NCBI GenBank assembly: GCA_964570625.1 | Contig: CAZMYW010000027.1 | Coordinates: 285,510-349,509 of the forward strand | Direction: 5' to 3' | DNA length: 64,000 nucleotides | Source: an uncultured Nitrospirota bacterium | Lineage (GTDB): Bacteria > Nitrospirota > Nitrospiria > 2-01-FULL-66-17 | Notes under the pieces: generated by a model | Seen by the model: the letters and a program-made list of their open reading frames with translations, nothing else | What the model was told of the DNA's origin: nothing | Database searches by the model: none | Translations under genes and position numbers: made by a program | In this document: piece after piece, positions 1-64,000 of the stretch | How positions within the stretch are numbered: the first letter of the stretch is position 1 | Layout of the letters: every line of letters begins with the position of its first letter

Positions 1-1120
1 GTTGCACTCTTGAGTCGCCAAAACCCGCCGTAGGCGCCGACGGTTGCGCGGGAGTCGTGCCGGTATCCACGAGTGAGCTCCGCGTGAATGAGCACACGGG
101 CGGCGATCCGACGCAGAGTGTAGGGGCGTTGTCCACGGGGTTTGTCTGGGCGTAGTCCGGATTGGGAGCCGACGGGGCCGAGGACAGTACCAGATACCCT
201 GTCACCAAATAGTCGAGGTTTTGCGCCCACGAGACTTTGCACGAGGTTGCGTCGGGATCGCCGCAGGTTACTGTAGGCTTCTCAGGGGGAAAGGGTACGG
301 TGGACGCCCCCAGCCCTCCATACGCACCTACGTCGGCACCGCCTTCACCCGCGCCTTTTGCAGCGGAGCCACTTCTGAGATGAAAATCGTTCTCCTCAGG
401 GCCCTTAGTGACTTCCACAAACTCAGGGTCGAGATCATCGGGAGGATTTGGATCCACCTCGTCCCCGCGTTCGCCGCTGTTAGGTGGAACGTTCCAGAAC
501 AGGTTCCCCACAGGCTGGGTGAATCCAACGACCGTTGAAAAGGGTGTGATGGGCATCACTGAGACGTTAGAAAAAATGTTGTTGCGAATGACGATATTCG
601 AGGTCGGGCAGTTGATCCCATTAGCGACGTTGAAGAACGTCACCTGCGCGATTGTGCTTCCGGTTATTGTGTTACCGCTGCAATCAATGGCGATTGACGC
701 AAGCGTGATCACGAGGTTCCTGAGAATCACACTAGGTGACCCTTCGATCTTCACCCCGGTTCCCGAGGTGATCAGGATTAGCCCATCAATCGTGACCGCG
801 GCGGAAGTTCCCCCGATCGTAATAATGGGTTCGTTGGACGCTGCGCGAAGGACGACCTTAGCACCATCCTTAGCGCGGATGGTCACTGAAGTTGAAATCG
901 TCAAATTGTCGACGTATGTATCAGTGGCCACTTCGATGACGTCAGTGGTCGTGGTCCCATCCCTAACCGACATGTCAATGGCTTGACCAATTGTTCTCGC
1001 GTCTTCGGGTACCCGGAAGGTCTCCCCAAAGCTCTGTGCTGACGGAAATGCCGTGAACGCGAAGAAGAGACAGAGAGCCGCCGGTCGAGGGATGCGCCGG
1101 CTCAATCCTAGGGACAACAT
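1..1120 (-). CDS. secreted right-handed parallel beta-helix (PbH1) repeat protein, 5' part only (runs off window start)
   Basis: Own translation of the minus strand from the ATG at 1118-1120 gives a signal peptide MLSLGLSRRIPRPAALCLFFAFTAFPSAQSF. It is followed by beta-helix-like repeats (VTIDGLILITSGTGVKIEGS, ILRNLVITLASIAIDCSGNTITG, NIVIRNNIF). The frame has no stop down to position 1. The + ORF 408..986 is its antisense shadow. Confidence 0.5.
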   Translation of the reverse strand, partial: MLSLGLSRRIPRPAALCLFFAFTAFPSAQSFGETFRVPEDARTIGQAIDMSVRDGTTTTDVIEVATDTYVDNLTISTSVTIRAKDGAKVVLRAASNEPIITIGGTSAAVTIDGLILITSGTGVKIEGSPSVILRNLVITLASIAIDCSGNTITGSTIAQVTFFNVANGINCPTSNIVIRNNIFSNVSVMPITPFSTVVGFTQPVGNLFWNVPPNSGERGDEVDPNPPDDLDPEFVEVTKGPEENDFHLRSGSAAKGAGEGGADVGAYGGLGASTVPFPPEKPTVTCGDPDATSCKVSWAQNLDYLVTGYLVLSSAPSAPNPDYAQTNPVDNAPTLCVGSPPVCSFTRSSLVDTGTTPAQPSAPTAGFGDSRVQ

Positions 1121-1126
1121 GCTAGC

Positions 1127-1639
1127 TCAGTAACTGAGGAGGGAGACGACGTGCTGGTCCTTGAGCCGGTCACGGCCGCGAAGGTCTACCAGTTCGATGA
1201 GCACGGCCACACCAACGACCACGCCGCCGATCGCGCCGACGAGGTGGACCGTGGCCGCCATGGTGCCGCCGGTGGCCAACAGGTCGTCGACGATCAGGAC
1301 GCGCTCGCCGCGGTCGATCGCGTCCTTGTGGATGGCCAGTGAGCTCGACCCGTATTCCAGGTCGTAGGTTTTCTCGTACACCTCGGCGGGCAACTTGCCG
1401 GGTTTGCGGACCGGCACGAAGCCCGCCCCCAGTTCCAGGGCCAGCGGAGCACCCAGGATGAAGCCCCTCGATTCGATCCCGACCACCTTCTGAATGCCCT
1501 CGCCGCGGTAGAACTCGGACAGGCGTTGGATCACGCGGGCAAACGCCTGTGCGTCCCGCAACAAGGTCGTGACGTCGTAAAACAGGACGCCGGGTTTGGG
1601 AAAGTTAGGGACTTCCCTGATTTTGGCTTTGAGGTCCAT
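1127..1639 (-). CDS. apt: adenine phosphoribosyltransferase
   Basis: 170-aa product with the PRTase motif VLIVDDLLATGGT and the Apt-like N-terminus MDLKAKIREVPNFPKPGVLFYDVT. Confidence 0.9.
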   Translation of the reverse strand: MDLKAKIREVPNFPKPGVLFYDVTTLLRDAQAFARVIQRLSEFYRGEGIQKVVGIESRGFILGAPLALELGAGFVPVRKPGKLPAEVYEKTYDLEYGSSSLAIHKDAIDRGERVLIVDDLLATGGTMAATVHLVGAIGGVVVGVAVLIELVDLRGRDRLKDQHVVSLLSY

Positions 1640-1661
1640 ACACCGCTCGGGGAGGGGACGG

Positions 1662-2768
1662 TTAGAGGATTTCGTCGGCCGTGATGTTCTTCTTCCCGAT
1701 CACGACGCGAAGTTTGGTCAGCGCCCCGGCCTCGATCTGTCGCACCCGCTCTCGGGTGAGACCAAACACCTTGCCGATTTCTTCCAAGGTATGGGGCTCG
1801 TCGCCGTCGAGGCCGAATCGCATGACCAGGACCTTTTGTTCGTTGGGCTTGAGGACCTTCATCCACTGGATGATGTCTTCACGTCGCCTGATCCCTTCGG
1901 CGCTCGTAGCCGGCGACACTTGCGACGTGTCTTCGATGATGTCCTTGAGCGTGGTTTCCTGCGCGCTTCCGATGGGACTCTCCAGCGAATAGGTCTTGCG
2001 GATCAACTGCTGCAAGTGAACGACTTCCTCAACCGGGATGCGCAGCCGCCGCGAGATCTCCTTGGCATTGGGGTCGCGGTCGTACTCCTGCATCAGGACG
2101 TCCACCGCCTGCAAGTAGTGGTTGACCTTTTCGACCACGTGCACCGGCAAGCGGATCAACTTGCTCTGGTTGATGATCGCGCGTTCGATTGACTGCCTGA
2201 TCCACCACGACGCGTAGGTGGAAAACTTGAATCCACGGCGGTAGTTGAACTTCTCGACGGCTTTGATCAAGCCGATATTCCCCTCTTCCAGCACGTCGGA
2301 AAACGGGAGCCCTCGGTTGATGTAGCGTTTGCCGATGCTGACGACGAGTCGCAGATTGGACTCGATCATCTGCTCGCGGGCTTTGGCGTCGCCCTTTTCG
2401 ATCAGCTTGGCGAGGCGCTGTTCGTCGGCAAAGGTCAGGAGCGTGGACCGGCGGATCTCTTTCAGGTAGCTCTTGACCGCATCCATCCCCCCGCTGGGTT
2501 CGGATTCGGGCTCGGCCTCGATGACCGTTTCCCGGGCCTCGAACTCCACCTCGTCGTCCGCGGGACGCTCATCGTCGTCCGGCTCAACGTCTGCCTTGAG
2601 GGGAAACGTTTCGTCGGTGGCGGACTCCTGGGGCTCGGCCGAGTCGCCATCGAGCGTGACATCTTTGGCCTTGCGTGGTCGCTTGGAAAGAACGGCTTTT
2701 CGCGCTTTCGGATTAGGCAACGTTGAACCCTCTCGCTCCGGAAGAACCCGCCTGCCATCGCACATCAA
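1662..2768 (-). CDS. RNA polymerase sigma factor, sigma-70 family (principal-like / group 2, RpoS-SigA paralog)
   Basis: Acidic N-terminus. Region 2 motifs LIEKGD, RLVVSIGKRYINRGLPFSDVLEEGNIGLIKAVEKF and YASWWIRQSIERAI are present, with a region 4 HTH (TLEEIGKVFGLTRERVRQIE). The annotated ATG start overlaps acyP by 56 nt, so the true start may be a downstream alternative codon. Confidence 0.85.
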   Translation of the reverse strand: MMCDGRRVLPEREGSTLPNPKARKAVLSKRPRKAKDVTLDGDSAEPQESATDETFPLKADVEPDDDERPADDEVEFEARETVIEAEPESEPSGGMDAVKSYLKEIRRSTLLTFADEQRLAKLIEKGDAKAREQMIESNLRLVVSIGKRYINRGLPFSDVLEEGNIGLIKAVEKFNYRRGFKFSTYASWWIRQSIERAIINQSKLIRLPVHVVEKVNHYLQAVDVLMQEYDRDPNAKEISRRLRIPVEEVVHLQQLIRKTYSLESPIGSAQETTLKDIIEDTSQVSPATSAEGIRRREDIIQWMKVLKPNEQKVLVMRFGLDGDEPHTLEEIGKVFGLTRERVRQIEAGALTKLRVVIGKKNITADEIL

Positions 2769-2997
2769 CCGACTCCACCCGCGCCCCCGGAGGGCCGATC
2801 CGCAGCCGGCCGATCACCGTCTCGATCACTTCACGGGAGCCTTCCAGTCGCACCTCGACTCGCCCGTCGCGCAGATTTTTGGCGTGGCCGCTCAGCCCCA
2901 GGCGAGTCGCCTCCGCCGCGGCGAAATTCCGGTAGCCGATCCCCTGGACCTGGCCGCTGACGTGAACCGTGGCTTGGTGCACCTTGGTATCGCTCAT
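2713..2997 (-). CDS. acyP: acylphosphatase
   Basis: VHVSGQVQGIGYRNF and GLSGHAKNLRDGRVEV acylphosphatase signatures. Start placed at the second Met (MSDTKV), because the upstream Met would run into tRNA-Pro. Confidence 0.75.
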   Translation of the reverse strand: MSDTKVHQATVHVSGQVQGIGYRNFAAAEATRLGLSGHAKNLRDGRVEVRLEGSREVIETVIGRLRIGPPGARVESVDVRWQAGSSGARGFNVA

Positions 2998-3012
2998 CGC
3001 GTTCCGAACAAA

Positions 3013-3086
3013 TCGGGGTGAGAGGATTTGAACCTCCGACACCCAGCTCCCGAAGCTGGTGCGCTACCAGGCTGCGCCACACCCCG
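3013..3086 (-). tRNA. tRNA-Pro (anticodon CGG)
   Basis: Reverse complement CGGGGTGTGGCGCAGCCTGGTAGCGCACCAGCTTCGGGAGCTGGGTGTCGGAGGTTCAAATCCTCTCACCCCGA folds as a cloverleaf. 7-bp acceptor stem, anticodon loop TTCGGGA, T-arm GGAGG/TTCAAAT/CCTCT. CCA is not encoded. Confidence 0.85.
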
Positions 3087-3166
3087 TTGTTCCCCTGTAA
3101 AAGGCAACTCATCTCGCAGCCTCGGGCCTAAAATTCGGCCCTGCGTTGCGCCAAGCAAGCTCGGTT

Positions 3167-3225
3167 GGAACCTCCGACACCCAGCTCCCGAAGCTGGTGC
3201 GCTACCAGGCTGCGCCACACCCCGT
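3167..3225 (-). pseudogene. truncated tandem copy of tRNA-Pro (5' 59 nt only; T-arm and 3' acceptor strand absent)
   Basis: Direct repeat of 3031-3089 at 3167-3227. The sequence downstream of the repeat (GGAGGTTCCAACCGAGCTTG) cannot form a T-stem or an acceptor stem. Confidence 0.6.
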
Positions 3226-3232
3226 TCCTCTA

Positions 3233-4336
3233 TCAGTGCCATGTTTCCAATCGCAAACGGTGCGCCTCGGCGACCCCAGGATGCACCACCCGGCCGTGGT
3301 AGAGATTCAAGCCGGCACCCAGGGCCGGATCGGCCTTCAAGGCCGGCTCGACGCCGTGTTCAACCAACTTCATGACGTAGGGCAGAGTCACCGCGGTCAA
3401 CGCCTGCGTGGACGTCCTCGGGACCGTACCCGGCAGGTTCGCCACTCCATAGTGAATGACCCCATGCACGATAGCCACCGGGTTGGCCTGCGTCGTTTTC
3501 TTCGCTGTCTCGACGCACCCGCCTTGGTCGATCGACACGTCCACGATCACCGAGCCTTTCCGCATCTGCGCCACGGTTTGCGCGGTGACCAGATGGGGGG
3601 TGCGTCCTCCGGAGACCAACACCGCGCCGACCACCAGGTCCGCTTGCACCACCGTCCCGTGAATCGTCTCCGGACTCGCGATCAAGGTCGTGATCCGGCC
3701 GCCGAACAGATCGTCCACCGCCCGCAGCCGGTTGGGATCCTGTTCGAGCACCGTGACCCGCGCGCCCATCCCGACCGCCATCTTGGCCGCGCTGGTTCCG
3801 ACAATGCCACCCCCGAGGATCGTGACCCGTCCCCGCTCCACGCCAGGAATGCCGGACAACAAGACGCCGCTACCGCCGTTGGTCCGTTGGAGATACGAGG
3901 CCCCGATCTGCACCGCCAGGCGACCGGCGATATCGCTCATCGGCCGCAGCAGCGGCCGCACGCCGTCCGCCTGCGTCACCGTCTCGTACGCGATGCCCAC
4001 GATTCCGGCCGCCAGCAACGCCTCGGTCAGGCCGCGATCCGCGGCCAAGTGCAAGAACGTAAAAAGCGTCTGGCCCTTCTGGATCCACGGATACTCTTTG
4101 GGAAGGGGCTCCTTGACCTTCACGATCAGGTCGCCCATCTTGTACACCGCTTCCGTGGAGGCGACCAGCATGGCTCCCGCCTCCTCGTAGGCGCGATCGG
4201 AGAACCCGCTGCCCTCCCCCGCGCCGCGTTCCACGAACACTTGCGCTCCGAGATGGGCGATCGCACGCACCCCTGCGGGGGTCATCCCGACCCGGTACTC
4301 GTGCTCCATAATCTCGCGCGGAACGCCGACTTTCAT
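3233..4336 (-). CDS. ald: alanine dehydrogenase
   Basis: MKVGVPREIMEHEYRVGMTPAGV N-terminus, an NAD-binding GGGIVGTSAAKMAVGMGARVTVLE fold and length 367 aa. Confidence 0.9.
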   Translation of the reverse strand: MKVGVPREIMEHEYRVGMTPAGVRAIAHLGAQVFVERGAGEGSGFSDRAYEEAGAMLVASTEAVYKMGDLIVKVKEPLPKEYPWIQKGQTLFTFLHLAADRGLTEALLAAGIVGIAYETVTQADGVRPLLRPMSDIAGRLAVQIGASYLQRTNGGSGVLLSGIPGVERGRVTILGGGIVGTSAAKMAVGMGARVTVLEQDPNRLRAVDDLFGGRITTLIASPETIHGTVVQADLVVGAVLVSGGRTPHLVTAQTVAQMRKGSVIVDVSIDQGGCVETAKKTTQANPVAIVHGVIHYGVANLPGTVPRTSTQALTAVTLPYVMKLVEHGVEPALKADPALGAGLNLYHGRVVHPGVAEAHRLRLETWH

Positions 4337-4439
4337 CGCGCCCTCACATGGACGTCCGTGTCCGAATTGGGTTAACGTAGCAGTTCGACCCGCGAAAAGT
4401 CAAACGTTGTCCGAGGTTACGAACGACGCGTTGGCGCCG

Positions 4440-6392
4440 TTAGAAGTTGGCTTGCAAGCCGATGCGCGGTGTGAATCCGGCGCTGGGAAATCCGATGGCT
4501 TCTTCATAGTCGGCATCGAACACGTTATCGACCGCCAGGACATATCGCCACGACGGCCGTGCCGTTTTCCAGGTCATCGCCAGATTGACCCGTGTGTAGG
4601 GAGCTAAATAGCGGTCGCCGGTCGGGATCGACGAGTCCAGAACTCGTCCCACATACAGAACGTCTACATTGACGGAGACGGAGGGAGACGGCTGCCATCC
4701 AACCACGACCCCTCCGCGCCACTCGGGACGGTTTCGGAGCTCTTCTTCGGTGCCCACAATGTCCATCCCCAGGTGGGTGAGATGCGAAGACACGTGAAGG
4801 CGCCCGGTCGCCTGTACACCGACCTCCATCTCCACGCCGTTCCCAACGACCTTCGACCGATTGACCAATTGCGGTGGCGGACCCTCTTGCAGATCGATCA
4901 TGCCGTACGACACCGTGGAAAAATATGCGGCGCGGAGCGTCACCCGCTCACCCCACAGGAGCTGCGTCACGGCCACCTCTCCGCTGTGGCTTCGTTCCGG
5001 CAGCAGATTCGGATTGCCCACGATCGGGTGCCCCAAAGCGAAAAAACTGGGCAATTTGAACCCCTCGCCCCAACTGACCCGAAGGGTCGTGTCAGTGGAC
5101 ACGATCCTGTACGAGAACGCCGAACGAACGCTGACCTCGGCGTCGAACTCACTCGGGATATCCAGCCGCAGGCCTGCGTGGGCGCGCAACCCTTCGGACA
5201 CGGTGTATCGACCTTCGATAAACGGCGCCCAGGCTTGACGGTCCATCTCGAAATCCGCCGGAACAACCGTTCCCCCAAAAGACAGCCCGCCTCGGCTGTT
5301 GCCCCTTTCAGATTGAGCTTCGATTCCCAGCCCCACGGCCAACCGTTCGGTGGGGGTCGACCGGCGAAGGAGCGTCACCACCTGGCGGCGGTACCGACTG
5401 TCGGAAAAGTTGGGCGGAATTCCGGCCGGATCACGCACTCCGGGCGCGACGCCAGGTGAATCAGTCTGATCCTGCCGATCGTAGTATTGGATGGTCAGAT
5501 CGGGAATCCAGGTGGAGGGATCCGCAGCAGACAACTCGATCCCCGCGATCATCTCGGTGGAACCCCCCTCCTCGACCTCGCGCAACACGGCGAAAGACGG
5601 TCCACCGCTGTCCTCCGGGAACGTTTCGCGGTGGCCATCCGTGTAGCTCACCGTGGAGCGGAGTCCAATCCACCGGGTCACCCGGCCGCCGAAACTTCCT
5701 CGAATCGTTTGGTTGACCAACGCGCTGCCCTCCGTCGCGGTTCCGCTGTCGAAATAGGAACCGCTCAACGAATACTCCGCGTCGCCAGAAACCCCCTGGG
5801 CCCGCAAGACCGCGTGACGGTACCCAGCGGGTCCACCGGACACCTCCACGCCTCTGACTGCCTCCGACGCGCCGCGAGGGGTCACGATATTCACGACGCC
5901 CGCCAGTGCATCCGAGCCGTAGATCGCGGACATCGGTCCCCGCACGATCTCGACCCGCTCCACGTTCGCGACATCCAGCGTCGACAGGTCGAACGATCCG
6001 CCGCGGCTATTGGTGGGATCGTTCACCTTCACCCCGTCAATCAGCACAACGGTATAGTTGGGATCGGCGCCTCGAAGGTACAGGGAGCTCACCGCTCCGC
6101 CGCCGGCCTGATCGACGTGTAGCCCCGGAACTTGTCGTAACAGGTCGGGGACATTCCGTGCCTGCTGCGCGGCGATCTGCTCTTTGGTGATCACGGTCAC
6201 GCTGGCTCCGCTGTCCTCGATCGTCGAAGGGAGCACCGTTCCGGTCACCAGGACGGGCTCCAGCGTCACTCGTATCGGGCCTGGCTCATGTTCCGTTTGG
6301 GCCTCCGCTAGAATATCCGGTCCGAGCCACAGGCCGAGGCATGCGGTAAGGGCACCGACGAGACGGACCGATCGAATTTCTCCGCGTCCCAT
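4440..6392 (-). CDS. TonB-dependent outer-membrane receptor
   Basis: Plug-domain motifs (DLLRQVPGLHV, SLYLRGADPNYTVVLIDGVKVNDP, VERVEIVRGPMSAIYGSDALAGVVNIVT) and a C-terminal aromatic residue (..LQANF). The signal peptide begins at the internal Met, so the start was chosen at 6392; the ORF extends to 6464. Confidence 0.85.
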   Translation of the reverse strand: MGRGEIRSVRLVGALTACLGLWLGPDILAEAQTEHEPGPIRVTLEPVLVTGTVLPSTIEDSGASVTVITKEQIAAQQARNVPDLLRQVPGLHVDQAGGGAVSSLYLRGADPNYTVVLIDGVKVNDPTNSRGGSFDLSTLDVANVERVEIVRGPMSAIYGSDALAGVVNIVTPRGASEAVRGVEVSGGPAGYRHAVLRAQGVSGDAEYSLSGSYFDSGTATEGSALVNQTIRGSFGGRVTRWIGLRSTVSYTDGHRETFPEDSGGPSFAVLREVEEGGSTEMIAGIELSAADPSTWIPDLTIQYYDRQDQTDSPGVAPGVRDPAGIPPNFSDSRYRRQVVTLLRRSTPTERLAVGLGIEAQSERGNSRGGLSFGGTVVPADFEMDRQAWAPFIEGRYTVSEGLRAHAGLRLDIPSEFDAEVSVRSAFSYRIVSTDTTLRVSWGEGFKLPSFFALGHPIVGNPNLLPERSHSGEVAVTQLLWGERVTLRAAYFSTVSYGMIDLQEGPPPQLVNRSKVVGNGVEMEVGVQATGRLHVSSHLTHLGMDIVGTEEELRNRPEWRGGVVVGWQPSPSVSVNVDVLYVGRVLDSSIPTGDRYLAPYTRVNLAMTWKTARPSWRYVLAVDNVFDADYEEAIGFPSAGFTPRIGLQANF

Positions 6393-6586
6393 CAAGAACG
6401 CGAATACGCGCGCACCGGACCAGTATCGAACGCACGCGTCAACGAGGAAGCCCCTGCATGGCATACCGCCGGAGAAACAGCCGGTACTGTATCGGCCGAC
6501 TCCTGGAAAATCAATCGAAGCCCCCGGCCTCGATACATCGAGTTCTCCTTTGACACGAAAGCGAGCTCGAGCCTACAATACGGCGT

Positions 6587-7702
6587 TTGGAAGACGCCTT
6601 CAGACACCCGATGACCAACCACACACCCAGTCCCGTCCCCCATTTCATCACGGTGGGATGGCAGGACGGCTGCGTGCGCCTCCTGGACCAGCGCCGCCTG
6701 CCGGAAGAAGTGCGTTACCTCGACTGCACCGACTATCGCGAAGTCGCGGAGGCCATCAGAACCCTGGCGGTCCGCGGGGCGCCAGCCATCGGGATCGCTG
6801 CGGCTATGGGTCTTGCCCTTGGAGCCACGACATTGGTCCCGGCATCGTCCGATGAGTTCCAGAGCGGGCTCTCAAAGATCGCCGACGACCTGGCCTCGAC
6901 CCGCCCGACGGCGGTCAATTTGTTTTGGGCATTGGATCGGATGAAGCGCGTCGCCGCGCAGCATCAACACCTTGAGCGCGGAGCCCTGGTTCGGCGTCTC
7001 ATCCAGGAATCTCAAGTGATACTTGAAGAAGACGTGGCGATGAATCGCGCCATGGGAGCGATCGGCGCCACGTTCATTCACGATGGGAACACGATCCTCA
7101 CCCACTGCAACGCCGGCGCGTTGGCGACCGGCGGGTACGGTACGGCCCTCGGGGTGATTCGGGCCGCGTGGGGAAGCGGGAAGCGTATCCGGGTCGTCGC
7201 CGACGAGACGCGGCCGGTGCTCCAAGGTGCGCGCCTCACGGCATGGGAACTGATGCAAGACAGTATTCCGGTCACCCTGATCACCGACAACATGGCAGGC
7301 GCTCTCATGCGGCAGGGCCGCATCCAAGCGTGTATCGTAGGCGCGGACCGGATCGCGGCCAACGGCGACGTGGCGAACAAGATCGGCACCTACAGCGTCG
7401 CGGTGCTCGCTCGCCATCACGGTCTTCCGTTTTATGTGGCTGCGCCGACCTCCACCCTCGACCTCTCGCTACGCTCCGGCGCCGACATTCCCATCGAATC
7501 CCGCAATTCTCGCGAAGTCACACACGTCCACGGGGGGACCACCGTCGCGCCGGACGGTGTGGAGGTGGACAACCCCGCGTTCGACGTCACGCCCGCAGAA
7601 CTCATCACCGCCATCATCACGGAAAAAGGCGCCTTCCGGCCGGCCGACATCCATCGCCTCAATGGCGACGGCGCATCGTTGGCCCCACACCGTCTCGCGT
7701 AA
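6587..7702 (+). CDS. mtnA: S-methyl-5-thioribose-1-phosphate isomerase (eIF-2B alpha/beta/delta family)
   Basis: [32 protein letters not shown] and [21 protein letters not shown] motifs typical of MtnA. Confidence 0.85.
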
Positions 7703-7754
7703 CCCCCGACCCCCGCCTGACGATCCTCCCGCCCGCGCGGTCGGGGTAGCGCGA

Positions 7755-8123
7755 TTACTCCACCGCCTTCACGTCGGTGACGAAATATTCCGTTTCGCCG
7801 AAACAGGTCGTCGGCAAACCCTTGTGTTGTTCGTAGTGAAGCGAGACTCGTTTCCCCATCAATTGATTGATCCGTTCCACGACCGCGTCGTCTCGCACGG
7901 TAAACAGGAATTTCTCGGGCGACGTGCCAGGCATGGACACCATGGACAGTTCCCCCTCCGATGTTTTGCAGATCCACCCCTTCGTGGACAGTTTCTGGAC
8001 GTAACCGGCTCGTTCACCGGAGGAGTAGCTCCACGTCAGCGCCAACCACACGTACAGAACACCGACTAAAATCGCCGCACCGACCAGCCCGCCGATCCAC
8101 CGCATCACGGTTGTCCTATTCAC
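7755..8123 (-). CDS. hypothetical membrane-anchored protein (single N-terminal TM)
   Basis: 122-aa ORF with a hydrophobic N-terminal helix and balanced composition. No family was recognised. Confidence 0.45.
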   Translation of the reverse strand: MNRTTVMRWIGGLVGAAILVGVLYVWLALTWSYSSGERAGYVQKLSTKGWICKTSEGELSMVSMPGTSPEKFLFTVRDDAVVERINQLMGKRVSLHYEQHKGLPTTCFGETEYFVTDVKAVE

Positions 8124-8173
8124 GATGACCTCCCCGTCTCCTGGATATTCCCTTCACTCCGCTGACTGCGCCA

Positions 8174-9442
8174 TCACTTGACGCCGGAAATCGTGACGAC
8201 CACCCGGCGATTCTTCTTCCTCCCCTCCGGCGTCTTGTTGTCCGCAATCGGATTCGACGGGCCATACCCTTTGGCCGTCAACCGCGATGCGTCCACACCG
8301 AGGTCGATTAATGCTTGCCGCACCGCATCAGCCCGCCGTTGGGACAGGCCCACGTTGTTCTGTACGGACCCAACGTTATCGGTGTGACCCTCGACCTCGC
8401 CCGTAGTCTTCGGCGTGGTTTTCATGAACTCCGCCACGCGCAGGATCTCGCTCTGATACTGCGGCTTGATCACGGCCTTGTTCGTGTCGAACTCGATCGC
8501 CAACTCGATGCTCACCTTCTCTTCCGCCGGCGGTTGCGGAGGCGGACACCCGGTCGTATCCACGCGCTCGCCGCGAGGGGTGTCCGGACAACGGTCAGCT
8601 GCATCTGGCACCCCGTCCCCGTCGGCGTCGGTCGGACAGCCTTGTGGGTCGACCGGCATTCCCTCGGGCGTTCCCGGACACCGATCGTGCATATCCAACA
8701 CCCCATCGCCGTCGGAATCCGCCGGTGGCGGCGGAACCGGCGCAGGAGGAGGAGATGAGGATGGTGGTGGTGCTTGCGGCGGAGGAGGCGGCGCGGCGGC
8801 AGCCATCGGCGAGGGTTGCGCGCCGCCCCACGAGAACACGAGGCCCAGCGTGTACTCCAAATTGTTGTAGGTCGGCGAATTGTGCTGGTCCATGATGTGG
8901 CGGACGTCCGCCCGCAATCCGATCGTTCGATTCAGCGCCCATTTCGCACCCACCCCGTAGTCCACGAGGAAGTCCTCGTCGGCTGCCCCACCAGAATCGG
9001 GATCGAGCTTGATGACACCGAATCCGGCCGCAAGGTAGGGGACGACTCGGGCTTCGGGCATCAGATGCCAGAGCCCTTCGATTCGGTACAGATATCCTTC
9101 CACGTCGACCGGAGCCACCTTCGATTCCGTTCGCAGATAATCGAATGCTCCTTCCAGGGCAAATCGCGACGTCCAGTTAAAGCCCAATCGCAGCCCATAT
9201 ACCGGCTTATGTTTGAGTTCCTGATCCGACTCGAACACGTAGCCCCCGATCACGGGGCTGATCGACCATTCTCCGGCCCGCGTCTCGGCCCAAGCCGGGG
9301 ACACCGCCAACCACACCGACGCTATCGCAATGCTCAACCCGCGAAATGCATTCATCGCCATCCTCCCTGATCCGTTAATGACTGTGTCCGCTGCCTGGCC
9401 GGCAGCCCGAGTCATCGCCTGACCCCAAACGGCCGGCGTCAA
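8174..9442 (-). CDS. OmpA-family outer-membrane protein with Pro-rich linker and thrombospondin type-3 (DxDxDGxxD) Ca-binding repeats
   Basis: Signal peptide and an N-terminal beta-barrel, followed by a PPPPQAPPPSSSPPPAPVPPPP linker. Two TSP3 repeats (DSDGDGVLDMHDRCP, DADGDGVPDAADRCP) precede a C-terminal OmpA peptidoglycan-binding domain (NQALSQRRADAVRQALIDLG, RRVVVTI). Confidence 0.85.
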   Translation of the reverse strand: MTPAVWGQAMTRAAGQAADTVINGSGRMAMNAFRGLSIAIASVWLAVSPAWAETRAGEWSISPVIGGYVFESDQELKHKPVYGLRLGFNWTSRFALEGAFDYLRTESKVAPVDVEGYLYRIEGLWHLMPEARVVPYLAAGFGVIKLDPDSGGAADEDFLVDYGVGAKWALNRTIGLRADVRHIMDQHNSPTYNNLEYTLGLVFSWGGAQPSPMAAAAPPPPPQAPPPSSSPPPAPVPPPPADSDGDGVLDMHDRCPGTPEGMPVDPQGCPTDADGDGVPDAADRCPDTPRGERVDTTGCPPPQPPAEEKVSIELAIEFDTNKAVIKPQYQSEILRVAEFMKTTPKTTGEVEGHTDNVGSVQNNVGLSQRRADAVRQALIDLGVDASRLTAKGYGPSNPIADNKTPEGRKKNRRVVVTISGVK

Positions 9443-9457
9443 CCCGTCGCGTCCGTC

Positions 9458-9901
9458 TCAGGCCGCCCTCACCTCGGACGTACAGTGCGGGCAGCGCGTC
9501 GCTTTGATCGGGATGGTAGAGATGCAGTGTGGACAGGTCTTCGTCGTCGGAACCGCTGGCGCCGACACGGGTTCGCGCTTCAGCCGATTGACCTGTTTGA
9601 CCAGCACAAAGATCACGGCGGCGACAATGACGAAGTCCACCACCGTGTTGAGGAACAGCCCGTAGTTGACTGTGGCTGCGCCGGCCGCTTTAGCCGCCTC
9701 CACCGATGGATACGCGGTGTCGGAGAGATTCAGAAATAGGTTCGAAAAATTCACGCTACCCAACGCCAACCCGATCGGCGGCATCAACACGTCGCTCACC
9801 AACGACGACACGATCTTCCCAAACGCCGCGCCGATGATGATCCCCACCGCCATGTCGAGCACATTGCCGCGCATCACGAATTCTTTGAATTCTTTTAGCA
9901 T
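9458..9901 (-). CDS. mscL: large-conductance mechanosensitive channel MscL with C-terminal CxxC..CxxC zinc-ribbon extension
   Basis: [44 protein letters not shown] is near-identical to the E. coli MscL N-terminus. The start was trimmed to this Met. The C-terminus reads [20 protein letters not shown]. Confidence 0.85.
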
Positions 9902-10127
9902 GGGTCCCTCCCTCATCGTTGAGTTGATTCCCAGACGAACGGTCCCCGTCTGTGCGAGCATCCCGGAGTGGCAATAGCCCAGAGCGACCCGGATTGTACG
10001 AAGAAAGGATCGACATTCCAACCCCCCATTGAAGAGCGCCGACTCCAACGTTTCGGGCGTGACCAGGGGGAGAACCGGCGATGGCGTCAGGCAGGTGTTG
10101 CGGGGTGGCGGTCGGGCCGCGGCGCGT

Positions 10128-10520
10128 TCAGAACATCCGTTCGGTGAGGATTAGGAACCAGATGACTCCTGCGTTGAGCAGGGCCACCAACACGACGGCG
10201 GAGCCCACGTCCTTCGCTTTCCCGGAAAGTTCATGGCGGTCGGGCCCGACGCGGTCCACGACCGCCTCGATTCCGGAGTTGATCAACTCGGCCATGATCA
10301 CGAGGGCGAGACTGCCGATCAGGAGAGCGCGCTCCACGCCGTTACTGCCCACCCATACTGCCAGCGGCGCAAGCACCACACACAGAACCACGTCAGCGCG
10401 AAACGCCCACTCGCTGCGCCAGGCCGCCTTCAACCCATCCAGCGAAAATCCAAGGGCTCGGATCAGCCGCCTGACCGGGCCGGTCGGTTGGGGTTTATAC
10501 CCGATCCGTGGACGCTCGAC
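10128..10520 (-). CDS. dgkA: diacylglycerol kinase
   Basis: [13 protein letters not shown] and [45 protein letters not shown] match DgkA. The start is uncertain: there is no in-frame ATG and a GTG near 10520 or 10475 is possible. The ORF track runs to 10652. Confidence 0.75.
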
Positions 10521-10537
10521 GGGCTGTGAGGGGTTGG

Positions 10538-10969
10538 TCACCTTCGCTTGAGATCCCAGTCGTGGTACCAACTCAGATAGAACTGCAACCGGTTGGACGT
10601 CTCGGCCAATTCGGGATATCGCTCCCAATAGTAGTCCACGCCGATGTGCCACGGCGCGCGACGGAGTTCCACCCCGATTGCGGGCCCGTAGGCATTATAG
10701 AAATCCTTATTGTTTTCTCGGAACCGATAGCGCAGTTCCGCAAACGTGTTCAGGGTCAGCTCACCGGGCAGCGTAATCCAATCGATCCCTTGGTTGACGT
10801 AACCTAACACACCCGGTCCGGCGATATCAGACTTTTCGTAGGCAGCGTGGCCCCACGCGGAACCAGGCAGGGCCTCGATCGCGTACGCCCACCCGCACGT
10901 TCCAGCCCCCATCGCGACCGTGCTCACCGCGATTATCACTACTCGTTTCGTTCTTTCACGCCATGCCAC
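10538..10969 (-). CDS. hypothetical secreted Trp/Tyr-rich protein
   Basis: Signal peptide (AYA cleavage). Sits between bcsG and dgkA in the same orientation. No family was recognised. Confidence 0.45.
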   Translation of the reverse strand: MAWRERTKRVVIIAVSTVAMGAGTCGWAYAIEALPGSAWGHAAYEKSDIAGPGVLGYVNQGIDWITLPGELTLNTFAELRYRFRENNKDFYNAYGPAIGVELRRAPWHIGVDYYWERYPELAETSNRLQFYLSWYHDWDLKRR

Positions 10970-10981
10970 GTGTCTTCCTCC

Positions 10982-12541
10982 TCACCGTCTCGCGGTCTGC
11001 AGAGTTGGTTCCACACCGACCGCGTCCGGCCGCAGCTCGACCCAGTGCATCCCAAACGAACGCCCCTTAGCCAGATACTTCTCCCCGTCTTGCACCACGA
11101 TCGCCCCTTGATTCTCCGCCACGAACGCCGTCGAGGGAATCTGATCCGCTATCACGCGAAGATCCGCCTCGGTGAAATCGAACGCCGGGCGCGACGCGAG
11201 TTGGGCCACCAACGACGCGACGGCTAGATAACTGGTCGGCTGATCCACCACCTGTTGAGCGGGATGATCACCACGGAACCACCCCGGCCCGATCAACTTG
11301 ACCCCAACCGGCACGGTGGTGATGGACGGAAGAGGAACCTCTCGCAATCCAGCCGGCTGCACCCGCGATCCCCGAAGCGCCAGACCGTGTTCAGCGACCA
11401 TGACCACCGCGACACGCCGTCCGTCGGCCTCCATCAAGGAAAAGAACCGATCGAAATCTTGGAATAACGCGCGGACGAACTCGGCGTAGTGAGTCGACCG
11501 ATCGTGCGTCGGCCACTTACGGTCGTCGGCATGGCGCCCACCGTCATGCAGCGTAATCGTGTTGTAGTAGAGCATGGCGCGCGGAGAAGACTCCGCTCTC
11601 CTGAGACGCCACCAGTTGGCCAACACCGCGTAATCGTCGTACACCGGCTCCCCGGTGAAGTCGCGCGCCCGAATCGGGGCATCCCCTCGACCGATCGGCG
11701 GAGACGCGTGTCCCAACCGGGTAATCTCCTCGACCATTCCGCCGTAGGTCCCCTCATGATTCAATGTGGAATACAGTCGGTAACCGCTCGCACTCAATCG
11801 ATCGGGCAGATAACAGTCCTCCCCCGCAGGCCGATACAATGCGTCGTGAGGACTCTGGCCGCAGCCGGACCGCAACAACCGGATGGCCGACGGGTTGCTG
11901 TGCGAGGTCACGGAGTTGAATCGAGTGAACAAGACATCGAACTGATCAAAAAAGGGATCTCGATCCAGGCTCGCCGCGGCCAGATCGTCCCACGACAACG
12001 AACACACGTGTAGCAACACGACGTCGAAATCCGGACCCGGTCGACCTGAAAACGTCACCGTCTGTTCGGCTTGAGCGGCATAAAACGAGGCCAGGGCGCC
12101 ATCCACGCCCTCCGGACCTTTTCCGTAGACCCGGATGGCGACGACCGCCAACAAGACGAGCACCACCGGCGTCAGGCGAATCCGGCGACGGATCAGCACG
12201 GCCACCGCGATCATCGTCACCAGCGCCGCGACTTCCACCGTCGCCAGACTTCGCCACACCAGCTGAGCGAGAAACTCATCCGACGGTAACGGGGTGTCCC
12301 GAATAAAGGTCAAGGCGGACGGAAGGGGCGGCAACCACGAATCATGCCAGGCCAGCAGCACCCCCGACGCAACCGTGACGATCCGACGGCCCCACACCAC
12401 CGCGCGATAACGGATCCAAGATGGCGGGGTGGGCAGCAGGATCCAGGCGGCGAACCCCAGATTCGCCACCACATCGAACGGGATATGTCCCCGGAGGTGC
12501 AGGAACACTTTGGCGAGAAAGTAGTACGCCCACCCACTCAT
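10982..12541 (-). CDS. bcsG: cellulose biosynthesis protein BcsG-like (membrane phosphoethanolamine transferase, alkaline-phosphatase superfamily)
   Basis: N-terminal GWAYYFLAKVFLHLRGHIPFDVVANLGFAAWILLPTP parallels E. coli BcsG GWNFYFLVKFGLLWAGYLNFHPLLNLVFAAFLLMPLP. The C-terminal LLHVCSLSWDDL, FNSVTSHSNPSAIRLLRSGCGQ, YNTITLHDGG and VVMVAEHG motifs also match BcsG. Confidence 0.85.
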   Translation of the reverse strand: MSGWAYYFLAKVFLHLRGHIPFDVVANLGFAAWILLPTPPSWIRYRAVVWGRRIVTVASGVLLAWHDSWLPPLPSALTFIRDTPLPSDEFLAQLVWRSLATVEVAALVTMIAVAVLIRRRIRLTPVVLVLLAVVAIRVYGKGPEGVDGALASFYAAQAEQTVTFSGRPGPDFDVVLLHVCSLSWDDLAAASLDRDPFFDQFDVLFTRFNSVTSHSNPSAIRLLRSGCGQSPHDALYRPAGEDCYLPDRLSASGYRLYSTLNHEGTYGGMVEEITRLGHASPPIGRGDAPIRARDFTGEPVYDDYAVLANWWRLRRAESSPRAMLYYNTITLHDGGRHADDRKWPTHDRSTHYAEFVRALFQDFDRFFSLMEADGRRVAVVMVAEHGLALRGSRVQPAGLREVPLPSITTVPVGVKLIGPGWFRGDHPAQQVVDQPTSYLAVASLVAQLASRPAFDFTEADLRVIADQIPSTAFVAENQGAIVVQDGEKYLAKGRSFGMHWVELRPDAVGVEPTLQTARR

Positions 12542-12589
12542 GGCGTGTCGCCCCTCAGACCCGGTGCGTACGGTGCCCCACGCGCCGCC

Positions 12590-15115
12590 TCATCCCGCCG
12601 TGGTTGGTACGGCGCGCTGCTGCCTCGCCGTGTGCTGGGCGAACTCGATCCACGTGATCAAGAATCGGCTCAGCGGTTCCTCACACCGAAGCCCCACATA
12701 CAAGCCGCCGGCCCTAGACTGTTGCCACACGACGCGCCCCCTGATGGTATACACATCCATGCCGGGGATCAATCGGACCACGCACCGCTCCGCAACCGGG
12801 CCCACCGCGTTGGGGAACCGAATCAACAGTCCGGTCTCGCTCATGTCCTCGGTCAGGCCGCTGATCACGTCGTCGCGCGACACCAACTCGCAGGGAACCG
12901 CAAGGTCGAACCGTGGCGCCAGTCGGCGCACCGAACGGTCCTTCCCGAAGGATCGAACCACCGCCGTCGCCAACCACCCGAGTGAACGCCACATTCCGGT
13001 GTCAATCAGTTGAACCCGCTCCCAGGTCGACGGGGAACAGTACATGTGTCGGATGATGCTCGCTCGTTTGCCTTCGTCCAGTTCGCCGAACTCGATCCCC
13101 ACGAACGAGCTGCGGTCGGCCACACGGTCGTTGCGAACCACGGTTCCGCGAAGTTCCGTGGTCTCCCCGTCGCCCAGGATGCGCACATCCACCTGGCGGG
13201 GCAGCAATCGCGGTGGATCGAGAAACAGCCTCACCCCCGATTCGCTCACGTCGAACGTCCGTGCAAGCAGGACCGCGCCGTCCACGCCCAATTCACACGG
13301 CAGCTCCGCCGCGAGCCGGGTCGCGGTCCGACGCTGCGGACGTTCGCGCGCCACCATCGCCGCGGTGGCGCACAACACGACATTGTACAGGCTCCACACC
13401 ATACTCACCGCCAACGCGGGGTTGGACCGCCCCTCCCGAATGAGTTCCGCAACACCCAGCGCGATTCCGACCAACAACAGCGCCGTGATCACCGCGTAGG
13501 GCGCGCTGGGAATGACGTCCAACCGAGACTTGGGCGATTGAATCCCTTTGGGTGTCACCAAAAACGCCCACGACCGGCGGACGAAAATCGTGGTAAAGGT
13601 TGTGATCGCCAACGGGACCGACATGACCGTCTCGTACAGGTCGGCCCAGAACGGGTTGCGGAACCCTCGCGTGACCACACCCGTCGCCACCACCGCCCCG
13701 ACATAGTGGGCGACATAGAACGTCAGCAGCGAGAGTGTGTCGGCCACCACCACGTATGTCCCGAACAGCAGGTAGGCCAACGGAGCGACCAGGTAGATCA
13801 CTCGGGAAGGACCAAGCAGAAAGTAGTAAATCGACGCGAGATAGTCGATTCGCTGCGCCACGCTGAGTCCCGGGAGGAACAACGGATTATCCCGGGACAG
13901 GAACATTTGAATATGGCCTCGCGTCCAACGCTGTCGCTGCCGGATATAACTGGCGCAGCTTTCCGGCGCCAAACCCGCGGCCAACCGCTTATTGACGTAA
14001 ATCGATCGGTACCCCTTGGCGTGCACCAGCAGGGTCGTGTGGATATCTTCCGTGACCGAGGCGGTCACGAACCCGCCAACCTCTTCGAGCGCCCGCCGAC
14101 GAAAAATCCCGCCGCTGCCGCAGAAAAATACCGAATTGTGTCCGTCCCGACCGGGCTGCACGACCTGGAAAAATAAGTCCTGCTCGTTGATCACGTGATC
14201 TTCGAGCCGAAAATTACGTTGGAAGATATCCGGGTTGTAGAAGTGATGCGGTGTCTGCACGAGCGCGACCTTGGAGTCGTCGAAGTGGCCGACCGTTTCC
14301 ATCAAGAAGGTGCGCACCGGCACGTGATCGGTATCGAACAAGAGGACCAGTTCACCGGACGATTGCGGCAGCGTGTAGTTCAGGTTGCCGGCTTTGCCGT
14401 GCTCGCGGGTCGGACGACTCACGTAAATGCAGTTCAACTGCGCGGCCAATGCCCGGACCTCGGCCCGGCCGCCGTCGTCCAAGACATAGACGCGTTTTCG
14501 CTCGGTCCGGTACTCCATCGCCTGACAGGCCACCAGGGTTCGCCGGAGAATGTCGATCGGCTCGTTGTAAATCGTCACGAACACGTCGACCGTCGGCAAC
14601 TGCTCCCGATCAGCGGTTTTGGGCGGACGCTGGATCGGGTTGACGATTTGGAAATAAAAGAACAACACCCCGCCCAGCCCATACAGTTCAGCGGCCAACA
14701 CGGTCAGACTCAGCCCGAGACTGAGCGGATCAGCGGTATTGAGCGTGTACAAGCCGCGCCACAACAGGTAACGGGCGGTCAGGATCACGCTGAGCCCGAC
14801 CACGAACCACTGGAGTTTGCGGCTACGCGGACGCCGAGTTGCGACCACCACGATGACCGCCAGCAGGACCACCGAAATCACCCCGTCGGTGCTGCTCGCT
14901 GCTCCCGGCCACAGGCTCACAGTCTCGGGCGCAGGACCGCCCTCCGGTGAAGGGGAGGTGGCAACGGGTTCCTGGGTCCGGCCGATCCCGGAAGCGAAAC
15001 ACAGCGCCGCCAGGATCAGGGTCCCGGCTAAGAGAACCCGACCCAGGCTAGACTCCAGGGACCAACCGAACACGCCGTACGGTCGGTTATGTTGGATACT
15101 CCCCTCGCTCACCAC
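12590..15115 (-). CDS. bcsA: cellulose synthase catalytic subunit BcsA-like GT2 with two C-terminal PilZ domains
   Basis: VLDDGGR, the DTDH region, FFCGSGGIFRRRAL, TEDIHTTLLVHAKGYRS and QRQRWTRG (QxxRW) are present. Two RxxxR...D/NxSxxG PilZ modules follow (RRTATR..DVSESG; RRLAPR..DMSETG). Confidence 0.85.
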   Translation of the reverse strand: MVSEGSIQHNRPYGVFGWSLESSLGRVLLAGTLILAALCFASGIGRTQEPVATSPSPEGGPAPETVSLWPGAASSTDGVISVVLLAVIVVVATRRPRSRKLQWFVVGLSVILTARYLLWRGLYTLNTADPLSLGLSLTVLAAELYGLGGVLFFYFQIVNPIQRPPKTADREQLPTVDVFVTIYNEPIDILRRTLVACQAMEYRTERKRVYVLDDGGRAEVRALAAQLNCIYVSRPTREHGKAGNLNYTLPQSSGELVLLFDTDHVPVRTFLMETVGHFDDSKVALVQTPHHFYNPDIFQRNFRLEDHVINEQDLFFQVVQPGRDGHNSVFFCGSGGIFRRRALEEVGGFVTASVTEDIHTTLLVHAKGYRSIYVNKRLAAGLAPESCASYIRQRQRWTRGHIQMFLSRDNPLFLPGLSVAQRIDYLASIYYFLLGPSRVIYLVAPLAYLLFGTYVVVADTLSLLTFYVAHYVGAVVATGVVTRGFRNPFWADLYETVMSVPLAITTFTTIFVRRSWAFLVTPKGIQSPKSRLDVIPSAPYAVITALLLVGIALGVAELIREGRSNPALAVSMVWSLYNVVLCATAAMVARERPQRRTATRLAAELPCELGVDGAVLLARTFDVSESGVRLFLDPPRLLPRQVDVRILGDGETTELRGTVVRNDRVADRSSFVGIEFGELDEGKRASIIRHMYCSPSTWERVQLIDTGMWRSLGWLATAVVRSFGKDRSVRRLAPRFDLAVPCELVSRDDVISGLTEDMSETGLLIRFPNAVGPVAERCVVRLIPGMDVYTIRGRVVWQQSRAGGLYVGLRCEEPLSRFLITWIEFAQHTARQQRAVPTTAG

Positions 15116-15389
15116 GGTCCTCGATCGCGTGCCGTTTTACCACACCGTCAGCCGGCAAGTGAACGCCGGTCACGGCTCACGCGTTACGGGAAAGACCGAT
15201 AAAGGGCCTGCTTTCCTCCGAAGCAATTCGAATGAATAGCTAAAAACTTTCCGCGATCCTCTTTCACTGACTCGCGGCTATGAGGGTCGGGGCGCCGATA
15301 TCGCGAGTGTCCGAGGGGTTCCTCGGGCCTTGGGGGCAGGGTCGTTCAGAATTGAACAGGATCGGAAGCCGGCCGACCGGCTGCGTCCG

Positions 15390-16007
15390 TCAGACGCCTT
15401 CTCCGCGGCATGGCGGGCAGCATCTAGCTCCCCCGACCGCCGCAACCAAACGGGTTTCCATCGTCCATTCCCCGCAACGCTCACATGCAGCGGAAGCAAA
15501 GATCCGGGCTGTGGGTGGAGGAGGGACATCGATGGGAGACACGGAAAACAAATCCCGTTCAGGAAGATCGAGGACGCGATGGGAGAGACTGGTCATTTCA
15601 CGGCCAAACCGCTGCTGTTCCGAGGGAGACGCGTCGCCTCCCAACACACGGTTCATCAACGCGGTGAAGGCCACGCCTTCTCCGCGGTCGAAGGATTCCC
15701 AGAAGTGGCAGTAGACTCGAACCGCTCGACCGGTTCGACGATCCACAAACGTATACGCGGCCTTTCCGTACGGGCGATAGACGAGGTTCCCTTTGCCGAA
15801 TGTGCAGCCCGTCACGGCCTGCACCGCGTCCACGGAACAGGAATCATTTTCTACGATCGCCACCAGTTCCTCGTCGCGCGGGCGCTCGCAGGACAGTTCG
15901 CGCATCGCCGCCTTGGCGACGCGGTACCCCATGGCGATATCCAGACAGAGGTGACCGTGAAACGCCACCACCGCGTTGAACTCCGGATCGGTCGATCGGT
16001 CGCTCAC
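15390..16007 (-). CDS. FmdE/FwdE-family protein with C-terminal zinc ribbon
   Basis: AFHGHLCLDIAMGYRVAKAAMREL FmdE signature and a C-terminal CERCGEW...CCPPC ribbon. The start was reassigned to the GTG at 16005-16007. That GTG overlaps the TGA of the upstream small ORF as GTGA, and the long N-terminal part of the track ORF is low-complexity. Confidence 0.65.
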   Translation of the reverse strand: MSDRSTDPEFNAVVAFHGHLCLDIAMGYRVAKAAMRELSCERPRDEELVAIVENDSCSVDAVQAVTGCTFGKGNLVYRPYGKAAYTFVDRRTGRAVRVYCHFWESFDRGEGVAFTALMNRVLGGDASPSEQQRFGREMTSLSHRVLDLPERDLFSVSPIDVPPPPTARIFASAACERCGEWTMETRLVAAVGGARCCPPCRGEGV

Positions 16008-16366
16008 AGGCCGCTCGAACTGGCCAGCGCGCGGGTGACGCACTCGATGATCCGGAACGGCTGCGCGGCTCGGCACTGCCGACAGGAGAGTTCCGAAAAA
16101 TCGCGCTGCACATCGACCGCGCGCACGTATACGGATGCCAAGTGATCCGCCGCACACGTCGCGAGGGGTTCCGCCACTAAGACCTCCGGAGGATCGGCGG
16201 GGCCAGACTCCGTCGAATCCCAACTCGCCAGGCGAACGGCGTGCCGAATCCGGCACGCCCGACACGCGACGACCATTCCGGACTGATTCAACCGCTTGAC
16301 CGCCAGGTCATTGCGGTGCATCGCGAAACACTGTTGCAAAAACGCGGAACTGAGAAACGTCGTCAT
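16004..16366 (-). CDS. small Cys-rich hypothetical protein (two CxxC pairs)
   Basis: 120-aa ORF starting 6 nt after the sigma-54 activator stop and translationally coupled (GTGA) to the FmdE-like gene. CRACR and CRQCR motifs are present. Confidence 0.4.
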   Translation of the reverse strand: MTTFLSSAFLQQCFAMHRNDLAVKRLNQSGMVVACRACRIRHAVRLASWDSTESGPADPPEVLVAEPLATCAADHLASVYVRAVDVQRDFSELSCRQCRAAQPFRIIECVTRALASSSGL

Positions 16367-16372
16367 GGCGCC

Positions 16373-17902
16373 TTAGACCGACGACAGTCCGTACTTTCTG
16401 AGTCGATACCCCAATTGCCGGGGCGTGATCCCCAGCAACTTGGCGGCTCTAGCCTGCACGCTATGCGCCTCTTCCATCGCCTTGAGGATCTGCTGCCGTT
16501 CCAGTTCTTCCACCGTCGAGGTCAACGACGTGTCTGATTCCGGGACAACGGAAAACGAGCGCGAACGCTCCCCGACCACCCCAATGACATCTTGAAGCGT
16601 GATTTGCGGTTGCCGGCCCATGATCACCATCCGCTCCAGCGTGTTCTCCAATTCACGGACGTTGCCCGGCCATTGGTGTTCCACGAGGCGAGCCAGCGCG
16701 TCCGGCATGATGGTGGTTGGTCTCTGATGCTCCAGGCGAAGCCGCTTCAGAAAATGATCGACCAGCAACGGGATATCCTCCTTGCGTTCACGCAGCGGCG
16801 GCACCCGAATCGGAACCACCTTGAGCCGGTAGTACAGGTCCTCGCGGAACAGGCCCTCGGCCACGGCCCGTTCAAGGTCCCGATTCGTGGCGGCGATCAA
16901 ACGAACCTGGACGGTAATGGGCCGAGTCCCCCCGACCCGCTCGAACGTCCGCTCCTGCAACACACGGAGTAATTTGGATTGCATCCCCAACGGCAGTTCA
17001 CCGATCTCATCCAAAAACAGGGTGCCGCCGTCAGCCAACTCGAACCGCCCCTTGCGGAGCGCAGTGGCGCCGGTAAACGCCCCCTTCTCGTGCCCGAACA
17101 GTTCACTCTCGATGAGGTTCTCGGGCAATGCCGCGCAGTTGAGCGTGATGAACGGTCCCTCGGCCTGCGGACTGTTGTAGTGCACCGCGCGTGCGATCAG
17201 TTCCTTCCCCGTCCCGCTCTCCCCCAGCAACAACACCGTGGCGCGGCTTCCACCGACCTTCTCGATGGATTCGAACACTTCGACCATCGCCCCGCTCCGC
17301 CCCACGATCGGCGACGCACGATATTTGGCCTGTAACTGGTGTTGGAGAGACAAGTTCATCGCCTCAAGCTTGCGGCGCTCTTCATCCACCAACCGCTGCA
17401 GCTTAACGGCCTGCCCGATCAGCGACGCCACCACCGCGAGGACCCGCACATCCTCGTCGAGACTGACGGCCGGGTCAGGAGCCGGCCGATCGACGCTGAG
17501 CACCCCGAGGGTTTCGCCCTGCGCTTGAACCGGCACCGCGACCAGTGCGAGTCTGGACAGATCCGCCCGCGACTGCGTGCGGTTGAGGAACAACGGCTCT
17601 TTCCCCAAATCAGGCACGATCATGGGTTCGCCGTTCGTGAACACGGCACCCGTCACCCCCTCGGCGGTCTTGAATCGTCCGCGCGCCATTTCCTCCTCCG
17701 TGAGTCCGTACGCCGCGGTGATCACCAGGTCGTCGGTCCCCGGGTCATGCAGGGCGAGAGTGCCTCGCGTCGTGCCGAGCACCGTGCCGAGAATGCGGAG
17801 GACCTCGTGGCTCGTCTCTCGGATATCGAGTGACGTGGCGAGGCCTCGCGCCACCTCGTACAGGCACGTGAGTTCCTGGACTTTACGTTCGAGCGGGGTC
17901 AT
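16373..17902 (-). CDS. sigma-54-dependent transcriptional activator (GAF sensor + AAA+ + Fis-type HTH; NifA/FhlA-like)
   Basis: N-terminal GAF domain, Walker A GESGTGKE, the GAFTGA motif (EKGAFTGA), an arginine finger region and a C-terminal HTH ([22 protein letters not shown]). Confidence 0.9.
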
Positions 17903-18016
17903 CGGAGACGTACGCGGTCGTCCTCAGGCGCGTCGGGGCGTTCATGTGGACGCCCCGACGGGTTGGATCATCGCTACGGCACCCGGGACGCACCACCGTG
18001 CGTCCGGGCCGCGTCA

Positions 18017-19426
18017 CTAAATGTCAAAGTAGAGGAAAAACTCATACGGGTGCGGACGCAACCGCATTGGATCGATTTCTTTCTCGCGCTTGTAGGTGAT
18101 CCAGGTCTGGAGCGCGTCCTTGGTGAACACGTCGTTCTTGGTCAAAAACGCGTGGTCGGCCTCAAGATTCTCCAGCGCCTCGTCCAGGCTGCCCGGCATC
18201 GTCTTGACCCTCGCCAATTCTTTGCTTTCCATCTCATAGAGGTCTTTTTCAATCGGCAGTCCCGGATCAATCTTGTTCTCGATCCCGTCGAGGCCCGCCA
18301 TCAACATCGCCGCGAACGACAGGTACGGATTACACGATGGATCGGGGAAGCGCACTTCGATCCGCTTGGCCTTGGGGCTCGGCGAGTACATCGGAATGCG
18401 GATCGAAGCTGAACGGTTGCGGCTAGAATACGCGAGGTTCACCGGCGCTTCGAATCCCGGCGTGAGCCGCTTGTACGAATTGGTCGTCGGGTTGGTCAAC
18501 GCCGCCAGCGCGCCCGCGTGTTTGAGGATCCCGCCGATGTAGTACAGGCAGAGTTGCGAGACGCCCGCGTATTCCTTACCGGCGAAGAGCGGCTTGCCCT
18601 CCTTCCAGATCGACTGGTGGGTGTGCATACCGGAGCCGTTATCGCCGAAGATTGGTTTGGGCATGAACGTCGCCGTCTTGTTGTGGCGTTTGGCGACGTT
18701 CTTGACGATGTACTTGAACATCATCATCTTGTCGCCCATGTTCACCAACGAATCGAATCGGATGTCGATCTCAGCCTGGCCCGCCGTAGCCACTTCATGG
18801 TGCTGACGTTCGACCGAGATCCCCACCTTCTGCATTTCCAGCACCATTTCGGTGCGGATATCCTCCTGGGAATCGACCGGGGAGACAGGAAAGTATCCTT
18901 CCTTATGCCGCGGTTTGTACCCGCGGTTGGCGCCCTCCGCCCCCGAATTCCAGATTCCTTCCTCCGAATCGAGGAAGTAGTAGCCGCTGTGGCTCGTCTG
19001 ATCGAAGCGGGCGGTATCCAAGATGAAGAACTCGTATTCCGGTCCGAAGAACGCGGTGTCGCCGATCTTGGTCGATTTGAGGTATTGCTCGGCCTTCTGG
19101 GCAATGAATCGCGGGTCCCGATCGTAAGATTCGCGGGTAATCGGGTCAACGATGTTACAGATCAGGCTGAGCGTCGGGGTTTTCATGAACGGGTCCATCA
19201 CCGCAGTCTTGGGATCGGGCATCACCAGCATGTCGCTGGCGTTGATCGCCTTCCACCCCCGGATCGACGACCCGTCGAACCCCAATCCATCCTTAAAAAT
19301 ACCTTCCGAAAGCTCCTCAACCGGAATCGAAAAATGCTGCCACACCCCGGGGAAGTCGACAAACTTCATATCGACCATCATCGCCTTGCTCTTCTTCGCC
19401 AGCTCCAACACTTCCTTCGCCGTCAT
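18017..19426 (-). CDS. glnA: glutamine synthetase type I
   Basis: [37 protein letters not shown], the [21 protein letters not shown] site and a KPLFAG adenylylation-loop-like region. Start set at the internal Met, which has a GGAGAGGGAG RBS. Confidence 0.95.
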
Positions 19427-19484
19427 CTCCCTCTCCTTTCGGTCCGCACCGTGCCTTCCATTGCTCTCCGACTCCGATCCACCG

Positions 19485-19536
19485 ACAAAAATAAAAAGAC
19501 GTCCCAGGCGCACACCAGCGCCTGAAGGACGTCTTT
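19485..19536 (-). terminator. intrinsic terminator-like hairpin plus U-tract in the glnA 5' leader
   Basis: The minus-strand RNA reads AAAGACGUCCUUCAGGCGC-UGGUGU-GCGCCUGGGACGUCUUU followed by UUUUUAUUUUU. It lies about 60 nt upstream of the glnA ATG. Confidence 0.5.
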
Positions 19537-19715
19537 GTCCTCCGGGTGCCCAGCCCGTGTCAGGGCCAGCAATTGAGCCGCTTATAGCACGCGCCGAACA
19601 TGAGTGTCAAGCGACCCGCGTATCCGCTGAACGATCGTTCGCCATCGCGTCTATTGCAGGTTGACTCTGCAAGCGCCCATGCCGTAAAAAAAACTCGACT
19701 CTGGTCGGACATCGG

Positions 19716-20159
19716 GTGGGTTTCGACAAAATGCCGCAAGCGCCTTCCAGATCGCGCAGAACGTTCGGCGCGATCACTGTGCTCGTTATCACCGCCGCAG
19801 GGTGTGCGGGGACCCCGGAAGCGCGGCACGTCACGATTCCACCGGAACGAGTGGACCGCCTTATCCAATCGCTCTCAACACCGGTCGATCAGCCGCCCAT
19901 GCTAAAAGATCCGGTCGCACATCCGTATTATCCCAAGGAGGTCATCCCGGACAAACGACCCGGGATGGTGCTGCTCAAGATCGACGTCGACGCGAAGGGA
20001 CACGTCACCGCGGTGGAAGTGATCGAGTCCACTGCATTGATCTTCGAATCGCAAGCGCGACAAGCCGCCCGGCAGTGGTCCTTCGAACCCGCACGACGGG
20101 ACGGCGTCAACGTTCCTGCGACCATTGTCGTGCCGGTGGAGTTCAGCGAGAGAAAGTAG
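19716..20159 (+). CDS. TonB C-terminal-domain family lipoprotein
   Basis: Lipoprotein signal (ITAAGCAG). The C-terminal GHVTAVEVIESTALIFESQARQAARQWSFEPARRDGVNVPATIVVPVEF matches the TonB_C fold pattern. Confidence 0.65.
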   Translation: MGFDKMPQAPSRSRRTFGAITVLVITAAGCAGTPEARHVTIPPERVDRLIQSLSTPVDQPPMLKDPVAHPYYPKEVIPDKRPGMVLLKIDVDAKGHVTAVEVIESTALIFESQARQAARQWSFEPARRDGVNVPATIVVPVEFSERK

Positions 20160-20196
20160 GCGGAGATTAGGACCGTCTCAGGCGTCGTGTTTCTTT

Positions 20197-21933
20197 TTAT
20201 CGCTCTCGGTACCGATTCGTCACGGGCATCCGGCGGTCTTTGCCCAGGGCGCGGGGGGTGAGTTTGATGCCGATGGGGGCTTGGCGGCGCTTGTATTCGC
20301 TGTGGTCGACCATGCGGGCCACGGTTTCGACCATCTTTTTTGGATAACCCATCGCTACGATTGATTCCAGCGCTTTATCCTCTTCGACGTACGCCTTGAG
20401 GATAGCGTCCAACACGTCGTACGGCGGCAGCGTGTCTTGATCACGCTGATTGTGCTTGAGCTCTGCGGTCGGTGCGCGATCAATGATCCGCTGCGGGATC
20501 ACCTTCCCGGCCGCGTTGCGGTGGCGCGCGAGATCGTAGACGCACGTCTTATACACGTCTTTGATGACGGCGAATCCGCCGGCCATGTCTCCGTAGAGCG
20601 TGGCGTATCCCACGCTCATCTCGCTTTTGTTGCCAGTCGTCAGCACGAGCCAGCCGAACTTGTTTGAGAGCGCCATGAGGAAGTTACCGCGAATCCTCGC
20701 CTGAACGTTTTCTTCCGTCGTGTCCGGACGGCGACCGGAAAATGCCTCGGCCAGTGCCTTCTCGTAGCCGGCCATCAGGCCGTGGATCGGCAGGGTGACC
20801 AGGCGAATCCCAAGGTTGTGGACGAGATGCTCGGTATCTTCGCGGCTCTGGGTGGAGGTGTACGGCGACGGCATGAACACGCCCACGACCCCCGAAGCAC
20901 CTAGCGCATCCGTGGCAATCGTGGCGGTGAGCGAGGAATCGATGCCTCCGCTGAGCCCGATCACCACAGTCTCGAACCCGTTCTTGGCGACGTAATCTTT
21001 GACTCCGGTCACCAGCGCGCGAAAAACCTCCTCCTCCGGCGCAAGCGCAGGAGCCACCGGGCGATTGACCCAGGTCCGTTTCGGCTTGGAGGATTTGATC
21101 GTCGGGACCTTCACCCGTTGCACGGCCCCGAACTGCTTCAGCATCGCCAACTTCTTTTTTCGACGTCGCGTATCGTGCAGACGCGCCTGAAACACCGCGT
21201 CAACGTCCAAATCGACGACCAGTAGCTCCTCGGCGAACTGCCGTCCCCGCGCCACAATCGTGCCCTGTTGATCTACGATCACACTGTGGCCGTCGAACAC
21301 GAGTTCGTCCTGCCCCCCCACGGCATTCACCGATGCGACCATCACCTGGTTATCCACCGCGCGCGTCGCGAACATCCGCTCGCGGAACGCGCCCTTGCCT
21401 TGGGAGTAGGGCGACGCGCCGATATTGACGATGACTTCAGCCTCACCGACCAGGGACTGTAGCTGCGTCGGCCCCTCTGGAAACCAAATGTCTTCGCAAA
21501 TGTTCACGCCGATGGTCACGCCATTGACATCGAACACCGAGCAGTCTCTCCCCGTTTGAAAGTACCGGTCTTCGTCGAACACGCCGTAGTTGGGGAGGTA
21601 CATCTTGCGGTGCATGCCGACCCGGCGGCCGTTGGCCAGGACAGCCGCGGCATTGAAGATATCACCGTCGCGGTCCACCACACCCACCACCGCGACGATT
21701 CCGCGCGTGGCCGACGTGATGGAATCCAGCGCCTTGAGGTTATCCTGAATAAAACGAGGCTTGAGGAGGAGGTCTTCTGGCGGATATCCGGGCAGCGACA
21801 TTTCGGGAAACGCCACGAGATCCGCGCCCGCTTTGCGCGCTTCCCCGATCAGCCGGCGAATCTTGGCGGCGTTGCCCGTCAGATCTCCGACCGTACTGTT
21901 TATTTGCGCGAGCGCAAGCCGCAGTCGACGCAT
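20197..21933 (-). CDS. nadE: glutamine-dependent NAD+ synthetase
   Basis: N-terminal CN-hydrolase domain (RLALAQINSTVGDL, FPEMSLPGYP) and a C-terminal NAD synthetase domain (VIGLSGGIDSS). Start at MRRLRLALAQ. Confidence 0.9.
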   Translation of the reverse strand: MRRLRLALAQINSTVGDLTGNAAKIRRLIGEARKAGADLVAFPEMSLPGYPPEDLLLKPRFIQDNLKALDSITSATRGIVAVVGVVDRDGDIFNAAAVLANGRRVGMHRKMYLPNYGVFDEDRYFQTGRDCSVFDVNGVTIGVNICEDIWFPEGPTQLQSLVGEAEVIVNIGASPYSQGKGAFRERMFATRAVDNQVMVASVNAVGGQDELVFDGHSVIVDQQGTIVARGRQFAEELLVVDLDVDAVFQARLHDTRRRKKKLAMLKQFGAVQRVKVPTIKSSKPKRTWVNRPVAPALAPEEEVFRALVTGVKDYVAKNGFETVVIGLSGGIDSSLTATIATDALGASGVVGVFMPSPYTSTQSREDTEHLVHNLGIRLVTLPIHGLMAGYEKALAEAFSGRRPDTTEENVQARIRGNFLMALSNKFGWLVLTTGNKSEMSVGYATLYGDMAGGFAVIKDVYKTCVYDLARHRNAAGKVIPQRIIDRAPTAELKHNQRDQDTLPPYDVLDAILKAYVEEDKALESIVAMGYPKKMVETVARMVDHSEYKRRQAPIGIKLTPRALGKDRRMPVTNRYRER

Positions 21934-22176
21934 GCCCACCTCCGCAAAAACTGTACTCACGGCGGGGATGAGGTGTCAAGAACACTGATCCGCGCTTCCA
22001 ACGTGACCGGGTTGTGGACCGAGAAGCGTATTCATGCACTATGAGACAGGAGCCCGTTCAGGAATGCGTCGGATGCCAGGCGGAGCGAGCGCCCGCACCG
22101 CAGCGTACTGTGTCGTACGTGAGGAGCGGACGCGGAGCGACAACGCCGCAGACGGCCATTCATGAACGGGCTCCCG

Positions 22177-22599
22177 CTACCGGACGATCAGCGTGCCCTT
22201 CATGCCGTTGTCATGATGAGAGACTGGGGCTTCCGCGTCGCAGCGAAACGAAAACTCCCCGGCCTTCTTCGGCGTAAACCTGATGATCACCGTGGCGCCC
22301 GGCAAGACTTCCAATTCCTCGACACCATGAACCAGCGCAATCGCGCCCTTGGTCTCCAAATCCACCTTGATGTCCGCCAGCACGTCGGACACGAATTCGT
22401 GCAACACCTTGCCAGAATTCACCAACTTCAGCTCAACCGGTTTTCCGCTTTGAATCTCGATCTGAGCGGGTTCGAACTTGTATTCGGTCATTCGAATCGT
22501 CACGGTTTGCGGCGCCGGCGGAATAGTCCGTTCATCCGCCACGGCGTGGACCGTCAACAATCCCATCGTCAGCATACCGGCCAATATCACTGCTCTCAT
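22177..22599 (-). CDS. cupredoxin-like (type-1 blue copper) periplasmic protein
   Basis: Signal peptide MRAVILAGMLTMGLLTVHA. Candidate Cu ligands are H (HEF), C (FRCD), H (SHHD) and M (NGM), in a beta-sandwich-sized 140-aa product. Start trimmed to the internal Met, which is ATGA-coupled to the upstream gene. Confidence 0.65.
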   Translation of the reverse strand: MRAVILAGMLTMGLLTVHAVADERTIPPAPQTVTIRMTEYKFEPAQIEIQSGKPVELKLVNSGKVLHEFVSDVLADIKVDLETKGAIALVHGVEELEVLPGATVIIRFTPKKAGEFSFRCDAEAPVSHHDNGMKGTLIVR

Positions 22600-23090
22600 T
22601 GTTTCCTCCCCTTCCACCACATGTCGTACAACGGCACCCCGATCAACACCACGGCAGTCCCGGTCATCACCACCCAGCTCGCGATTTGGAGCATGGCAAA
22701 CCCGGGGGCCACGAACCGAATCAGCCACGGAGACGCCAAGTCACTGAACGTCGCCGCAAACGCCAGCACGATCACGGTTCGTTTCAACGGAAGACCGATC
22801 GATGTCGCGACGAACAGGTGCGTCAACACCAACAGGACGATCCCTTCGATAAACGCATGGAAGTGTAGTTCCTCCAGCATCTGGCCCACCGGCCTCGGCA
22901 ACAGGTCTTCATCCCCCGATCCACGATAATGCTCGACGACCTGTTGATACTGCGGCCCCACCCTGGTGAAGGCGATCGCCACCAAACTCACGTAGCCCAC
23001 CGCGGCGAACACCAAGAAAGCCGTGTAAATCGCCTTGAGCTCCGGCGGGCTGAACCGGATCTGGAACCCCTGACGAGAAAAATCTTTCAT
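22596..23090 (-). CDS. 4-TM integral membrane protein, unknown family, His-rich second helix
   Basis: Four predicted helices and LHFHAFIEGIVLLVLTHLF. ATGA overlaps join it to both neighbours. Confidence 0.55.
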   Translation of the reverse strand: MKDFSRQGFQIRFSPPELKAIYTAFLVFAAVGYVSLVAIAFTRVGPQYQQVVEHYRGSGDEDLLPRPVGQMLEELHFHAFIEGIVLLVLTHLFVATSIGLPLKRTVIVLAFAATFSDLASPWLIRFVAPGFAMLQIASWVVMTGTAVVLIGVPLYDMWWKGRKQ

Positions 23091-24631
23091 GACCCGTCTC
23101 CGCCGGCCCCGTACACCGTCGCCGTCAGGGCCAACGCCGTCTTCACCGCCTGCGCGGTGGAGCGGGAGGACAACGTCGCGCCGCTAATCCCGTGGATGTC
23201 GCGGCCGAGGCGTAACGGCGCCGCCAGTGTCTTGCCGGTAAACTGGGCGAGAAATCGCTTGGAACGGATCTCCGAACCCTGCGACTCGCGATAGATCAAC
23301 ACCTGCACGCCCCGCACCACACCCTCGGGAGCGACCGCGACCATAAACGTGATCGGCTGCTCCTTCCCGATAACGTCCACCACCGTCGCATAACCCAACG
23401 CTCCTTCGGCGCCGGTACCGACCCAAAAGGTGACCTCCGACTCGCGAACTCGCCTCCCGATCAGGGATTCGATCCGCGCCCGGTGGCCTTCCGTGAGTGA
23501 CACGGTTTCCTGCGTAAATTGCTCGGCCTCGGGGATCAAAGCCTTGAGCGCTTCTTCACGGCTCATGTACACCACGGCCTGGCCCAACGGTGGACGCACC
23601 ATCATCGCCATCACCGCAGCGACCATTCCGACCAGTATCCGGCGCCTAGCGAGCATATGCGGGGGACAAGGCTCCACCACCAACTCGCTCCATCCGGACG
23701 TCTGGCTGGTGACCACCCGTCCCGTATCGTCCGCGCTCGCAATCACCCCGTCGAGTCCCTGTTGGCCCAACAGATCCACCCCAGCGCGCGGACCCAACAC
23801 AAAGGCCGCCGTGGACAACGCATCGGCATCGAGCGCGGTCCTCGCCACCACCGACGCACTCGCCGCGCGGTGGGCCGGACGCCCTGTTCTGGGATCCAGA
23901 ATGTGGCCGTATCGGATCCCACGGATGATCACGGCCTGTTGGTCGTCTCCCGATGTGGCCAATGCGGCATCGCTCAAGCACACCACGCCCAAGACGCGAT
24001 TCGGATCCCGCGGGTGCCTGATGCCCACACGCCACCCGTCCTCACCAGGCGGCTTCCCGATCGCGTACGCCACGCTGCCGAAATCCACGAGCGCCGACGA
24101 CACGCCCGCTGCGATCAACAACCGGACGACTCGGTCGATGGTATAGCCCTTGCCCATCGCGCCGAACTCGAGTTCCACACAGGAATCTCGGTAGGCCACC
24201 GTCCCGGCGTGCGGATCCACGGCAATCATGGAAAATCCCACTCCAGCCAACAGTCCTTCCAACTCGTCCCCGGCAAGCGGCCGCAACGGCACGCCGCCGT
24301 ATCGGTCGTCACGAATCCGCCACGAGCGCGTGAGCGGCGAGACCGTGGCATCCACGGTCCCGCCGCTGATGACCGAAAACCGACGCGCCGCTTCAATCAA
24401 CCCGAGCAGCTCGGCACCGACCACGACCGGTCCGCGCCAGGCCTCGCGATTGACCCGCGACATCTCGCTGGTCGGATCAAACACGCTCAGCAGGCGTTCG
24501 ATCCGCACGGCCTCGGCAAACGCAGCGCGGAGCAATTCGTTCCCCGGTTCAGGGTCAGTGCCAGGAAGCGTGATATCGAGCACGCTCCCCATACACGGCT
24601 GGCTCCCTCTGGTGATTGGCCGGGCCATCAA
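23087..24631 (-). CDS. FAD:protein FMN transferase (ApbE) fused via a TM segment to an FMN-binding (NqrC/RnfG/NosR-type) domain
   Basis: ApbE-like N-terminal region of about 330 aa, then the hydrophobic RRRILVGMVAAVMAMMV segment. The C-terminal domain carries the flavinylation motif GISGATLSSRS. Confidence 0.75.
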   Translation of the reverse strand: MMARPITRGSQPCMGSVLDITLPGTDPEPGNELLRAAFAEAVRIERLLSVFDPTSEMSRVNREAWRGPVVVGAELLGLIEAARRFSVISGGTVDATVSPLTRSWRIRDDRYGGVPLRPLAGDELEGLLAGVGFSMIAVDPHAGTVAYRDSCVELEFGAMGKGYTIDRVVRLLIAAGVSSALVDFGSVAYAIGKPPGEDGWRVGIRHPRDPNRVLGVVCLSDAALATSGDDQQAVIIRGIRYGHILDPRTGRPAHRAASASVVARTALDADALSTAAFVLGPRAGVDLLGQQGLDGVIASADDTGRVVTSQTSGWSELVVEPCPPHMLARRRILVGMVAAVMAMMVRPPLGQAVVYMSREEALKALIPEAEQFTQETVSLTEGHRARIESLIGRRVRESEVTFWVGTGAEGALGYATVVDVIGKEQPITFMVAVAPEGVVRGVQVLIYRESQGSEIRSKRFLAQFTGKTLAAPLRLGRDIHGISGATLSSRSTAQAVKTALALTATVYGAGGDGS

Positions 24632-24635
24632 TCGG

Positions 24636-25832
24636 TCAATGGAATTGATACCCTACGCCTAGATTGAACCGGGTGCCGTCGTTGTCGGCCCCGTCTTCCC
24701 AGCTCTCCAGATCGGCCTTCACCGCAACATCCGGAATCGGGTAATAGGCCAAACCTGCGGTCATCACCTGCCGTTCGTTGGCCGGATTGGCGGTGAAGCC
24801 GGTCGGCATCGACTTCTGCGTGTCGAAATCTTCATACCGGATGAACGCGACCACGGACTGGTTCGTATCGGGAGCCAGTAGTTTGAGGAAATCATAAGCG
24901 GCTTCCAGGTACCACCCCATCATCTCCTCGCCGACGTCCTCCCCTGTAGCCGTGCTAATCTCAGCCGCACTATCCACGCTGATCGACGCCACCACACCGC
25001 GCAAATCCAGGCCGGCAAGACGCAGCCTCGCGTCCGCCTCCAGAATCCCCACCCCTGCATCGCCCAGCGCCGAGTTCTTCGTGGTATTGGCGCCGCCCTG
25101 GTAGACCGAGAGCCCGAGGTCCACACCCGGCAAGCCGACGTACTCCAATCGGCCCACGATCGCCAGCTCGTCCGAGGGCTGCTCCGCCACGTGTCCCCGC
25201 CCGCCGCGAATCCCGTTCGACGCGGTAAAGCCTTCGGCATTCAACCCGGACACGAGGTACACGCGGTACTTGAGGCCGGCCGGAACCGAGCCGAAGAACC
25301 CAACGCCGCCCTCTTGCCACGTAGTCGGAATGATGGTGCGCTGCACGTACGGTCGCTCCACGCTGTAAAAGAGCGGGGGCTCATGGAATTCGTTCAGCGG
25401 TCCCACCGGCATCAGCATACTGCCGGTCCGCACGTTGAAAGCCGGCGTGATGAGGAAATCCAGGTACGCAAACTCGAGCTCGATCTCGGTGGCCGCGTGC
25501 TCGAAATCGACCTCGGTGTGGACGCTGATGCGGTCGTTAAACTGATAACTCACCCCCCACACCATCCGGTGCAAATCCATGATCGCCGGGGCGTCGTCAT
25601 CGGGAACGCCCGATCCCTCAGGGCTATTGAAATGCAGCTCGCCATACCCGTGGAAACTCACCTTCCCCGTTCCGGATCCCCCGTGCGAGTCGGCCCCGCC
25701 GCCCCCTAGTTGATCCAGGCGCGACTCGATGTGGTCGAGCCGCTCGGTCACCGACTCATCCGCCAGCACGCTCATTGCCGCCGGCCCGACAAGCCATAAA
25801 CAAACCCCCAGCGTGGCCATAGTTCTCTTCAT
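24636..25832 (-). CDS. outer-membrane porin (beta-barrel, phosphate-selective-porin-like)
   Basis: Signal peptide and an amphipathic beta-strand pattern with aromatic girdle residues. C-terminus is ..GVGYQFH. GGAGGA RBS. Confidence 0.65.
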   Translation of the reverse strand: MKRTMATLGVCLWLVGPAAMSVLADESVTERLDHIESRLDQLGGGGADSHGGSGTGKVSFHGYGELHFNSPEGSGVPDDDAPAIMDLHRMVWGVSYQFNDRISVHTEVDFEHAATEIELEFAYLDFLITPAFNVRTGSMLMPVGPLNEFHEPPLFYSVERPYVQRTIIPTTWQEGGVGFFGSVPAGLKYRVYLVSGLNAEGFTASNGIRGGRGHVAEQPSDELAIVGRLEYVGLPGVDLGLSVYQGGANTTKNSALGDAGVGILEADARLRLAGLDLRGVVASISVDSAAEISTATGEDVGEEMMGWYLEAAYDFLKLLAPDTNQSVVAFIRYEDFDTQKSMPTGFTANPANERQVMTAGLAYYPIPDVAVKADLESWEDGADNDGTRFNLGVGYQFH

Positions 25833-25920
25833 TGCTCCTCCTTCGTGGGTGAATGGTGATTCGACTGACTGGGCGCTGGGTGCTCCAAGACCGCTGGCCT
25901 CTGTGGATTCTACCGGTCGT

Positions 25921-26085
25921 CTAACGCGAGGAAACGTTGGGATCGCGCGGAGGCGGAACGGTTCCGGCGATGCGATTCTGGGGAATGAGGACGGTGCGCT
26001 TGCAGCGACGGCACTTCAGCTCCAGGACATCGCCTCTCCACCGGGCCATGAGGCCACCGCACAAGCAGCGGACTTCGGACGCCAC
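25921..26085 (-). CDS. small Com-like zinc-ribbon protein
   Basis: VRCLCGGLMARWRGDVLELKCRRCKRTVLI resembles phage Mu Com (..IRCPHCNKLL..ELKCPRCK..). Start placed at the GTG with a GGAAG RBS. The track ORF start at 26148 abuts the operator and leaves no RBS. Confidence 0.45.
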   Translation of the reverse strand: MASEVRCLCGGLMARWRGDVLELKCRRCKRTVLIPQNRIAGTVPPPRDPNVSSR

Positions 26086-26150
26086 TTTTTCTTCCGCTCG
26101 GCGGGGAGTCACGAGGCTCGATTTCGGTGTCTGTTCACGCTCACCCAATT

Positions 26151-26218
26151 GATAATGGAATTAGATTTCAATTTCATTAAATGGGCGTCATAGTAGTAGG
26201 ATCGGAACAGCTTGTCAA
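26151..26218 (-). promoter_or_regulatory. promoter/operator module 1: TTGACA, 17 nt, TACTAT, followed by a Fur-box-like AT-rich palindrome (GATAATGGAATTAGATTTCAATTTCATTA)
   Basis: Read on the minus strand: -35 TTGACA (26213-26218), -10 TACTAT (26190-26195), then the palindromic AT-rich site 26151-26180 immediately upstream of the Com-like/porin operon. About 80 bp is homologous to module 2. Confidence 0.5.
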
Positions 26219-26279
26219 GCGGGAACGTTCGGACGTGGGAGTTCAGGAACGCCGCGGACGGCGGCGTTGCCCGGTAGGA

Positions 26280-26753
26280 CTACTCTTTCTTGATCTGTTG
26301 ACTGAGGTAGTTTTCAACCCCGACCCGCTTGATCGCGTCGAGTTGGGTTTCGATCCACTCGATGTGCTCCTCTTCACCCTGGACCATCCGCTCCAATTTT
26401 CCGCGGGTGTTGTAGTCCCCCACTTTCACGCAATGGGTGATCGCGTCGGTCAGGACACCCACCGCCTCCTGTTCGAGCCGCAGATCCAAGTTCAACTGTT
26501 CCAGGACGGTTTCGCCGATCTGCACTTGGCCCAGTCTCTGGAGGTTGGGAATCCCGTCGAGGAAGAGAATATGCTCGATGAGTTCGTGGGCGTCTTTCAT
26601 CTCGTCGAAGCTGTGTTTCTTGATCTTTTCGTACAAGCGCTCGAATCCCCAGTGACGACACATTTCCGCGTGCACGAAATATTGATTGATCGCAGTGAGC
26701 TCGTTGGTCAACACGCGGTTCAGCGAATCAACGACGCCCTTTTTGGCTTTCAT
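26280..26753 (-). CDS. bfr: bacterioferritin
   Basis: MKAKKGVVDSLNRVLTNELTAINQYFVHAEM and the EExH ferroxidase residues. 157 aa from the internal Met. Confidence 0.9.
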   Translation of the reverse strand: MKAKKGVVDSLNRVLTNELTAINQYFVHAEMCRHWGFERLYEKIKKHSFDEMKDAHELIEHILFLDGIPNLQRLGQVQIGETVLEQLNLDLRLEQEAVGVLTDAITHCVKVGDYNTRGKLERMVQGEEEHIEWIETQLDAIKRVGVENYLSQQIKKE

Positions 26754-26856
26754 GGTACCTCCCGGACGATGTGGTGACGGGGCTCTAGAACGTGAACGAG
26801 TGGCACCGTATCTCACCGGACCGGGGGATGTCAACAAGGTGCGAGGAACGCAGGGG

Positions 26857-27078
26857 TTACGAGCGGCTGGAGGTGCCGGCTGGAGCCATTCGCTTGGTTT
26901 TGAACTGTTCGGTTCGGGCAAGCGCGGCGAGATCCGCAATCCGCGTCACGCAACGTCCACAACAGTCGTCCCGGTCGATGCCCAGTTCCTCGGCCAACGC
27001 TTTGGGGCTGACGATCCCTGCGCGACCCAAGCTGCGGACATGGGAATCGGTGATGCCTTTACATAAACAGATATACAT
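26857..27078 (-). CDS. bfd: bacterioferritin-associated ferredoxin (2Fe-2S)
   Basis: MYICLCKGITD ... CCGRC cysteine pattern. 73 aa. Confidence 0.8.
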   Translation of the reverse strand: MYICLCKGITDSHVRSLGRAGIVSPKALAEELGIDRDDCCGRCVTRIADLAALARTEQFKTKRMAPAGTSSRS

Positions 27079-27096
27079 ATGCGACCGCCCTCACCG

Positions 27097-27161
27097 TTCA
27101 ATATTGTTCGATATTGAATTGCTTTTTCAAAATTCTAGCTGATCGGACGGGCACGTGTCAA
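27097..27161 (-). promoter_or_regulatory. bfd-proximal promoter (TTGACA, 18 nt, TAGAAT) with a 22-bp palindrome TTCAATATTGTTCGATATTGAA in the short leader
   Basis: -35 at 27156-27161 and -10 at 27132-27137 on the minus strand. The near-perfect inverted repeat at 27097-27118 lies between the predicted TSS and the bfd ATG (27078). Confidence 0.45.
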
Positions 27162-27350
27162 GCAGCGAGTTTCGGATGGGGTATCGACCCCGCAGGGCCT
27201 CCCCGAGGAGAGCGAAAAAAAAGAAACGCCCGGAATGAATGCATTCCGGGCGTTGGGCAAGTAAGCCTCGAGCCTCTGCAGTGCTGTCGTTCGTCGCGGA
27301 GCCGTATCCGCGTTAGGCGATCGTCACGCTCTCAGTCGCCACATACTCGG

Positions 27351-27425
27351 ACAATGAAATTGGAATTAGATTTCATTTTCATTTACAATGCGCGCATCGT
27401 AGCCGAACGGGAAATGACTTGTCAA
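27351..27425 (-). promoter_or_regulatory. promoter/operator module 2: TTGACA, 18 nt, TACGAT, plus Fur-box-like palindrome AATGAAATTGGAATTAGATTTCATT
   Basis: Shares the 14-mer GGAATTAGATTTCA, the TTGACA element and the spacing with module 1. It sits between the fur stop and bfd. Confidence 0.45.
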
Positions 27426-27437
27426 GGGGAAACTGGA

Positions 27438-27944
27438 CTAGTGGCTGTGGGGTTGCGGCGGTTGCGGGGGGCGAGCCTGCTGCTGGCTTTTGTCCGCTCG
27501 GACGGTCTCGCAGGCCTTGCAGAACCCATACAACTCGAGCTTGTGGAACGTGATCCGAAAATCGTGCTGACGGGCCACGTTTTCCTGAAACTCCTCGATT
27601 TGAAAGTTCTCGAACTCGATGATCCGTCCGCAGTGGGTGCAGATCAGATGATCGTGGTGCGATTTCCAGGCCACGTTGTCGTAGATGGTTTTCCCCTTGC
27701 CGAAGTGCCGCTCTTGGGCGAGTTCCCACTGGCACAGCAGCTTGAGGGTCCGATACACGGTAATAATCCCGATCGAGGGATCTTTCTTGGCGACCTGGTT
27801 GTAGAGATCTTCGACCGTAATGTGGTCCTGGTTCAGAAAGAGCTGCGCGATCAACTCACGCTGATGCGTCAACTTCAGGCCGTGTTCGCGCAGTCGCGCG
27901 TGGAGTAGGTCTCGAGATCGAGATTTGGGGGCGGCTTTCACCAT
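27438..27944 (-). CDS. fur: ferric uptake regulator family transcriptional repressor
   Basis: LKLTHQRELIAQLF DNA-binding helix, HHDHLICTHCG..FCKAC metal sites and a Q/P-rich C-tail. Start trimmed to MVKAAPKS. Confidence 0.85.
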   Translation of the reverse strand: MVKAAPKSRSRDLLHARLREHGLKLTHQRELIAQLFLNQDHITVEDLYNQVAKKDPSIGIITVYRTLKLLCQWELAQERHFGKGKTIYDNVAWKSHHDHLICTHCGRIIEFENFQIEEFQENVARQHDFRITFHKLELYGFCKACETVRADKSQQQARPPQPPQPHSH

Positions 27945-28093
27945 CACATCACGTCGTACGACTTGTTGGAACGATACGCTGGTCTGAAAGAGCCTGTCAA
28001 GGTATCCCCGTCTGGAACGACTGCGCGGACCCGGACCCGCACCTTGACTTTCATCCGGGTTTCCATACAATGGCCCCTACTTGAGGAGACTGT

Positions 28094-28279
28094 ATGGCAT
28101 CCGGACGGGAACGAGCGAAAGAATTGAGACGGCGTCAGAAGCGGCGACGCGAGCGCCTTCGGGAAAAAATCAAATCCCTGAAAGCCAAAGCCCAGGTCCA
28201 CGCGGCTAAGAAACCCGTCAAAGCCAAACCGAAACGCGAAAAACCAGGCCCCGCCGCCGCTCCAGCCGAGTCCGCTTAA
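28094..28279 (+). CDS. small highly basic Lys/Arg-rich protein (hypothetical)
   Basis: 61-aa ORF with a GAGGAG RBS 8 nt upstream. It lies in an otherwise empty gap between fur and the ANTAR regulator. Confidence 0.35.
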   Translation: MASGRERAKELRRRQKRRRERLREKIKSLKAKAQVHAAKKPVKAKPKREKPGPAAAPAESA

Positions 28280-28327
28280 CCGACCGAGCACCCACCCCTT
28301 TCCCCCACGGGTCCGGCAAGACCTCGC

Positions 28328-29578
28328 TTACCGCTGACTGCGCGTCGTGCCGATCACGGCTTCCGCGACTTGCCGCATCGGCCGGCGGTTGTTCATACTC
28401 TGACGCTGCAGCACGCGAAAGGCCTCTTCCTCGGTCAGCCGGCGCTCCCGCATCAAGATGCCTTTGGCTTTCTCCACCAGTTTCCGCAGCTCCAACGCGT
28501 CGTGCATTTGCGCGGTCTCCTGCATCAAACGCGTGTTCTCGATCGCCACCGCCGCCTGATTGGCGATCGCCTGCAGCAACTCGATTTCGTCCGTCAAAAA
28601 CACGTGCGGCTCGGCAGTGTAGCTGTTGATCACGCCGACGGCTCGGTCTTTGTACAACATCGGCACTGACAGGAGAGAACGGAGTCCTTCTCGACGCGCC
28701 AGATCGGGATACACGTACCCCGGATCGGCCGTCACGTCGCAGACAGCGATCGGGCGTTTCTCCAGCACCGCCCGCCCGCTCACCGCCTGACCGATCTTGA
28801 GCGGCGGCTTGCTCCGGTACGCGTCGGACAGGCTCTGCGTGGCGGCGATACGCAGTTCCCCTCGCTCGTCGTCCGCGAGCATGATCGAGCAGATCGCGGA
28901 CCCCATGGTTCGAGCCGTGATCGTCACGATGAGGTGCAGCATCTCTTCGAGATACCGCGTCGATGTGATCGTGGTGCTTACCTGCAGGAGCGTCTCGAGC
29001 TGGAGCGTCTTACGGCGCATGCCTTCGTACAAACTGGCGTTTTCGATCGCCCCGCCCACCTGATGGCCGATCGCGGCAAGGAGCGCGATCTGCGAGACGG
29101 AATGGCGATGGGGATCCCGGTGCTGCACGTTGATCACGCCGATGACCTGGTCTTTGGCGATCACCGGCACGGACAAGAATGCCTGATAGCGGTCCTCGGG
29201 CAAGTTATGAAAACACTTGAACCGCGGGTCCTCGCTGGCGTGCTGGTCGATCGCCACGGGCGTACGCTCACGCGCGACCCATCCGGTGATCCCCTCCCCT
29301 ATCTCTAATTTGATTCGACCGATCAGTCGCGGATGCGGCTGTTTGGAGGCCCTCAGCACCAGTTCCTGATGGTTGTCATCGACGAGGTACAGAAACACGG
29401 CATCGCCAGCGGTCACCTCGACGACCAAGTCGATGATCTGTCGGAGCACGGCTTCCTGATCGAGCGTCCCACTGATGGTTTCGCTGATCCGTCGCAAGAC
29501 GTCCAATTCGCGGTTGGTCTGGCGCACCGCGTTGACGGCGGGGCGGGGTCGGCGGGACCGCGTGGTTATCGCAGCCAT
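28328..29578 (-). CDS. GAF-GAF-ANTAR RNA-binding antitermination regulator
   Basis: Two GAF domains and a C-terminal ANTAR domain (LRKLVEKAKGILMRERRLTEEEAFRVLQRQSMNNRRPMRQVAEAVI). Confidence 0.85.
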   Translation of the reverse strand: MAAITTRSRRPRPAVNAVRQTNRELDVLRRISETISGTLDQEAVLRQIIDLVVEVTAGDAVFLYLVDDNHQELVLRASKQPHPRLIGRIKLEIGEGITGWVARERTPVAIDQHASEDPRFKCFHNLPEDRYQAFLSVPVIAKDQVIGVINVQHRDPHRHSVSQIALLAAIGHQVGGAIENASLYEGMRRKTLQLETLLQVSTTITSTRYLEEMLHLIVTITARTMGSAICSIMLADDERGELRIAATQSLSDAYRSKPPLKIGQAVSGRAVLEKRPIAVCDVTADPGYVYPDLARREGLRSLLSVPMLYKDRAVGVINSYTAEPHVFLTDEIELLQAIANQAAVAIENTRLMQETAQMHDALELRKLVEKAKGILMRERRLTEEEAFRVLQRQSMNNRRPMRQVAEAVIGTTRSQR

Positions 29579-29638
29579 CGTGCGGGCATTCTAGCAATCC
29601 GCACGGAAAGTCTCAAATAGCGCCGCGATCGCTTGCGC

Positions 29639-31249
29639 TCACTCCGCCGTGACCAATACGTCGTACGTCCCCAACCGCCCGGCCGATGGCGGGGCCACCG
29701 GCGACCGCGCGATCTGGATGACGTACTCCGCGCCGGCCGTCGCCGCAAATGTCACCCGGGAGGACAACGTCGAAGCGTCGTTGGGCGGACAACTCGACGC
29801 ACACGATGTCGGGTACGTCAGCCCGCTGAGGTTGTCTGAGGCCGTGCCGTCGGATAGCCCCAGTACGTCCAGGATCGTATCCGCGGCGTTGGATACACCT
29901 GCGTCGCACGCAACCGGGCTCCCGGCGCAATGGGACGTGGCGATCGCATAGGTCCCGTCAGCCGGCGCTGTGAACCGCACGTGGTCCACGTCGCCGGCCG
30001 GATACAGCGAGTGGTGCTGAACGGCCGCCGGGTCGGCGATGAATAGGTCGATCGGCGCGGCTCGCGACGGATCGTCGTCGTTTCCGCCGGCTTCGTGATC
30101 ATCGCCCCACAAGTCGATGCTCCGGGCTTCCAGAATCGGTCGCAGATCGCCCGGGTTGGCCGCCTGCCACGCGACCCAGAAACTTTCGAAACTCACCGGC
30201 GACACCGCCAGCCCCTGGACCACGGACCAGACCGAGGAGAGCAACCCGCTGAGCGGGCCGGTCCCCTCATCGCCGTCCTCCGCGTCGTAGACATCCCACA
30301 AGACAGCGGCGACCGCCAATTCGTTGGTGTCGTACCGGGTGGCGGCGCCGAACGACGGCCCTTCGATGTCGAAAACCAACCGGACGCTGTCGCCGCTCGT
30401 GTCGATATGCGTGGGGTCGTTTCGCACTGCGCTGGAAAAGAAGGTTGCCCACCCCTCGGACCACGCCAGGCGCAGATCCATCGTCGAATCGGTCAAGCGG
30501 TGCGGCCCACCCGGCGAATCGTCTCGTGAGTAGACGTCGAGGACGAAATGACCGTACTCGTGGAGCAACACCGCGTCGTCGAACTCGTCAGGGTCCTCCG
30601 CCGTGCCCAGCACGGTGATGGCCTCCGTCGCGGGATTGTAGCTGGTGCCGTTCGGATTGCCGGGAAACCAGTACCACACCAGCGGCGAGACGGGCACGGC
30701 GCCCGAGAGGCCCTCGACCAACTCCCCGCCGCGGATGCCTTGATCCAAGATATTAAACGCACCGGCGCCGAGCGTTCCTCCGGTTCTCAACCCCGCCACC
30801 TCGACGGTTTCTCCGTCGCCGGCGTCGTCGTACGCCAATGCGGCCAACCCGTACAGAAACGGTTCGGCGGCAGACCGCCTCACGCTGACCGCGTATCGGC
30901 TGGACGACGAGAGCACGCGGACGTACACGCCGACTCGGCCGGGATTGTTGAAGGTCACCTGGAATCGCCCCTCGCCGTCCGTCTCCCCCGAAGCCAGCAC
31001 GGCGCCACTCTGGCAGCTGATGAGTTCGAACGCGGCATATCGAATGGGGGTTGCGGAGACCGCGCCGGTCGGCCCCTGCGTCGTGATGACCCGCTTGTCG
31101 TACAGCGCCTGGCCGGAGGCCGAACCGTCGCCGCCGACGTCAATACGCCCCTCGAACGGCGCGCACGACGAAAAGGTCCGCGGCGATCCCTCGTGGCAGC
31201 TCAACACGGCTGCGGCCAAGAGGGCGGCTCCCACGCGAATCACGGACAC
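29639..31249 (-). CDS. secreted lipoprotein with HExxH (LLHEYGHF) zincin-like motif
   Basis: Lipoprotein-type signal (AAAVLSC), Asp-rich putative Ca sites and the HEYGH motif. Start moved to a GTG just downstream of the preceding gene's stop. The track ORF begins at 31381, inside the upstream gene. Confidence 0.55.
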   Translation of the reverse strand: MSVIRVGAALLAAAVLSCHEGSPRTFSSCAPFEGRIDVGGDGSASGQALYDKRVITTQGPTGAVSATPIRYAAFELISCQSGAVLASGETDGEGRFQVTFNNPGRVGVYVRVLSSSSRYAVSVRRSAAEPFLYGLAALAYDDAGDGETVEVAGLRTGGTLGAGAFNILDQGIRGGELVEGLSGAVPVSPLVWYWFPGNPNGTSYNPATEAITVLGTAEDPDEFDDAVLLHEYGHFVLDVYSRDDSPGGPHRLTDSTMDLRLAWSEGWATFFSSAVRNDPTHIDTSGDSVRLVFDIEGPSFGAATRYDTNELAVAAVLWDVYDAEDGDEGTGPLSGLLSSVWSVVQGLAVSPVSFESFWVAWQAANPGDLRPILEARSIDLWGDDHEAGGNDDDPSRAAPIDLFIADPAAVQHHSLYPAGDVDHVRFTAPADGTYAIATSHCAGSPVACDAGVSNAADTILDVLGLSDGTASDNLSGLTYPTSCASSCPPNDASTLSSRVTFAATAGAEYVIQIARSPVAPPSAGRLGTYDVLVTAE

Positions 31250-31254
31250 GGATG

Positions 31255-31983
31255 TCAGGCTTTTTGTGACGCCAGGTCGGGGGCCGGCCAGAACAGGATG
31301 CGGTGGCAATACGTGCAGGTCAACAGCTTCTCGTTTTTGCGGAGATCCGCCACCAGTTGCGGAGGCAGCGCCAATCGGCACCCTTGGCAGGCGCCGTTCC
31401 TCAGGGCCACGACGGCAAGTCCTTTGCGCGTCGTCTTCAAATAATCATACGTCTGGCTGTTGGAGGGAGCCAGTTGGGCTGCCAGCGCGCGTGCGTCGAA
31501 TCCAAGGCGCTCAGTCTCGGCTTCCATCGCTCGCTGCTCGGCCTCGATCCGAGCGCGTTCCTGCTCGAATTCCCCCTTGCGAGCCGCCAGCGCGTCCTCG
31601 CGCTCCTTGATGGTCCGCTGCAGCACTTCGCCGCGATCCATCATTTCGAGGAGCCGTTCCTCGACCGTCCCTTTTTCTTGCTGAGCCAGCTCGATCTCGA
31701 ACAGGTGGGCCTGATACTCCTTGTTGGACTTGATGTCCCCCGATCGGCCCTTGAGTTTCTCGATCCGTTCTTCACGCTCCTTCAGGTCCTGCTCTTTCTC
31801 ACGTCGGTCTCGGTTGACCACGTCGAGATCGCTCTTCGCCTTGACGATCTCCGCGGTTGCGTCCTCGACGGGTTTCGCTGCTGCTTCGATCAGGAGCGGA
31901 ACCTGGCGGCGCTTCTCCGTGTGTGCGTCGAGTTGGAGGTCCAACTCCTGAAGGCGGATCAGTACGGCAAGCTGTTCGTTCAC
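31255..31983 (-). CDS. coiled-coil protein with C-terminal C4 zinc ribbon (COG1579-like)
   Basis: Long heptad-rich region, then CQGC...CTYC. GTG start at VNEQLAV chosen, because the track ATG would read across tRNA-Met. Confidence 0.65.
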   Translation of the reverse strand: MNEQLAVLIRLQELDLQLDAHTEKRRQVPLLIEAAAKPVEDATAEIVKAKSDLDVVNRDRREKEQDLKEREERIEKLKGRSGDIKSNKEYQAHLFEIELAQQEKGTVEERLLEMMDRGEVLQRTIKEREDALAARKGEFEQERARIEAEQRAMEAETERLGFDARALAAQLAPSNSQTYDYLKTTRKGLAVVALRNGACQGCRLALPPQLVADLRKNEKLLTCTYCHRILFWPAPDLASQKA

Positions 31984-32079
31984 GCGGGTTCCTCGACAAT
32001 TCCAAACGCTCCCATTCCGACGGATCTCGTTGTTCGGCGACCGGCGATCAGGCCCGTACGGTTCTCCCCAAACGAGGAT

Positions 32080-32152
32080 GGGCCCACCAGGACTCGAACC
32101 TGGGACCAACCGGTTATGAGCCGGCAGCTCTGACCAACTGAGCTATGGGCCC
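32080..32152 (-). tRNA. tRNA with CAT anticodon (elongator Met, or Ile2 if lysidinylated)
   Basis: Reverse complement GGGCCCATAGCTCAGTTGGTCAGAGCTGCCGGCTCATAACCGGTTGGTCCCAGGTTCGAGTCCTGGTGGGCCCA forms a cloverleaf with anticodon loop CTCATAA. Confidence 0.85.
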
Positions 32153-32155
32153 TCA

Positions 32156-33976
32156 TCATCCCTCCACAAAACTCTTGAGCCGCCGACTCCGGCTCGGATG
32201 TCTGAGCTTACGGAGCGCTTTCGCTTCGATTTGGCGAATGCGTTCGCGCGTGACTTCGAAATCTTGGCCCACTTCCTCGAGGGTGTGGTCGGTGGTCTCC
32301 CCGATGCCAAATCGTTTCCGTAGCACCTTCGCCTCGCGGCTGGTCAACGTGCTCAGCACGTTGCCGATCTGTCGCTGCAGATCATACCGAATCGTCGCTT
32401 CGAGCGGCGACGCGACCCGTTTGTCTTCGATAAAGTCCCCGAGGTGGCTGTCCTCCTCTTCCCCGATGGGCGTTTCGAGCGAAATCGGCTCCTTCGCGAT
32501 CTTGAGGATCTTGCGGACCTTGTCCAGCGACAGATCCATCTTCTCCGCGATCTCTTCGGGTAGGGGTTCTCGTCCGAGTTCCTGCACCAGCAGCCGCGAC
32601 GTGCGGATCAGTTTGTTGATCGTCTCGATCATGTGAACCGGAATGCGGATCGTTCGCGCCTGATCCGCGATCGCCCGGGTGATCGCCTGCCGGATCCACC
32701 ACGTGGCGTAAGTGGAAAACTTGTAGCCGCGGCGGTATTCGAACTTGTCAACGGCTTTCATCAAACCGATGTTGCCTTCTTGGATCAGGTCGAGAAACTG
32801 CAGCCCGCGGTTCGTGTACTTCTTCGCGATGCTGACCACCAGCCGGAGGTTCGCTTCGACCAGTTCGCCCTTCGCGCGTTTGATCTTCTGGTCGCCCAGG
32901 TGCAGCTGCCGGATCGCGCCTTTGAGTTCCGCCGCGGAGACCGCCGCCTCCATTTCGGTGGTCCGGATCAGCCGCAACGCGTTCCGGTACCGTTTTTCCA
33001 CCTGTGAAAACTCGTCCTCGCTCATCTCGATTTTCTTGAGCAGCACCTTGAGCGCGCGGGGATTGTGTTTCATCCGGCGGAAAATCACCAGCGGCTCTTC
33101 CTCCGGACCGCCCATGCGGCGCCGGATGTCGGCCATCTCGCATTCGGAACGGGCGACGTCGTCCGCCAGAGCCTTCAGACGTTTGAGCACTTCGTCGAGG
33201 AACCTGGACTGGAGCTTCAACCCCTCGACTTTCACCACCAAACGGTCCTGGGCTTCCTTCACCTCCTGCTTCATCTTGCGGCGTTTGGCGGCGTCGCTCC
33301 CGGCCCGCTTCCAGCGGATCGCCACGTGATTCAATTCCCGAAGCAGGGTCCGAATGCCGCCCAATAGATGCAACACCTTGTTCTTCAATTCGGACGTGTC
33401 CCGCTCACCCGCCTCCTGGTCGGCGATATCCTCGTCGAAGGCGACCACCAGATCCTCGACCCGAATCGTGTCCTGTTTGAGCAACTCGCCGCTCGCCAGG
33501 ATTTCCCTCACGGTCATCGGCATCCCGAACACGATCGAACTCACCTCGCGTTTTCCCTCTTCGATGCGCTTGGCGATTTCGATTTCGCCTTCCCGGCTCA
33601 GCAGATGGACGCTGCCGATCTCCTTCAGATACAGCCGGACCGGATCGTCGGTTCGGTTCAGAATTCCCGGCGTGAGGTCGATCTCTTGTTCTTTTTCCTC
33701 GCTCTCTTCCAGGAACTCCTCGCCGGTTTCTTCGTTGTCCTCCGGTTCCTCCAGTTCTTCTTCCGCTTCTCCGAGCGGAGGAAAGCGGCCTTCCTCCCCC
33801 GAGTCGACCACTTCGATGTCCATCTCGCCGAACATCACCATAAGATTGTCGATCTGCTCGGAGGAGAGCACATCGGCGGGAAGGGCGTTGTTCAATTCGT
33901 CGTATGTGAGGAACCCCTTTTCCTTCCCCAAGGAGATGAGGTTTTTGACTTCGTCGAGTTTCTCGTCTTTGGACAT
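32156..33976 (-). CDS. rpoD: RNA polymerase primary sigma factor
   Basis: Region 1.1 and an acidic spacer, the RpoD box ([33 protein letters not shown]), regions 3 and 4 ([28 protein letters not shown]). 606 aa. Confidence 0.95.
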
Positions 33977-34027
33977 GAACGTTATGCTCCCGCCGCCTTA
34001 TCCACGCACTGTCTGGGAGGCTCCAGC

Positions 34028-35893
34028 CTACGAGCCCCGATGTTGTTCGATCTCTACGATTTCCTTTTTGAGCCGGCCGAGTTCACGCTGTAACCGTTCT
34101 CTCTCCCCCTGATCCTGACATTGATCGATCGATCGAGGGATTTCCGCCACTCGGCGTTCATGTTGATGACGGCGAAGTGTGACCACACAATCGCGAATCT
34201 GCTGCTCGGGATCGTCCCCATCGAACGGATACGTGGCCAGCTTGGTGAGCGCGGCCGCGACGTCCTCTCGTCCCTCGGACAACGCCCGATCTCGAAGGAT
34301 GACTGGCAGATCGCTGCCACGTGCTCCCAGCTCTCCCCGCGCCGCCTGCAACACGGACCGCAACGTGTCATCCGTCAAGGCGTCGTCGGACACCGCCGCG
34401 AGAAGGCCCGCGGCCAACCGCCCCTGGATCAAGGCCGCCACGACTCCCTCCTCCGCCGGTGGCCACGCGCAAGTGACAGGCGGCGTGTGACTGCGCGGTC
34501 CGCCGGGTACACCTGGTGGGGTCCCGGCCGAACCCGACTTTCGGCCGCGGTGCAGTTCATCGCGCAACGAGGACTCGGCCACGCGAATGCGGTCGGCCAG
34601 CCACCGCACATAGTGGTCGCGGTCGATCGCGTTCGAGAGCTTCGCCACCACCGGCAAAGCGCGCGCCGCCGCGGATTTTTTGGCGTCCGTCGCGCGATAG
34701 TCCCCGGGCGGGACCAGATGGTTCAGCACGAATTCGGTCAGACTCACCGCCCGGTCCAATGCGGCGCGAAACGCGTCGGGACCGTCGTCGTGGATGACCC
34801 GATCAGGATCCTTACCCGGAGGCAAGGAGGCGACGTCCACCCGCAGATCAAGGGGCACGAAGAGATCCACCGTCCGCAGCGCCGCGCGCACGCCGGCGTC
34901 GTCCGGATCGAACACCAGACAGACACGGGTGACCAGTCTGCGGACCGCCTCCAGGTGCGCTGGGGTGAGCGCGGTGCCGAGAGTCGCCACGACGTTGGTG
35001 ACGCCGGCTTGGTGCGCGGCGATCACGTCGAAATACCCTTCGACCACGACCAACACCCCGCTCGACGACACGGCCTGGCGCGCCCGGTCGAGCGCGAACA
35101 ACTGCCGCCCTTTGGTGAACAGCGGCGTATCCGGTGAATTCAAGTACTTGGGGAGCGTATCGTCCAGCACCCGTCCCCCGAACGCCACGACCTGCCCATG
35201 CACGTCGCGGATCGGACAGATCACCCGGTGTCGAAAACGGTCGTACCATCCGCCGCCCTGGGTCCGCGGAACCGCCAGCCCCGCGTCCTGGAGTTGCGCC
35301 GGCGTCCAGCCTTTCGCGGTCAACGCGGTGAAGAGGTCGTCCCACGACGCCGTCGCGTACCCCAGTCCGAACGCCTCGATGGTGTCCGCGGTCACGCGAC
35401 GCGACTGGAGATAGCGCCGGGCCGCATCGCCTTCCCGGCCGGTCAGCCGTCGGCGGAAGTGCTCGGCGGCCGCGATGTGGATGTCGTACAACGATTGGCG
35501 GTGCCGGTCGACGACCGACGATTCTCGGGAAGGCAACGGCACGTTGGCTTTGCGAGCCAGCCACTGCACGGCCTCGGGGAAACTGACCGACTCGCGCTGC
35601 ATCACGAACGCGAAGAGATCGCCGCCGGCCCCGCAACCAAAGCAATGATACAACTGCTTGGACGCGCTGACCGTGAACGACGGACGTTTCTCTCCGTGGA
35701 ACGGACAGAGGCCGACCGCGTTCTGACCGGTTCGTTTGAGGGAGACGTAGGCGCCGATGAACTCGGCGAGGTCCACCCGTTCGCGGATCGCGTGAAGCAC
35801 CGCGTCGGAAAACCCGCGTCCGGGCCGATCGTGTCGGCCCGACCCGGGAACCGCCCGCTCAGCGGAGGGGGGATCGTGAGCCGTTGACGTCAT
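34028..35893 (-). CDS. dnaG: DNA primase
   Basis: Zinc-binding CPFHGEKRPSF..YHCFGCGAGGD, the TOPRIM region (VVVVEGYFDVIA, DPDDAGVRAAL) and a C-terminal DnaB-interaction region. Confidence 0.9.
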   Translation of the reverse strand: MTSTAHDPPSAERAVPGSGRHDRPGRGFSDAVLHAIRERVDLAEFIGAYVSLKRTGQNAVGLCPFHGEKRPSFTVSASKQLYHCFGCGAGGDLFAFVMQRESVSFPEAVQWLARKANVPLPSRESSVVDRHRQSLYDIHIAAAEHFRRRLTGREGDAARRYLQSRRVTADTIEAFGLGYATASWDDLFTALTAKGWTPAQLQDAGLAVPRTQGGGWYDRFRHRVICPIRDVHGQVVAFGGRVLDDTLPKYLNSPDTPLFTKGRQLFALDRARQAVSSSGVLVVVEGYFDVIAAHQAGVTNVVATLGTALTPAHLEAVRRLVTRVCLVFDPDDAGVRAALRTVDLFVPLDLRVDVASLPPGKDPDRVIHDDGPDAFRAALDRAVSLTEFVLNHLVPPGDYRATDAKKSAAARALPVVAKLSNAIDRDHYVRWLADRIRVAESSLRDELHRGRKSGSAGTPPGVPGGPRSHTPPVTCAWPPAEEGVVAALIQGRLAAGLLAAVSDDALTDDTLRSVLQAARGELGARGSDLPVILRDRALSEGREDVAAALTKLATYPFDGDDPEQQIRDCVVTLRRHQHERRVAEIPRSIDQCQDQGERERLQRELGRLKKEIVEIEQHRGS

Positions 35894-36361
35894 TTACGAC
35901 GATGATGGGAGGCGCTCCAAATATCGTTTGACCGCCGCGTTGACGGTCCCACCCTCCGCGCGGCCCGCCACGCGGGACATGGTCGCCTTCATCACGTTGC
36001 CCATGTCTTTCATGCTGGAGGCGCCGATCTCAGTACCCACCGCGCGCACCAGGTCATCGAGTTCTTGCTCCGAAAACGGCGTCGGAAGAAACGACTGGAG
36101 GATGGTGACCTCTTCCTCCTCTTTGACAACGAGATCCTCTCGACCGGCTTTTCGGAACTGCTCGATCGAGTCCCGCCGCTGTTTGATGCCGCTGTGGATG
36201 ACTTCCAGGACGTCGTGGTCGGTAAGCGGGCGGTCTTTCCCTCGATCGATTTCCCGGTTCTTCAGGGCGGCGCGGATCATCCGGATGGTCGACAGTCTGG
36301 CGGTGCGTCCGCTCCGCATCGCTTCCTTCATCTCTTCGACCAACCGTTCCTGAAGAGCCAT
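35894..36361 (-). CDS. yqeY: GatB/YqeY domain protein
   Basis: YqeY-family N-terminus MALQERLVEEMKEAMRSG. Conserved position upstream of dnaG. Confidence 0.85.
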   Translation of the reverse strand: MALQERLVEEMKEAMRSGRTARLSTIRMIRAALKNREIDRGKDRPLTDHDVLEVIHSGIKQRRDSIEQFRKAGREDLVVKEEEEVTILQSFLPTPFSEQELDDLVRAVGTEIGASSMKDMGNVMKATMSRVAGRAEGGTVNAAVKRYLERLPSSS

Positions 36362-36396
36362 TATTCCCCGCTCACGTTGGATGTAAAAAGGTTCTT

Positions 36397-36426
36397 ATTA
36401 TACGGAATGCGTTTCCGGAGGGTCAA
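36397..36426 (-). promoter_or_regulatory. sigma-70 promoter TTGACC, 18 nt, TATAAT for yqeY-dnaG-rpoD
   Basis: The minus-strand reading is TTGACCctccggaaacgcattccgTATAAT. It ends about 35 nt before the yqeY start. Confidence 0.6.
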
Positions 36427-36467
36427 CCCACATCGCGTCATGGGCGTGTGCGAATGATTCGGCGCGC

Positions 36468-36818
36468 TCAGCCTGGCGGCCACGTCATCTGACGCCCTCC
36501 GAGTAGATGGACGTGGAGATGGAACACGGTTTGGCCGCCATTCGACCCCACGTTAATCACGGTTCGGTATCCGGATGCCGCGACTCCGGTTTTGGCGGCC
36601 AGGAGGTTCACGCTCGCCATCAGCGACGCGATCACGGGGGTGTCTTCGACCGCGAGCGCCTGCAGACCGTCGATGTGACGTTTGGGAATCACCAGCAGAT
36701 GCACCGGCGCCTTGGGGGCGGTATCCTGGAACGCCAACACCTCGTCGGTTTCGTGGACGATCGCGGCCGGGAGTTCCCGGCGGACGATCCGACAGAACAG
36801 GCACGTCGACGCGCTCAT
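36468..36818 (-). CDS. HIT-family (histidine triad) hydrolase
   Basis: CLFCRIV, HLLVIPKRH and the HLHVHLLGG triad. Start trimmed to MSASTC. Confidence 0.85.
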   Translation of the reverse strand: MSASTCLFCRIVRRELPAAIVHETDEVLAFQDTAPKAPVHLLVIPKRHIDGLQALAVEDTPVIASLMASVNLLAAKTGVAASGYRTVINVGSNGGQTVFHLHVHLLGGRQMTWPPG

Positions 36819-36861
36819 CCTCTCTCCCTGTTCGTAGTGCCGGTGATGCCGCGAGTCCGGC

Positions 36862-37596
36862 TCAGCGTGTACGGCGGCGGGTTCCTGGTGTCGCACGCCT
36901 CGCGGCGGGTCGTCGCGTGGACGTCGGTCGCGGACGTGCCCCAAACCGTCGTTCCAGCTCTTCATAAATCGCCGCGGGAGCAATCTCGTGGTGCCCCAGC
37001 GCGATCAATGAGTGGAACCAGAGATCCGCCGTCTCCCACACGATCTGATCACGCGCTCCGTTCTTGGAAGCGAGCAGCATTTCGCCCGCCTCTTCGGCGA
37101 CCTTCTTGAGGATTCGGTCGAGCCCCTCGGCAAACAACGACGCAACGTACGATCCATCGACGGGATGGGCCTTGCGATCGAGGATCACGCGATAGACCCG
37201 ATCGAGCACCGCCCCCGTGGGTCCGTCCGTGACGCGAACCAGCCGGTTGCCTTCGACGCGGCGGAAAAAACAGGTGGGTTCTCCGGTATGACACGCCGGT
37301 CCCGTCTGATCCACTTCCACCACCAGCGCGTCGCCGTCGCAGTCGAGCCGGATCGAGACCACGGCCTGCGTGTGACCGGACGTCTCTCCCTTCTTCCAGA
37401 GCATGCGGCGCGAGCGACTGTAAAAGTGCGTGGAGCCCGTCCTGAGCGTCAATGCGAGCGCCTCGCGGTTCATGTACGCCAGCATGAGCACCCGCCCGGA
37501 GGCTCGCTCCTGCACGATGGCGGGCACCAACCCGGCCGCATCGAACCGCACCGCCTTCCCGAGATCGATCGGTTTTTTCGTCTTCGCCTTCGGCAC
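36862..37596 (-). CDS. hisI: bifunctional phosphoribosyl-AMP cyclohydrolase / phosphoribosyl-ATP pyrophosphatase
   Basis: The HisI region ([42 protein letters not shown]) is followed by a HisE region ([22 protein letters not shown]). There is a basic Arg/Pro-rich C-tail. Confidence 0.9.
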
Positions 37597-37604
37597 CGAC
37601 GCTC

Positions 37605-38402
37605 CTAACCCGGCCTCACCACGATGCCCCGTTCGGCCAAATACTCCTTGACCTGCTTGATGCTCAGCCGACGATCGTGAAACAGCGACGCCGCCAGGAC
37701 CGCGTCCGCTCCACCCAACGCCAAGGCCTCGTAAAAGTGCTGAAGCGTTCCCGCGCCGCCGGATGCCACGACGGGCACAGTCACCGCGGACGTCACGGCG
37801 CGCAATAACGCGACGTCGTACCCCTGCTGCGTCCCGTCCCGGTCGATGCTCGTCAGCAGCACCTCACCCGCCCCCAGGTCCACCGCTTGTCGCGCCCAGG
37901 CCACCGCATCCAACCCGGCGGGACGACGGCCGCCGTGCGTCAGCACCTCCCACCCGTCCGTCCCCGCGCGCGCGTCGATCGCCACCACGATGCACTGACT
38001 CCCGAACCGTTCCGCCGCTTCACGGATCAAGTCGGGCCGCGCCACCGCGGCGGTATTGATCGACACCTTATCGGCGCCGGCCAACAGCAACGCCCGGATG
38101 TCGTCGGTCCCGCGAACGCCTCCCCCCACCGTCAGCGGCATGAACGCGCGCTCGGCGGTTCGGCTGACCACGTCGAGCAAGATGGGTCGCTCGTCCGACG
38201 ACGCGGTGATGTCCAGAAAACACAGTTCATCCGCACCCTCGGCGTCGTACCCGGCCGCGGCCTCCACCGGATCGCCGGTGTCGCGCAGGTCCACGAACCG
38301 CACGCCCTTCACCACACGGCCGTCTTTCACATCCAAACAAGGAATAATCCGTTTGGCGAACGTGCCTGATCCGCTGAAAACGGGCGCCTGCTGCGTGGTC
38401 AC
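37605..38402 (-). CDS. hisF: imidazole glycerol phosphate synthase, cyclase subunit
   Basis: [20 protein letters not shown] and [13 protein letters not shown]. The start was reassigned to a GTG at 38400-38402, which overlaps the hisA TGA stop as GTGA. The track ORF's 100-aa N-terminal extension lies inside hisA. Confidence 0.9.
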
Positions 38403-39118
38403 GTCTTCCCCGCCGCCATGGCGTCGCGCAGCGACAACACGCCGCGGTAGAGCGCCTGCCCCACGATCGCGGCCTCGACGCCGCGAATCGCGGCCAGCGC
38501 CCGAACGTGTTCGGTCGTCGCAACTCCGCCGGACGCGATCACCGGGGTCGGCGACGCGCCGGCCACTGCGGCGAGCGCCTCGATATTGGGCCCCTCTTGT
38601 GTGCCGTCCCGGCTGATGTCGGTGTACAACACCGCCGCAACGCCAGACTGGGACGCCTCCCGGACCACGTCCAACGCCGAACGGTTCGTCGCCTCGACCC
38701 ACCCGCGGATGGCGACTCGGCCGTCCCGCGCGTCGACCGCCACCACGATCCGTCCCGGAAACCGCGCGCAGGCCTCCCGCACGAACGCGGAATCGAGCGC
38801 GGCGCGCGTGCCCAACACGACCCGGTCGGCGCCGGCGGTCACGTACCGCTCGATCGTCGCCACCTCGCGCACACCGCCCCCCACCTGCACCGGAACCTTG
38901 ACCGCCTTCAGAATGGCCTCCACCGCGGCGTGGTTTCTCGGCTCACCCTCCACGGCGCCGTCCAAATCCACGACGTGCAGCCGCTCGGCGCCCTCGGACG
39001 CCCAGCGTTCCGCCATGGCGGCGGGATCGTCGCCGTACACGGTCTCCGCGTCGAATCGTCCCTGCCAGAGCCGGACGCACCGTCCGCCTCGGATATCGAC
39101 GGCCGGAATGATCGTCAC
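38399..39118 (-). CDS. hisA: ProFAR isomerase
   Basis: [25 protein letters not shown] and [11 protein letters not shown]. Confidence 0.9.
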
Positions 39119-39762
39119 GACACGGGCCTGGCGGTTTCGGCGCGGAACGCCGAAAATTTCCGGAGGAGCGAGAGCCCCAACGCCTGGCTTTTTTCGGGAT
39201 GGAACTGGCAGGCCACGACGTTTTTCCAGGCGAGTACGGACGCGAATCGCACGCCGTACACCGTCTCGGCCGCGACGATCTGCTGGTCATCGGGGGCCAC
39301 GTAGTAGGAGTGGACGAAATAGAAATACCCCTGGTCGGGAATCCCCGCCAGGACCTCGGGGGGCGGCCGTCGAATCGAGACCGTATTCCACCCCATGTGC
39401 GGCACTTTCAAGCCACCCATGGCGGGGGCGTCGGAGGGGAACCGCACGACGCGTCCGGGAATGACGTTCAGCCCCCGATGCCGGCCGAACTCTTCGCTTT
39501 CGGTCATGAGGAGTTGCATCCCGAGACAGATTCCCAGGAACGGCGTCCCGGCCTCGATCACCTCGCGGATCACGGGTTCGAGCCCCAGGCGATCGAGCTG
39601 TTGCATCCCGGCCTGGAACGCCCCGACGCCGGGCAACACCACACGGTCCGCCTGTCGAATGCGGGCGGGATCGCTGGTCACCTCGACGCGCGCGCCCAGT
39701 TGCTCGAAAGCCTTCTGGATGCTGCGCAGGTTGACCACTTGATAGTCGATGATCGCGATCAC
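39115..39762 (-). CDS. hisH: imidazole glycerol phosphate synthase, glutamine amidotransferase subunit
   Basis: MIAIIDYQVVNLRSIQKAF, GICLGMQLL and FHPEKS. Confidence 0.9.
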   Translation of the reverse strand: MIAIIDYQVVNLRSIQKAFEQLGARVEVTSDPARIRQADRVVLPGVGAFQAGMQQLDRLGLEPVIREVIEAGTPFLGICLGMQLLMTESEEFGRHRGLNVIPGRVVRFPSDAPAMGGLKVPHMGWNTVSIRRPPPEVLAGIPDQGYFYFVHSYYVAPDDQQIVAAETVYGVRFASVLAWKNVVACQFHPEKSQALGLSLLRKFSAFRAETARPVS

Positions 39763-40403
39763 GACTCGATCCGTCCCTTGCTCGACGGCACGCCCGCCAC
39801 GCGAGGATCGATCCGGGTCGCCTGTTCCAGCGCCCGGCCGAACGCCTTGAAAGTCGCCTCCAGCATATGGTGCGCGTTTTTTCCGTACGGCACCTCCACG
39901 TGCAGCGTCAGCCCCGCGTGGACCGAAAGCGCCTCCAAGAAGTGCTCAACCAACTGGGTGTCGAACGACTGGACTTTACGCGTGACCAGCGGCACGCGGT
40001 ACACCAGATACGGACGCCCGGAGAGGTCCACCGTGACGCGCGCCAGCGTCTCATCCATCGGCACCGCGCCGGACCCGAAGCGTCGGATCCCAATCTTGTC
40101 CCCCAATGCCTGTTTGATCGCCTGTCCCAACACGATCCCCAGATCTTCCACCGTGTGGTGATCGTCCACTTCTCGATCACCGGACGCCTTGACGTCGAGG
40201 TCCAACAGCCCGTGTTTCCCCATCACCGTGAGCATGTGGTCCAGGAACGGGATGGAGGTGGACACGCGGGTACGACCGGTCCCGTCCAGATCAAGCGTGA
40301 TCTCCACCGCTGTTTCGGCGGTCTTGCGCGACACCGCCGCCCGTCGCGAGGACGCACGGCGCTTCACCGGTCCCGAGCGTCGCGTGTCGCTGCGTGTCGC
40401 CAC
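39759..40403 (-). CDS. hisB: imidazoleglycerol-phosphate dehydratase
   Basis: DHHTVEDLGIVLGQA and HHMLEATFKAFGRAL. The start is uncertain (alternative codon near 40403 or 40367); the track ORF's N-terminus overlaps hisD. Confidence 0.85.
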   Translation of the reverse strand: MATRSDTRRSGPVKRRASSRRAAVSRKTAETAVEITLDLDGTGRTRVSTSIPFLDHMLTVMGKHGLLDLDVKASGDREVDDHHTVEDLGIVLGQAIKQALGDKIGIRRFGSGAVPMDETLARVTVDLSGRPYLVYRVPLVTRKVQSFDTQLVEHFLEALSVHAGLTLHVEVPYGKNAHHMLEATFKAFGRALEQATRIDPRVAGVPSSKGRIES

Positions 40404-40407
40404 CGGC

Positions 40408-41706
40408 TCAGTCCTCCGGGCGCATGCGGATGTCGATGGCCTGGGCGTGCGCCTCCAACCCCTCCACGCGGGCGATCTGAACGACCTTCTCCGCGAATCG
40501 ACGCAGCGCATCCTGGGAAAACGCGATCAGGCCGCTCTTCTTGGTGAAGTCATCCACCGACAGCGGAGAAAAGAACCGCGCGGTGCCGCCCGTGGGCAAC
40601 ACGTGGTTGGGGCCGGCGAAGTAATCGCCCAACGCCTGCGGGGTGTGGTGACCCAGAAACACCGATCCCGCGTTCTTCACAAATTTGAGCACCTTGTACG
40701 GCCGTTCGATCGACAACTCGAGGTGCTCCGGCGCCACGTCGTTGGCGATGCCGATCGCATCCAGGACCTCCGGCACCACCATGGCGTACCCCCGGTGTTT
40801 CAGCGAGGCCTCGGCGATCTTGCGCCGCTCCAGCTTCGGAAGTTGAAGCGCGAGTTCTTTTTGCACTTTTTTCACGAAGGCGTCCGACAGCGCCACCAGG
40901 ATCGTCCACGCGTCTTCGTCGTGTTCGGCCTGGGAGAGGATATCCGCCGCGATATGGGCGGGATGCGCCGTCTCGTCCGCGATGATGAAAATCTCGCTCG
41001 GCCCCGCCACCATATCGATGTCCACCGTGCCGTACACCAACCGCTTCGCCGTGGCGACGAACGCGTTGCCGGGCCCCACGATCTTGTCCACCCGACGGAT
41101 CGTTTTGGTGCCGTAGGCCATCGCGCCGATCGCCTGCACCCCGCCGATTCGATACACCTCATGGATACCGACCAGATCCGCGGCCACCAGGACGTAGGGA
41201 TTCATCTCGCCACGCGGCGTGGGGGTACACATCACGATCCGCTCGACGCCCGCCACCTTGGCCGGAATGCCGTTCATCAGCACCGACGACGGATACGCCG
41301 CCTTCCCGCCCGGCACATACAGGCCGGCCGAAGCGAGCGGACGTTGTTGCTGGCCCAGGGTCACCCCCGCCTCTTCGAAACTCCAGGAATGGGACTGCTG
41401 TTTGGAGTGGAACGAGTAGATACGGTCGGCCGCCATCTTGAACGCGTCCACGACCTTAGGGTCGGTCTTGGTCAACGCGGCGGCTCGCTCTTCCATCGTG
41501 ACCAAAAATCGTTTCGGCGACATCGCGATACGGTCGAATTGCTTGGTGTACCGCGACACGGCGACATCACCCTTGGCGCGGACGTCATCCAGCATCGCAC
41601 GCACCTTGTGCTCAATCCGCCGGTCCTCGGGTTCGCCGCGGTTGATGAGATTCGCCAACTCGCGCCGGCCCGCTCCGGTCTTCACTTTGATAACCTTCAT
41701 CCCCAT
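40408..41706 (-). CDS. hisD: histidinol dehydrogenase
   Basis: Length 432 aa with conserved GPGNAFVATAKR and HDEDAW-type motifs. Confidence 0.9.
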   Translation of the reverse strand: MGMKVIKVKTGAGRRELANLINRGEPEDRRIEHKVRAMLDDVRAKGDVAVSRYTKQFDRIAMSPKRFLVTMEERAAALTKTDPKVVDAFKMAADRIYSFHSKQQSHSWSFEEAGVTLGQQQRPLASAGLYVPGGKAAYPSSVLMNGIPAKVAGVERIVMCTPTPRGEMNPYVLVAADLVGIHEVYRIGGVQAIGAMAYGTKTIRRVDKIVGPGNAFVATAKRLVYGTVDIDMVAGPSEIFIIADETAHPAHIAADILSQAEHDEDAWTILVALSDAFVKKVQKELALQLPKLERRKIAEASLKHRGYAMVVPEVLDAIGIANDVAPEHLELSIERPYKVLKFVKNAGSVFLGHHTPQALGDYFAGPNHVLPTGGTARFFSPLSVDDFTKKSGLIAFSQDALRRFAEKVVQIARVEGLEAHAQAIDIRMRPED

Positions 41707-41740
41707 ATGGCGTCCTTTCCGCTTCGGTGGCTCCGGTCCC

Positions 41741-42394
41741 TCACGCGTTCGGTGGCCCGGCCGCCGAGACCCGCTCGATGAGTTCGTTAATCCCGGGGTA
41801 CTTGACCTTCATGCTGGCGCGATTCACGATCAGCCGCGCGGTCGATCGCAGGATCTCCGCGACGACCGTCAATTCGTTTTCTTCCAGGGTCTTGCCCGTC
41901 GACACGAGGTCCACGATGCTTTCGGCGAGCCCGATCCGTGGAGCGAGTTCCACCGCGCCGGACAGCTTGACGAGTTCGACCGCCAACCCGCGCTGCGAAA
42001 AATAGCGTTCCGCAATAGCCGGATATTTGGTGGCCACGCGGCACGTTCCGGTCCGCGGGACGCCCCGGGGGCCGACGGGTTTTTTCGGCTCGGCCCACAC
42101 CACGCGACACACGCCGTACCCCAGATCCACGGGCTCGTACACTTCCTTGGGATGCTCGAGCAACACGTCTTTCCCCGCGATTCCCACGTCGGCCGCGCCG
42201 TACTCCACGTAGGTGGGCACGTCGACGGCGCGCACGATCATCACCGACACGCCCGCGTCGTCGGTTCGAAACAACAACTGTCGCGTGTCGCGCGTGAGCC
42301 CCTTGGGACGGATGCCGAGGCGGGCGAACCGCTCGACGGTCGGCTCCAACAACCGTCCCTTGGGAAACGCGATGACCAGGGGCGCGCGGGTCAC
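41741..42394 (-). CDS. hisG: ATP phosphoribosyltransferase
   Basis: [36 protein letters not shown] and the C-terminal regulatory domain. Confidence 0.9.
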
Positions 42395-43653
42395 GCCGCC
42401 TCACGAACGCGTCGAATCACGGCTCCCACGCGGGTCAACTTTTCCTCCATCTGTTCGTACCCCCGGTCGAGGTGGTACACGCGGGAGATGGTGGTCTCGC
42501 CCTCCGCCGCAAGGCCCGCGACCACCAAACACGCGCTCGCGCGCAGATCGGACGCCATGACGGGCGCGCCGCTCAGCCGCGGCACGCCGCGCACCACCGC
42601 GTGGTTGCCCTCCACCCGGATCGAGGCGCCCATGCGTTTCAACTCCGCGACGTGCGTCATCCGGTTTTCAAACACCGTCTCGGTCACCACGCTCGCGCCG
42701 TTGGCCAGGGTCAACACCGCCATCATCTGCGCCTGCATGTCGGTGGGAAATCCGGGATACGGGGCGGTGGTGAAATCCACCCCGCGCAGCGGTCGCGAGC
42801 GCACTACACGCAGTCCGCTCGCATCGGCCGTCACGTCGGCGCCCGCCTCGCGAAGCTTGGCCAGCGCGGCATCGAGATGCCCGGCCACCGCGCCCCGCAA
42901 CAAGACGTCCCCGCCCGTGATCGCCGCCGCCGTCAAATACGTGCCGGTCTCGATCCGGTCCGCCATCACCCGGTACCGGCCCCCGCGGAGCGCGGTTACG
43001 CCTTCAACCGTAATCACGTCCGTCCCCGCTCCGCTGATCTTGGCGCCGCGGGCGATCAACGCGTCGGCCAAGTCGATCACTTCGGGCTCGCGCGCCGCGT
43101 GTTCGATCGTGGTCTTGCCCTCCGCCAGCGTGGCGGCCATGAGCAGATTTTCCGTACCCGTGACGCTCGGGAGATCCAACGCGACACGCGCACCGCGGAG
43201 CTTGCCGGCCTTGACACGGATATACCCGTGTTGGATCGACACTTGCGCGCCCATTCGTTCCAGCCCTTCGAGATGCAGGTTGACCGGACGCGCGCCGATC
43301 GCGCAGCCGCCGGGCAACGACACGCTGGCTTCGCCGCCCCGCGCCACGAGCGGACCCAACACCAGAATCGACGCGCGCATGGTCTTCACCAGCTCGTACG
43401 GCGCGTCAGTCGCGGACAGCGAGGGCGTCGTCACCCCCACCGTTCCCGCGCCGTCGTCGTACGTCCGCGCACCCAGATGGCGAAGCAGCGAAAGAATCGT
43501 CGTCACGTCCCGGAGTCGGGGGACGTTCGAAAACACGCACTCCTCCTCGCTGAGCAACGCCGAAGCGAGCAACGGCAGCGCCGCGTTTTTGGCTCCGCTG
43601 ATGGGAATCTCGCCGGCCAGGGGACGGCCGCCCTGCACCACGATGACGTCCAT
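42391..43653 (-). CDS. murA: UDP-N-acetylglucosamine 1-carboxyvinyltransferase
   Basis: [31 protein letters not shown] and the [10 protein letters not shown] active-site Cys loop. Confidence 0.9.
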
Positions 43654-44543
43654 CAGATCGGCCGAGCCAAGGTCATGATCCGTGGGATCCCGTTAAAGTC
43701 TGCGTCGAGTCGTTCGATCACGAATCCCCCGCGCTCCGCGAGCGCCCGCACCGCTTCCGCCTGACCGAACCCCAGCTCCAGCACGACCCGCCCCCGCGGC
43801 GCGAGCACGGCGGTCACCTCGGCGACGATGCGACGGTAATACCGCAACCCATCGGGACCGCCGCGCAACGCGCCTTCCGGCTCGAAGCGGACCTCGGGCT
43901 GCACACGCTCGTAGTCGTGATCCGCGACGTACGGCGGGTTCGACACCGCCACATCCACCCGGATCTCCTGTTGCGCAAGCGGGGCGAACAGGTCGCCTTC
44001 GAGAAATCGCACGCGCGTCGCCAATCCCAGCCGTTCTGCATTATCCCGCGCCACGCGGAGCGCGGCAGGTGAGTGATCCACCGCGTACACCGCGGCATCG
44101 TGCCGCGTCGCAGCCACGGCCAGCGCGAGGCACCCGCTGCCCGTGCCCAGATCCGCCACCACCGGGTGCGGCACACTCGCCACCGCGTCCAGGACCGCCG
44201 CCACCGCCCCTTCCGTTTCAGGCCGCGGGATCAATACGTCGGGCGTGACCGTCAGATCCAGGCCGTAAAAGGTTTCCCGGCCGATCACATACTGAAGCGG
44301 TTCACGACGCGCCCGGCGCCGCACCACCGCGACGAAACGGTCGCGCTCCTCGTGGGTTAGCGGCAGCCGAGGTTCGAGGTACGCGGCGTGACGCGGGGCG
44401 CCCAACACCTCCGCCAGCAGCGCTTCGGCCTCCAGCCGCGGCGCGTCCAGCTCCGCACGCGCCAACAGACCGCTCGCCCACCGGACAGCGCCCGATCGGG
44501 AGAGAGGCCTTACAGTCGCTGGAGTTGCGCGGTCTGTGTCCAT
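43653..44543 (-). CDS. prmC: release factor glutamine N5-methyltransferase (HemK)
   Basis: The NPPY motif (VSNPPYV) and SAM-binding [11 protein letters not shown]. The start is uncertain; the track ORF runs to 44564. Confidence 0.8.
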
Positions 44544-45598
44544 ACCTGGAGCGCCTCGATACACTCGTCGAGATCCCCGCCGAGCACTTGGTCCAACCGG
44601 TGCAACGTCAGGCCGATCCGGTGGTCGGTGACCCGATTCTGCGGGAAGTTGTAAGTTCGGATCTTTTCACTGCGCTCCCCGCTCCCCACCTGCGCCTTGC
44701 GGTCTCTGGCGATTTGCGCCTCCTGGCGTTCCCGCTCGACTTCCACCAAACGCGATCGCAGGATGCGCATCGCTTTCACGCGGTTCTTCAGCTGCGACCG
44801 TTCGTCCTGACAACTGACCACGGTGCCGGTCGGAATATGAGTGATCCGGACCGCTGAATACGTCGTGTTCACGCTTTGACCACCCGGTCCCGAGGAACAG
44901 AACGTGTCGACACGCAGGTCCTTGGGTTCGATGTGATACTCGACTTCCTCCACCTCGGGGATCACGGCTACCGTCACCGTAGAGGTGTGAATGCGCCCGC
45001 CCGCCTCGGTGACCGGCACACGCTGCACCCGGTGGACTCCGCTCTCGAACTTCAGGCGGCTATACGCCCCTTTGCCCTCGATCAGCATGATGGCCTCCTT
45101 CATGCCGCCGATACCCGTTTCATTGGTCGAGACCATCTCCATCCGCCACCGGTGCGCTTCCGCATACTTCCCGTACATGCGAAACAGTTCGGCGGCAAAC
45201 AGCGCCGCCTCGCTGCCCCCGGTTCCGGCGCGAATTTCCAGAAAAATATTCTTGTCGTCGCGCGGATCTTTCGGCAGCAACGCCAGACGCAGGGATTCCT
45301 GCACCGCGAGCCTCTTGGGTTCCAGCGTCCGGACCTCTTCAAGAGCCAACTCGCGAAACGTCGGTTCGGTGCGGGAATCAGCGGCCATACGCCCGGCCTG
45401 CTCCAACTCGTTGAGGAGCGCGCGATAGTCCTCGTACTGGCCGACGATATCGGCCAGATCGGCCCGCTCCTTCGACAGCCGCTGCACCGCCTGATGGTCG
45501 CCGACCACGGACGGGTCCCCGAGGCTTCGCTCGATCTCGGCGAATCGCGCGGCGAGGGCTTCGAGCCTGCCGATGAGTGGGTCGGCCTGTTGAGTCAC
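44510..45598 (-). CDS. prfA: peptide chain release factor 1
   Basis: GGQ (SGPGGQSVNTT) and PAT-type (PVT here) decoding motifs. Start chosen at the GTG that yields an RF1-length protein of 362 aa. The track ORF starts at 45664. Confidence 0.85.
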   Translation of the reverse strand: MTQQADPLIGRLEALAARFAEIERSLGDPSVVGDHQAVQRLSKERADLADIVGQYEDYRALLNELEQAGRMAADSRTEPTFRELALEEVRTLEPKRLAVQESLRLALLPKDPRDDKNIFLEIRAGTGGSEAALFAAELFRMYGKYAEAHRWRMEMVSTNETGIGGMKEAIMLIEGKGAYSRLKFESGVHRVQRVPVTEAGGRIHTSTVTVAVIPEVEEVEYHIEPKDLRVDTFCSSGPGGQSVNTTYSAVRITHIPTGTVVSCQDERSQLKNRVKAMRILRSRLVEVERERQEAQIARDRKAQVGSGERSEKIRTYNFPQNRVTDHRIGLTLHRLDQVLGGDLDECIEALQVWTQTAQLQRL

Positions 45599-45679
45599 GG
45601 AAAACACGGACGTCGAAATGCCACGGGGGGTGGGGACGACCTGACGGAGGCGTGCCCCAACCACGGAGGCCGTTGGCCG

Positions 45680-45886
45680 TTATTTTTTGCCGGTGCCGTA
45701 CTTTTTCCGGAACCGCTCGACGCGGCCTTCGGTGTCGATGATCTTCTGCGTCCCGGTGAAGAACGGATGGCATAACGCGCAAATCTCCACGCGAATGTCC
45801 TTGACGGTCGATCGCGTCCGCAGCACACTTCCGCAGGCGCAGGAGATACTGGCCTCTTGATAAGTAGGATGGATATCAGTTTTCAC
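45680..45886 (-). CDS. rpmE: 50S ribosomal protein L31
   Basis: [20 protein letters not shown]...[10 protein letters not shown]. Confidence 0.9.
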
Positions 45887-46078
45887 CGGATCACGCTCCG
45901 ATCTTTTTGAAATTACAAACGAATCTCAGCAAGTTTCCCCTAAATTAGCCGGGGTATTATACCGTGTTGGCCCGTCGTTTACAAGGGAAACATCCAAAGG
46001 GCCTGCAAAAACCCGCCACCGATCACGGAGGGCCCATCGCTTGCGTCGGTTCCAGGCCGTGTGTTACCCTTCACACTT

Positions 46079-47077
46079 ATGTGGCGATTCCTCGTCGCGC
46101 TTGCCGCGTGGGTCACCATCCTCCCGGCCTGTACGCGCGGCGAACCCACGGTCATCGCCGTGGCGGTTCACCCCACGAACCCCCAAATCGTCTACGCGTC
46201 CTCCAGCAAAGGCGTGTTCAAGACCCGAGACGGGACCGCGACGTGGGCTCCCCTCAATGAAGGGCTCGAACATTCCCAAGTCCTCGCATTTGCGATTGAT
46301 CGTACCGCCACATCCACGATCTACGCCGGCACCTTTGCCAACGCCATCTATAAGAGCAACGACGGCGGCCAACAGTGGCGGCCGGCCAATGTAGGGATGA
46401 AAGAGCACGTTTCAGTGGTTAATGCCTTTGCGATCTACCCGCGAAACTCCCAGGAGATCTATGCGGCCACCACCGTGGGGGTATTCCGGAGCACGGACGG
46501 CGGAAACCTCTGGGTGGAAACGGTCCATGGCATGGAGAGCGTGTACGTGGTCGCGATCGCGTTCGACCCCCAAACGCCTGATATCCTGTACGCAGGCACG
46601 AGCGGTGGGATGTATAAGAGCCGCGACCGGGGGTCGCGCTGGGAGATTGTCAACCAAGGCCTGATCGAGAGAGCGGTGGGCTCTGCCATGAAGTTGGGAG
46701 TGAACGCCATTTCCGTGAACCCGGACCAGCCCGACAATCTGGTGATCGCCACCGGCAAGGGGATCTACCTCAGCCACAACGGCGGAGGCTCCTGGGAGTC
46801 ACGCACCACGGGCTCGTCGGTGCCCTTTACGACCTCGCTTCAGCGGGACCCAGCCGATGGCGCGCGCCTGTACGCCGGCGGAGACAGCGGGGTGTTCATC
46901 AGCACCGATGGCGGCAACACCTGGGGGCCGGTGAGCACCGAACCACGGCCCGGCGTGGTGCGCGCGCTGGCCGTTGATCCAACCACCCCGGGTGTCGTGT
47001 ACGCGGGCACACAACGCGGGTTGCTCAAGAGCACCGACAGCGGAGGGACGTGGGTCCAAATCGAAGGCTTGCGGTAG
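46079..47077 (+). CDS. BNR/Asp-box repeat beta-propeller lipoprotein (Ycf48-like)
   Basis: Lipoprotein signal (ILPAC) and repeated S-x-D-x-G-x-T-W-like Asp-boxes (SNDGGQQW, STDGGNLW, SRDRGSRW, SHNGGGSW, STDGGNTW, STDSGGTW). Confidence 0.75.
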   Translation: MWRFLVALAAWVTILPACTRGEPTVIAVAVHPTNPQIVYASSSKGVFKTRDGTATWAPLNEGLEHSQVLAFAIDRTATSTIYAGTFANAIYKSNDGGQQWRPANVGMKEHVSVVNAFAIYPRNSQEIYAATTVGVFRSTDGGNLWVETVHGMESVYVVAIAFDPQTPDILYAGTSGGMYKSRDRGSRWEIVNQGLIERAVGSAMKLGVNAISVNPDQPDNLVIATGKGIYLSHNGGGSWESRTTGSSVPFTTSLQRDPADGARLYAGGDSGVFISTDGGNTWGPVSTEPRPGVVRALAVDPTTPGVVYAGTQRGLLKSTDSGGTWVQIEGLR

Positions 47078-47703
47078 TTTCGGTCCTCACCGTCACCGCG
47101 CTCTTGCTCGCCGCGGGCAAGCCGGCACACGGCGAGATCGAACGCCCCCACTCCCTCGCGTTCAAAGTCGGCTATCACGTGTATCCGGACAGCACCTACT
47201 TCGACGCCACCGAGGTGGCTGGAGCTGGCCTCGGAGGCTCCGCGGATTTGTCCGGGCAGAGCCTCGAGCTGTTCGACTACACCTACCAGTGGCCTTCCCG
47301 GTGGAGTCTGAACGCCTCCCTGGTGGGCGGGTACTACCAGGAGTACGTTCCCAACCTGACCGGGCAACATTCGATCTTTGTCCATACCATCACCGTGACG
47401 CCGGTGTATCGACTCGCCGGATCAGACCGGATCGGCGCATGGCAGATCTACAGCGGCGTGGGACTAGGCCGATATGGATCGACCATCCGCTTCGATTCCG
47501 GCGGTGGAAGCAACGAGTACAATACCTACACGTTGGGATACCAAGCGCTGCTCGGCGCGGAGTATCGATACAACGAGCAGACCGGGTTTCTGTTGGAACA
47601 AAAGTTTTCGCGCGCGCGAGTACGATTCGGATCCGAGCTCGGGGACCTGGAAATCGACCTCGGGGGCTTCAACGTGCTGGTCGGCGTCCGAATCCACTTC
47701 TAA
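47050..47703 (+). CDS. small outer-membrane beta-barrel protein (OmpW/opacity-like), C-terminal Phe
   Basis: Signal peptide with an RR n-region and AHG cleavage site. Alternating hydrophobic strands. Ends ..VRIHF. GTG start overlaps the previous gene by 28 nt. Confidence 0.65.
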   Translation: MGPNRRLAVVSVLTVTALLLAAGKPAHGEIERPHSLAFKVGYHVYPDSTYFDATEVAGAGLGGSADLSGQSLELFDYTYQWPSRWSLNASLVGGYYQEYVPNLTGQHSIFVHTITVTPVYRLAGSDRIGAWQIYSGVGLGRYGSTIRFDSGGGSNEYNTYTLGYQALLGAEYRYNEQTGFLLEQKFSRARVRFGSELGDLEIDLGGFNVLVGVRIHF

Positions 47704-47724
47704 CCCGTTGTCCGATCGGTTCGA

Positions 47725-48141
47725 CTACAGCGCCTCGGCATGACCGGCGCCGCGACGGACCTGACTCAGGGCCCTCCGCGCGTGAGTTAGCGCGTCTTCT
47801 CCCCGCCCCTGTCCCCCGGCGTCGACCACCTTCTCGGCATCCTCGATCGCTTGCCGCACGTGGTCGGCCGCGTCTCGCGCATGGCGGTTACCCGGCTGAG
47901 GCAAACTCGCAAGAGCCCGTTCACCAGATTCCATCACTCGCTGAGCATCCATGACCATGCGGTCGAGATCGCGGCGATCGCCGCTGTCGACCATGGCCTG
48001 GGCGGCGGACATCATCTCGCTGATGGCGCGGCGAACTCCATCGGGGTCGCCCGCCCACGCCCAGCCGACGACGGACAGCCACGCCGCGATCGCCGTGATG
48101 AGACCACACCGAACGTTCGGTGAAATCGGGATCACCGTCAT
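47725..48141 (-). CDS. hypothetical periplasmic protein
   Basis: Signal peptide. A helical, Ala/Asp/Arg-rich product of 138 aa. Confidence 0.45.
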   Translation of the reverse strand: MTVIPISPNVRCGLITAIAAWLSVVGWAWAGDPDGVRRAISEMMSAAQAMVDSGDRRDLDRMVMDAQRVMESGERALASLPQPGNRHARDAADHVRQAIEDAEKVVDAGGQGRGEDALTHARRALSQVRRGAGHAEAL

Positions 48142-50117
48142 CAGCGCAGGCTGAAGAACCCCCGTTTCGGCACCAAGCTGATGCCCACGAAAACCCCGTG
48201 CTCAAGCGACCCCGCCATGATCAAGCCGCGATCCGTCATCGACACGGTTTCGAACGCCGCGGCCGGAAACGCCCCCTGCGTCGGTTTCCATTCGCGGCCG
48301 CCGTCGCTCCACCACACACCGCCGCTGGTTGCGACGACCACCACGTCATCGCGGCCGCCCGCGTCGAGCGCCAGCGCCCGTATCGCGACTCCGCTGGGAA
48401 GACCGGACCCGACCGGCGCCCACCGCGTCGAAGCCCCCTGTTGCTGATACACGGTTCGGTCGGTCCACGCGTACACCGAGCGGCCGACCGCCACCCCGAG
48501 AAACGCCTCCGACGCCGCAGGGACGCCGAGGGAGACCCACCGATTGGCGTCGTCTCGCTTGAAGACCTCGCCGCGCTCGGTCAGCGCAATGACCCGCCCT
48601 TCCGGGGTCAGCGCCACGTGTCGCACCTGGCCCGCTGACGGCTCCAGCGGGATCGCCGTCCACTCCACGGCTCCGGGACCCCGCGCAAACAGACCGGACG
48701 AGGTCAGCCCGTACAATCGATCGGCGCTCTCCGCAAATGAGATCGGAGAGCCCGACAACCCGTCGACGTCGGGAACCCAGCGGCTTTTCTCCCAGTCGGC
48801 TCGATAGATGACCTCGGGGGTCGCGGCGTATGGCACGCCGGTGGAATCGACGGCCAGGGCGCGGATGGTCCGCAAGTCGATGCCGTCGTTGAACGGTCCC
48901 CAACTTCGGCCCCCGTCTTTACTGCGATACAGACCGTTGGTACGAGTCCCGGCGAACAACCCTCGCCGGGGATCAGCGGCCAGTGCGCTCACTCCGGGAA
49001 ACAACAGCCCGTGTTCAATCGTCAGCCACGCCCCTTTGGAGTCTCGCAGATCGCGCACCGCCACGCCCCCCGACGTTCCGGCATACAAGATCCCGTCTCG
49101 GGCCAACAACAGGCTCTGCACGTTCGTGTTCGGCATGCCCTGACTGATCGAGTCCCAGCGCCGGCCGCCGTTCACGCTCTGAAATACGCCCTCCCCGGTG
49201 CCCACATAGACTGCGTCAGACCCCACGACCAGACCCCGGATCGAGAGATTGGTCAGCCCTTCGTTGGCCGCGATCCAGTGACGGCCCTGGTCGGTGGTTC
49301 TGAACACGCCCCCTCCGAAGCTCCCGGCATACACCACCCCCGCTCGATCGACGGCGAGCACGCGGATGAAGTTCTCCCGCAGGCCGCGCTCATCGGACAT
49401 CCCTTCGTTGATCGCTCGCCATTTGGTGCCTTGATCGACGCTGGCGAACAGGCCATTGCCGCCGGTTCCGGTGTAGAGCGTCCCATCGAGCCCGAGGGCG
49501 AGCGATCGCGCGAGCATCGTCTCCAATCCACGGTTGATCGGCGTCCAGCGACGTCCGCGGTCTGTGCTCTTGAACACACCGGAACCCGTGCCGGCGTACA
49601 GCAGTCCGGCCCGGGGATCGTGGAGGATCGAGGTCACCTGTTCAAGCCCGATGCCTTCCCCGCTCGCCACCCAGCGGCGCCCCCCGTCTTCGCTCCGGAA
49701 CATTCCGCCCTGAATGGTTCCGGCAAACACCGTCCCCTCCGGCGTCACCGTCAGGGTCATCAGAAACCGATCCGATGGGCCCTGCTCGGCCGGAATCCAC
49801 CGCTCCGCGCCCGGGAGTTTGGTATACACGCCGTCCCCGAACGTCCCGGCGTAGATGGTCCCGTCAGCCCCTTCAGCCAACGCTTGAACGCTCCCCGCGG
49901 TGACGGGACCGTTCGTTTGGTACAAGGTCACGTCACCGGTCGCAGGCGGCTGGTAGCCCTCCTCACGGGTAAGATATTCGAACGGCTCCAGCATCTTGCC
50001 GTCGCCGGTCTGTTCACACCCCTGCGGCTGCCCGCCCATCGCCACTCCGACAGCCAGCACCGCCCCCCAGAATCGCGTACGCACTGTGTGCTCCCTCCCG
50101 CTTACCGTTCCGTCCAC
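48141..50117 (-). CDS. large BNR/Asp-box repeat beta-propeller protein
   Basis: At least 10 Asp-box-like repeats (SEDGGRRW, STDRGRRW, SVDQGTKW, TTDQGRHW, SVNGGRRW, SKDGGRSW ...). Paralog of the 46079 gene. Confidence 0.75.
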   Translation of the reverse strand: MDGTVSGREHTVRTRFWGAVLAVGVAMGGQPQGCEQTGDGKMLEPFEYLTREEGYQPPATGDVTLYQTNGPVTAGSVQALAEGADGTIYAGTFGDGVYTKLPGAERWIPAEQGPSDRFLMTLTVTPEGTVFAGTIQGGMFRSEDGGRRWVASGEGIGLEQVTSILHDPRAGLLYAGTGSGVFKSTDRGRRWTPINRGLETMLARSLALGLDGTLYTGTGGNGLFASVDQGTKWRAINEGMSDERGLRENFIRVLAVDRAGVVYAGSFGGGVFRTTDQGRHWIAANEGLTNLSIRGLVVGSDAVYVGTGEGVFQSVNGGRRWDSISQGMPNTNVQSLLLARDGILYAGTSGGVAVRDLRDSKGAWLTIEHGLLFPGVSALAADPRRGLFAGTRTNGLYRSKDGGRSWGPFNDGIDLRTIRALAVDSTGVPYAATPEVIYRADWEKSRWVPDVDGLSGSPISFAESADRLYGLTSSGLFARGPGAVEWTAIPLEPSAGQVRHVALTPEGRVIALTERGEVFKRDDANRWVSLGVPAASEAFLGVAVGRSVYAWTDRTVYQQQGASTRWAPVGSGLPSGVAIRALALDAGGRDDVVVVATSGGVWWSDGGREWKPTQGAFPAAAFETVSMTDRGLIMAGSLEHGVFVGISLVPKRGFFSLR

Positions 50118-50345
50118 CAGACGGAGGATCGAGTTCTCGGCCTCCGGTTACCCACTCTGGATAATTTCGGCCAATCGGACGGCGCCATCGCTTCCCCGGT
50201 GGTCACCGATCCCGTTGATTACAGGCCACGCGCGCGTCGCGGGCGCCACGGCCTTCTTCTTGCTTCCGGAGATGAGGTTCCTCTCAGCACAGTTGGCAGT
50301 CATCGTTCACCCCGTCTGTGCGCAGACGGAGAAGGGGAGTACGAC

Positions 50346-50516
50346 ATGAGGGATTGGGGTCTGGTGGCGTTGTCCTTCGCGGCGATCAGCGGAGGATTGT
50401 CCTGGGTCGTGTACTTTGGGTGGGATTTGTACACCAGCGTCCCACCCGGCGCACACACGCCGCCGGTGAGTACGCCCAAGAAGGACCAAGGCCGCGAACA
50501 CCGGCACGCCGCGTAA
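50346..50516 (+). CDS. small hydrophobic protein (56 aa, one TM)
   Basis: ATG preceded by a GAAGGGGAG RBS. Product MRDWGLVALSFAAISGGLSWVVYFGWDLY... Followed by a strong terminator. Confidence 0.4.
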   Translation: MRDWGLVALSFAAISGGLSWVVYFGWDLYTSVPPGAHTPPVSTPKKDQGREHRHAA

Positions 50517-50533
50517 CAACCGGCCGAGTGTTC

Positions 50534-50579
50534 CACGCGGGCTCCAGTCCGGACGTCCGGACTGGAGCCCGCGTGTTTT
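50534..50579 (+). terminator. rho-independent terminator (19-bp perfect stem CACGCGGGCTCCAGTCCGG / CCGGACTGGAGCCCGCGTG, loop ACGT, then TTTT)
   Basis: Perfect inverted repeat 50534-50552 / 50557-50575 followed by a T-run. The U-tract is present on the + strand only. Confidence 0.7.
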
Positions 50580-50598
50580 GAACCGGTGACGATCGCGG

Positions 50599-51567
50599 TC
50601 ACCACCATCCACGTCGCCGAAAATATGCCGCCAAACCCACCCCCATCACTCCCATCGCCAGCAACACCGCCGGATAGCCCCAACGCCAGTGCAGTTCCGG
50701 CATGTCATCGAAGTTCATGCCGTAGATTCCCGTCACCACCGTCAACGGCAGCACCACGCTGGCGAACGCGGTGAGCACTTTCATGGTCTCATTCAGCCGA
50801 TTGGATACCACCGAGAGGTACGCATCCCGAACACCCGTCACCGTGTCCCGGTAAAACTCGGCCATCGACGAGACCTGAAAGAGATGATCGTACACGTCGC
50901 GAAAATACCACCGGGTGGTCTCTCCAATCTGCGGGAATGGCTCACGACTGAGCCGGTGGACGACTTCCCGCTGCAAGTGGGACAGCCGGACCAGATGGAG
51001 CAGCTGCCGCTTGACCGTAAACACCCGCCCTAAGAGACTGTGGTCGGGCTGACCCATGACCCGCTCCTCGAGATCATCGGTCACCGCGTCCAAGGTATCC
51101 AACAGCATCACGTACTGATCCGCGACCAGGTCGAGGGCGGCGTGGAGGAGGAAGTCCGTCCCTCGCTTGAATACCGCGGTATCTCGCTGGGCCTGCAACC
51201 GCAGGTCGGCGATGACGGAACATTCGCGGTCATGGACCGTGACCAGGAACTTGGTACTCAGGAAACAGTGCAATTCGGTGGTCTGCAACATCTCCGCGAC
51301 GGCGTCCTGATGGGGGCTATGGACGATCAAAAACAACACATCGCCGTAGTCATCCAGTTTTGGCAGTTCGTTCTGAATCCGGCAGTCTTCGATCGCCAGC
51401 GGATGAAAGTGGAAGACCGTGGCCAACAGGCCGAACTCCGCGTCGGTGGGCGACTCGATATCGACCCACACCCGGGCCGCCGGGTCGGCAAGCACCGCAG
51501 CGAGGCCCTCGGCATCGGCCGGCCCCGGGCCCACCGCCCCGTCCCGTATGACGACGGTGGTCAACAT
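50599..51567 (-). CDS. corA: magnesium/cobalt transporter CorA
   Basis: The GMN motif (YGMNF) lies between two C-terminal TM helices, with a CorA-like N-terminal cytoplasmic domain. Start at MLTTVV, 4 nt after the glnD stop. Confidence 0.85.
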   Translation of the reverse strand: MLTTVVIRDGAVGPGPADAEGLAAVLADPAARVWVDIESPTDAEFGLLATVFHFHPLAIEDCRIQNELPKLDDYGDVLFLIVHSPHQDAVAEMLQTTELHCFLSTKFLVTVHDRECSVIADLRLQAQRDTAVFKRGTDFLLHAALDLVADQYVMLLDTLDAVTDDLEERVMGQPDHSLLGRVFTVKRQLLHLVRLSHLQREVVHRLSREPFPQIGETTRWYFRDVYDHLFQVSSMAEFYRDTVTGVRDAYLSVVSNRLNETMKVLTAFASVVLPLTVVTGIYGMNFDDMPELHWRWGYPAVLLAMGVMGVGLAAYFRRRGWW

Positions 51568-51571
51568 CCGA

Positions 51572-54265
51572 TCACGTCGCGGCCTGTTCCGCGGTCGCGC
51601 CGCGGGGACCCACGACGGCGGCCGCCACATACGCATCGACCGCGTCGGTCAGGGTTCGTTTGATGCGGGCCAGTCGTTCACCGTCAAGGACTTTGCCGCC
51701 GCCGGTGTCCTGAACATAAAACACGTCCACGATCTGATCGACGCGGGTCGCGATCTTCGACGAGTGGATCGACAGTCCCAGGTCGAACAGCGTGCGGGTG
51801 ATGACGTAGAGCAACCCTTGAACGTCGGTGGCAAACACGTCGATGATCGTAAACCCGTCAGAGGTCTCGTTGTCGACCTCCACCTGCGTCGGTTCGGTGC
51901 CGTGCGGAAGCGGCCGGACGCGCGGCAAACGCGTCCCGCGCTTGAATAGATCCTCCACCCGCTGCCACCCCATCACCACGGCGCTGAGCGTGCGCTTCAG
52001 CTCGCCGATGCGGCTGGCAGGCGGTTCACTCGTGTAATCCGGGTCCTGAAACCGAAATGTGTCCACCACCACACCGTCGAGTCGCGTGAACACGTGGGCG
52101 CCGAGAATCTGGAAGCCGAGCGCAGCCAGACTCCCCGCCAGTTTGGAGAACAGTCCGGGGATGATCGAATCGAAGGTGGCCACGGTCAAGTCGGTGGCCT
52201 GCTGGTCCGCTTCCCAGCGGGTGTCCACGAGGACGCCGTCCGGCGGCAGCCGATACACCAGTTCCAGGTGCCCGACGATTTGCTCGGACGGCGTGACCAA
52301 GAAATAACGATCCGGCATGGCCTCGAACTGCCCCTCGAGCCACAACGAAGGCAACCGGTCTCCGAGCAGGTCACGCACCCCCGCCTCGACGCGTCGTCGA
52401 GCCGAGGCGTCGCCCGCGACCCGCCCGCCCGCCAACGCGTCCATCGCCCGGGTGTACAGGTCGTGGAGCAAATCCTGTTTCCACGCGGTCCAGGTGCCGG
52501 GACCCACCGCGGTGATGTCGGCGTAGGTAAACGCGAGAAACATCTGTAACAATTCCGGCTGGCCGGCCTGACGGGCGAATCGAACCAGGACCTTCTCGTC
52601 GCTCAGGTCGCGCCGAAACGCGATCTGCGACATCAGCAAATGATGCCGCACTAAAAACGTCAGCACCCCCCGCTCGTGCGCGTCGAACTCCAGTCGGTCA
52701 GCCACCCGCGAGGCGATTTCTTCGCCGATCAGACTGTGATCCCCGCCCTTACCTTTCCCGATGTCGTGCAGCAAAAGCGCCAGATGCAAGAGATCTTTGC
52801 GGTGGACCTCTCGGTAGACCGCGGCGATCGGCCCATCGGCGTCGGCCAGCGCGCAGGCGGCTTGGACCGCGCGGAGGCTGTGCACGTCGACCGTGAACTT
52901 ATGATACTGGTTGAACTGCATGAGTCCCCGCGCGGACGCGAACTCCGGCAACACCCGCTCCAGGATTCCCACCCGGTGCATGGCCTCCAGGGTGCGCCCC
53001 GCGCCGGACCCGGCGAACAAGGCGAACACCCGTCGCTGGATCGCGAAATTCGCATAAGCGTTCTCAGGCTGATTCGGCACGGCGCGATGGATGGCGTCGA
53101 GGGTGGACTCGGCGATCGGCCGCCCCTGTTCTTGCGCCACGGCGAACAACCCGATCACCGTGTCCGGATCCGCGGCCAGGGCCTCTCGGCGGCGTTCCGG
53201 CAACAACACGGCGTTGCGCGTGACCACGTACCGTCCCTGGATCTCGCGCGCGGTCACCGCGGTGACGAACCGACGCCAGCGGGTCGGGCGCTGCAAGTGA
53301 CGGAGAAACCGGTTGCCGGTCTGGTGCAGCGCGGTGGAAACGCGGTAATACTGCTGCATGAACCGCTCCACGCCGAGCATCTGTGGGCCGTCTTCGAACC
53401 CGAAGAACCCGGCCAGCCGGACCTGTTCGTCGAACGTCAACACGTCGCCCGCTTTGCCCGCGTGAAAATGCATCTCGTTGCGGACCGCCCAGAAAAAGTC
53501 CCGGGCCTCGATCAAGTCGCGATGCTCGATATCGGTCAGCAACCCGCGTCCCACCAGCTCGGCCCACGACGTCGTGCCATAGCCGGCTCGCGCCAGCCAT
53601 CCAATATAGTGTAGGTCGCGCAGGCCGCCCTTACTCTTTTTGAGATCCGGCTCCAACAAGTACACGGTGGACCCGTAGCGCTGGTACCCCGCGTCTCGCT
53701 CGGCGAGTTTCTGCGCGATATACGTGCGGCCGTCCTTCCGCAGTTGAGCGGCGACCGAGTGTTCGAACTCCTCGAAGAGTCCTCGGTCCCCCGCCAGCCA
53801 TCGGGCTTCGAGCAGCGCGGTCCGGATCGAGACATCGCGCCGGCCCAACTCCAGGCAATCACGGATCCGACGAACGCTGTGCCCCACGGTGTACCCGAGA
53901 TCCCACAGCGCGTGGAGCACGCCTTTGCTGACCGCCAACCCCTCGCCGCGAGCCGGGGGGTCGAAGAGGAACATGACGTCCACGTCCGACGCGGGAAACA
54001 GCTCGCCACGCCCGTATCCCCCGACCGCCACCACGGCGCACCCCGACCCGTGGCGATCCACGTCCTCGGGCGCAACCGTCCCACGGTACAGCGCGGCCAC
54101 TACCGCGTCCATGAGCGCGGAAAGGCCGGCGACCGTGTCCGCCCCGCACCGGCGCTCATGGTGGTCGCGACGAAGCCGTTCACGCTGCTCCGCGACGACC
54201 TCGCGCAAACGTCCCGCGTCATGACTCGCGGCAATCACCGCGTCTCGATCCACTCGATTGATCAT
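51572..54265 (-). CDS. glnD: [protein-PII] uridylyltransferase / uridylyl-removing enzyme
   Basis: Nucleotidyltransferase domain (GGYGRGELFPASDVDVMFL), an HD domain (HLALLLHDIGKGKGGDH) and two C-terminal ACT domains. 897 aa. Confidence 0.9.
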   Translation of the reverse strand: MINRVDRDAVIAASHDAGRLREVVAEQRERLRRDHHERRCGADTVAGLSALMDAVVAALYRGTVAPEDVDRHGSGCAVVAVGGYGRGELFPASDVDVMFLFDPPARGEGLAVSKGVLHALWDLGYTVGHSVRRIRDCLELGRRDVSIRTALLEARWLAGDRGLFEEFEHSVAAQLRKDGRTYIAQKLAERDAGYQRYGSTVYLLEPDLKKSKGGLRDLHYIGWLARAGYGTTSWAELVGRGLLTDIEHRDLIEARDFFWAVRNEMHFHAGKAGDVLTFDEQVRLAGFFGFEDGPQMLGVERFMQQYYRVSTALHQTGNRFLRHLQRPTRWRRFVTAVTAREIQGRYVVTRNAVLLPERRREALAADPDTVIGLFAVAQEQGRPIAESTLDAIHRAVPNQPENAYANFAIQRRVFALFAGSGAGRTLEAMHRVGILERVLPEFASARGLMQFNQYHKFTVDVHSLRAVQAACALADADGPIAAVYREVHRKDLLHLALLLHDIGKGKGGDHSLIGEEIASRVADRLEFDAHERGVLTFLVRHHLLMSQIAFRRDLSDEKVLVRFARQAGQPELLQMFLAFTYADITAVGPGTWTAWKQDLLHDLYTRAMDALAGGRVAGDASARRRVEAGVRDLLGDRLPSLWLEGQFEAMPDRYFLVTPSEQIVGHLELVYRLPPDGVLVDTRWEADQQATDLTVATFDSIIPGLFSKLAGSLAALGFQILGAHVFTRLDGVVVDTFRFQDPDYTSEPPASRIGELKRTLSAVVMGWQRVEDLFKRGTRLPRVRPLPHGTEPTQVEVDNETSDGFTIIDVFATDVQGLLYVITRTLFDLGLSIHSSKIATRVDQIVDVFYVQDTGGGKVLDGERLARIKRTLTDAVDAYVAAAVVGPRGATAEQAAT

Positions 54266-54336
54266 TGACTTTTGACCGAGTAATACGGCAGTCTACAGCA
54301 TTATAGTTTCATCAACCCCTGCAGGAAAGGACGACT

Positions 54337-54759
54337 ATGACGGCTTCGCGGATCACCCCCCCGATAACCGCTGCGCCGGCCACCGGGGCCTGTTCCACGT
54401 GTGACCAGATCGTCGCGCGTTTTGCCGGAGCCGGCATCCGGCCGTTGCGCGTGGCGATCAAATGCCGCCGTTGCGGATCCGTCCACCGTCATCCCTCCCC
54501 GCCGCCCGCGCCTCCGATCAAAACCCGCCGAAGTTCGAAAGCCGCGGCGGCGATTGCCCACGAAGTCGCGTATGAGCGCCTGCTCGCGGTGACCTCGGGT
54601 CGCAAGAGCCGCCCCTACTCGGTGTCCGGTGCCTTTCGCGCTCACGATGTGATTGAACATTCGACGTTTGGGCTGGGAGTGGTTACGCATCTGCTCGCCG
54701 GAGACAAGATTCAAGTCGTGTTCAAGAACGGGGACAAACTGCTCGTCTGCCGCCGCTAG
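54337..54759 (+). CDS. hypothetical protein with N-terminal CxxC..CxxC zinc ribbon
   Basis: AGGAAAGG RBS. CSTCDQIV...CRRCGSV ribbon. The C-terminal half has non-low-complexity composition. Confidence 0.45.
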   Translation: MTASRITPPITAAPATGACSTCDQIVARFAGAGIRPLRVAIKCRRCGSVHRHPSPPPAPPIKTRRSSKAAAAIAHEVAYERLLAVTSGRKSRPYSVSGAFRAHDVIEHSTFGLGVVTHLLAGDKIQVVFKNGDKLLVCRR

Positions 54760-54918
54760 ACACGCATCCGGATCGTCGCCTGTCCAGGCCCGGGCCGGAT
54801 GCGAGCCGGATCGCACACGGAAACGCGTTCCGCGCCGCTTGATAACCCGATCAAATGATCGTTCCTCTCGCTTGACGACGCAGGCGCTGCAACAACGCCG
54901 CGGGACGGATCGAGACGG

Positions 54919-55329
54919 TCAGCGCCGCGCCCGTGTTGTCCGGGCCGGTCGTCGCTTGGCAGGCCGAGCGGCCGGACGTGCCGGCTTGGTCGGAGGCGGA
55001 GGCGCCACATACGCCGCCAACGCAGGGTGTGTCTCGGGATCAATGGAGTGTGTCCACGTCAACCCCACCAGGAACCCTCGCGGCGAGGGTGCGAGCCACG
55101 CGACCACCCCCGACAGTTTTTCTTGGGTGGGAGCTCCGGCCTGATCGAGAAAGGCCATGGTCACGGTGACCGCTTCGTTCGGCGGGATGGCCTCTGGAAC
55201 CCGCAGACCGGCTCCGGTCGCACTCACGTTGGTCACCACCGCCGTTAAGGCCCGTCCACCGGACCCCGGAATGACCAGCGTCGTGCCCGTAAGCGTGACG
55301 CGACGTGCCGTTCGTTTTTCCGTAATCAT
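54919..55329 (-). CDS. stand-alone PilZ-domain protein with Pro/Ala/Arg-rich tail
   Basis: RTARRVTL (RxxxR) and NVSATGAGL (D/NxSxxG) c-di-GMP-binding motifs. Start trimmed to MITEKR. Confidence 0.6.
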   Translation of the reverse strand: MITEKRTARRVTLTGTTLVIPGSGGRALTAVVTNVSATGAGLRVPEAIPPNEAVTVTMAFLDQAGAPTQEKLSGVVAWLAPSPRGFLVGLTWTHSIDPETHPALAAYVAPPPPTKPARPAARPAKRRPARTTRARR

Positions 55330-55596
55330 ACCAACCCCCTCATTGAGAGAATCGCCGGTCCCGGCGCTCGGCTGAGCGCGAGGGGACCCGTCCGTTCCGC
55401 CAACGGACACTGCCCGGCCCACCACTGAAACCCTTCAATCGATCGTCTACCCTGACGCGGTGTGTCCCCGATCCGACCAAGCGCCGCGAGCATACCACAA
55501 CCTCGCGGCGACGAGAAGGCTTGTTCCGACTCGGGAAACCGTGTATGATCGCTCGGTTCCATCAACGACAACCCCGACTGATACCGACGGAGCACC

Positions 55597-55929
55597 ATGT
55601 CAACGACCAATCATCTGACCCCGACGCAACACCCCTCGTCCCGTGAGGATCACCGGACGTCGGAGGACCTCAGCGTGGAACAAGAATCCCTGCTCCAACA
55701 CCTGCGGACCGAGTTGCAACAAACCCGCCAAGAACTGGAAGCGCTTCGCGCGACCGTCGAGCATCTGGTGGCGCAAAGCGTCGCGACCTGCAAGAAGTGC
55801 GGCGCGACCTACGACATATTTCGCCATCATTATAGCATCGGATTGTTCGACAATATCGTCTATGTGAAGTGCCCGCAGTGTCAGACCCCCATGCCGGTCG
55901 ATCCCCGCCTCGGTGTCCAGCCGGAGTGA
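55597..55929 (+). CDS. hypothetical zinc-ribbon protein
   Basis: CKKCGATYDI...CPQCQTP ribbon after a coiled-coil segment. GTGA-coupled to the next gene. Confidence 0.45.
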   Translation: MSTTNHLTPTQHPSSREDHRTSEDLSVEQESLLQHLRTELQQTRQELEALRATVEHLVAQSVATCKKCGATYDIFRHHYSIGLFDNIVYVKCPQCQTPMPVDPRLGVQPE

Positions 55930-56321
55930 CCGCCTCCGTGATCCGCGCCGACAAGCTGTACGCCGGTCTTACCTGGGACCTCTACAAGGAGCACATCAAA
56001 AAGTTTTCGCATGCCGCGGTCAAGGGGCTGCCCACAGAAAACGAAATGAAGGAGACCTTGGCGTCGCTCGTGGACACGTCCACCGTCAAGGTGCTGACCC
56101 AGGAGAAGGTCGGGATGGTGGTCACGTTCCACTGGCTCGACACGTTTCCGGCGTTCGACGTCTGTGAGGTCACCGACGTCAAAGGCTTCCTGAGCCAGCG
56201 GTACGGCGGGGGAAAATTCAAGTTGAACCTGTACCACGGCATCAACTTTCTTTCGACCAAGAACTGGGAGACCGAAGGCCCTCCGCTGTGGAAGACGATG
56301 ATCCGGACTCCGGAGGAGTAA
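55926..56321 (+). CDS. hypothetical protein (131 aa)
   Basis: GTG start overlaps the upstream TGA stop. It ends 4 nt before the cytochrome c gene. Confidence 0.45.
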   Translation: MTASVIRADKLYAGLTWDLYKEHIKKFSHAAVKGLPTENEMKETLASLVDTSTVKVLTQEKVGMVVTFHWLDTFPAFDVCEVTDVKGFLSQRYGGGKFKLNLYHGINFLSTKNWETEGPPLWKTMIRTPEE

Positions 56322-56324
56322 CCC

Positions 56325-56807
56325 GTGTCCAAGGCCGTGTATCAATTGTTCGTGGTTTTCGTGCTCTTTTCCGGGGTCATCTACCTGTTGTTGATGATCA
56401 GCCCGGATCAGCCGGCGTCACGAGCCGGCGAACGCGACATCACCATCCCACGTGCGCCGGGTGAGGCCAAACAGATCGCGAACCCGTTCCCCTTGAGCAA
56501 CGAGGTGCTGCTCGAAGGCGAACAAATTTACCAGACCAAAGGCACGTGTTTTACCTGCCACGGAACCTCCGGAAGGGGCGACGGCCCGGCCGGCCTGGAA
56601 CTCAACCCAAGACCCCGCAACTTCATCAATCCCCAGTTCCACGAACTCCGGACCGACGGCGAAATGTTCTGGGTGATCCGCAACGGGAGCCCCGGTTCAC
56701 GGATGTTTTCCTACTCCCCGTCGGTGATCACCGAAGACGAAGCCTGGAAGGTCATCCACTACATCCGAACCCTTCCCACCAGGAACGCGGGATCCGCCCC
56801 CGGTTAG
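56325..56807 (+). CDS. membrane-anchored mono-heme class I c-type cytochrome
   Basis: N-terminal TM helix, heme site CFTCHG and a distal Met region (FSYSP...). 160 aa. Confidence 0.8.
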   Translation: MSKAVYQLFVVFVLFSGVIYLLLMISPDQPASRAGERDITIPRAPGEAKQIANPFPLSNEVLLEGEQIYQTKGTCFTCHGTSGRGDGPAGLELNPRPRNFINPQFHELRTDGEMFWVIRNGSPGSRMFSYSPSVITEDEAWKVIHYIRTLPTRNAGSAPG

Positions 56808-56838
56808 AACACCGCTAGCAGTACCCTCGGGCGACACG

Positions 56839-57019
56839 CAGGCTGCTCAAAAAGCTCCAGCTGCCAGGCCGCAGGGAGGAGGAAACCGGAGCGTACTGGG
56901 TCGTACGCGAGGGCGAGTGGCGCCACGAAGAAGTGGCGCCAAGCCACGAGCGCCGAGACGGTAAGGCGGCCGGCACATCGCAGTACTGCACGCAGCAGAT
57001 GGACTTTTTCAGCAGCCTG
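56839..57019. repeat. MITE-like element copy L (181 bp) with 16-bp terminal inverted repeats CAGGCTGCTCAAAAAG / CTTTTTCAGCAGCCTG
   Basis: The TIRs are seen directly. An internal core of about 55 bp is shared with copy R in the opposite orientation. The right TIR abuts the stop codon of the 57020..59056 gene. Confidence 0.6.
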
Positions 57020-59056
57020 TTAGTCCTGGATGTCGCGGGTGGTGAAGGGCCGCGCCGGTTCCGCCCCCAGAATCCGTCGCAGAATCGAATTCAGCGTCAC
57101 CGGGTCGTTGTCGAACCCGCCGTGCGTCGTACTGCGCGAGGTGCTGGCCGCACCGTGACCACGCCCGGCGATCACCAGCGCCGGGAGTCCTCCGACCATA
57201 CGCTGTACCACCTTGTAGACCTCGTCGTCGGCCCCGAGAAATTTCTCCATCCCGAGAATCGGCACGCCGCGGCGCCCCTCAAAGGCGTTGCTGACCAGAT
57301 AGAGCAATGACTTCCCGTACGGCCCCACGGAATCGGCCCGCTCGGCTTCATCCCCGAGCAAGAAGAGGCTCGGGATCGGGCACCGGCCCTCCCGGATAAC
57401 GGGCAGCACCAGTCGCTTGAATAACGCGACCGTGATCGCGGGCGCCATGAAGTGCAGGCTCTTGATCGGTATCCCCAAGGCGGTGAGGTGCGGCAGGGCG
57501 TGCGCGGCGAAGATGCACCCGGCGCTGTGGCCCACCACGTGGAGTTCCCAGCGTCGTCGCTCGGACTCGCCCGCGCGTTTGAGCGCGGCCTGGCCGTGCC
57601 GCGCCAGCATGGCCATCCCGCCCCGCCTGGCCGGATGCTCCGAGGCCAGCCGCGCGTTTTCTTTCATCTCGTTCCACAACGCGGTTCCGGGAACCGCCGC
57701 GGTCAGCTCGATCGACCGGTCTTTGGCCTCGAGCAGGCCCTCGCGCAAGCGATGCATCCACTCCGCGGCCCCGGCTCGTTGGTCGACGTCGGTGAACAGG
57801 TCGCGGATCATCCCGTTGAGCGACTCCACCACCCCCGACTCCCACATCACGTGGAGCGGGTAGATCTCGTTGGCCAGCAACACGTCGCGAAACGCCACGA
57901 CCCGTCGCGCCACCGCCTGCTCGTCGTTGAGCCCGCCGTGCAGATACAGCAACACCCGACGTTTGGACCAGGTCTTCGCGGCCGCGGGAATGACGTCGTC
58001 GAACAGCCGTGCGAGGTCTTGTTCGGTGGTCCAGTACTCGCCGGACATGGACAACTCCCCGTTGTTGCCCACATCGATCACATAGGGACGGATCGCCGCC
58101 AGCGGAATCGCTTGGCTGGCCCGCTGCAGGCCTTCAGTGGTGTCGGTCGCCCCCGCGGCCCAGAGATCCACCGCCACCGGCACGCCGAGTTGCGCCACCC
58201 AGACGTCGGTGGTGTGCAACAGATAGTCTTCATACGGCAGCAGCGCAAAACCCTCGGCGCCCCACCGGCGGCCCCAGGAGTTCTGGACGATGAACCCCTG
58301 CGAGGTATACCCCACGATGGCCACCGCGTGCCCGCTGTCGGCCCGTCCTTTGCGCGCGATCACGGGCAACTCGCGCTGCCGCACCATCCCGCCCGATCGG
58401 TAGGAGAGCTTGACCTTGCGGGGCCCGGGGGTGTCCCACCCCGCGTGCACCATGAGTGTGGCGTACAAGACGCCGACCTCGTTGAGTGCCGCGTGCATGT
58501 CGCGCACCTGGCGGTGCATGACGCGATAATACGCGCCACCCGGCGTCGCGAGCGCCTCGTCCGCGATCGCCGGCGTAAAATGGTGCACACCGCGCCGGTC
58601 TTTGGGCCACGAGCGTTCGCCGCACACGCCGTGGCGCACCCAGCCCTTGATCGTGCCGCGCGCCGACGAGCCTTCGTACTGCTCGCCCGGCCATTCGTCG
58701 TACCGGCGCGCCAGTTCGTAGAGCATCCGAGCGCTGACCCGCCTCACCACCTTGCGCTGGTTCAGCAGAAAGTTGATCGCCGCGGCCAGCGCGTAGCCGG
58801 TGCAGGCGCCCTCGGCACCCTGATCCAGAATCTCGGGCACCGCGTCGCAGTTGATCAATTGATCGGGAAGCGGGATCAGCCGGGGCTGATAAAACCAGTC
58901 ACGAACGTCGATGCGATCCGGAAATGCGTCGAGGAACCGCCCCATGCGCTGCCCCGCAGAGGTCGCACCCTCCGGCCGAGAGGCCGGTTGACGCGCAGCC
59001 GGTCGAGGCGGACGGGTACGCGATCGAGCCGACGCGGAGCGGTGTTTGGCGACCAT
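57020..59056 (-). CDS. cytoplasmic two-domain enzyme: N-terminal papain-like (C1) cysteine peptidase domain fused to a C-terminal alpha/beta-hydrolase (esterase/lipase-like) domain
   Basis: C1 motifs are IDVRDW, DQGAEGACTGYALAAAI (Gln/Cys), GHAVAIVGY (His) and VQNSWGRRWGAEGF (Asn/Trp). The alpha/beta domain carries LYLHGG (oxyanion hole) and HVVGHSAGC (GxSxG). There is no signal peptide. AAGGAG RBS 5 nt before the ATG at 59056. The N-terminal 37 residues are basic and Pro-rich. Confidence 0.8.
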   Translation of the reverse strand: MVAKHRSASARSRTRPPRPAARQPASRPEGATSAGQRMGRFLDAFPDRIDVRDWFYQPRLIPLPDQLINCDAVPEILDQGAEGACTGYALAAAINFLLNQRKVVRRVSARMLYELARRYDEWPGEQYEGSSARGTIKGWVRHGVCGERSWPKDRRGVHHFTPAIADEALATPGGAYYRVMHRQVRDMHAALNEVGVLYATLMVHAGWDTPGPRKVKLSYRSGGMVRQRELPVIARKGRADSGHAVAIVGYTSQGFIVQNSWGRRWGAEGFALLPYEDYLLHTTDVWVAQLGVPVAVDLWAAGATDTTEGLQRASQAIPLAAIRPYVIDVGNNGELSMSGEYWTTEQDLARLFDDVIPAAAKTWSKRRVLLYLHGGLNDEQAVARRVVAFRDVLLANEIYPLHVMWESGVVESLNGMIRDLFTDVDQRAGAAEWMHRLREGLLEAKDRSIELTAAVPGTALWNEMKENARLASEHPARRGGMAMLARHGQAALKRAGESERRRWELHVVGHSAGCIFAAHALPHLTALGIPIKSLHFMAPAITVALFKRLVLPVIREGRCPIPSLFLLGDEAERADSVGPYGKSLLYLVSNAFEGRRGVPILGMEKFLGADDEVYKVVQRMVGGLPALVIAGRGHGAASTSRSTTHGGFDNDPVTLNSILRRILGAEPARPFTTRDIQD

Positions 59057-59180
59057 GAGACTCCTTTCCCAGATGGAACGAGCCGACGATCAGTCGCACA
59101 ACTCAAGGAAGGTAACGGCAAGAGCATTAGCAAACAGCCGCCGCGAAGTCAAGCAAGTTATTTCGAGATGGAATATCCCT

Positions 59181-59303
59181 GCAGGCTGCTGAAAAAGGCC
59201 CATCTGCTGCGTTCTCGGTCGTCGGAAATCCTCACGTACGACCCAGTACGCTCCGGTTTTCCTCCTTCCTGCGGCCTTGCAGCTGGGCCTTTTTGAGCAG
59301 CCT
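59181..59303. repeat. MITE-like element copy R (123 bp), inverted relative to copy L; TIRs CAGGCTGCTGAAAAAG / CTTTTTGAGCAGCCTC
   Basis: The reverse complement aligns with copy L across the TIR, the 55-bp core (..CCGGAGCGTACTGGGTCGTACG) and a distal GCAGCAGATGG block. Copy L carries an extra 88-bp internal segment. Confidence 0.6.
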
Positions 59304-59305
59304 CC

Positions 59306-60211
59306 CTACGCGCAGAGGGGAAGGGCGTCTGCCGAGACCTCTCCCAGAACCTCTTGCAACCGCGCTTCCACCCCGCAATCCGTCCATCCCGCGTCTTTGA
59401 CCGGAAGAACTGTCAGGGTAGGGCGCGTCAGCCCAGGGAGCCGGCGCAGAAAGGCCGACGAGAAGTTCAAGGGGTGAAACGTCCGGTACACCTCATCGAT
59501 CTCTTCGCGTGTGCCTGCGCTCACCGCCAGACGGCGAAACGCGCCCGCGAGCACCGGCGCCGCCTCCTGGACATACGCCCACAACGTGCTGGCGCGAAAC
59601 ACCATCACGAACGTGTTCCACAGCGCCCCCCGCTCGATCAACTCAGCCGCCCGAGTGGCGCCGGGTTTTTCCACGAATCGCGTCACCGCACACAGACCGT
59701 TCGAGTCCGGCGCTCCCGGCACCACGTATCCATAGTCCGCCTCGGGGCCGGTCGGCGCCACGGCGAGCAGGACGACCCGGGACGGTTGACGCTCCACAGC
59801 TTCGCAGGCGCGCGCGACCTGCGTCATAAACGCCTCGTCATTCGTGACCATATGGTCCGAGGGAAACACCGCCACCGTGGCGTCGCCGTACTCCCGGCCG
59901 ATGCTCACCAGGGGCAGCAAGAGTCCGGGCGCCGTGTCTTTGTTCTCGGGCTGCACCACCACGCGACCGCCCGGACGATTCGCAAGTTGTCGCCACACAT
60001 CGGGAAACGCAAAGTGATCGCGGCTGACCACGGTGAACAACCGGCGTGGCGTGATCAAGCGTTCGGCACGGCGGAAGGTCTGCTCCAGCAGCGAACCGGC
60101 CCCCGTAAAATCGACATACTGCTTGGGCAACGCGTCACCGCGCAGCCGGCGCACGAACGCCTCCAACCGACGCCCGTCTCCCCCCGCCAACACGATACCG
60201 CAGCGCACCAT
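59306..60211 (-). CDS. sugar-phosphate nucleotidyltransferase (mannose-1-phosphate guanylyltransferase-like)
   Basis: MVRCGIVLAGGDGRRL and KQYVDFTGAGSLLEQT N-terminal NTP-transferase motifs. GGGAGG RBS. The track ORF's first 125 codons are discarded. Confidence 0.75.
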   Translation of the reverse strand: MVRCGIVLAGGDGRRLEAFVRRLRGDALPKQYVDFTGAGSLLEQTFRRAERLITPRRLFTVVSRDHFAFPDVWRQLANRPGGRVVVQPENKDTAPGLLLPLVSIGREYGDATVAVFPSDHMVTNDEAFMTQVARACEAVERQPSRVVLLAVAPTGPEADYGYVVPGAPDSNGLCAVTRFVEKPGATRAAELIERGALWNTFVMVFRASTLWAYVQEAAPVLAGAFRRLAVSAGTREEIDEVYRTFHPLNFSSAFLRRLPGLTRPTLTVLPVKDAGWTDCGVEARLQEVLGEVSADALPLCA

Positions 60212-60672
60212 GGCTCCTCCCGCGTCCTTCATCATGCCTCCCGTTGTTGGATGGAAAACAGAAAAGATCAATTCGACAAAAACAGCGATGAAGGATAGCC
60301 GAGGGCGGACCTTCTGTAAAATCGATGCCGCGTTCAACGAGTTCGAAACATGATGAAACAGTGAGCAAGAGATGCCTTGACCTCGCGGTTTCTCGCGTGC
60401 TATCACCTTACTGGTGAGACGCGGACGCGAAACGATCGCGGGACGGACTTCACGTTTTCGAAAGGACACGATCTCAGACACACAGTTGTAAACACCTTCC
60501 ATCATGGCAAACTGCCGGCGACGGCAGGACGCAAAGCACCGGATCTTCCGAGACGCTGAAGACAGCCGGGCCGCCGAGGTGGCAATAATCAAACCAGTGA
60601 TTATTGGCATGTCGGGAGCCCGGCTTTTCTATTCCGGCTCCCGCGGTTGGCGTCACGGGGAACAGTCTCGCG

Positions 60673-61455
60673 ATGTACGACTGCTCGGAGATCAACAAAC
60701 TCCTGCATCCCTCCCTGGATCGGGAGCTGGACATCAAAGAGTCCCTCCGCGTCCAGACCCACCTCAAAGACTGCGCCTCGTGTCGCGAACGGCTCCTGGA
60801 CGATCAAGAATTCCTGGCATACCTCCCGTCGCTCCTGACGCCGAACCCCGCGCCGGACACCGTGCGTCAAGCCGTCACCGATGCGCTATCGCGTGAGGCT
60901 CATCGGCTCGACCAGAGCAGGCTCCGGTGGCGCGCGCTCGCCTCACCCAGCATGCTCGCGGCGGTTACGGTGCTTCTGGCCCTGTTCTACGTCATCCCCC
61001 ACCCGCAGATCCCGACATTGGTGAAGATCGCCCTGGCCGAACATCGGCTCTACATGAAAGACCCTGCGCTCCTGCAAATCAAGAACGACGACGTGCGAAC
61101 CGTGACGCACGCGCTCCAACAGCGACTACCCTTCCCTCTCCACGTCCCGCCAAAAACCACGGCCGACGTCCGACTGGTCGGCGCCGACGTGATGCCCCAC
61201 CCGATCCCCTCCGCGGTGCTTGCGTACCAGGTGAACGACTCACCCGTCTCGCTGCTCGTCACCACCCCGCGAAATATCTCGTTCTCCAACGCCGCGACCC
61301 GGACCTTCAAAAACACGCTCTTTCACTCCGCCTTCCTCGATGGCCTCCACGTGCTGCAGTGGTCGGACCACCGCCACACCTACGTCCTGGTGGCCTGCCG
61401 CGACACACCAGTCGACTCCCTCCCCTTCGCCGTGCTCACGGCCGATGGCTCCTAA
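60673..61455 (+). CDS. zinc-finger anti-sigma factor (ZAS, HxxxCxxC) with TM helix and periplasmic C-terminal domain
   Basis: MYDCSEINKLLH..LRVQTHLKDCASCRERL motif, then a TM helix (MLAAVTVLLALFYVI). No ECF sigma gene is adjacent. Confidence 0.6.
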   Translation: MYDCSEINKLLHPSLDRELDIKESLRVQTHLKDCASCRERLLDDQEFLAYLPSLLTPNPAPDTVRQAVTDALSREAHRLDQSRLRWRALASPSMLAAVTVLLALFYVIPHPQIPTLVKIALAEHRLYMKDPALLQIKNDDVRTVTHALQQRLPFPLHVPPKTTADVRLVGADVMPHPIPSAVLAYQVNDSPVSLLVTTPRNISFSNAATRTFKNTLFHSAFLDGLHVLQWSDHRHTYVLVACRDTPVDSLPFAVLTADGS

Positions 61456-61728
61456 CCCACTCCCCTTAAGAATCGGGAAATTGACACGTAGCACCAATCC
61501 GGGATAGAACAGCCCCGTCCACTAGGGCCTCGTCCTCAACCGCAGGGTCAAAAACCTTGTCATCTCCTGCGTCCACGCGTGCGGTTTTAGAGCATGCTGG
61601 AAGGGTGAGAAGAGCGGGGTCAAAAACAAAAGAAAATTAAACAAAAAGAGAGAGAAATTCAGGACCTTTCGCGAAGTCTAGCGCTCTTTCAGTCAGACCT
61701 CCAAGATTGTTTCATTTGTCCGACCTGC

Positions 61729-62751
61729 TTGAAATCCTATCCGATCATAAAACAGGATGAGATTAGTGAGGCGCATATTTTGCCCAAAGCCTCTGGCGGC
61801 ACGTTGAAGACCTATCTCTGTGTAAAGTGTAACAGTACGTTTGGGAGTCGGCAGGACAAATGGTTTGGAGAATACCTCGGGGTGATAAAGGACAAGGATC
61901 GCTCTATTTTTGGATGCGAAACAAAAAAAGGTTACTTTGAAATTGAGGGTATTCGTGTAGGTGGTAAATTCGAGTTTACGCTCCAAGATGGATTCCAGTT
62001 GTTTATCTGGCAGGATAAGACATCTCCTGCGGCGCTGAAGAAACTACAAGAGCTTCGAAACAATGGAGGTCTAAGCACATACAACGTCAGCATCCCGATT
62101 CCACTTCTAGAGGAGGAAAACCAGAGGCTTTCGGGGATCGGTTTTCTTACCGCGGCTTACTTACTGTGGTTTAAAGAATTTGGATACTCATGGGCTCTGC
62201 AAAAACACCTCGAACCAATAAGGCAGCAGATCCATAAACCGACAGAATCAATTTTGCCTGCAAAGTTTTTGGCTACTACGAATAGCGTGTTTGACAGTCC
62301 GTGGATTGGAATCGCCTTTCTAGGCGGCGAAGTGGCTCTCGCGGCTGGTCTCGCGAATCATGTTGTCCTTTTGCCTCCAGCGGACAGAGTTGATTTCTAT
62401 CATCGAATCTCTCGAATCGACACAGAAAACATCAAGTTGAGTAACCTCCGGACATTTAGTTTTTATAAAAATCACTCCTTCGATGGCCCATTGGGAATAC
62501 TGTTTGGGGATTGCCTTGCCTTGGCCCCTGATGCGCTGCGGGTTGGCGGAAATCCAAATGTTGCTGTGCTGTTTCTCCCGCCTGAAGGAGACTCGCCTCA
62601 ACTCCTGTACCCAGTTCCTGCAAACACCTCAATTTCTATTCCCCCAGACGCTATTAGGATAAGGTCGAGAAGAGGGCGCTTAGCGCCACTGGCTACGTTG
62701 GGCGAAGGCGGGCCAGCAGCTGTAGTTCCGGAGTCCGGAAGCCCCGCGTGA
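61729..62751 (+). CDS. HNH-motif nuclease-like protein with an unknown 280-aa C-terminal domain; N-terminus probably disrupted
   Basis: EAHILPKASGG..TYLCVKCNSTFG HNH core. The matching upstream CxxC (CFICPTC, 61708-61728) is in frame but precedes the only start codon in the track (TTG at 61729). An in-frame ATG at 61594 is followed by TGA at 61606. The locus is AT-richer than the surrounding DNA. Confidence 0.5.
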   Translation: MKSYPIIKQDEISEAHILPKASGGTLKTYLCVKCNSTFGSRQDKWFGEYLGVIKDKDRSIFGCETKKGYFEIEGIRVGGKFEFTLQDGFQLFIWQDKTSPAALKKLQELRNNGGLSTYNVSIPIPLLEEENQRLSGIGFLTAAYLLWFKEFGYSWALQKHLEPIRQQIHKPTESILPAKFLATTNSVFDSPWIGIAFLGGEVALAAGLANHVVLLPPADRVDFYHRISRIDTENIKLSNLRTFSFYKNHSFDGPLGILFGDCLALAPDALRVGGNPNVAVLFLPPEGDSPQLLYPVPANTSISIPPDAIRIRSRRGRLAPLATLGEGGPAAVVPESGSPA

Positions 62752-62882
62752 CGCTTCGCAAAGTGATCGATGGCTTATCGCTGTGATCGGAGGGATATCC
62801 AGAACCAGTTGATTCTGACCCCTCAAGCTGAATCCAGCGAGACCCGCATTGAGGGCCGCGTCGTCCCTTCACAGGGGGAACT

Positions 62883-63380
62883 ATGAAGGCAATGGCTTCT
62901 TTCGCTTTGCTGCTACTGCTAACGAGCTGTGCCGGGCTTGAGCCGGTGCCGGACTCAGAGCGCACGTTCGAGGGTGTCTTTGAAGCTCCAGGATTCACTA
63001 AGGATCAGATATTCACGGCGACACGAATCTGGATCGCAGAGAATTTCAGATCAGCAAAGGCAGTAGTCGAATACGAGAATAAAGAGGAGGGTACGCTAAT
63101 CGGAAACGGAGTCATTTCATACCCTTGTAACGGCATTGACTGCATCGCGAAGGGGAATTGGAAAGTACCATTCACGATGCGGGTCGACATGAAGGATCAA
63201 AAGTTTCGTCTAACGTTCTCAAATCTGCGGCTCACGTGGCCGCCCTCGTCCAACTATCCGGCCGCTGACGGTCCGATGGTTCAGCGCGGCCAGTTGGAAG
63301 CGGTAAGACCCAAGCTGTTGGCATTCGGCCCTGCCATCCTAGATTCCATATCGAGCAACAGAAAGGCGAGCGACTTTTGA
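62883..63380 (+). CDS. hypothetical lipoprotein
   Basis: Lipobox LLTSC, a GGAACT-type RBS and AT-richer codon usage like the upstream gene. Confidence 0.5.
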   Translation: MKAMASFALLLLLTSCAGLEPVPDSERTFEGVFEAPGFTKDQIFTATRIWIAENFRSAKAVVEYENKEEGTLIGNGVISYPCNGIDCIAKGNWKVPFTMRVDMKDQKFRLTFSNLRLTWPPSSNYPAADGPMVQRGQLEAVRPKLLAFGPAILDSISSNRKASDF

Positions 63381-63539
63381 AATCCAACAAGTCCAATACA
63401 GCCGACTCGGGGTCAGACTTGACTTGTTGACTTCTTGAGAGGTCTTCAAGTTTTGGAACGGATCTCTCGCGAAGAACCCACTCTTTTAACGCAATAACGC
63501 ACTCAGAAACTTCCCGAAGCGGGTGCGTAGTTGCTTGGG

Positions 63540-63989
63540 CTAGAACTCGTACGCGGCGATCGTTTTCACCAGCAGGTCGTCGCTGGCTTGGGTGAGGCCC
63601 ACGCCTATGCCGAAATCCACGTCCACTGGGCCGATCGGGAATTTGACGGCTGGGACGAGGTAGTGGATCTGCGCGTCCCACGGCTTCCAGTCGCTGAACT
63701 CGCCTAGCGCTCCGTAGCCTTCGAGGCCCAGGCGGACCTTGCCCATCGGCGCGTATACCCCCACCGCGTATTCGAACTCCACGCCCTCGTCCACATCAGG
63801 AGCATCGAGCGCTTTTTCGAAGATCGGGTTGAGCCGCACAATTACGGGCGCGAAGGTTTTCTCGAAGATCAGACGGGTTTCGAGTTTCTCGGAGCGGCCG
63901 TAGGCGGTGTTGGGAATGTAGTATTCGAAGTACAGCGCGGTGTCGAAGAGCCGCTCGCCCGCTTCAAAAAACCGGTAGCGCGACACCAC
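63540..63989 (-). CDS. outer-membrane beta-barrel protein (C-terminal ..AAYEF), possibly partial at window edge
   Basis: Alternating amphipathic strands with a terminal aromatic residue. The ORF begins 11 nt from the window end, so the true start may lie beyond the window. Confidence 0.45.
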   Translation of the reverse strand: MVSRYRFFEAGERLFDTALYFEYYIPNTAYGRSEKLETRLIFEKTFAPVIVRLNPIFEKALDAPDVDEGVEFEYAVGVYAPMGKVRLGLEGYGALGEFSDWKPWDAQIHYLVPAVKFPIGPVDVDFGIGVGLTQASDDLLVKTIAAYEF

Positions 63990-64000
63990 GGCCCGAAACT

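Follow-up and report, generated by a model that had tools for sequence, protein, structure and literature searches.

An ApbE flavin transferase joined to an FMN-binding acceptor domain through a conserved internal twin-arginine motif in Nitrospirota

Flavinylation by ApbE (FAD:protein FMN transferase) is held to be mainly extracytosolic, and a route of FAD supply outside the cytoplasm has been established only for Firmicutes. Still, cytosolic ApbE exists, and a truncated ApbE is active in the E. coli cytosol. The enzyme can also be part of its own substrate: in the glycosomal fumarate reductase FRDg of T. brucei, experiments showed cis-flavinylation by the fused ApbE, with an efficiency at least 5-fold above that in trans. 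With regard to export, internal twin-arginine (Tat) signals can translocate C-terminal cofactor domains, as seen for the dual Sec/Tat proteins, in which the C-terminal cofactor domain has to fold before transport (Tooke et al. 2017). The natural internal Tat signals described so far all follow Sec-inserted transmembrane (TM) helices. Substrate-dedicated cytoplasmic factors acting near the signal are found among the REMPs of Tat substrates (TorD, DmsD, NapD), where the cofactor is loaded before export; these are chaperones distinct from the substrate protein, with non-covalent binding to the signal and no catalytic part in attaching the cofactor. Nitrospira-type NXR (Nitrospira/Nitrospina) has been proposed to use Tat.

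Here we describe a locus within a 64,000-nucleotide stretch of DNA from an uncultured Nitrospirota bacterium (in the following, the window), in which an ApbE domain, an internal twin-arginine motif and an FMN_bind domain follow one another on a single polypeptide. No published description of an arrangement of the type ApbE – internal RR signal – FMN_bind was found. The coordinates of the features are collected in Table 1.

Table 1. Features of the fusion gene and its neighbourhood; positions refer to the window, and residues are counted from the TTG of the maximal open reading frame
Feature	Position	Strand	Remarks
Fusion gene, maximal ORF	23087..24631	-	514 aa, TTG start
Fusion gene, probable true start	ATG 24592 (Met14)	-	501-aa product
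ApbE (FAD:protein FMN transferase) domain, residues 14-294	23750..24592	-	Pfam PF02424
Predicted internal Tat-type signal, residues 326-352 (MLARRRILVGMVAAVMAMMVRPPLGQA)	23576..23656	-	RR-motif conservation
R329-R330 of internal signal	23642..23647	-	
h-region of internal signal	23597..23638	-	
Predicted exported acceptor module, residues 353-514	23090..23575	-	FMN_bind = residues 422-500 (23132..23368)
Flavinylation motif S483-G484-A485-T486	23174..23185	-	T486 at 23174..23176
Porin-like outer-membrane protein (putative), 398 aa	24636..25832	-	Signal peptide; C-terminal ...GYQFH; first large operon gene
4-TM membrane protein, 164 aa	22596..23090	-	PF27139 Aq_1264_TM (Pfam)
Predicted periplasmic type-1 cupredoxin, 140 aa	22177..22599 (ATG 22599)	-	Signal peptide; Cupredoxin_1 E 6.5e-15 (Pfam)
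fur, 168 aa	27438..27944	-	
bfd	26857..27078	-	After fur
bfr	26280..26753	-	Directly upstream of operon
Sigma70-like promoter TTGACA-17 nt-TACTAT	26190..26218	-	Upstream of operon, read from sequence
AT-rich operator-like stretch	26145..26181	-	After promoter

The fusion gene and its two domains

The open reading frame on which the original prediction was based exists as described, on the minus strand. An in-frame TAG sits just 5' of the TTG, which leaves no space for a signal peptide at the N-terminus. The true start is likely Met14, as this position is used by a 100% identical homologue (P0001, 501 aa) as well as by an independent gene call; its ATG is preceded by an SD-like sequence (AGAGGGAG) 10 nt upstream, and the resulting protein has the ApbE domain at its very N-terminus. 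Given that the architecture is rare and that the two genes are separate in other phyla, one might suspect an artefact of assembly or annotation, in which a frameshift or the loss of a stop codon merged two adjacent genes. The same ApbE + FMN_bind architecture is however shared by more than 110 independent homologue clusters (ca. 35–100% identity in sequence searches), originating from numerous samples and assemblers (NCBI, JGI, ENA, Logan), and the sequence itself is also present in an independent Logan assembly. The artefact was rejected on these grounds and its probability is regarded as negligible; enzyme and acceptor thus reside on one polypeptide, as had been claimed. All fusion homologues bearing a name are Nitrospirota, and the placement of the present protein in this phylum rests on named relatives with 60–65% identity. 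The additional notion that such fusions are uncommon requires a distinction. Fusions of reverse order (SP–FMN_bind–ApbE) are numerous, with 32 among the proteins classified, whereas the ApbE-first type with an internal RR is restricted, here to Nitrospirota.

Both domain assignments withstood profile searches. The ApbE match (Pfam PF02424, E 1.6e-67, 228 bits versus a cutoff of 25.6) covers profile positions 1–263 of 266, and the domain aligns to solved FMN transferases (7esa, E 1.5e-35, phmmer). The conserved ApbE motifs for FAD, Mg2+ and catalysis (GxxxKGYxxD, TSG, Y-x-H-I-L-D-P and D-x-L-S-T) are all present in the fusion protein when aligned with 7esa, and no variation was seen among 55 family members at G144, K148, G149, Y150, D153, T213, S214, H230, D257, S260 and T261. 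This invariance of the active-site motifs suggests that the fused ApbE domain is under selection, and we predict it to be an intact flavin transferase. The C-terminal part matches FMN_bind (Pfam PF04205, E 2.5e-9, 38.1 bits versus a cutoff of 22; profile positions 1–76 of 77). The GISGATLSS motif was found where expected within this domain, and the acceptor pattern D-x-x-(S/T)-G-A-(S/T) is matched by D477-IHGI-S483-G-A-T486. Family-wide, G and A of this motif are invariant and the acceptor residue is T or S in every member; in the present protein, T486 is the predicted FMN phosphoester acceptor. Membership in the RnfG/NqrC families was considered and rejected, as the fusion scores 34 bits versus cutoffs of 102–230 and its gene lacks rnf, nqr or nos neighbours.

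The linker and its predicted export signal

The fusion protein contains one strongly hydrophobic segment, ILVGMVAAVMAMMV (residues 332–345), and TM-like hydrophobicity is not observed elsewhere, barring a buried beta/alpha stretch of the ApbE domain. This segment had been taken for a TM helix. The presence of a single hydrophobic segment holds, but "Tat-type signal" or "signal-anchor" is a more fitting name for the linker in view of its short hydrophobic stretch (approximately 14 residues, range 14–17), its layout of n-, h- and c-region (ARRR – h-region – RPPLGQA | VVY) and its RR pair. The c-region is rich in basic residues and Pro and ends in G-x-A. Altogether, RR, short h-region and c-region are held in a tether of approximately 45 residues between ApbE and FMN_bind. 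In the AF2 model, a helix is predicted to begin at the RR, inside a part of the tether modelled with low confidence (pLDDT 51–65). The domains, including a globular ApbE, are modelled confidently, while their relative placement is not (pTM 0.66), and AF2 returned no confident pose for docking of the acceptor domain onto ApbE.

The RR in the linker is invariant in all 110 fusion relatives. Around it, S or T is found at position -1 in 62, F at +2 in 88 and L at +3 in 92 of these 110 sequences; A352 is conserved in 77/110, and a signal-peptidase site after A352 is possible. When the comparison was extended to homologues of other architectures, RR-x-Phi-Phi was identified ahead of FMN_bind in 116/116 forward fusions versus 4/126 stand-alone or reverse-order relatives (3/94 and 1/32, respectively; Fisher p=2.8e-65). 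K/R is likewise enriched in the c-region of forward fusions (68% vs 44%, p=2.6e-4). The family consensus SRRRFLA agrees with the Tat consensus S-R-R-x-F-L-K (PMC7317946), and the TAT_signal_seq model TIGR01409 matched the internal segments of 4/10 relatives with 23.5–30.9 bits (cutoff 16.7) as well as 9/55 full-length members of the fusion family. The motif of the present fusion, A-RRR-I-L-V, comprises RR and hydrophobic residues at +2 and +3 and is off consensus at +2; TIGR01409 did not match its segment. With the Pfam model TAT_signal (PF10518), all matches fell below the cutoff, and the present segment did not score. Furthermore, the RR is located at residues 329–330 of 514, past the ApbE domain and thus far from the N-terminal position of an ordinary signal. 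A lower hydrophobicity of the h-region, a hallmark of Tat signals, was not seen (2.38 versus 2.45–2.48 in Sec-type homologues) and was dropped as an indicator. Taken together, the conservation pattern suggests a role of the linker as an internal, conserved twin-arginine signal.

This similarity in h-region hydrophobicity is what would be expected of an ordinary type II signal-anchor, inserted co-translationally via Sec/SRP, in which the arginines are merely topogenic according to the positive-inside rule. FMN_bind would then cross the membrane unfolded and be flavinylated by a periplasmic ApbE encoded elsewhere, and the fused ApbE would serve another cytoplasmic substrate or be vestigial. The sub-consensus motif of this particular fusion and its lack of a Tat HMM match are in agreement with such an anchor, as is the observation that NCBIfam RnfG models align to the fusion from the hydrophobic segment onward, like the Sec-inserted anchor of RnfG. 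However, a topogenic patch should tolerate Lys and variable spacing, whereas both Arg are retained in 110/110 sequences with F/L at +2/+3, and the motif is all but missing from Sec-exported homologues. Nor is a vestigial or redirected enzyme readily reconciled with invariant ApbE active-site motifs, a fused domain that is the sole genetically linked substrate, and a window without a second ApbE or FMN_bind gene. We therefore hold a Sec/SRP signal-anchor to be unlikely.

The in-frame ATG three codons before the RR (Met326, ATG 23656) raises the question of internal initiation, which would yield a separate FMN_bind precursor (MLARRRILVG...) resembling a normal Tat substrate and leave the full-length protein minor or irrelevant. 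A conserved internal start codon was rejected, since Met326 is not conserved in the family and the alignment column holds L, A, G, S or P. Moreover, the ATG lacks an SD-like sequence ahead of it, and the frame across the junction is open, without a stop, in more than 110 sequences. Internal initiation thus appears very improbable, and a separate precursor would still need a cytoplasmic ApbE, resulting in the same mechanism in trans.

The ApbE family typically, though not universally, features an N-terminal lipoprotein or Sec signal. Neither a signal peptide nor a lipobox was detected on the fused ApbE domain, and the leaders ahead of it are short and polar in 110 fusion relatives. The ApbEs of split loci differ from these forward fusions by hydrophobic leaders (KD 2.6–3.4). 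Such split modules came to light in a contig scan with a generic ApbE pattern; among the matches listed, the module is split in Acidobacteriota, Spirochaetia, Deltaproteobacteria, Dadabacteria and Nitrospinota. FMN_bind and ApbE each carry Sec-type signals in the split loci that were examined, the separate FMN_bind proteins all having N-terminal hydrophobic, signal-peptide-like leaders. In stand-alone homologues and in those of reverse order, Sec-type signal peptides are followed by the same "YLTxEEAL" that is seen at the conserved start of the predicted mature module of the fusions, VVY(M/L)(S/T)xEEAL. As both halves of the split module are of Sec type, the RR signal appears confined to proteins whose ApbE no longer has an export signal of its own.

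These data speak against a wholly cytoplasmic or peripheral protein, in which the helix would not span the membrane and the flavodomain would face the cytoplasm as in the ApbE/fumarate-reductase systems. Cytoplasmic pairs and fusions of ApbE and substrate are known, and a helix of 14–17 residues is short. Still, signal-peptide-like leaders are present not only on FMN_bind of the examined split loci but also on most stand-alone homologues listed; the partners of the fusion are envelope proteins (porin-like, cupredoxin with signal peptide), and the conserved n/h/c layout with its G-x-A end lacks an obvious cytoplasmic role. A cytoplasmic location of the flavodomain is considered distinctly improbable. 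Conversely, the topology proposed earlier, with ApbE in the cytoplasm and FMN_bind outside, is favoured by the missing N-terminal signal, the RRR on the N-terminal side of the hydrophobic segment and the leaders of split FMN_bind proteins.

The operon and its iron-linked neighbourhood

The fusion belongs to a conserved operon comprising a porin-like protein, the fusion, a 4-TM PF27139 protein with three invariant His and a cupredoxin. In most forward-fusion loci, the porin-like gene is located directly upstream of the fusion. Its product shows sub-threshold matches only (Porin_4, OMP_b-brl, Porin_O_P) and is tentatively described as a porin-like outer-membrane protein; an assignment as DUF3570-type flavinylated outer-membrane protein was discarded, as there is no Pfam match beyond these weak porin-like ones. 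Downstream, the start of the PF27139 gene overlaps the stop codon of the fusion (ATGA), and the start of the cupredoxin gene overlaps the stop of the PF27139 gene in the same manner. The PF27139 protein, for which the AF2 model has a pLDDT of 89, has H76, H78, H91, E73, Y22, Y55 and W139 as invariant residues. The cupredoxin gene was also identified at two related loci (L003/L004).

Across loci, the operon adjoins fur/bfd/bfr, or fur together with ferric-type ABC genes. The Fur-box match in the window is weak (12–13/19 versus the E. coli consensus); only the boxes of relatives, with 15–17/19 at the equivalent promoters, are convincing. An Rfam search of the operon leader gave no match. Because the conserved operon adjoins fur-bfd-bfr, an iron-linked role is suggested, and this adjacency points to an iron-linked periplasmic redox module. 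With its uncharacterised His-rich membrane protein, the four-gene module is a candidate for a new iron-related envelope redox system. Split or fused, the porin/PF27139/cupredoxin system would extend across at least six phyla. Carriers of the candidate system include nitrifiers as well as Mn oxidisers (Nitrospira, Ca. Manganitrophus).

Proposed biogenesis and comparison with known systems

How a cytoplasmic ApbE could reach an exported acceptor was aptly asked in the original prediction. The conserved internal twin-arginine signal fits flavinylation before export and suggests the following sequence of events. After translation, the ApbE domain would transfer FMN, with FAD of the cytoplasm and Mg2+, to T486 of the same polypeptide in cis. 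In a hairpin or loop conformation, the internal RR signal would next engage TatBC; the C-terminal domain, by then folded and carrying its flavin, would cross the inner membrane, with the ApbE domain left on the cytoplasmic side. The signal may be kept as an N-in/C-out anchor, comparable to that of RnfG/NqrC, or it may be cut after A352 to free a soluble periplasmic flavoprotein. Such a route would dispense with periplasmic FAD delivery, extracytosolic flavinylation otherwise needing FAD export. The translationally coupled 4-TM PF27139 protein, the blue-copper cupredoxin and the porin-like outer-membrane protein are the putative partners of the flavodomain, with which they might form an iron-regulated periplasmic electron-transfer module for iron acquisition or iron redox chemistry. 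Judged from sequence, we consider it fairly probable that the fusion is a self-contained maturase–substrate, combining cytoplasmic cis-flavinylation, Tat export of the folded domain and an iron-linked envelope operon. The chances appear evenly balanced that it represents an undescribed route of biogenesis for extracytosolic flavoproteins with the first natural Tat signal known to follow a soluble cytoplasmic domain, i.e. a tethered, possibly single-turnover maturase, export in the folded state, maybe release by signal peptidase after G-x-A, and a new iron-regulated porin/PF27139/cupredoxin system.

If correct, the fusion amounts to a natural experiment, in which the enzyme was moved to the cytoplasm and fused to its substrate while the signal of the substrate was switched from Sec-type to Tat-type. 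Flavin modification could then come before export, and covalently flavinylated domains could be Tat cargo. With an internal signal preceded by a large soluble domain, the Tat field would gain a testable case relevant to the loop or hairpin model of insertion. The main flavinylation census (Meheust et al. 2021) was limited to proteins for which an N-terminal signal peptide or lipobox is predicted; it would not admit the fusion on its own sequence, and this filter would overlook the class of ApbE-first fusions.

In comparison with known systems, the fusion shares enzyme family, acceptor domain, motif and a (predicted) extracytoplasmic flavodomain with the periplasmic ApbE systems (NqrC, RnfG, NosR/NosX, PplA/FmnB). 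The canonical ApbE is however a Sec-exported periplasmic lipoprotein in need of FAD at that location, whereas the fused ApbE has no export signal. The iron-assimilation flavinylation clusters (PepSY-like/FoxB, MsrQ-like, P19/FTR1; Meheust et al. 2021) similarly combine a flavinylated extracytosolic protein and its dedicated ApbE with a small membrane partner and with neighbours for iron regulation or iron transport; here, the membrane partner PF27139 is outside the five described classes, and the porin-like partner is constant. As in trypanosomatid FRDg, ApbE and acceptor motif are located on one polypeptide, but FRDg is eukaryotic, a short N-terminal motif ahead of ApbE serves as its acceptor instead of an FMN_bind domain after it, and enzyme and substrate share one compartment without an export signal in between. 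The cytoplasmic ApbE of Klebsiella pneumoniae, which acts on a soluble fumarate reductase, is likewise a bacterial ApbE without signal peptide, albeit as a separate protein with a cytoplasmic substrate and no later export.

With respect to the signal, the fusion resembles dual Sec/Tat proteins (actinobacterial Rieske proteins, the MoCo/haem protein Sco3746, polyferredoxins and YkuE-type proteins), with which it has in common an RR directly preceding the final hydrophobic segment, basic residues that follow the h-region and a C-terminal cofactor domain. In these proteins the signal is kept at the membrane by the 2–4 Sec-inserted TM helices that precede it. The fusion lacks such an even number of preceding Sec-inserted helices, and indeed any preceding TM helix, its signal following a soluble domain of approximately 310 residues. 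The REMPs of Tat substrates differ from the fusion in that here the maturase is an enzyme, fused covalently on the N-terminal side of the signal. Likewise unlike the dual Sec/Tat proteins, the domain upstream of the signal would be the maturase of the predicted exported domain.

Gene structure and occurrence of the fusion

The original prediction that an ApbE flavin transferase and an FMN-binding acceptor domain are encoded as one polypeptide was confirmed: a single ORF gives 514 aa from a TTG codon (numbering used throughout), and both domains score above the curated Pfam cutoffs (ApbE, residues 14–294, E 1.6e-67; FMN_bind, residues 422–500, E 2.5e-9). The acceptor motif is likewise present, as S483-G-A-T486. 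Hydropathy reveals a single strongly hydrophobic stretch, ILVGMVAAVMAMMV (residues 332–345). An in-frame TAG a few codons 5' of the TTG leaves no space for a signal peptide at the N-terminus. Both the public protein P0001 (501 aa), which is identical, and an independent gene call start at Met14 (ATG 24592), before which AGAGGGAG stands; from this start the protein would begin essentially at residue one of the ApbE domain.

A homologue search over 5.8 billion clustered proteins gave 1163 matches at E ≤ 1e-5, of which 120 were listed. About 115 of these 120 keep the order ApbE then FMN_bind ("forward" fusions) at 35–100% identity, ruling out the frameshift artefact that the original prediction had considered. 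An assembly artefact was rejected as well, since the forward architecture recurs in NCBI, JGI, ENA and Logan assemblies. All named forward fusions among the listed matches are from Nitrospirota (Nitrospiria, Nitrospira, Ca. Manganitrophus), and the last few listed are reverse fusions (FMN_bind then ApbE) that begin with a conventional signal peptide. When the C-terminal half alone was used for a full-library HMMER search, three architectures came back: forward fusions, stand-alone proteins of ~190 aa, and reverse fusions. The latter (Sec signal, FMN_bind, ApbE; ~500–550 aa) are numerous, with 32 among the proteins classified; examples are P0116–P0120, P0255, P0263, P0266, P0270 and others, and one at locus L009. 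At least one also has a porin-like gene 5'; the PF27139 partner of the operon (see Table) was not seen beside it on its short contig (4.7 kb).

FAD:protein FMN transferases of solved structure align with the ApbE half (7esa, E 1.5e-35). Residues that are invariant in the family belong to known ApbE motifs (GxxxKGYxxD, TSG, the His of Y-x-H-I-L-D-P, and D-x-x-S-T), so selection acts on the fused domain as an enzyme. Across 110 forward fusions the median distance between the N-terminus and the ApbE domain is 10 residues; 0–3 residues precede it in 52/110, and longer leaders are polar. ApbE leaders from split loci, where both components are separate genes, are clearly hydrophobic (best 10-mer KD 2.6–3.4). 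By its sequence the fused ApbE has no export signal of its own; the signal was probably lost in forward fusions. At the extreme end of this half, before a variable tether, stands T-x-G-W (residues 311–314; T in 97, G in 82 and W in 100 of 110), which could be an interface or docking element.

The linker and a possible export route

In an alignment of 110 forward fusions, R329 and R330 are invariant, with S/T at –1 (62/110), F at +2 (88/110) and L at +3 (92/110). An uncharged h-region of ~14 residues follows, then P/R/N at 346 and Ala at 352 (77/110; G-x-A), directly succeeded by the highly conserved VVY(L/M)(T/S)xEEAL. The family consensus SRRRFLA fits the published Tat consensus S-R-R-x-F-L-K. 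The curated Tat-signal model TIGR01409 matched four of ten isolated internal segments (23.5–30.9 bits, cutoff 16.7) and 9/55 full-length family members; the more degenerate segment of the window itself (A-RRR-I-L-V) gave no match to this model, and all Pfam TAT_signal matches were under cutoff. RR-x-Phi-Phi precedes FMN_bind in 116/116 forward fusions vs 1/32 reverse and 3/94 stand-alone proteins (Fisher p = 2.8e-65), one of the latter three being a fragment of a forward fusion. Basic c-region residues, a "Sec-avoidance" feature, are enriched in forward fusions (68% vs 44%, p = 2.6e-4), h-region hydrophobicity does not differ from that of reverse and stand-alone relatives, and the –1 position of the possible cleavage site (A352) is A, G or S in 98/116. 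The ApbE–FMN_bind architecture and the arginine conservation are solid, and by its sequence the linker looks like an internal twin-arginine (Tat-type) signal.

The simplest reading is that T486 would be flavinylated in cis in the cytoplasm by the fused ApbE domain, and the folded flavodomain then exported by a hypothetical Tat route, with ApbE remaining on the cytoplasmic side; the signal might be kept as an anchor or, equally hypothetically, cut after A352. There are precedents for every step. NqrC is flavinylated in the E. coli cytosol by truncated ApbE, and cytosolic ApbEs also occur naturally; where ApbE is fused to its target, modification of the same polypeptide is at least 5-fold more efficient than in trans; C-terminal cofactor domains of Rieske-type proteins are exported by internal Tat signals; and Tat export has been proposed for NXR of Nitrospira and Nitrospina. 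The benefit would be a flavodomain independent of periplasmic FAD, the supply of which requires dedicated exporters in Firmicutes. In the AF2 model both domains are confident (mean pLDDT 89.7), and the tether, of low confidence (pLDDT 51–65) and with a helix starting at RR, fits a flexible connection; the model as a whole (pTM 0.66) is neutral on domain docking.

Separate genes for the same components occur in variable order in Acidobacteriota, Spirochaetia, Deltaproteobacteria, Dadabacteria and Nitrospinota. There, Sec-type N-terminal signals are found on both FMN_bind protein and ApbE, and the mature FMN_bind protein starts with YLTxEEAL, as in the forward fusions. Hence, on the simplest reading, the Nitrospirota form is derived: ApbE lost its signal and moved before its substrate, whose own signal became the RR signal.

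Operon and iron-related surroundings

The fusion belongs to a conserved same-strand module in the window and in relatives' loci, and two successive ATGA start/stop overlaps point to translational coupling of the last three genes.

Table. Features of the operon and its surroundings in the window
Feature	Coordinates	Strand	Remark
GAF-GAF-ANTAR regulator	28328..29578		beyond fur-bfd-bfr
fur	27438..27944	–	iron-homeostasis block directly 5' of operon
Fur-box match	27110..27128		13/19, 5' of bfd
bfd	26857..27078	–	iron-homeostasis block
bfr	26280..26753	–	iron-homeostasis block
Fur-box match	26145..26181		12/19, operon promoter
Zinc-ribbon ORF	25921..26148	–	75 aa; L001 4408–4635, L008 4381–4572
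GC-rich leader element	25872..25899	–	L001 ~4735–4765, L005 ~2160–2190, L008 ~4690–4725, L011 ~5610–5640
Porin-like outer-membrane protein	24636..25832	–	first in module
ApbE–FMN_bind fusion	23087..24631	–	514 aa
T-x-G-W	about 23690..23701	–	in fusion
S-G-A-T	23174..23185	–	in fusion
ATGA overlap	23087..23090	–	fusion/PF27139
PF27139 (Aq_1264_TM) four-helix membrane protein	22596..23090	–	164 aa
ATGA overlap	22596..22599	–	PF27139/cupredoxin
Type-1 cupredoxin	22177..22599	–	also in Nitrospira-like relatives

In Ca. Manganitrophus-like and other relatives the module is flanked by fur and a ferric-type ABC transporter. Fur boxes matching at 15–17/19 positions overlap the operon promoters of three relatives (L003 4819–4837, L005 2080–2104, L010 5492–5510), and a 16/19 match in L011 (4840–4864) lies further upstream; only 4/78 background loci reach 15 or more. 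The window's own matches to the E. coli consensus are weak, and have GATA(A/T)TG(A/G)AATT in common. In the PF27139 protein, E73-x-x-H76-F-H78 is invariant at the predicted periplasmic end of TM2, as is H91 near its cytoplasmic end, about 13 residues deeper; K103, D117, W122 and W139 are also conserved. This residue pattern suggests haem or metal binding, in a trans-membrane electron conduit or ion path. Fold searches with the protein returned nothing specific, and the literature searched does not mention the family, so that PF27139 is a candidate for a new membrane partner in flavinylation systems that binds haem or a metal. From the iron-related neighbours, the Fur boxes and the residue pattern we propose, with less certainty, that porin-like protein, flavodomain, cupredoxin and PF27139 partner may form an iron-regulated periplasmic redox module; the physiological role of the fusion is hypothetical.

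The operon leader holds two further conserved elements. Between promoter and porin gene lies a small zinc-ribbon ORF (...VRCLCGGLMARWRGDVLELKCRRCKRTVLIP...), with homologues at the corresponding position of Ca. Manganitrophus-like loci; it resembles phage Mu Com-type translational regulators, and Pfam gave only insignificant Zn_ribbon_4 matches. Some 40–70 nt 5' of the porin start, GGCCAG(A/C)G(A/G)TC-N8-12-CC(A/C)G(A/C)GCC is conserved in five loci. An Rfam search of the leader gave no match; the element might serve in regulation as an RNA or as a protein-binding site, and the zinc-ribbon protein may be what recognises it.

Comparison with known flavinylation systems

The combination seen in the fusion was not found in the flavinylation census or its follow-up, in a 2025 ApbE review, in Tat reviews up to 2026 or by targeted searches. 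The census admitted only proteins with an N-terminal signal peptide or lipobox, whereas the fusion protein has neither. Each part of the combination is known already: the two protein families ApbE and FMN_bind, ApbE enzymes of the cytosol, Tat signals inside polytopic proteins, flavinylation clusters linked to iron and, in trypanosomatids, the fusion of ApbE with a substrate.

Follow-up and report, generated by a model that had tools for sequence, protein, structure and literature searches.

A probable Fur operator shared by two promoter modules at a fur–bfd–bfr locus of an uncultured Nitrospirota bacterium

Organization of the locus

The window analyzed here is a stretch of 64,000 nucleotides from an uncultured Nitrospirota bacterium. 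The locus comprises the genes of a Fur-family repressor and of two iron-storage proteins, followed by an operon with a porin-like protein, and contains two similar promoter modules. In the order of reading on the minus strand, its features are as follows.

27438–27944, minus strand: fur, Fur-family repressor of 168 aa (Pfam FUR, E = 1.8e-35), presumed regulator of both modules
27396–27425, minus strand: module 2 promoter, TTGACA (27425–27420), 18 nt, TACGAT (27401–27396); promoter scan, 10/12 matches
27352–27384, minus strand: module 2 operator, AAATGAAAATGAAATCTAATTCCAATTTCATTG, with two dFUR-type boxes offset by 6 bp
27215–27389, minus strand: predicted non-coding transcript of ~175 nt from module 2, delimited by promoter and terminator and doubling as the fur 3′ UTR
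27215–27254, minus strand: intrinsic terminator with a 13-bp stem (8 G-C pairs), a 4-nt loop, and the tail TCTTTTTTTT (T8); hairpin 27254–27225 plus T tract
27132–27161, minus strand: bfd promoter, TTGACA, 18 nt, TAGAAT; promoter scan, 11/12 matches
27097–27131, minus strand: operator-like element at the bfd promoter; dFUR-consensus match at 27114–27130, 12/16
26857–27078, minus strand: bfd, bacterioferritin-associated ferredoxin (Pfam Fer2_BFD, NCBIfam)
26280–26753, minus strand: bfr, bacterioferritin (TIGR00754, E = 9.4e-56)
26190–26218, minus strand: module 1 promoter, TTGACA (26218–26213), 17 nt, TACTAT (26195–26190); promoter scan, 10/12 matches
26147–26179, minus strand: module 1 operator, TAATGAAATTGAAATCTAATTCCATTATCAATT; dFUR consensus site at 26155–26171, 12/16
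25921–26085, minus strand: small zinc-ribbon ORF (CxC...CxxC), first cistron of the module 1 operon, supported by protein-level conservation
24636–25832, minus strand: porin-like outer-membrane beta-barrel protein of 398 aa, with only weak Porin_4 and OMP_b-brl matches
22177–24592, minus strand: rest of the module 1 operon, namely an ApbE/FMN_bind fusion, an Aq_1264_TM membrane protein, and a cupredoxin

The operon behind module 1 begins with the small zinc-ribbon ORF, which probably starts at the GTG at 26085, with the mechanical ORF reaching up to 26148. It is conserved as a protein in five related loci (L002, L003, L017, L035, and L040), and no Pfam or NCBIfam family was found for it. The porin-like protein is followed by the ApbE/FMN_bind fusion (24592–23087), the Aq_1264_TM protein (23090–22596), the cupredoxin (22599–22177), and then nadE. 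Some homologues of this porin carry PF07396, the phosphate-selective porin family. As judged by this context, the operon would be an iron-acquisition system of the outer membrane and periplasm. It is less novel than claimed in the preliminary description of the locus: control by Fur had been predicted in 2004 for a porin of the phosphate-porin type, and a Fur-regulated putative porin was named psp in Geobacter and Desulfuromonas (PMC545781). By family and Fur-box context, psp and the porin of the window are comparable, each being a porin-like protein with a weak relationship to the phosphate-selective porins (PF07396) and with Fur-type boxes ahead of its gene, but the latter resides in another operon, together with the zinc-ribbon ORF, ApbE/FMN_bind, Aq_1264_TM, and the cupredoxin.

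Layout of the two modules

Both modules feature the layout on the minus strand that was given in the preliminary description: TTGACA, a spacer of 17–18 nt, TAC(T/G)AT, and an AT-rich block. Their placement was also described correctly, with module 1 upstream of the small zinc-ribbon ORF and the porin and module 2 between fur and bfd, where its −35 hexamer begins 12 nt past the fur stop codon. The similarity over ~80 bp is real as well, since a global alignment of the two modules of ~76 nt yields 59 identities in 78 columns. In a repeat search, the AT-rich blocks (26150–26178 in module 1 and 27355–27383 in module 2) appear as a direct repeat of 29 nt with 90% identity, and a second repeat block, CTTGTCAAG.., has 88% identity. 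The 14-mer GGAATTAGATTTCA occurs exactly twice in the 64-kb window at up to two mismatches (0.21 occurrences expected; none of 100 shuffles reached two), and the 23-mer TGGAATTAGATTTCAWTTTCATT twice at up to three mismatches (0.00 expected). The likeness is uneven and concentrated in the −35 hexamer, the −10 hexamer, and the operator. The −35/−10 spacers are identical at 10 of 18 positions, a chance level that 51% of shuffles equal; the stretch from the −10 hexamer to the operator is identical at 11 of 15 positions, which is above chance (p about 0.001). Seven promoter-like sites were found at the locus against 1.1 expected. The operator begins 13–14 nt past the −10 hexamer in both modules and covers about +6 to +38 of the predicted module 2 transcript, the start sites being predicted from hexamer spacing alone.

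Resemblance to Fur boxes

In both modules, the AT-rich block matches a Fur-box consensus and lies at the predicted start region just past the −10 hexamer. The deltaproteobacterial dFUR box is WTGAAAATNATTTTCAW and occurs as boxes that overlap at an offset of 6 bp (Rodionov et al. 2004, Genome Biol 5:R90; PMC545781). The reported sites precede fur, feoAB, and a gene of the phosphate-porin-like type that has homologues in Aquifex, and the Fur profile of E. coli fails on boxes of the TGAAAAT type (PMC545781). Module 2 carries two sites of the dFUR type at 27360–27376 and 27366–27382, each agreeing with WTGAAAATNATTTTCAW at 12 of 16 positions. Scanning the window with this consensus, which is independent of the set of related sites described below, yields six matches of at least 12/16 against 0.78 in shuffles, and four of the six fall in 26155–27382.

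The operator resembles the dFUR box by its half-site of the TGAAAxT rather than the TGATAAT type, its 7-1-7 palindrome, the shift of 6 bp between boxes, and sites at fur itself (in relatives here), at iron transporters, and at a phosphate-porin-like gene. The sites of the window match at 12/16 and the fur-promoter sites of relatives at about 12/14. It differs in that the host is a member of the Nitrospirota, a phylum other than the one from which the deltaproteobacterial consensus derives. In addition, the version found at uptake operons is an extended, asymmetric, and nearly invariant block of ~30 nt, AATGAAAWTGAAATCTAATTCCAWTWTCAAT, not a degenerate palindrome, and the targets are FTR1 with a cupredoxin and ApbE/FMN_bind with a cupredoxin instead of feoAB.

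The classical Fur boxes are the 19-bp GATAATGATAATCATTATC of E. coli and the 7-1-7 box TGATAATNATTATCA of B. subtilis. The operator shares with these the AT-rich hexamer array or 7-1-7 arrangement, the position over the −10/start region of iron-starvation promoters, and the association with fur autoregulation, here in relatives, but by hand counts it matches the E. coli box at only about 10–11 of 19 positions and the B. subtilis box at about 9–11 of 14. To our knowledge, the boxes of RirA, DtxR/IdeR, Zur, and PerR bear no resemblance to the motif.

The operator in related Nitrospirota loci

The core TGAAAWTGAAATCTAATTCCA is found in 16 distinct related Nitrospirota loci, all with the core in one orientation and 6–14 nt past TTGAC(A/G)-17/18-TAnnnT, these sites having been picked by similarity to the core. 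Behind the operator lie a cupredoxin and an FTR1 iron permease (Pfam FTR1, E = 4.4e-42) in L008, L009, L011, L019, and L034; a solute-binding protein in L026; ExbB in L028; and a zinc-ribbon ORF followed by a porin or by ExbBD-TonB in L002, L003, L017, L025, L035, L036, L038, and L040. The 282 kb of related loci contain 25 occurrences of the palindrome TGAAATnTAATTTCA at up to two mismatches, for which we estimate a chance expectation of under one; all but one of the occurrences lie in promoter regions, and these belong to fur or iron-uptake genes. In relatives, the palindromic version of the operator sits in the promoter of fur itself. The core occurs there in either orientation, which fits a DNA site. 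In more than 20 loci, the motif is found together with the fur gene, at positions upstream and directly downstream. The module 2 promoter is the one present just past fur in many relatives, where it drives iron-uptake genes. The operator thus recurs before iron-acquisition genes and fur across genomes, with the fur promoter of the window as the exception: on reading its sequence, the box of the relatives is absent.

The center of the operator is asymmetric, and 21 of its positions hardly vary between operons and species. This makes the operator far more uniform than a typical transcription-factor site. Selecting the sites by their likeness to the core exaggerates the effect, to which gene conversion or an additional function could also add. 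When the 16 sites are turned into a position weight matrix, the matrix is over-fitted to the core: in the window it finds only the two modules, and it misses the bfd box. Scanning a genome collection that excludes the window's own genome with GAAAWTGAAATCTAATTCCA returned only two Nitrospirota genomes and four chance matches, with one exact copy, in a related genome.

The candidate regulator

The gene adjoining module 2 encodes a Fur orthologue. Its product has as best NCBIfam and PDB matches iron-sensing Fur and not Zur or PerR: the best structures are C. jejuni Fur and Magnetospirillum Fur, and NCBIfam ranks Fur above PerR and Zur, with all scores below the equivalog cut-offs. The earlier proposal that the modules are promoter–operator units with a common regulator is supported, and Fur is the best candidate because the same operator precedes iron-uptake genes in 16 related loci, its palindromic version lies in the fur promoters of relatives, and it agrees with the dFUR box of the literature. 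The best interpretation of the block common to the modules is that it is the Fur operator of this clade of Nitrospirota, although another Fur-family paralogue elsewhere in the genome could be the true binder.

Promoters of the iron-storage genes

Module 2 had been taken for the promoter of the iron-storage unit, which is not borne out. The terminator, which sits about 135 nt past the module 2 operator, separates module 2 from bfd by a 13-bp stem and T8, and a role of module 2 in driving bfd is contradicted by the promoter that bfd has of its own, with a Fur-like box conserved in five genomes. The bfd promoter is conserved in L002, L035, L036, and L038. Within its operator-like element, TGAAAAAGCAATTCAATATC is all but invariant in an alignment of five genomes (one A/T position) and is followed in this genome by the 8-6-8 palindrome TTCAATAT-N6-ATATTGAA. 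The bfd–bfr spacer, read directly, contains a promoter-like TTGACA-18-TACGGT and no Fur-like box, and bfr seems to be served by yet another, separate promoter. The proposed link between iron storage and the porin operon would hold, via the third box, at bfd, and not via module 2. Both the terminator (27254–27225 plus T tract) and the separate bfd promoter (27161–27132) had been overlooked in the preliminary description.

The module 2 transcript

The transcript predicted from module 2 contains no ORF in the three frames examined and gives no Rfam match (24000–29000 scanned, E up to 10). The body of this RNA (27350–27255) has no homologue in ~34 related Nitrospirota loci, L025 included: blastn of 27200–27440 against all fetched loci, from contigs reached via relatives of Fur, Bfd, and the porin, recovers only the operator and the promoter. 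L025 is the closest relative, with a Fur 96% identical, and is nearly identical to the window from the fur 3′ end through the operator. There, the module 2 promoter runs straight into the zinc-ribbon ORF—that is, into the sequence that follows module 1 in the window. L040 keeps a bfd promoter without bfd–bfr. The segment following module 2 was also considered as a remnant of the cupredoxin/FTR1 genes of relatives, and this was rejected as no similarity was found. Because the terminator cuts the promoter off from any ORF, module 2 would make only a non-coding RNA of ~175 nt. Given the terminator, the lack of an ORF, the junction in L025, and the bfd promoter without bfd–bfr in L040, module 2 is most likely a promoter left orphaned when the locus was rearranged at the operator, and less likely that of a Fur-repressed sRNA.

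A genuine Fur-repressed sRNA of ~175 nt would be a functional analogue of RyhB, PrrF, FsrA, and IsaR1, made in iron starvation, ending at a terminator common with the fur mRNA, and pairing with mRNAs of iron-storage or iron-using proteins. This is unlikely. Similar to RyhB, PrrF1/2, FsrA, NrrF, and IsaR1, the module 2 RNA has a Fur-box promoter (near-consensus and with an intact box), a length of ~175 nt without an ORF, a strong Rho-independent terminator ending in U8, and an intergenic location next to genes for iron storage, here bfd–bfr. The intact promoter is, however, explicable by recency of the rearrangement, and in contrast to those sRNAs the RNA shows no sequence or Rfam similarity to a described family and is unconserved even in the closest relative. 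Its fold is more stable than that of shuffles (z = −3.05), but this score probably owes much to the terminator hairpin. A contiguous-complement test on seven local start regions yielded a 9-nt GC-rich complement to the leader of the zinc-ribbon ORF, which 2% of shuffles equal and which fails correction for seven targets; the start regions of bfd, bfr, and fur show no complementarity beyond chance, so that no convincing target emerges from this set. RNA duplex energies against all start regions were uninformative because the duplexes were unrealistically long. A functional sRNA of this kind that shares the fur terminator and arose recently, when recombination at the operator detached an uptake promoter, is distinctly unlikely; if it is real, no iron-sparing riboregulator would have been proposed for Nitrospirota before it.

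Other readings of the shared block

It is very unlikely that the block is bound by a regulator other than the adjacent Fur (a Fur-family paralogue or an unrelated iron/redox regulator) or acts at the RNA level, as a leader element or by encoding a leader peptide MKMKSNS.... In favor of these readings, the 21-nt core shows unusual invariance and asymmetry and in every case forms the 5′ end of the transcribed mRNA; several loci have a readable short ORF that begins ATGAAA(A/T)TGAAATCT, and a hairpin can form at the module 2 5′ end. This hairpin, however, is not conserved, the distance of the core from the −10 hexamer varies between 6 and 14 nt, and the core occurs in either orientation at fur promoters, while another regulator is at odds with a motif that accompanies the fur gene in more than 20 loci and matches the published Fur box. 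A leader peptide over the operator was rejected: there is no ribosome-binding site ahead of the ATG, and the ATG itself is absent in L008, L009, L011, L019, and L034, where the sequence is ..GTGAAATTG.. or ..CTGAAATTG...

That the two modules are a mobile or recently duplicated promoter cassette or a REP/MITE-like repeat, alike by descent and not by shared regulation, is highly improbable, the −35/−10 spacers being alike only at chance level and similarity ceasing within a few bases on either side of promoter and operator. Suggestive of such a history are the direct repeat at a spacing of 1205 nt that brackets bfd–bfr, the elevated likeness between the −10 hexamer and the operator, the resemblance of L025 to a module 2/module 1 recombinant, and the contigs of L026, L027, and L028, which with the same Fur and promoter diverge into different genes right past the operator. 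The recombinant look of L025 and these junctions suggest that the operator behaves as a recombination junction, and the near-invariant ~30-nt operator may shuffle iron-uptake cassettes behind fur. Yet both modules resemble sequences of other genomes more closely than they resemble each other: module 2 has its counterpart in L025 and module 1 in L002, L035, L036, and L038, where the counterparts of its promoter lie downstream of bfr. The copies, only two in 64 kb, have unrelated flanks, which speaks against a larger repeat such as a REP element, and the genome scan added a single exact copy. The many copies, unit-wide similarity, terminal inverted repeats, and target-site duplications of a mobile element were not seen, and the element always sits at a promoter before iron genes. 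The mobile cassette offered in the preliminary description is thus not supported.

Proposed regulation

Taken as Fur-controlled units, both modules are quite probably iron-starvation promoters with a Fur operator, module 1 driving the uptake operon and module 2 an orphaned non-coding transcript. They would be sigma-70-type promoters with the operator overlying the transcription start region, and this operator would be a local version of the TGAAAAT-N-ATTTTCA Fur box with overlapping 7-1-7 sites offset by 6 bp. From the sequence elements, their statistics and conservation, and the gene contexts, we infer Fur binding and iron-dependent repression: in iron-replete cells, the product of the neighboring fur gene, as Fe-Fur, would occupy roughly +5 to +38 and block transcription at initiation or in early elongation; under iron scarcity, Fur would leave and the near-consensus promoters would fire. 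Module 1 would then express the zinc-ribbon protein, the porin-like protein, the ApbE/FMN-binding fusion, the membrane protein, and the cupredoxin. The bfd gene would be served by the third promoter with the third Fur-like box, and recombination at the repeated operator most likely produced the orphan module 2 as a by-product.

Implications

For a lineage of uncultured Nitrospirota, the analysis yields a probable Fur box at the sequence level and part of the corresponding regulon; a literature search found no paper describing such a box or regulon for this lineage. The predicted members so far are fur (in relatives), the cupredoxin with FTR1, ExbBD-TonB, the solute-binding protein, bfd, and the operon of the zinc-ribbon ORF, porin, ApbE/FMN-binding protein, and cupredoxin. 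The promoters would be of the ordinary iron-starvation kind, and no new regulatory principle is revealed; the orphan promoter–terminator unit and the apparent recombination at operators are side issues of possible interest. The box and the regulon can be used for annotating iron acquisition in these environmental bacteria and point to a likely role for the uncharacterized porin/ApbE/cupredoxin operon.

Modules and predicted Fur boxes

All relevant genes of the locus lie on the minus strand. Two look-alike modules, each consisting of a promoter and an AT-rich operator, are embedded between them.

Features of the locus in order of transcription
29578-28328, minus strand: GAF-ANTAR regulator, first gene
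27944-27438, minus strand: fur
TTGACA (27425-27420), 18 nt, TACGAT (27401-27396), 14 nt, then TGAAAATGAAATCTAATTCCAATTTCATT, minus strand: module 2
Stem 27254-27225, then TCTTTTTTTT, minus strand: intrinsic terminator, ending the non-coding stretch after module 2
27161-27132, minus strand: bfd's own promoter
27078-26857, minus strand: bfd
26753-26280, minus strand: bfr
TTGACA (26218-26213), 17 nt, TACTAT (26195-26190), 13 nt, then TGAAATTGAAATCTAATTCCATTATCAAT, minus strand: module 1
26085 or 26148 to 25921, minus strand: small zinc-ribbon ORF
25832-24636, minus strand: porin-like protein
24592-23087, minus strand: ApbE/FMN_bind fusion
23090-22596, minus strand: Aq_1264_TM membrane protein
22599-22177, minus strand: cupredoxin, followed by nadE

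The repeated module noticed in the preliminary description is real: its 14-mer occurs exactly twice in the window at up to two mismatches (0.21 expected), a 23-mer common to both modules occurs twice with three mismatches allowed (0.00 expected), and a repeat search yields a 29-nt direct repeat of 90% identity at a spacing of 1205 nt—all well beyond chance. The alignment proposed there gives 59 identical columns out of 78. The likeness is blocky: the -35/-10 spacers agree at 10 of 18 positions, which is chance level (p = 0.51 versus shuffled sequence), and the segments from the -10 to the operator at 11 of 15, which is above chance (p about 0.001). With the spacers at chance, this pattern points to shared functional elements and not to a freshly copied 80-bp segment.

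The deltaproteobacterial Fur box has the consensus WTGAAAATNATTTTCAW, and its sites are missed by the E. coli profile; overlapping pairs of boxes with a 6-bp shift were reported, and the regulon includes fur, feoAB, and the phosphate-porin-like psp with Aquifex homologues (Rodionov et al. 2004, PMC545781). Scanning the window, which comes from an uncultured Nitrospirota bacterium, with this independently derived consensus yields six matches of at least 12/16, versus 0.78 in composition-preserving shuffles. Four of the six fall within the locus: 26155-26171 in module 1, 27114-27130 at the bfd promoter, and 27360-27376 and 27366-27382 in module 2, the last two being 6 bp apart like the deltaproteobacterial pairs. 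In PDB and NCBIfam, the neighbouring regulator finds its best matches among iron-sensing Fur proteins, and its nearest named relatives come from Nitrospirota MAGs. PF07396 is present in some homologues of the window's porin, the same weak affinity as reported for psp. The literature searches turned up no pertinent account of a Fur box, or of an sRNA under Fur control, in Nitrospirota.

Sequences downstream of the modules

Behind module 1 come the zinc-ribbon ORF and then the porin genes, as first described. A role of module 2 as the bfd promoter is not supported: an ORF-less stretch, a strong terminator, and a separate bfd promoter intervene. No ORF is present in any frame across ~135 nt 3' of the module 2 operator; no other terminator in the region is as good (a 13-bp stem with 8 G-C pairs, and a T8 tail); and the bfd promoter, TTGACA-18-TAGAAT, is near-consensus (11/12 matches). 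This promoter is conserved in five genomes together with the element TGAAAAAGCAATTCAATATC just 3' of its -10, which is nearly invariant and matches the deltaproteobacterial consensus at 12/16 positions.

Related loci (L numbers) were gathered via the Fur protein, Bfd, the porin, and a DNA pattern. The bfd promoter region corresponds to 27097-27161 (minus) in the window, 15486-15548 in L002, and 9357-9410 in L040, with L035, L036, and L038 aligned; in the window, an 8-6-8 palindrome, TTCAATAT-N6-ATATTGAA, follows TGAAAAAGCAATTCAATATC. The bfd-bfr spacer features a promoter-like TTGACA-18-TACGGT in both the window (26757-26856) and L002 (15779-15890), with no Fur-like box at it. It appears to be a further promoter of bfr's own, suggesting that bfr can also be transcribed without bfd.

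The ~175-nt transcript predicted from module 2 might be a functional Fur-repressed sRNA, and its anatomy fits, but we consider this unlikely: comparative support is lacking, with no homologue of the RNA body in any fetched locus; there is no Rfam match, and base-pairing potential with nearby start regions is unconvincing; and the terminator hairpin is probably responsible for much of the fold z-score (-3.05). A GC-rich 9-nt stretch of the transcript, GAGGCUCGA (27266-27274), is complementary to the zinc-ribbon ORF leader (26113-26121). This is equaled by 2% of shuffles for that one target, and significance is lost once all seven tested targets are corrected for.

The zinc-ribbon protein (..RCLCGGL(M/L)ARWRG..ELKCRRCKRT.LI..) is a conserved first cistron behind a promoter with a predicted Fur box (window 25921-26085, or to 26148; L002 16539-16691; L017 ~832-1020; L035 ~7030-7190; L040 ~9720-9905). 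Pfam and NCBIfam gave no family for it, and the genes after it are the porin operon or ExbBD-TonB. Its leader in L017 carries, 3' of the operator, a second AT-rich array GTGAATGAAAATGAATATTAATATCAATATCAATATCAATA (745-815) that may hold additional Fur boxes.

The operator in related genomes

The operator core TGAAAWTGAAATCTAATTCCA occurs at 16 distinct Nitrospirota sites, all in one orientation and all (16/16) 6-14 nt 3' of a TTGAC(A/G)-17/18-TAnnnT promoter. Iron-acquisition genes stand behind these sites: a Cupredoxin_1 protein and an FTR1 iron permease (Pfam E = 1.4e-28 and 4.4e-42) in L008, L009, L011, L019, and L034; the zinc-ribbon ORF and then the porin operon in L002, L003, L036, L038, and L040; the zinc-ribbon ORF and then ExbB-ExbD-TonB in L035; a periplasmic solute-binding protein in L026; and ExbB in L028. 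In many relatives, a more symmetric version, TGAAAT(T/C)-N-AA(T/A)TTCA, follows the -10 and precedes the start codon of fur, in either orientation. A search allowing at most two mismatches finds 25 copies of this 7-1-7 palindrome in 282 kb of related sequence, against a back-of-envelope chance expectation under one; all but one of the copies are within promoter regions of fur or iron-uptake genes. The operator of the iron-uptake operons is nearly invariant at about 21 positions across operons and species, and it exceeds typical binding sites in both uniformity and asymmetry. This uniformity is partly a product of how the sites were selected; the remainder could stem from selection for a composite multi-dimer site or from gene conversion among operators.

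The proposal of a common regulator of both modules is supported, with Fur as the most likely candidate, given the core before iron genes, the matches to the deltaproteobacterial consensus, and the adjacent iron-type Fur. The other suggestion, a cassette of mobile or REP-like type, finds no support because the spacers are alike at chance level only, the flanks are unrelated, the window holds only two copies, and each module has a closer counterpart in other genomes. Nor is a leader peptide or RNA-level element supported as the nature of the shared block: five relatives have no ATG there, the spacing to the -10 is variable, and fur promoters carry the core in one orientation or the other.

Probable rearrangements of the locus

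Set against L034, L009-L013, and L040, the window (20197-29578) departs from the order most often seen in relatives, which runs GAF-ANTAR, fur, cupredoxin, FTR1 permease, (second cupredoxin), nadE. No cupredoxin-FTR1 pair is found anywhere in the 64-kb window; bfd-bfr and the porin/ApbE/Aq_1264_TM genes occupy its place, and the second cupredoxin alone is kept, directly before nadE. Unlike the many relatives with the palindrome in front of fur, the window has no Fur box at its own fur promoter (TTGACA-18-TATCGT, 28000-27971; region 27945-28093). Transcription of fur in the window must pass through the module 2 operator before reaching the terminator at 27254-27225. Divergent from fur, a conserved gene encodes a small, very basic protein rich in lysine and arginine, MASGRER.KELRRRQKRRRE... 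(window 28094-28279, plus strand; L034 2180-2362; L003 9645-9842; L040 1317-1523), with a promoter TTGACT-16-TACAAT at 28044-28071 in the window. The 115-aa gene that one public assembly calls on the opposite strand is probably spurious.

The closest relative, L025, has a Fur 96% identical to that of the window and is nearly identical from the 3' end of fur through the promoter and left operator part of module 2. From the right operator part on, it matches the sequence 3' of module 1, the zinc-ribbon ORF leader, so that L025 1380-1549 joins a left part like module 2 to a right part like module 1. The window therefore has the layout of L025 with an extra 1.2 kb, made up of the orphan RNA, the terminator, bfd, bfr, and a second promoter, between two copies of the operator; alternatively, the L025 layout arose by deletion. 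L026, L027, and L028 have an identical Fur and the same promoter, and their sequences diverge directly after the operator (~960-1035, ~1950-2024, and ~870-960, respectively), continuing into a solute-binding protein gene, ExbB, or a third sequence. L040 has lost bfd-bfr and keeps the bfd promoter with its box. Taken together, these arrangements suggest that rearrangements with breakpoints at or near operators are common in this locus, and they seem to leave orphan promoters behind. The operator itself looks like a junction for recombination, though artefacts of assembly at the repeat may lie behind the joins.

Regulation

The promoters of module 2, bfd, and module 1 carry predicted Fur boxes over their putative start regions. 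With plentiful iron, Fe-Fur would bind there and repress all three; upon iron limitation, they would be released. This is the best-supported reading and an ordinary one: the modules would represent iron-Fur-type regulation already known in kind, and no new kind of system.

What the first reader, a model, noticed from the sequence alone, without database searches (positions are those of the whole stretch)
56839..59303. Mobile-insertion-cassette-like unit: papain-like peptidase/alpha-beta-hydrolase fusion gene bracketed by inverted copies of a MITE-like element
What the sequence shows. Two copies of a small element flank one 2.0-kb gene in opposite orientation. Copy L spans 56839-57019 and copy R spans 59181-59303. 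Each copy has its own 16-bp terminal inverted repeats (CAGGCTGCTSAAAAAG) and a shared 55-bp core. Copy L ends exactly at the gene's stop codon. The cargo is an unusual architecture. A complete C1 papain-fold catalytic set (Gln/Cys in DQGAEGACTGY, His in GHAVAIVGY, Asn/Trp in NSWGRRWG) is followed by a serine alpha/beta-hydrolase domain (HGG oxyanion hole, GHSAG elbow). There is no secretion signal and the gene has a strong AAGGAG RBS. No transposase lies in or near the unit.

Inference. The layout matches TIR-bounded passenger cassettes that are mobilised in trans (MIC/MITE-type). A cytoplasmic protease-esterase fusion is not a housekeeping enzyme I recognise. A toxin or defence effector is one possibility, or a lipoprotein/peptidoglycan-remodelling function.
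Basis: partly seen in the sequence, partly recalled or inferred. Interest (0 to 1): 0.75.

Follow-up and report, generated by a model that had tools for sequence, protein, structure and literature searches.

The report
IS5-type MITEs flanking a resident gene
The two inverted repeats are real miniature transposable elements of an IS5-family insertion sequence that landed separately on the stop-codon sites either side of a resident, vertically inherited protease-esterase gene, so this is ordinary mobile-DNA litter and not a mobile gene cassette.

Summary
Two ~123/181-nt hairpin elements with 16-nt ends CAGGCTGCTSAAAAAG bracket a 678-aa gene, and copy L abuts its stop codon. The protein is a papain-fold (xylellain-like) peptidase fused to an alpha/beta hydrolase.

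The cassette reading fails. Four Nitrospirota relatives (73-90% identity) carry the gene in the same neighbourhood: NTP-transferase, then peptidase, then a convergent cytochrome c. The flanking elements vary between them. They can be absent on one side, replaced by a second subfamily, or inverted.

The same 16-nt ends bound 1.3-1.8 kb insertion sequences elsewhere. These encode IS5-family transposases (NF033581) and have 4-bp YTAR target duplications. The named relative ISAzs10 has TTAG|CAGGCCGCGGAAAAAG.

Small copies occur in at least seven phyla. In 26 of 52 copies one end touches a gene's stop codon (background 0.4%). YTAR contains TAG/TAA, so I infer that in GC-rich genomes the tolerated target sites are mostly stop codons.

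The window's own copies lack clean duplications and look decayed. A third related element lies at 22049-22175.

The protein belongs to a large uncharacterised family (more than 2,700 homologues) with no conserved neighbours.

Verdict: a new member of a known kind, of modest interest.

The parts
56839..57019 (-). MITE copy L, the hairpin core, 181 nt. Read on the - strand it starts CAGGCTGCTGAAAAAG directly after the peptidase stop codon TAA (the flank is CTAA, a YTAR site).
   Evidence: It folds as a long hairpin at -95.4 kcal/mol, z -5.65.
56815..56838 (.). Possible decayed outer end of copy L: CTAG (56815-56818) followed by 20 nt beginning CAG. If real, the element spans 56819-57019 and is flanked by CTAG and TTAG.
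   Evidence: Read from the sequence. The analogy is with NC10-type copies, which carry a 27-nt outer terminal module. A YTAR lies exactly 20 nt beyond this end in 3 of 9 Nitrospirota-type copies. Inference only.
56913..56989 (.). Internal 77-nt segment of copy L that is absent from copy R. It contains its own hairpin, GGCGCCAC-TTCTTC-GTGGCGCC. The same segment is in the element at the other site in relative L121.
57020..59056 (-). Resident gene of 678 aa: a disordered basic N-terminus, a xylellain-like C1 cysteine peptidase (about aa 62-290) and a DUF900-like serine alpha/beta hydrolase (about aa 320-678).
   Evidence: Synteny.
59057..59181 (-). The gene's own 5' region (RBS GGAAAGGAG and an upstream block with TTGACT...TAATGC). 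It is conserved in relatives L121 and L122 and lies outside the element.
   Evidence: Alignment. The simple promoter scan did not flag it, so promoter function is inferred.
59182..59304 (+). MITE copy R, the hairpin core, 123 nt. The canonical orientation is on the + strand, so it is reversed relative to the usual rule. Its C-type end (terminal base mutated to C) lies 1 nt from the NTP-transferase stop codon. There is no target duplication.
   Evidence: Hairpin -66.1 kcal/mol, z -5.71.
59306..60610 (-). Neighbouring NTP_transferase gene, given as the maximal ORF. From relatives of 302-315 aa the real start is probably near 60.2 kb. Its stop codon TAG is at 59306-59308.
   Evidence: Relatives.
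56325..56807 (+). Neighbouring cytochrome c gene, convergent with the peptidase gene.
   Evidence: Relatives.
22049..22175 (.). Third related element in the window, subfamily 2: ends GGAGCCCGTTCAGGAATG / CATTCATGAACGGGCTCC and the same central CGTAC-loop-GTACG hairpin. It lies between two convergent ORFs, 5 nt and about 2 nt from their stop codons.

Best explanation
The 2.0-kb gene is a resident, vertically inherited gene of this Nitrospirota lineage. The two repeats are separate copies of a non-autonomous miniature element (MITE). Its 16-nt ends are those of an IS5-family insertion sequence of the ISAzs10-like group (NCBIfam IS5_4).

That transposase inserts at YTAR tetranucleotides (CTAG, CTAA, TTAG, TTAA) and duplicates them. 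I infer that in a GC-rich genome the tolerated YTAR sites are mostly stop codons, and that the duplication keeps the stop codon intact. Insertions would therefore pile up directly after genes and recur at the same two intergenic sites in different relatives. The apparent bracketing follows from the gene having a stop-codon target at its own 3' end (CTAA) and at the 3' end of the upstream gene (TAG).

The element body is a long hairpin, kept by compensatory changes, ending in GGGCC-UUUUU. It probably acts as a terminator or 3'-end structure for the flanking genes; this step is inferred and not shown. The window's own copies lack an intact second true end and clean duplications, so they are probably old, no longer mobile copies.

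The protein is a soluble two-domain hydrolase (papain-fold cysteine peptidase plus Ser-Asp-His alpha/beta hydrolase) of unknown substrate. It belongs to a large family of standalone genes.
For: Synteny. NTP_transferase, peptidase, convergent cytochrome c and then GlnD occur in L121 (90% identity), L122 (87%), L124 (73%) and the P0004 contig (84%), as in the window.

Element turnover at the L site. The window has subfamily 1. L121 has an 18-nt gap and the P0004 contig a 7-nt gap. L122 and L124 have subfamily 2.

Element turnover at the R site. The window has subfamily 1. L121 has subfamily 1 in the opposite orientation and 224 nt long. L122 has subfamily 2. L124 has none, with a 62-nt gap, and its stop there is TGA (CTGA, not YTAR).

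Autonomous partners. Elements of 1.29-1.78 kb are bounded by inverted CAGGCTGCTGAAAAAG with identical 4-nt flanks: CTAG/CTAG in L064, L074 and L077; CTAA/CTAA in L049 and L069; TTAA/TTAA in L102. They encode DUF772 + DDE_Tnp_1 proteins that score 267.7 bits on NF033581, IS5 family (cut-off 140).

Named relative. ISAzs10 reads TTAG|CAGGCCGCGGAAAAAG...CTTTTTCCGCGTCCTG|TTAG.

Small elements. Of 24 small elements bounded by two true ends, 13 have identical 4-nt flanks, against a background of 0.4%.

Stop-codon abutment. In 26 of 52 copies a stop codon of an ORF of at least 60 codons lies at 0 nt from the true end, against a background of 0.4%. This never happens at the internal-type end.

IS5's YTAR target duplication is documented (PMC10359306). 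IS5-family-derived MITEs are documented (PMC4596501).

Hairpin. 93.7% of cells are paired against 83.5% in shuffles and 34-45% when slid. There are 52 double-change cells against 15.6 in shuffles. Fold z-scores are about -5.7.

Multi-copy status. A short-read contig of the identical gene breaks inside both repeats, and a third element is in the window.
Against: Neither window copy shows a clean 4-bp duplication. Copy L has CTAA at one end, and only a CTAG 20 nt beyond the other end. Copy R has none and is in the reverse of the usual orientation.

No IS5-type partner with this end was found in a Nitrospirota locus. The partners found were mostly alphaproteobacterial or acidobacterial.

The rest of the source genome was not available, so its copy number is unknown.

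Conservation of the internal mismatch (G opposite G at position 10) and of the hairpin across phyla is more than a simple decaying MITE predicts. Terminator function is untested: the simple scan flags only a short inner stem on the + strand.
Confidence: 0.85

Rival explanations
1. Mobile insertion cassette or composite unit. The two inverted elements provide the ends, and a transposase supplied in trans moves the element-gene-element block as one piece.
For: Two related elements in inverted orientation bracket a single gene, and copy L abuts its stop codon. IS5-family transposases that use these ends exist.
Against: The gene is syntenic in four relatives whatever elements are present. Relatives lack one or the other element, or carry another subfamily or orientation. 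The outward-facing ends of the block are the internal-type repeats, which never carry target duplications. The flanks of the block do not match. Distant homologues are standalone genes in unrelated contexts without such repeats.
Confidence: 0.03
2. The elements are primarily host-selected RNA or DNA structures placed right after stop codons. They would act as bidirectional intrinsic terminators, mRNA 3'-end stabilisers, or ribosome-stalling hairpins of the kind reported for REP sequences near stop codons. On this view transposition is only how they arrived.
For: The hairpin is kept by compensatory changes across phyla. The folds are strong, with z about -5.7. A GC-rich stem is followed by U5 on both strands. 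An asymmetric mismatch is conserved in all copies. The copies sit 0-2 nt after stop codons. REPs within 15 nt of a stop codon are reported to stall ribosomes (cited in PMC12306157).
Against: The stop-codon position is already explained by the YTAR target preference and the duplications. Presence, subfamily and orientation differ between close relatives at the same site, which argues against a required function. No Rfam family matches. Covariation cannot separate an RNA hairpin from a DNA hairpin.
Confidence: 0.25
3. The elements are REPIN/REP-type repeats, or derivatives of IS200/IS605 elements, moved as single-stranded DNA by a tyrosine HUH transposase. That mechanism gives one-sided adjacency to a short target and no duplication.
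For: The hairpin-core copies (including both window copies) show one-sided adjacency to TAG/TAA and no duplication at the other end of the hairpin. They have a long hairpin with conserved mismatches.
Against: Where the outer end is intact, both ends carry identical 4-nt flanks. The ends are identical to those of DDE-type IS5-family elements. The arms are not themselves palindromic REP units, and no GTAG or CGTC tag is conserved.
Confidence: 0.03

Closest known systems
ISAzs10 and related IS5-family insertion sequences (NCBIfam NF033581, transpos_IS5_4)
   Same: The terminal inverted repeat is nearly identical: CAGGCCGCGGAAAAAG in ISAzs10, 14 of 16 positions. It is exact in unnamed relatives L064, L069, L074, L077 and L102. 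These show a 4-bp YTAR target duplication.
   Different: The window elements are 123-181 nt and encode no transposase. Their interior is an unrelated long hairpin. They lack an intact second true end and clean duplications.
IS5-family-derived bacterial MITEs, for example BrickBuilt, MITE293 and MITE700 of Porphyromonas gingivalis, and the Neisseria ATR element linked to ISNme1 (PMC4596501)
   Same: They are short, non-coding and multi-copy. They share ends with IS5-family elements but not internal sequence, and many copies are degenerate.
   Different: This family spans at least seven phyla. It has a conserved hairpin with compensatory changes and an extra internal copy of the end. It sits almost exclusively on stop codons.
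Correia elements (Neisseria), ERIC/IRU (enterobacteria) and REP sequences close to stop codons
   Same: They are intergenic palindromic repeats of about 100-150 nt that are transcribed within 3' untranslated regions and can act as terminators or RNA-processing sites (my own knowledge). The REP proximity effect on translation is cited in PMC12306157.
   Different: They have different ends, and different target sites or transposases where these are known. No functional data exist for the present family.
Mobile insertion cassettes (MICs, first described in Bacillus cereus; my own knowledge)
   Same: Superficially, a non-transposase gene lies between IS-type inverted ends.
   Different: Here there is no duplication around the unit. 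The gene is syntenic in relatives without one or both elements, and the elements are complete small MITEs in their own right.
Xylellain (PDB 3OIS), a bacterial C1A cysteine peptidase of Xylella fastidiosa
   Different: The window protein carries an extra 350-aa DUF900-like alpha/beta hydrolase domain and a disordered basic N-terminus.

Membership tests
MITE derived from an IS5-family insertion sequence | Short, non-coding, with terminal inverted repeats | tested here: met
   The copies are 123 and 181 nt with 16-nt inverted ends. Lengths of 122-130 nt in other copies are not multiples of three.
MITE derived from an IS5-family insertion sequence | Ends shared with an autonomous element that encodes the transposase | tested here: met
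   Elements of 1.3-1.8 kb have exactly these ends and an NF033581 IS5-family transposase. ISAzs10 matches at 14 of 16 positions.
MITE derived from an IS5-family insertion sequence | Target-site duplication of the family's type (4 bp, YTAR) | tested here: inconclusive
   For the family this is met: 13 of 24 small and 6 of 10 large elements have identical 4-nt flanks, mostly YTAR, against a background of 0.4%. For the two window copies it is not: copy L has CTAA at one end and CTAG only 20 nt beyond the other, and copy R has none.
MITE derived from an IS5-family insertion sequence | Multiple dispersed copies and presence/absence differences between relatives | tested here: met
   Three related copies are in the window. 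A short-read contig breaks in both repeats. There are empty sites in L121, L124 and the P0004 contig. 52 full-length copies were found in the sampled loci. The whole-genome count for the source organism could not be made.
Mobile insertion cassette / composite transposon | One target duplication flanking the whole unit | tested here: not met
   The outer flanks do not match, and the outer ends are the internal-type repeats.
Mobile insertion cassette / composite transposon | The unit is present or absent as a block, with the passenger gene in varying locations | tested here: not met
   The gene is at the same locus in four relatives with zero, one or two elements of differing type.
Peptidase family C1 (papain) | Profile match above the curated threshold and a conserved Gln/Cys/His/Asn catalytic set | tested here: met
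Alpha/beta hydrolase (DUF900, PF05990-like) | Alpha/beta fold with a nucleophile elbow G-x-S-x-G and an acid and a His | tested here: met
Intrinsic (rho-independent) terminator | A GC-rich hairpin immediately followed by a U-run at the 3' end of a transcript | tested here: inconclusive
   The long hairpins end in GGGCC-UUUUU on the mRNA-sense strand. The simple scan allows only loops of 3-8 nt and flags just an inner stem on the + strand. No transcript data are available.
Known anti-phage defence proteins (PADLOC) | Match to a defence-system profile | tested here: not met
   No PADLOC families matched. Distant homologues have no conserved neighbours.
Rfam RNA families | Covariance-model match | tested here: not met
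   Nothing matched at the elements at gathering threshold or at E up to 10. There was only a sub-threshold CcsR1 hit of 19.6 bits against a threshold of 65.3.

The most novel reading that the evidence does not exclude
The hairpin-bearing MITE family has been co-opted across at least seven phyla as a stop-codon-adjacent RNA element: a portable bidirectional terminator, or a structure that protects mRNA 3' ends or stalls ribosomes. On this reading, selection on the folded strand explains three things: the compensatory changes, the invariant G-opposite-G mismatch, and the survival of the hairpin after the outer transposition end has decayed. A separate, lesser possibility is that the C1-peptidase/alpha-beta-hydrolase fusion family (more than 2,700 members, about 60% identical across phyla) is an uncharacterised enzyme class with a single coupled function.
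Probability: 0.25. Interest if true: 0.5.

Novelty: new member of a known kind. Interest (0 to 1): 0.3.

Why it matters
It removes a false lead. The gene is not mobile cargo and shows no link to defence.

It also gives a simple, general rule that is useful for annotating GC-rich environmental genomes. IS5-type elements with YTAR targets, and their MITEs, accumulate exactly on stop codons. There they can be mistaken for cassette boundaries, small ORFs or regulatory palindromes, and they break short-read assemblies.

Two modest follow-ups remain. The cross-phylum hairpin MITE may serve as a portable terminator. The widespread peptidase-esterase fusion is uncharacterised and would be a reasonable target for biochemistry.

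Tried and rejected
- **Rfam.** Searches at gathering threshold and at E up to 10 found no family at the elements.
- **Literature search for the four end strings.** The only hit was an unrelated primer.
- **PADLOC and NCBIfam on the protein.** Nothing matched.
- **blastn of copy R against plasmids.** Only chance 35-nt hits in E. coli records were returned.
- **Integron attC sites.** I considered these because of the stop-codon adjacency, the hairpin and the conserved mismatches. I rejected them: there are no RYYYAAC/GTTRRRY boxes, no arrays, and the flanking genes are syntenic housekeeping-like genes.
- **IS630/Tc1-mariner MITE with a TA duplication.** I considered this after seeing TAG|CAGG...CCTG|CTA. 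I rejected it once full-length partners proved to be IS5-family with 4-bp duplications.
- **REP/REPIN-RAYT.** Rejected, as set out under the rival explanations.
- **A small protein encoded by the element.** Rejected because copy lengths vary by single nucleotides.
- **The 'orientation rule'.** I first read this as evidence of strand-specific function, because one end always faces the stop codon. It turned out to be largely an artefact of defining the element by its inner hairpin. In complete copies the other true end lies 27 nt further out and also abuts a YTAR.
- **Foldseek against AFDB50.** This library was not available.
Full report
**1. The observation**

The window holds exactly four matches to CAGGCTGCTSAAAAAG, where 0.02 are expected by chance. 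They form two elements, at 56839-57019 and 59182-59304. The two elements share about 73 nt at 91-97% identity in inverted orientation, plus the other end. Copy L carries an extra 77-nt internal segment.

Between them lies one ORF, 57020-59056 on the - strand, of 678 aa. Its stop codon touches copy L, and GGAAAGGAG precedes its ATG.

**2. The protein**

- Pfam Peptidase_C1 is above threshold, at 29.6 bits against 20.7.
- A profile built from 30 homologues matches xylellain (PDB 3OIS) at E 8e-21.
- An AlphaFold model (mean pLDDT 69; the C-terminal core is mostly above 85) matches xylellain and cathepsin B by Foldseek.
- The Gln/Cys/His/Asn residues are invariant. So are the HGG motif, the GHSAG elbow, D575 and H645.
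- DUF900 (PF05990) is detected in 10 of 30 homologues at E up to 1 (best 2.3e-5).
- There is no PADLOC or NCBIfam match.
- The family is large. More than 2,751 proteins match, and the top 120 are full-length at 61-90% identity. They come from Nitrospirota, Acidobacteriota and Verrucomicrobiota.
- Three distant members share no neighbouring genes.

The domain call is therefore right. The function remains unknown.

**3. Is it a cassette?**

It is not. Relatives at 90% (L121), 87% (L122), 84% (the P0004 contig) and 73% (L124) identity all have the same order: NTP_transferase, then peptidase, then a convergent cytochrome c, two small ORFs, and GlnD. The window has this order too.

The elements do not travel with the gene.

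- **Peptidase/cytochrome-c junction (L site).** L121 has only 18 nt and the P0004 contig only 7 nt. L122 and L124 carry a different subfamily with ends GGAGCCTGTYCAGGAACC.
- **NTP-transferase/peptidase junction (R site).** L124 has only 62 nt. L121 has a 224-nt copy in the opposite orientation to the window's. L122 has the second subfamily.

A conserved 5' region with the RBS lies between the R-site element and the gene in the window, L121 and L122, so the gene keeps its own upstream region.

**4. What the repeats are**

A profile search of those loci gave 52 full-length copies of 122-130 nt. Some are longer because of nested inserts. They come from Nitrospirota, NC10, several 'Deltaproteobacteria' lineages, Binatia, Acidobacteriota, Planctomycetota and Omnitrophota.

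All copies fold into one long hairpin with a central GCGTAC-loop-GTACGC tip.

- 12 of 32 pairs show compensatory changes.
- 93.7% of cells are paired, against 83.5% in shuffles and 34-45% when the partners are slid.
- There are 52 double-change cells, against 15.6 in shuffles.

The outer stem is invariant partly because of how the copies were selected. Covariation cannot distinguish an RNA hairpin from a DNA hairpin.

Position 10 of the end is always G on one arm and C on the other arm's complement. This defines an orientation.

**5. The stop-codon pattern and its cause**

In 26 of 52 copies, the stop codon of a co-directional ORF of at least 60 codons lies 0 nt from the G-type end. In 5 more it lies within 1-2 nt. 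The background rate is 0.4%. It never happens at the other end of the hairpin. TAG greatly outnumbers TAA and TGA (34, 10 and 4), which points to a sequence preference and not to a function of stop codons as such.

In NC10-type, acidobacterial and some other copies, the hairpin is followed by a 27-nt module. This module ends in a second G-type end, which again abuts CTA or TTA.

Pairing G-type ends gave two sets:

- 24 small elements, 13 with identical 4-nt flanks, mostly CTAG, CTAA, TTAG or TTAA;
- 10 elements of insertion-sequence size, 6 with identical flanks.

The background rate for identical flanks is 0.4%.

The 1.29-1.78-kb elements encode proteins of 360-404 aa with DUF772 and DDE_Tnp_1 domains. 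These score 267.7 bits on NF033581, 'IS5 family transposase', against a cut-off of 140. The nearest named element, ISAzs10 of Azospirillum sp. B510, reads TTAG|CAGGCCGCGGAAAAAG...CTTTTTCCGCGTCCTG|TTAG.

YTAR is the documented target duplication of IS5 (PMC10359306). IS5-family-derived MITEs are already known (PMC4596501).

The stop-codon pattern therefore follows from target choice. YTAR contains TAG or TAA, and the duplication regenerates the stop. I infer that in GC-rich genomes the tolerated sites are mostly at the ends of genes. The same logic explains repeated, independent hits at the two junctions studied here. It also fits the one relative without an R-site element (L124), whose stop there is CTGA, which is not a YTAR.

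**6. The window's own copies**

Copy L obeys the rule. On the - strand it reads GAC-TAA|CAGGCTGCTGAAAAAG, and the empty site in L121 also reads CTAA. Beyond its other end there are 20 nt beginning CAG, preceded on the + strand by CTAG. This may be a decayed outer end, but that is inference.

Copy R is atypical. It is reversed, its terminal base is mutated, and it has no duplication.

Neither copy has two intact true ends, so both are probably immobile relics. tblastn finds no relative of the transposase in the window.

Three further observations bear on copy number and lineage.

- A third related element (subfamily 2, same central hairpin) lies at 22049-22175 between two convergent ORFs, again within 2-5 nt of their stops.
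- A 2,240-nt short-read contig with the identical gene ends inside both repeats, as expected for multi-copy sequence.
- Copy L's 77-nt insert is shared with the R-site element of L121, so these copies belong to one lineage-specific sub-lineage.

**7. Likely effect**

On the mRNA-sense strand both copies fold strongly, at -95 and -66 kcal/mol with z about -5.7. Each ends in GGGCC/GGAGC followed by U5. A terminator or 3'-end-structure role is plausible for the peptidase and cytochrome c genes (copy L) and for NTP_transferase (copy R), but it is untested. The simple terminator scan cannot see such long stems. REP hairpins within 15 nt of stop codons are reported to affect translation (cited in PMC12306157), which is a possible parallel.

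**8. Verdict**

The MITE and domain calls are right. The cassette inference is refuted.

These are new members of a known kind: IS5-family MITEs beside a resident gene of an uncharacterised hydrolase family. The points of some interest are the cross-phylum, structure-conserving hairpin MITE that sits on stop codons, and the unstudied peptidase-esterase fusion.

Noticed in passing
window 60496-60578 (+), upstream of ORF 60604-61455 (+): A c-di-GMP-I riboswitch (52.3 bits against a gathering score of 35) directly precedes an ORF with a zf-HC2 (anti-sigma-factor-type) domain. It is divergent from the NTP_transferase gene.
   Followed up: partly
window 22049-22175: A third hairpin element, of a second subfamily (ends GGAGCCCGTTCAGGAATG). 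It has the same central CGTAC-loop-GTACG core and lies between two convergent ORFs, within 2-5 nt of their stop codons. The same subfamily occupies the peptidase junctions in relatives L122 and L124.
   Followed up: partly
window 59306-60610 to 60604; compare L121 3011-3967, L122 3656-4570, L124 3992-4906: Three relatives have a Mem_trans (auxin-efflux-carrier-type) gene upstream of NTP_transferase. The window and the P0004 contig lack it and go straight to the zf-HC2 gene.
   Followed up: no
window 61729-62751 (+): An ORF of 340 aa with an N-terminal HNH_5 endonuclease domain, a few kb from the locus. It is unrelated to the IS5-type transposase.
   Followed up: no
all copies; window 56848/57010 and 59191/59295: Position 10 of the 16-nt end is always mismatched across the hairpin (G opposite G on one strand). 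The G-type end contains TGA at positions 9-11. In eight copies that lack an abutting stop, an open frame of at least 60 codons ends at this TGA. At least one of the eight (window copy R) is spurious, being antisense to the peptidase upstream region.
   Followed up: partly
L004, L010, L017, L040, L041, L048, L062, L112 (NC10, Acidobacteriota, Planctomycetota): Complete copies of about 152 nt have three copies of the end: an outer G-type end, an internal inverted C-type copy that closes the hairpin, a 12-nt spacer, and an outer G-type end. The origin of this three-repeat layout is not explained.
   Followed up: partly
L123 (Logan SRR9952630 contig, 2240 nt): A short-read contig encoding the identical protein begins and ends inside the two repeats, so the assembly broke at both elements.
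   Followed up: yes
L121 1227-1828: In the 90%-identity relative, a Gp49-like/HTH toxin-antitoxin-type gene pair lies near the locus. It has no counterpart in the same position in the window.
   Followed up: no
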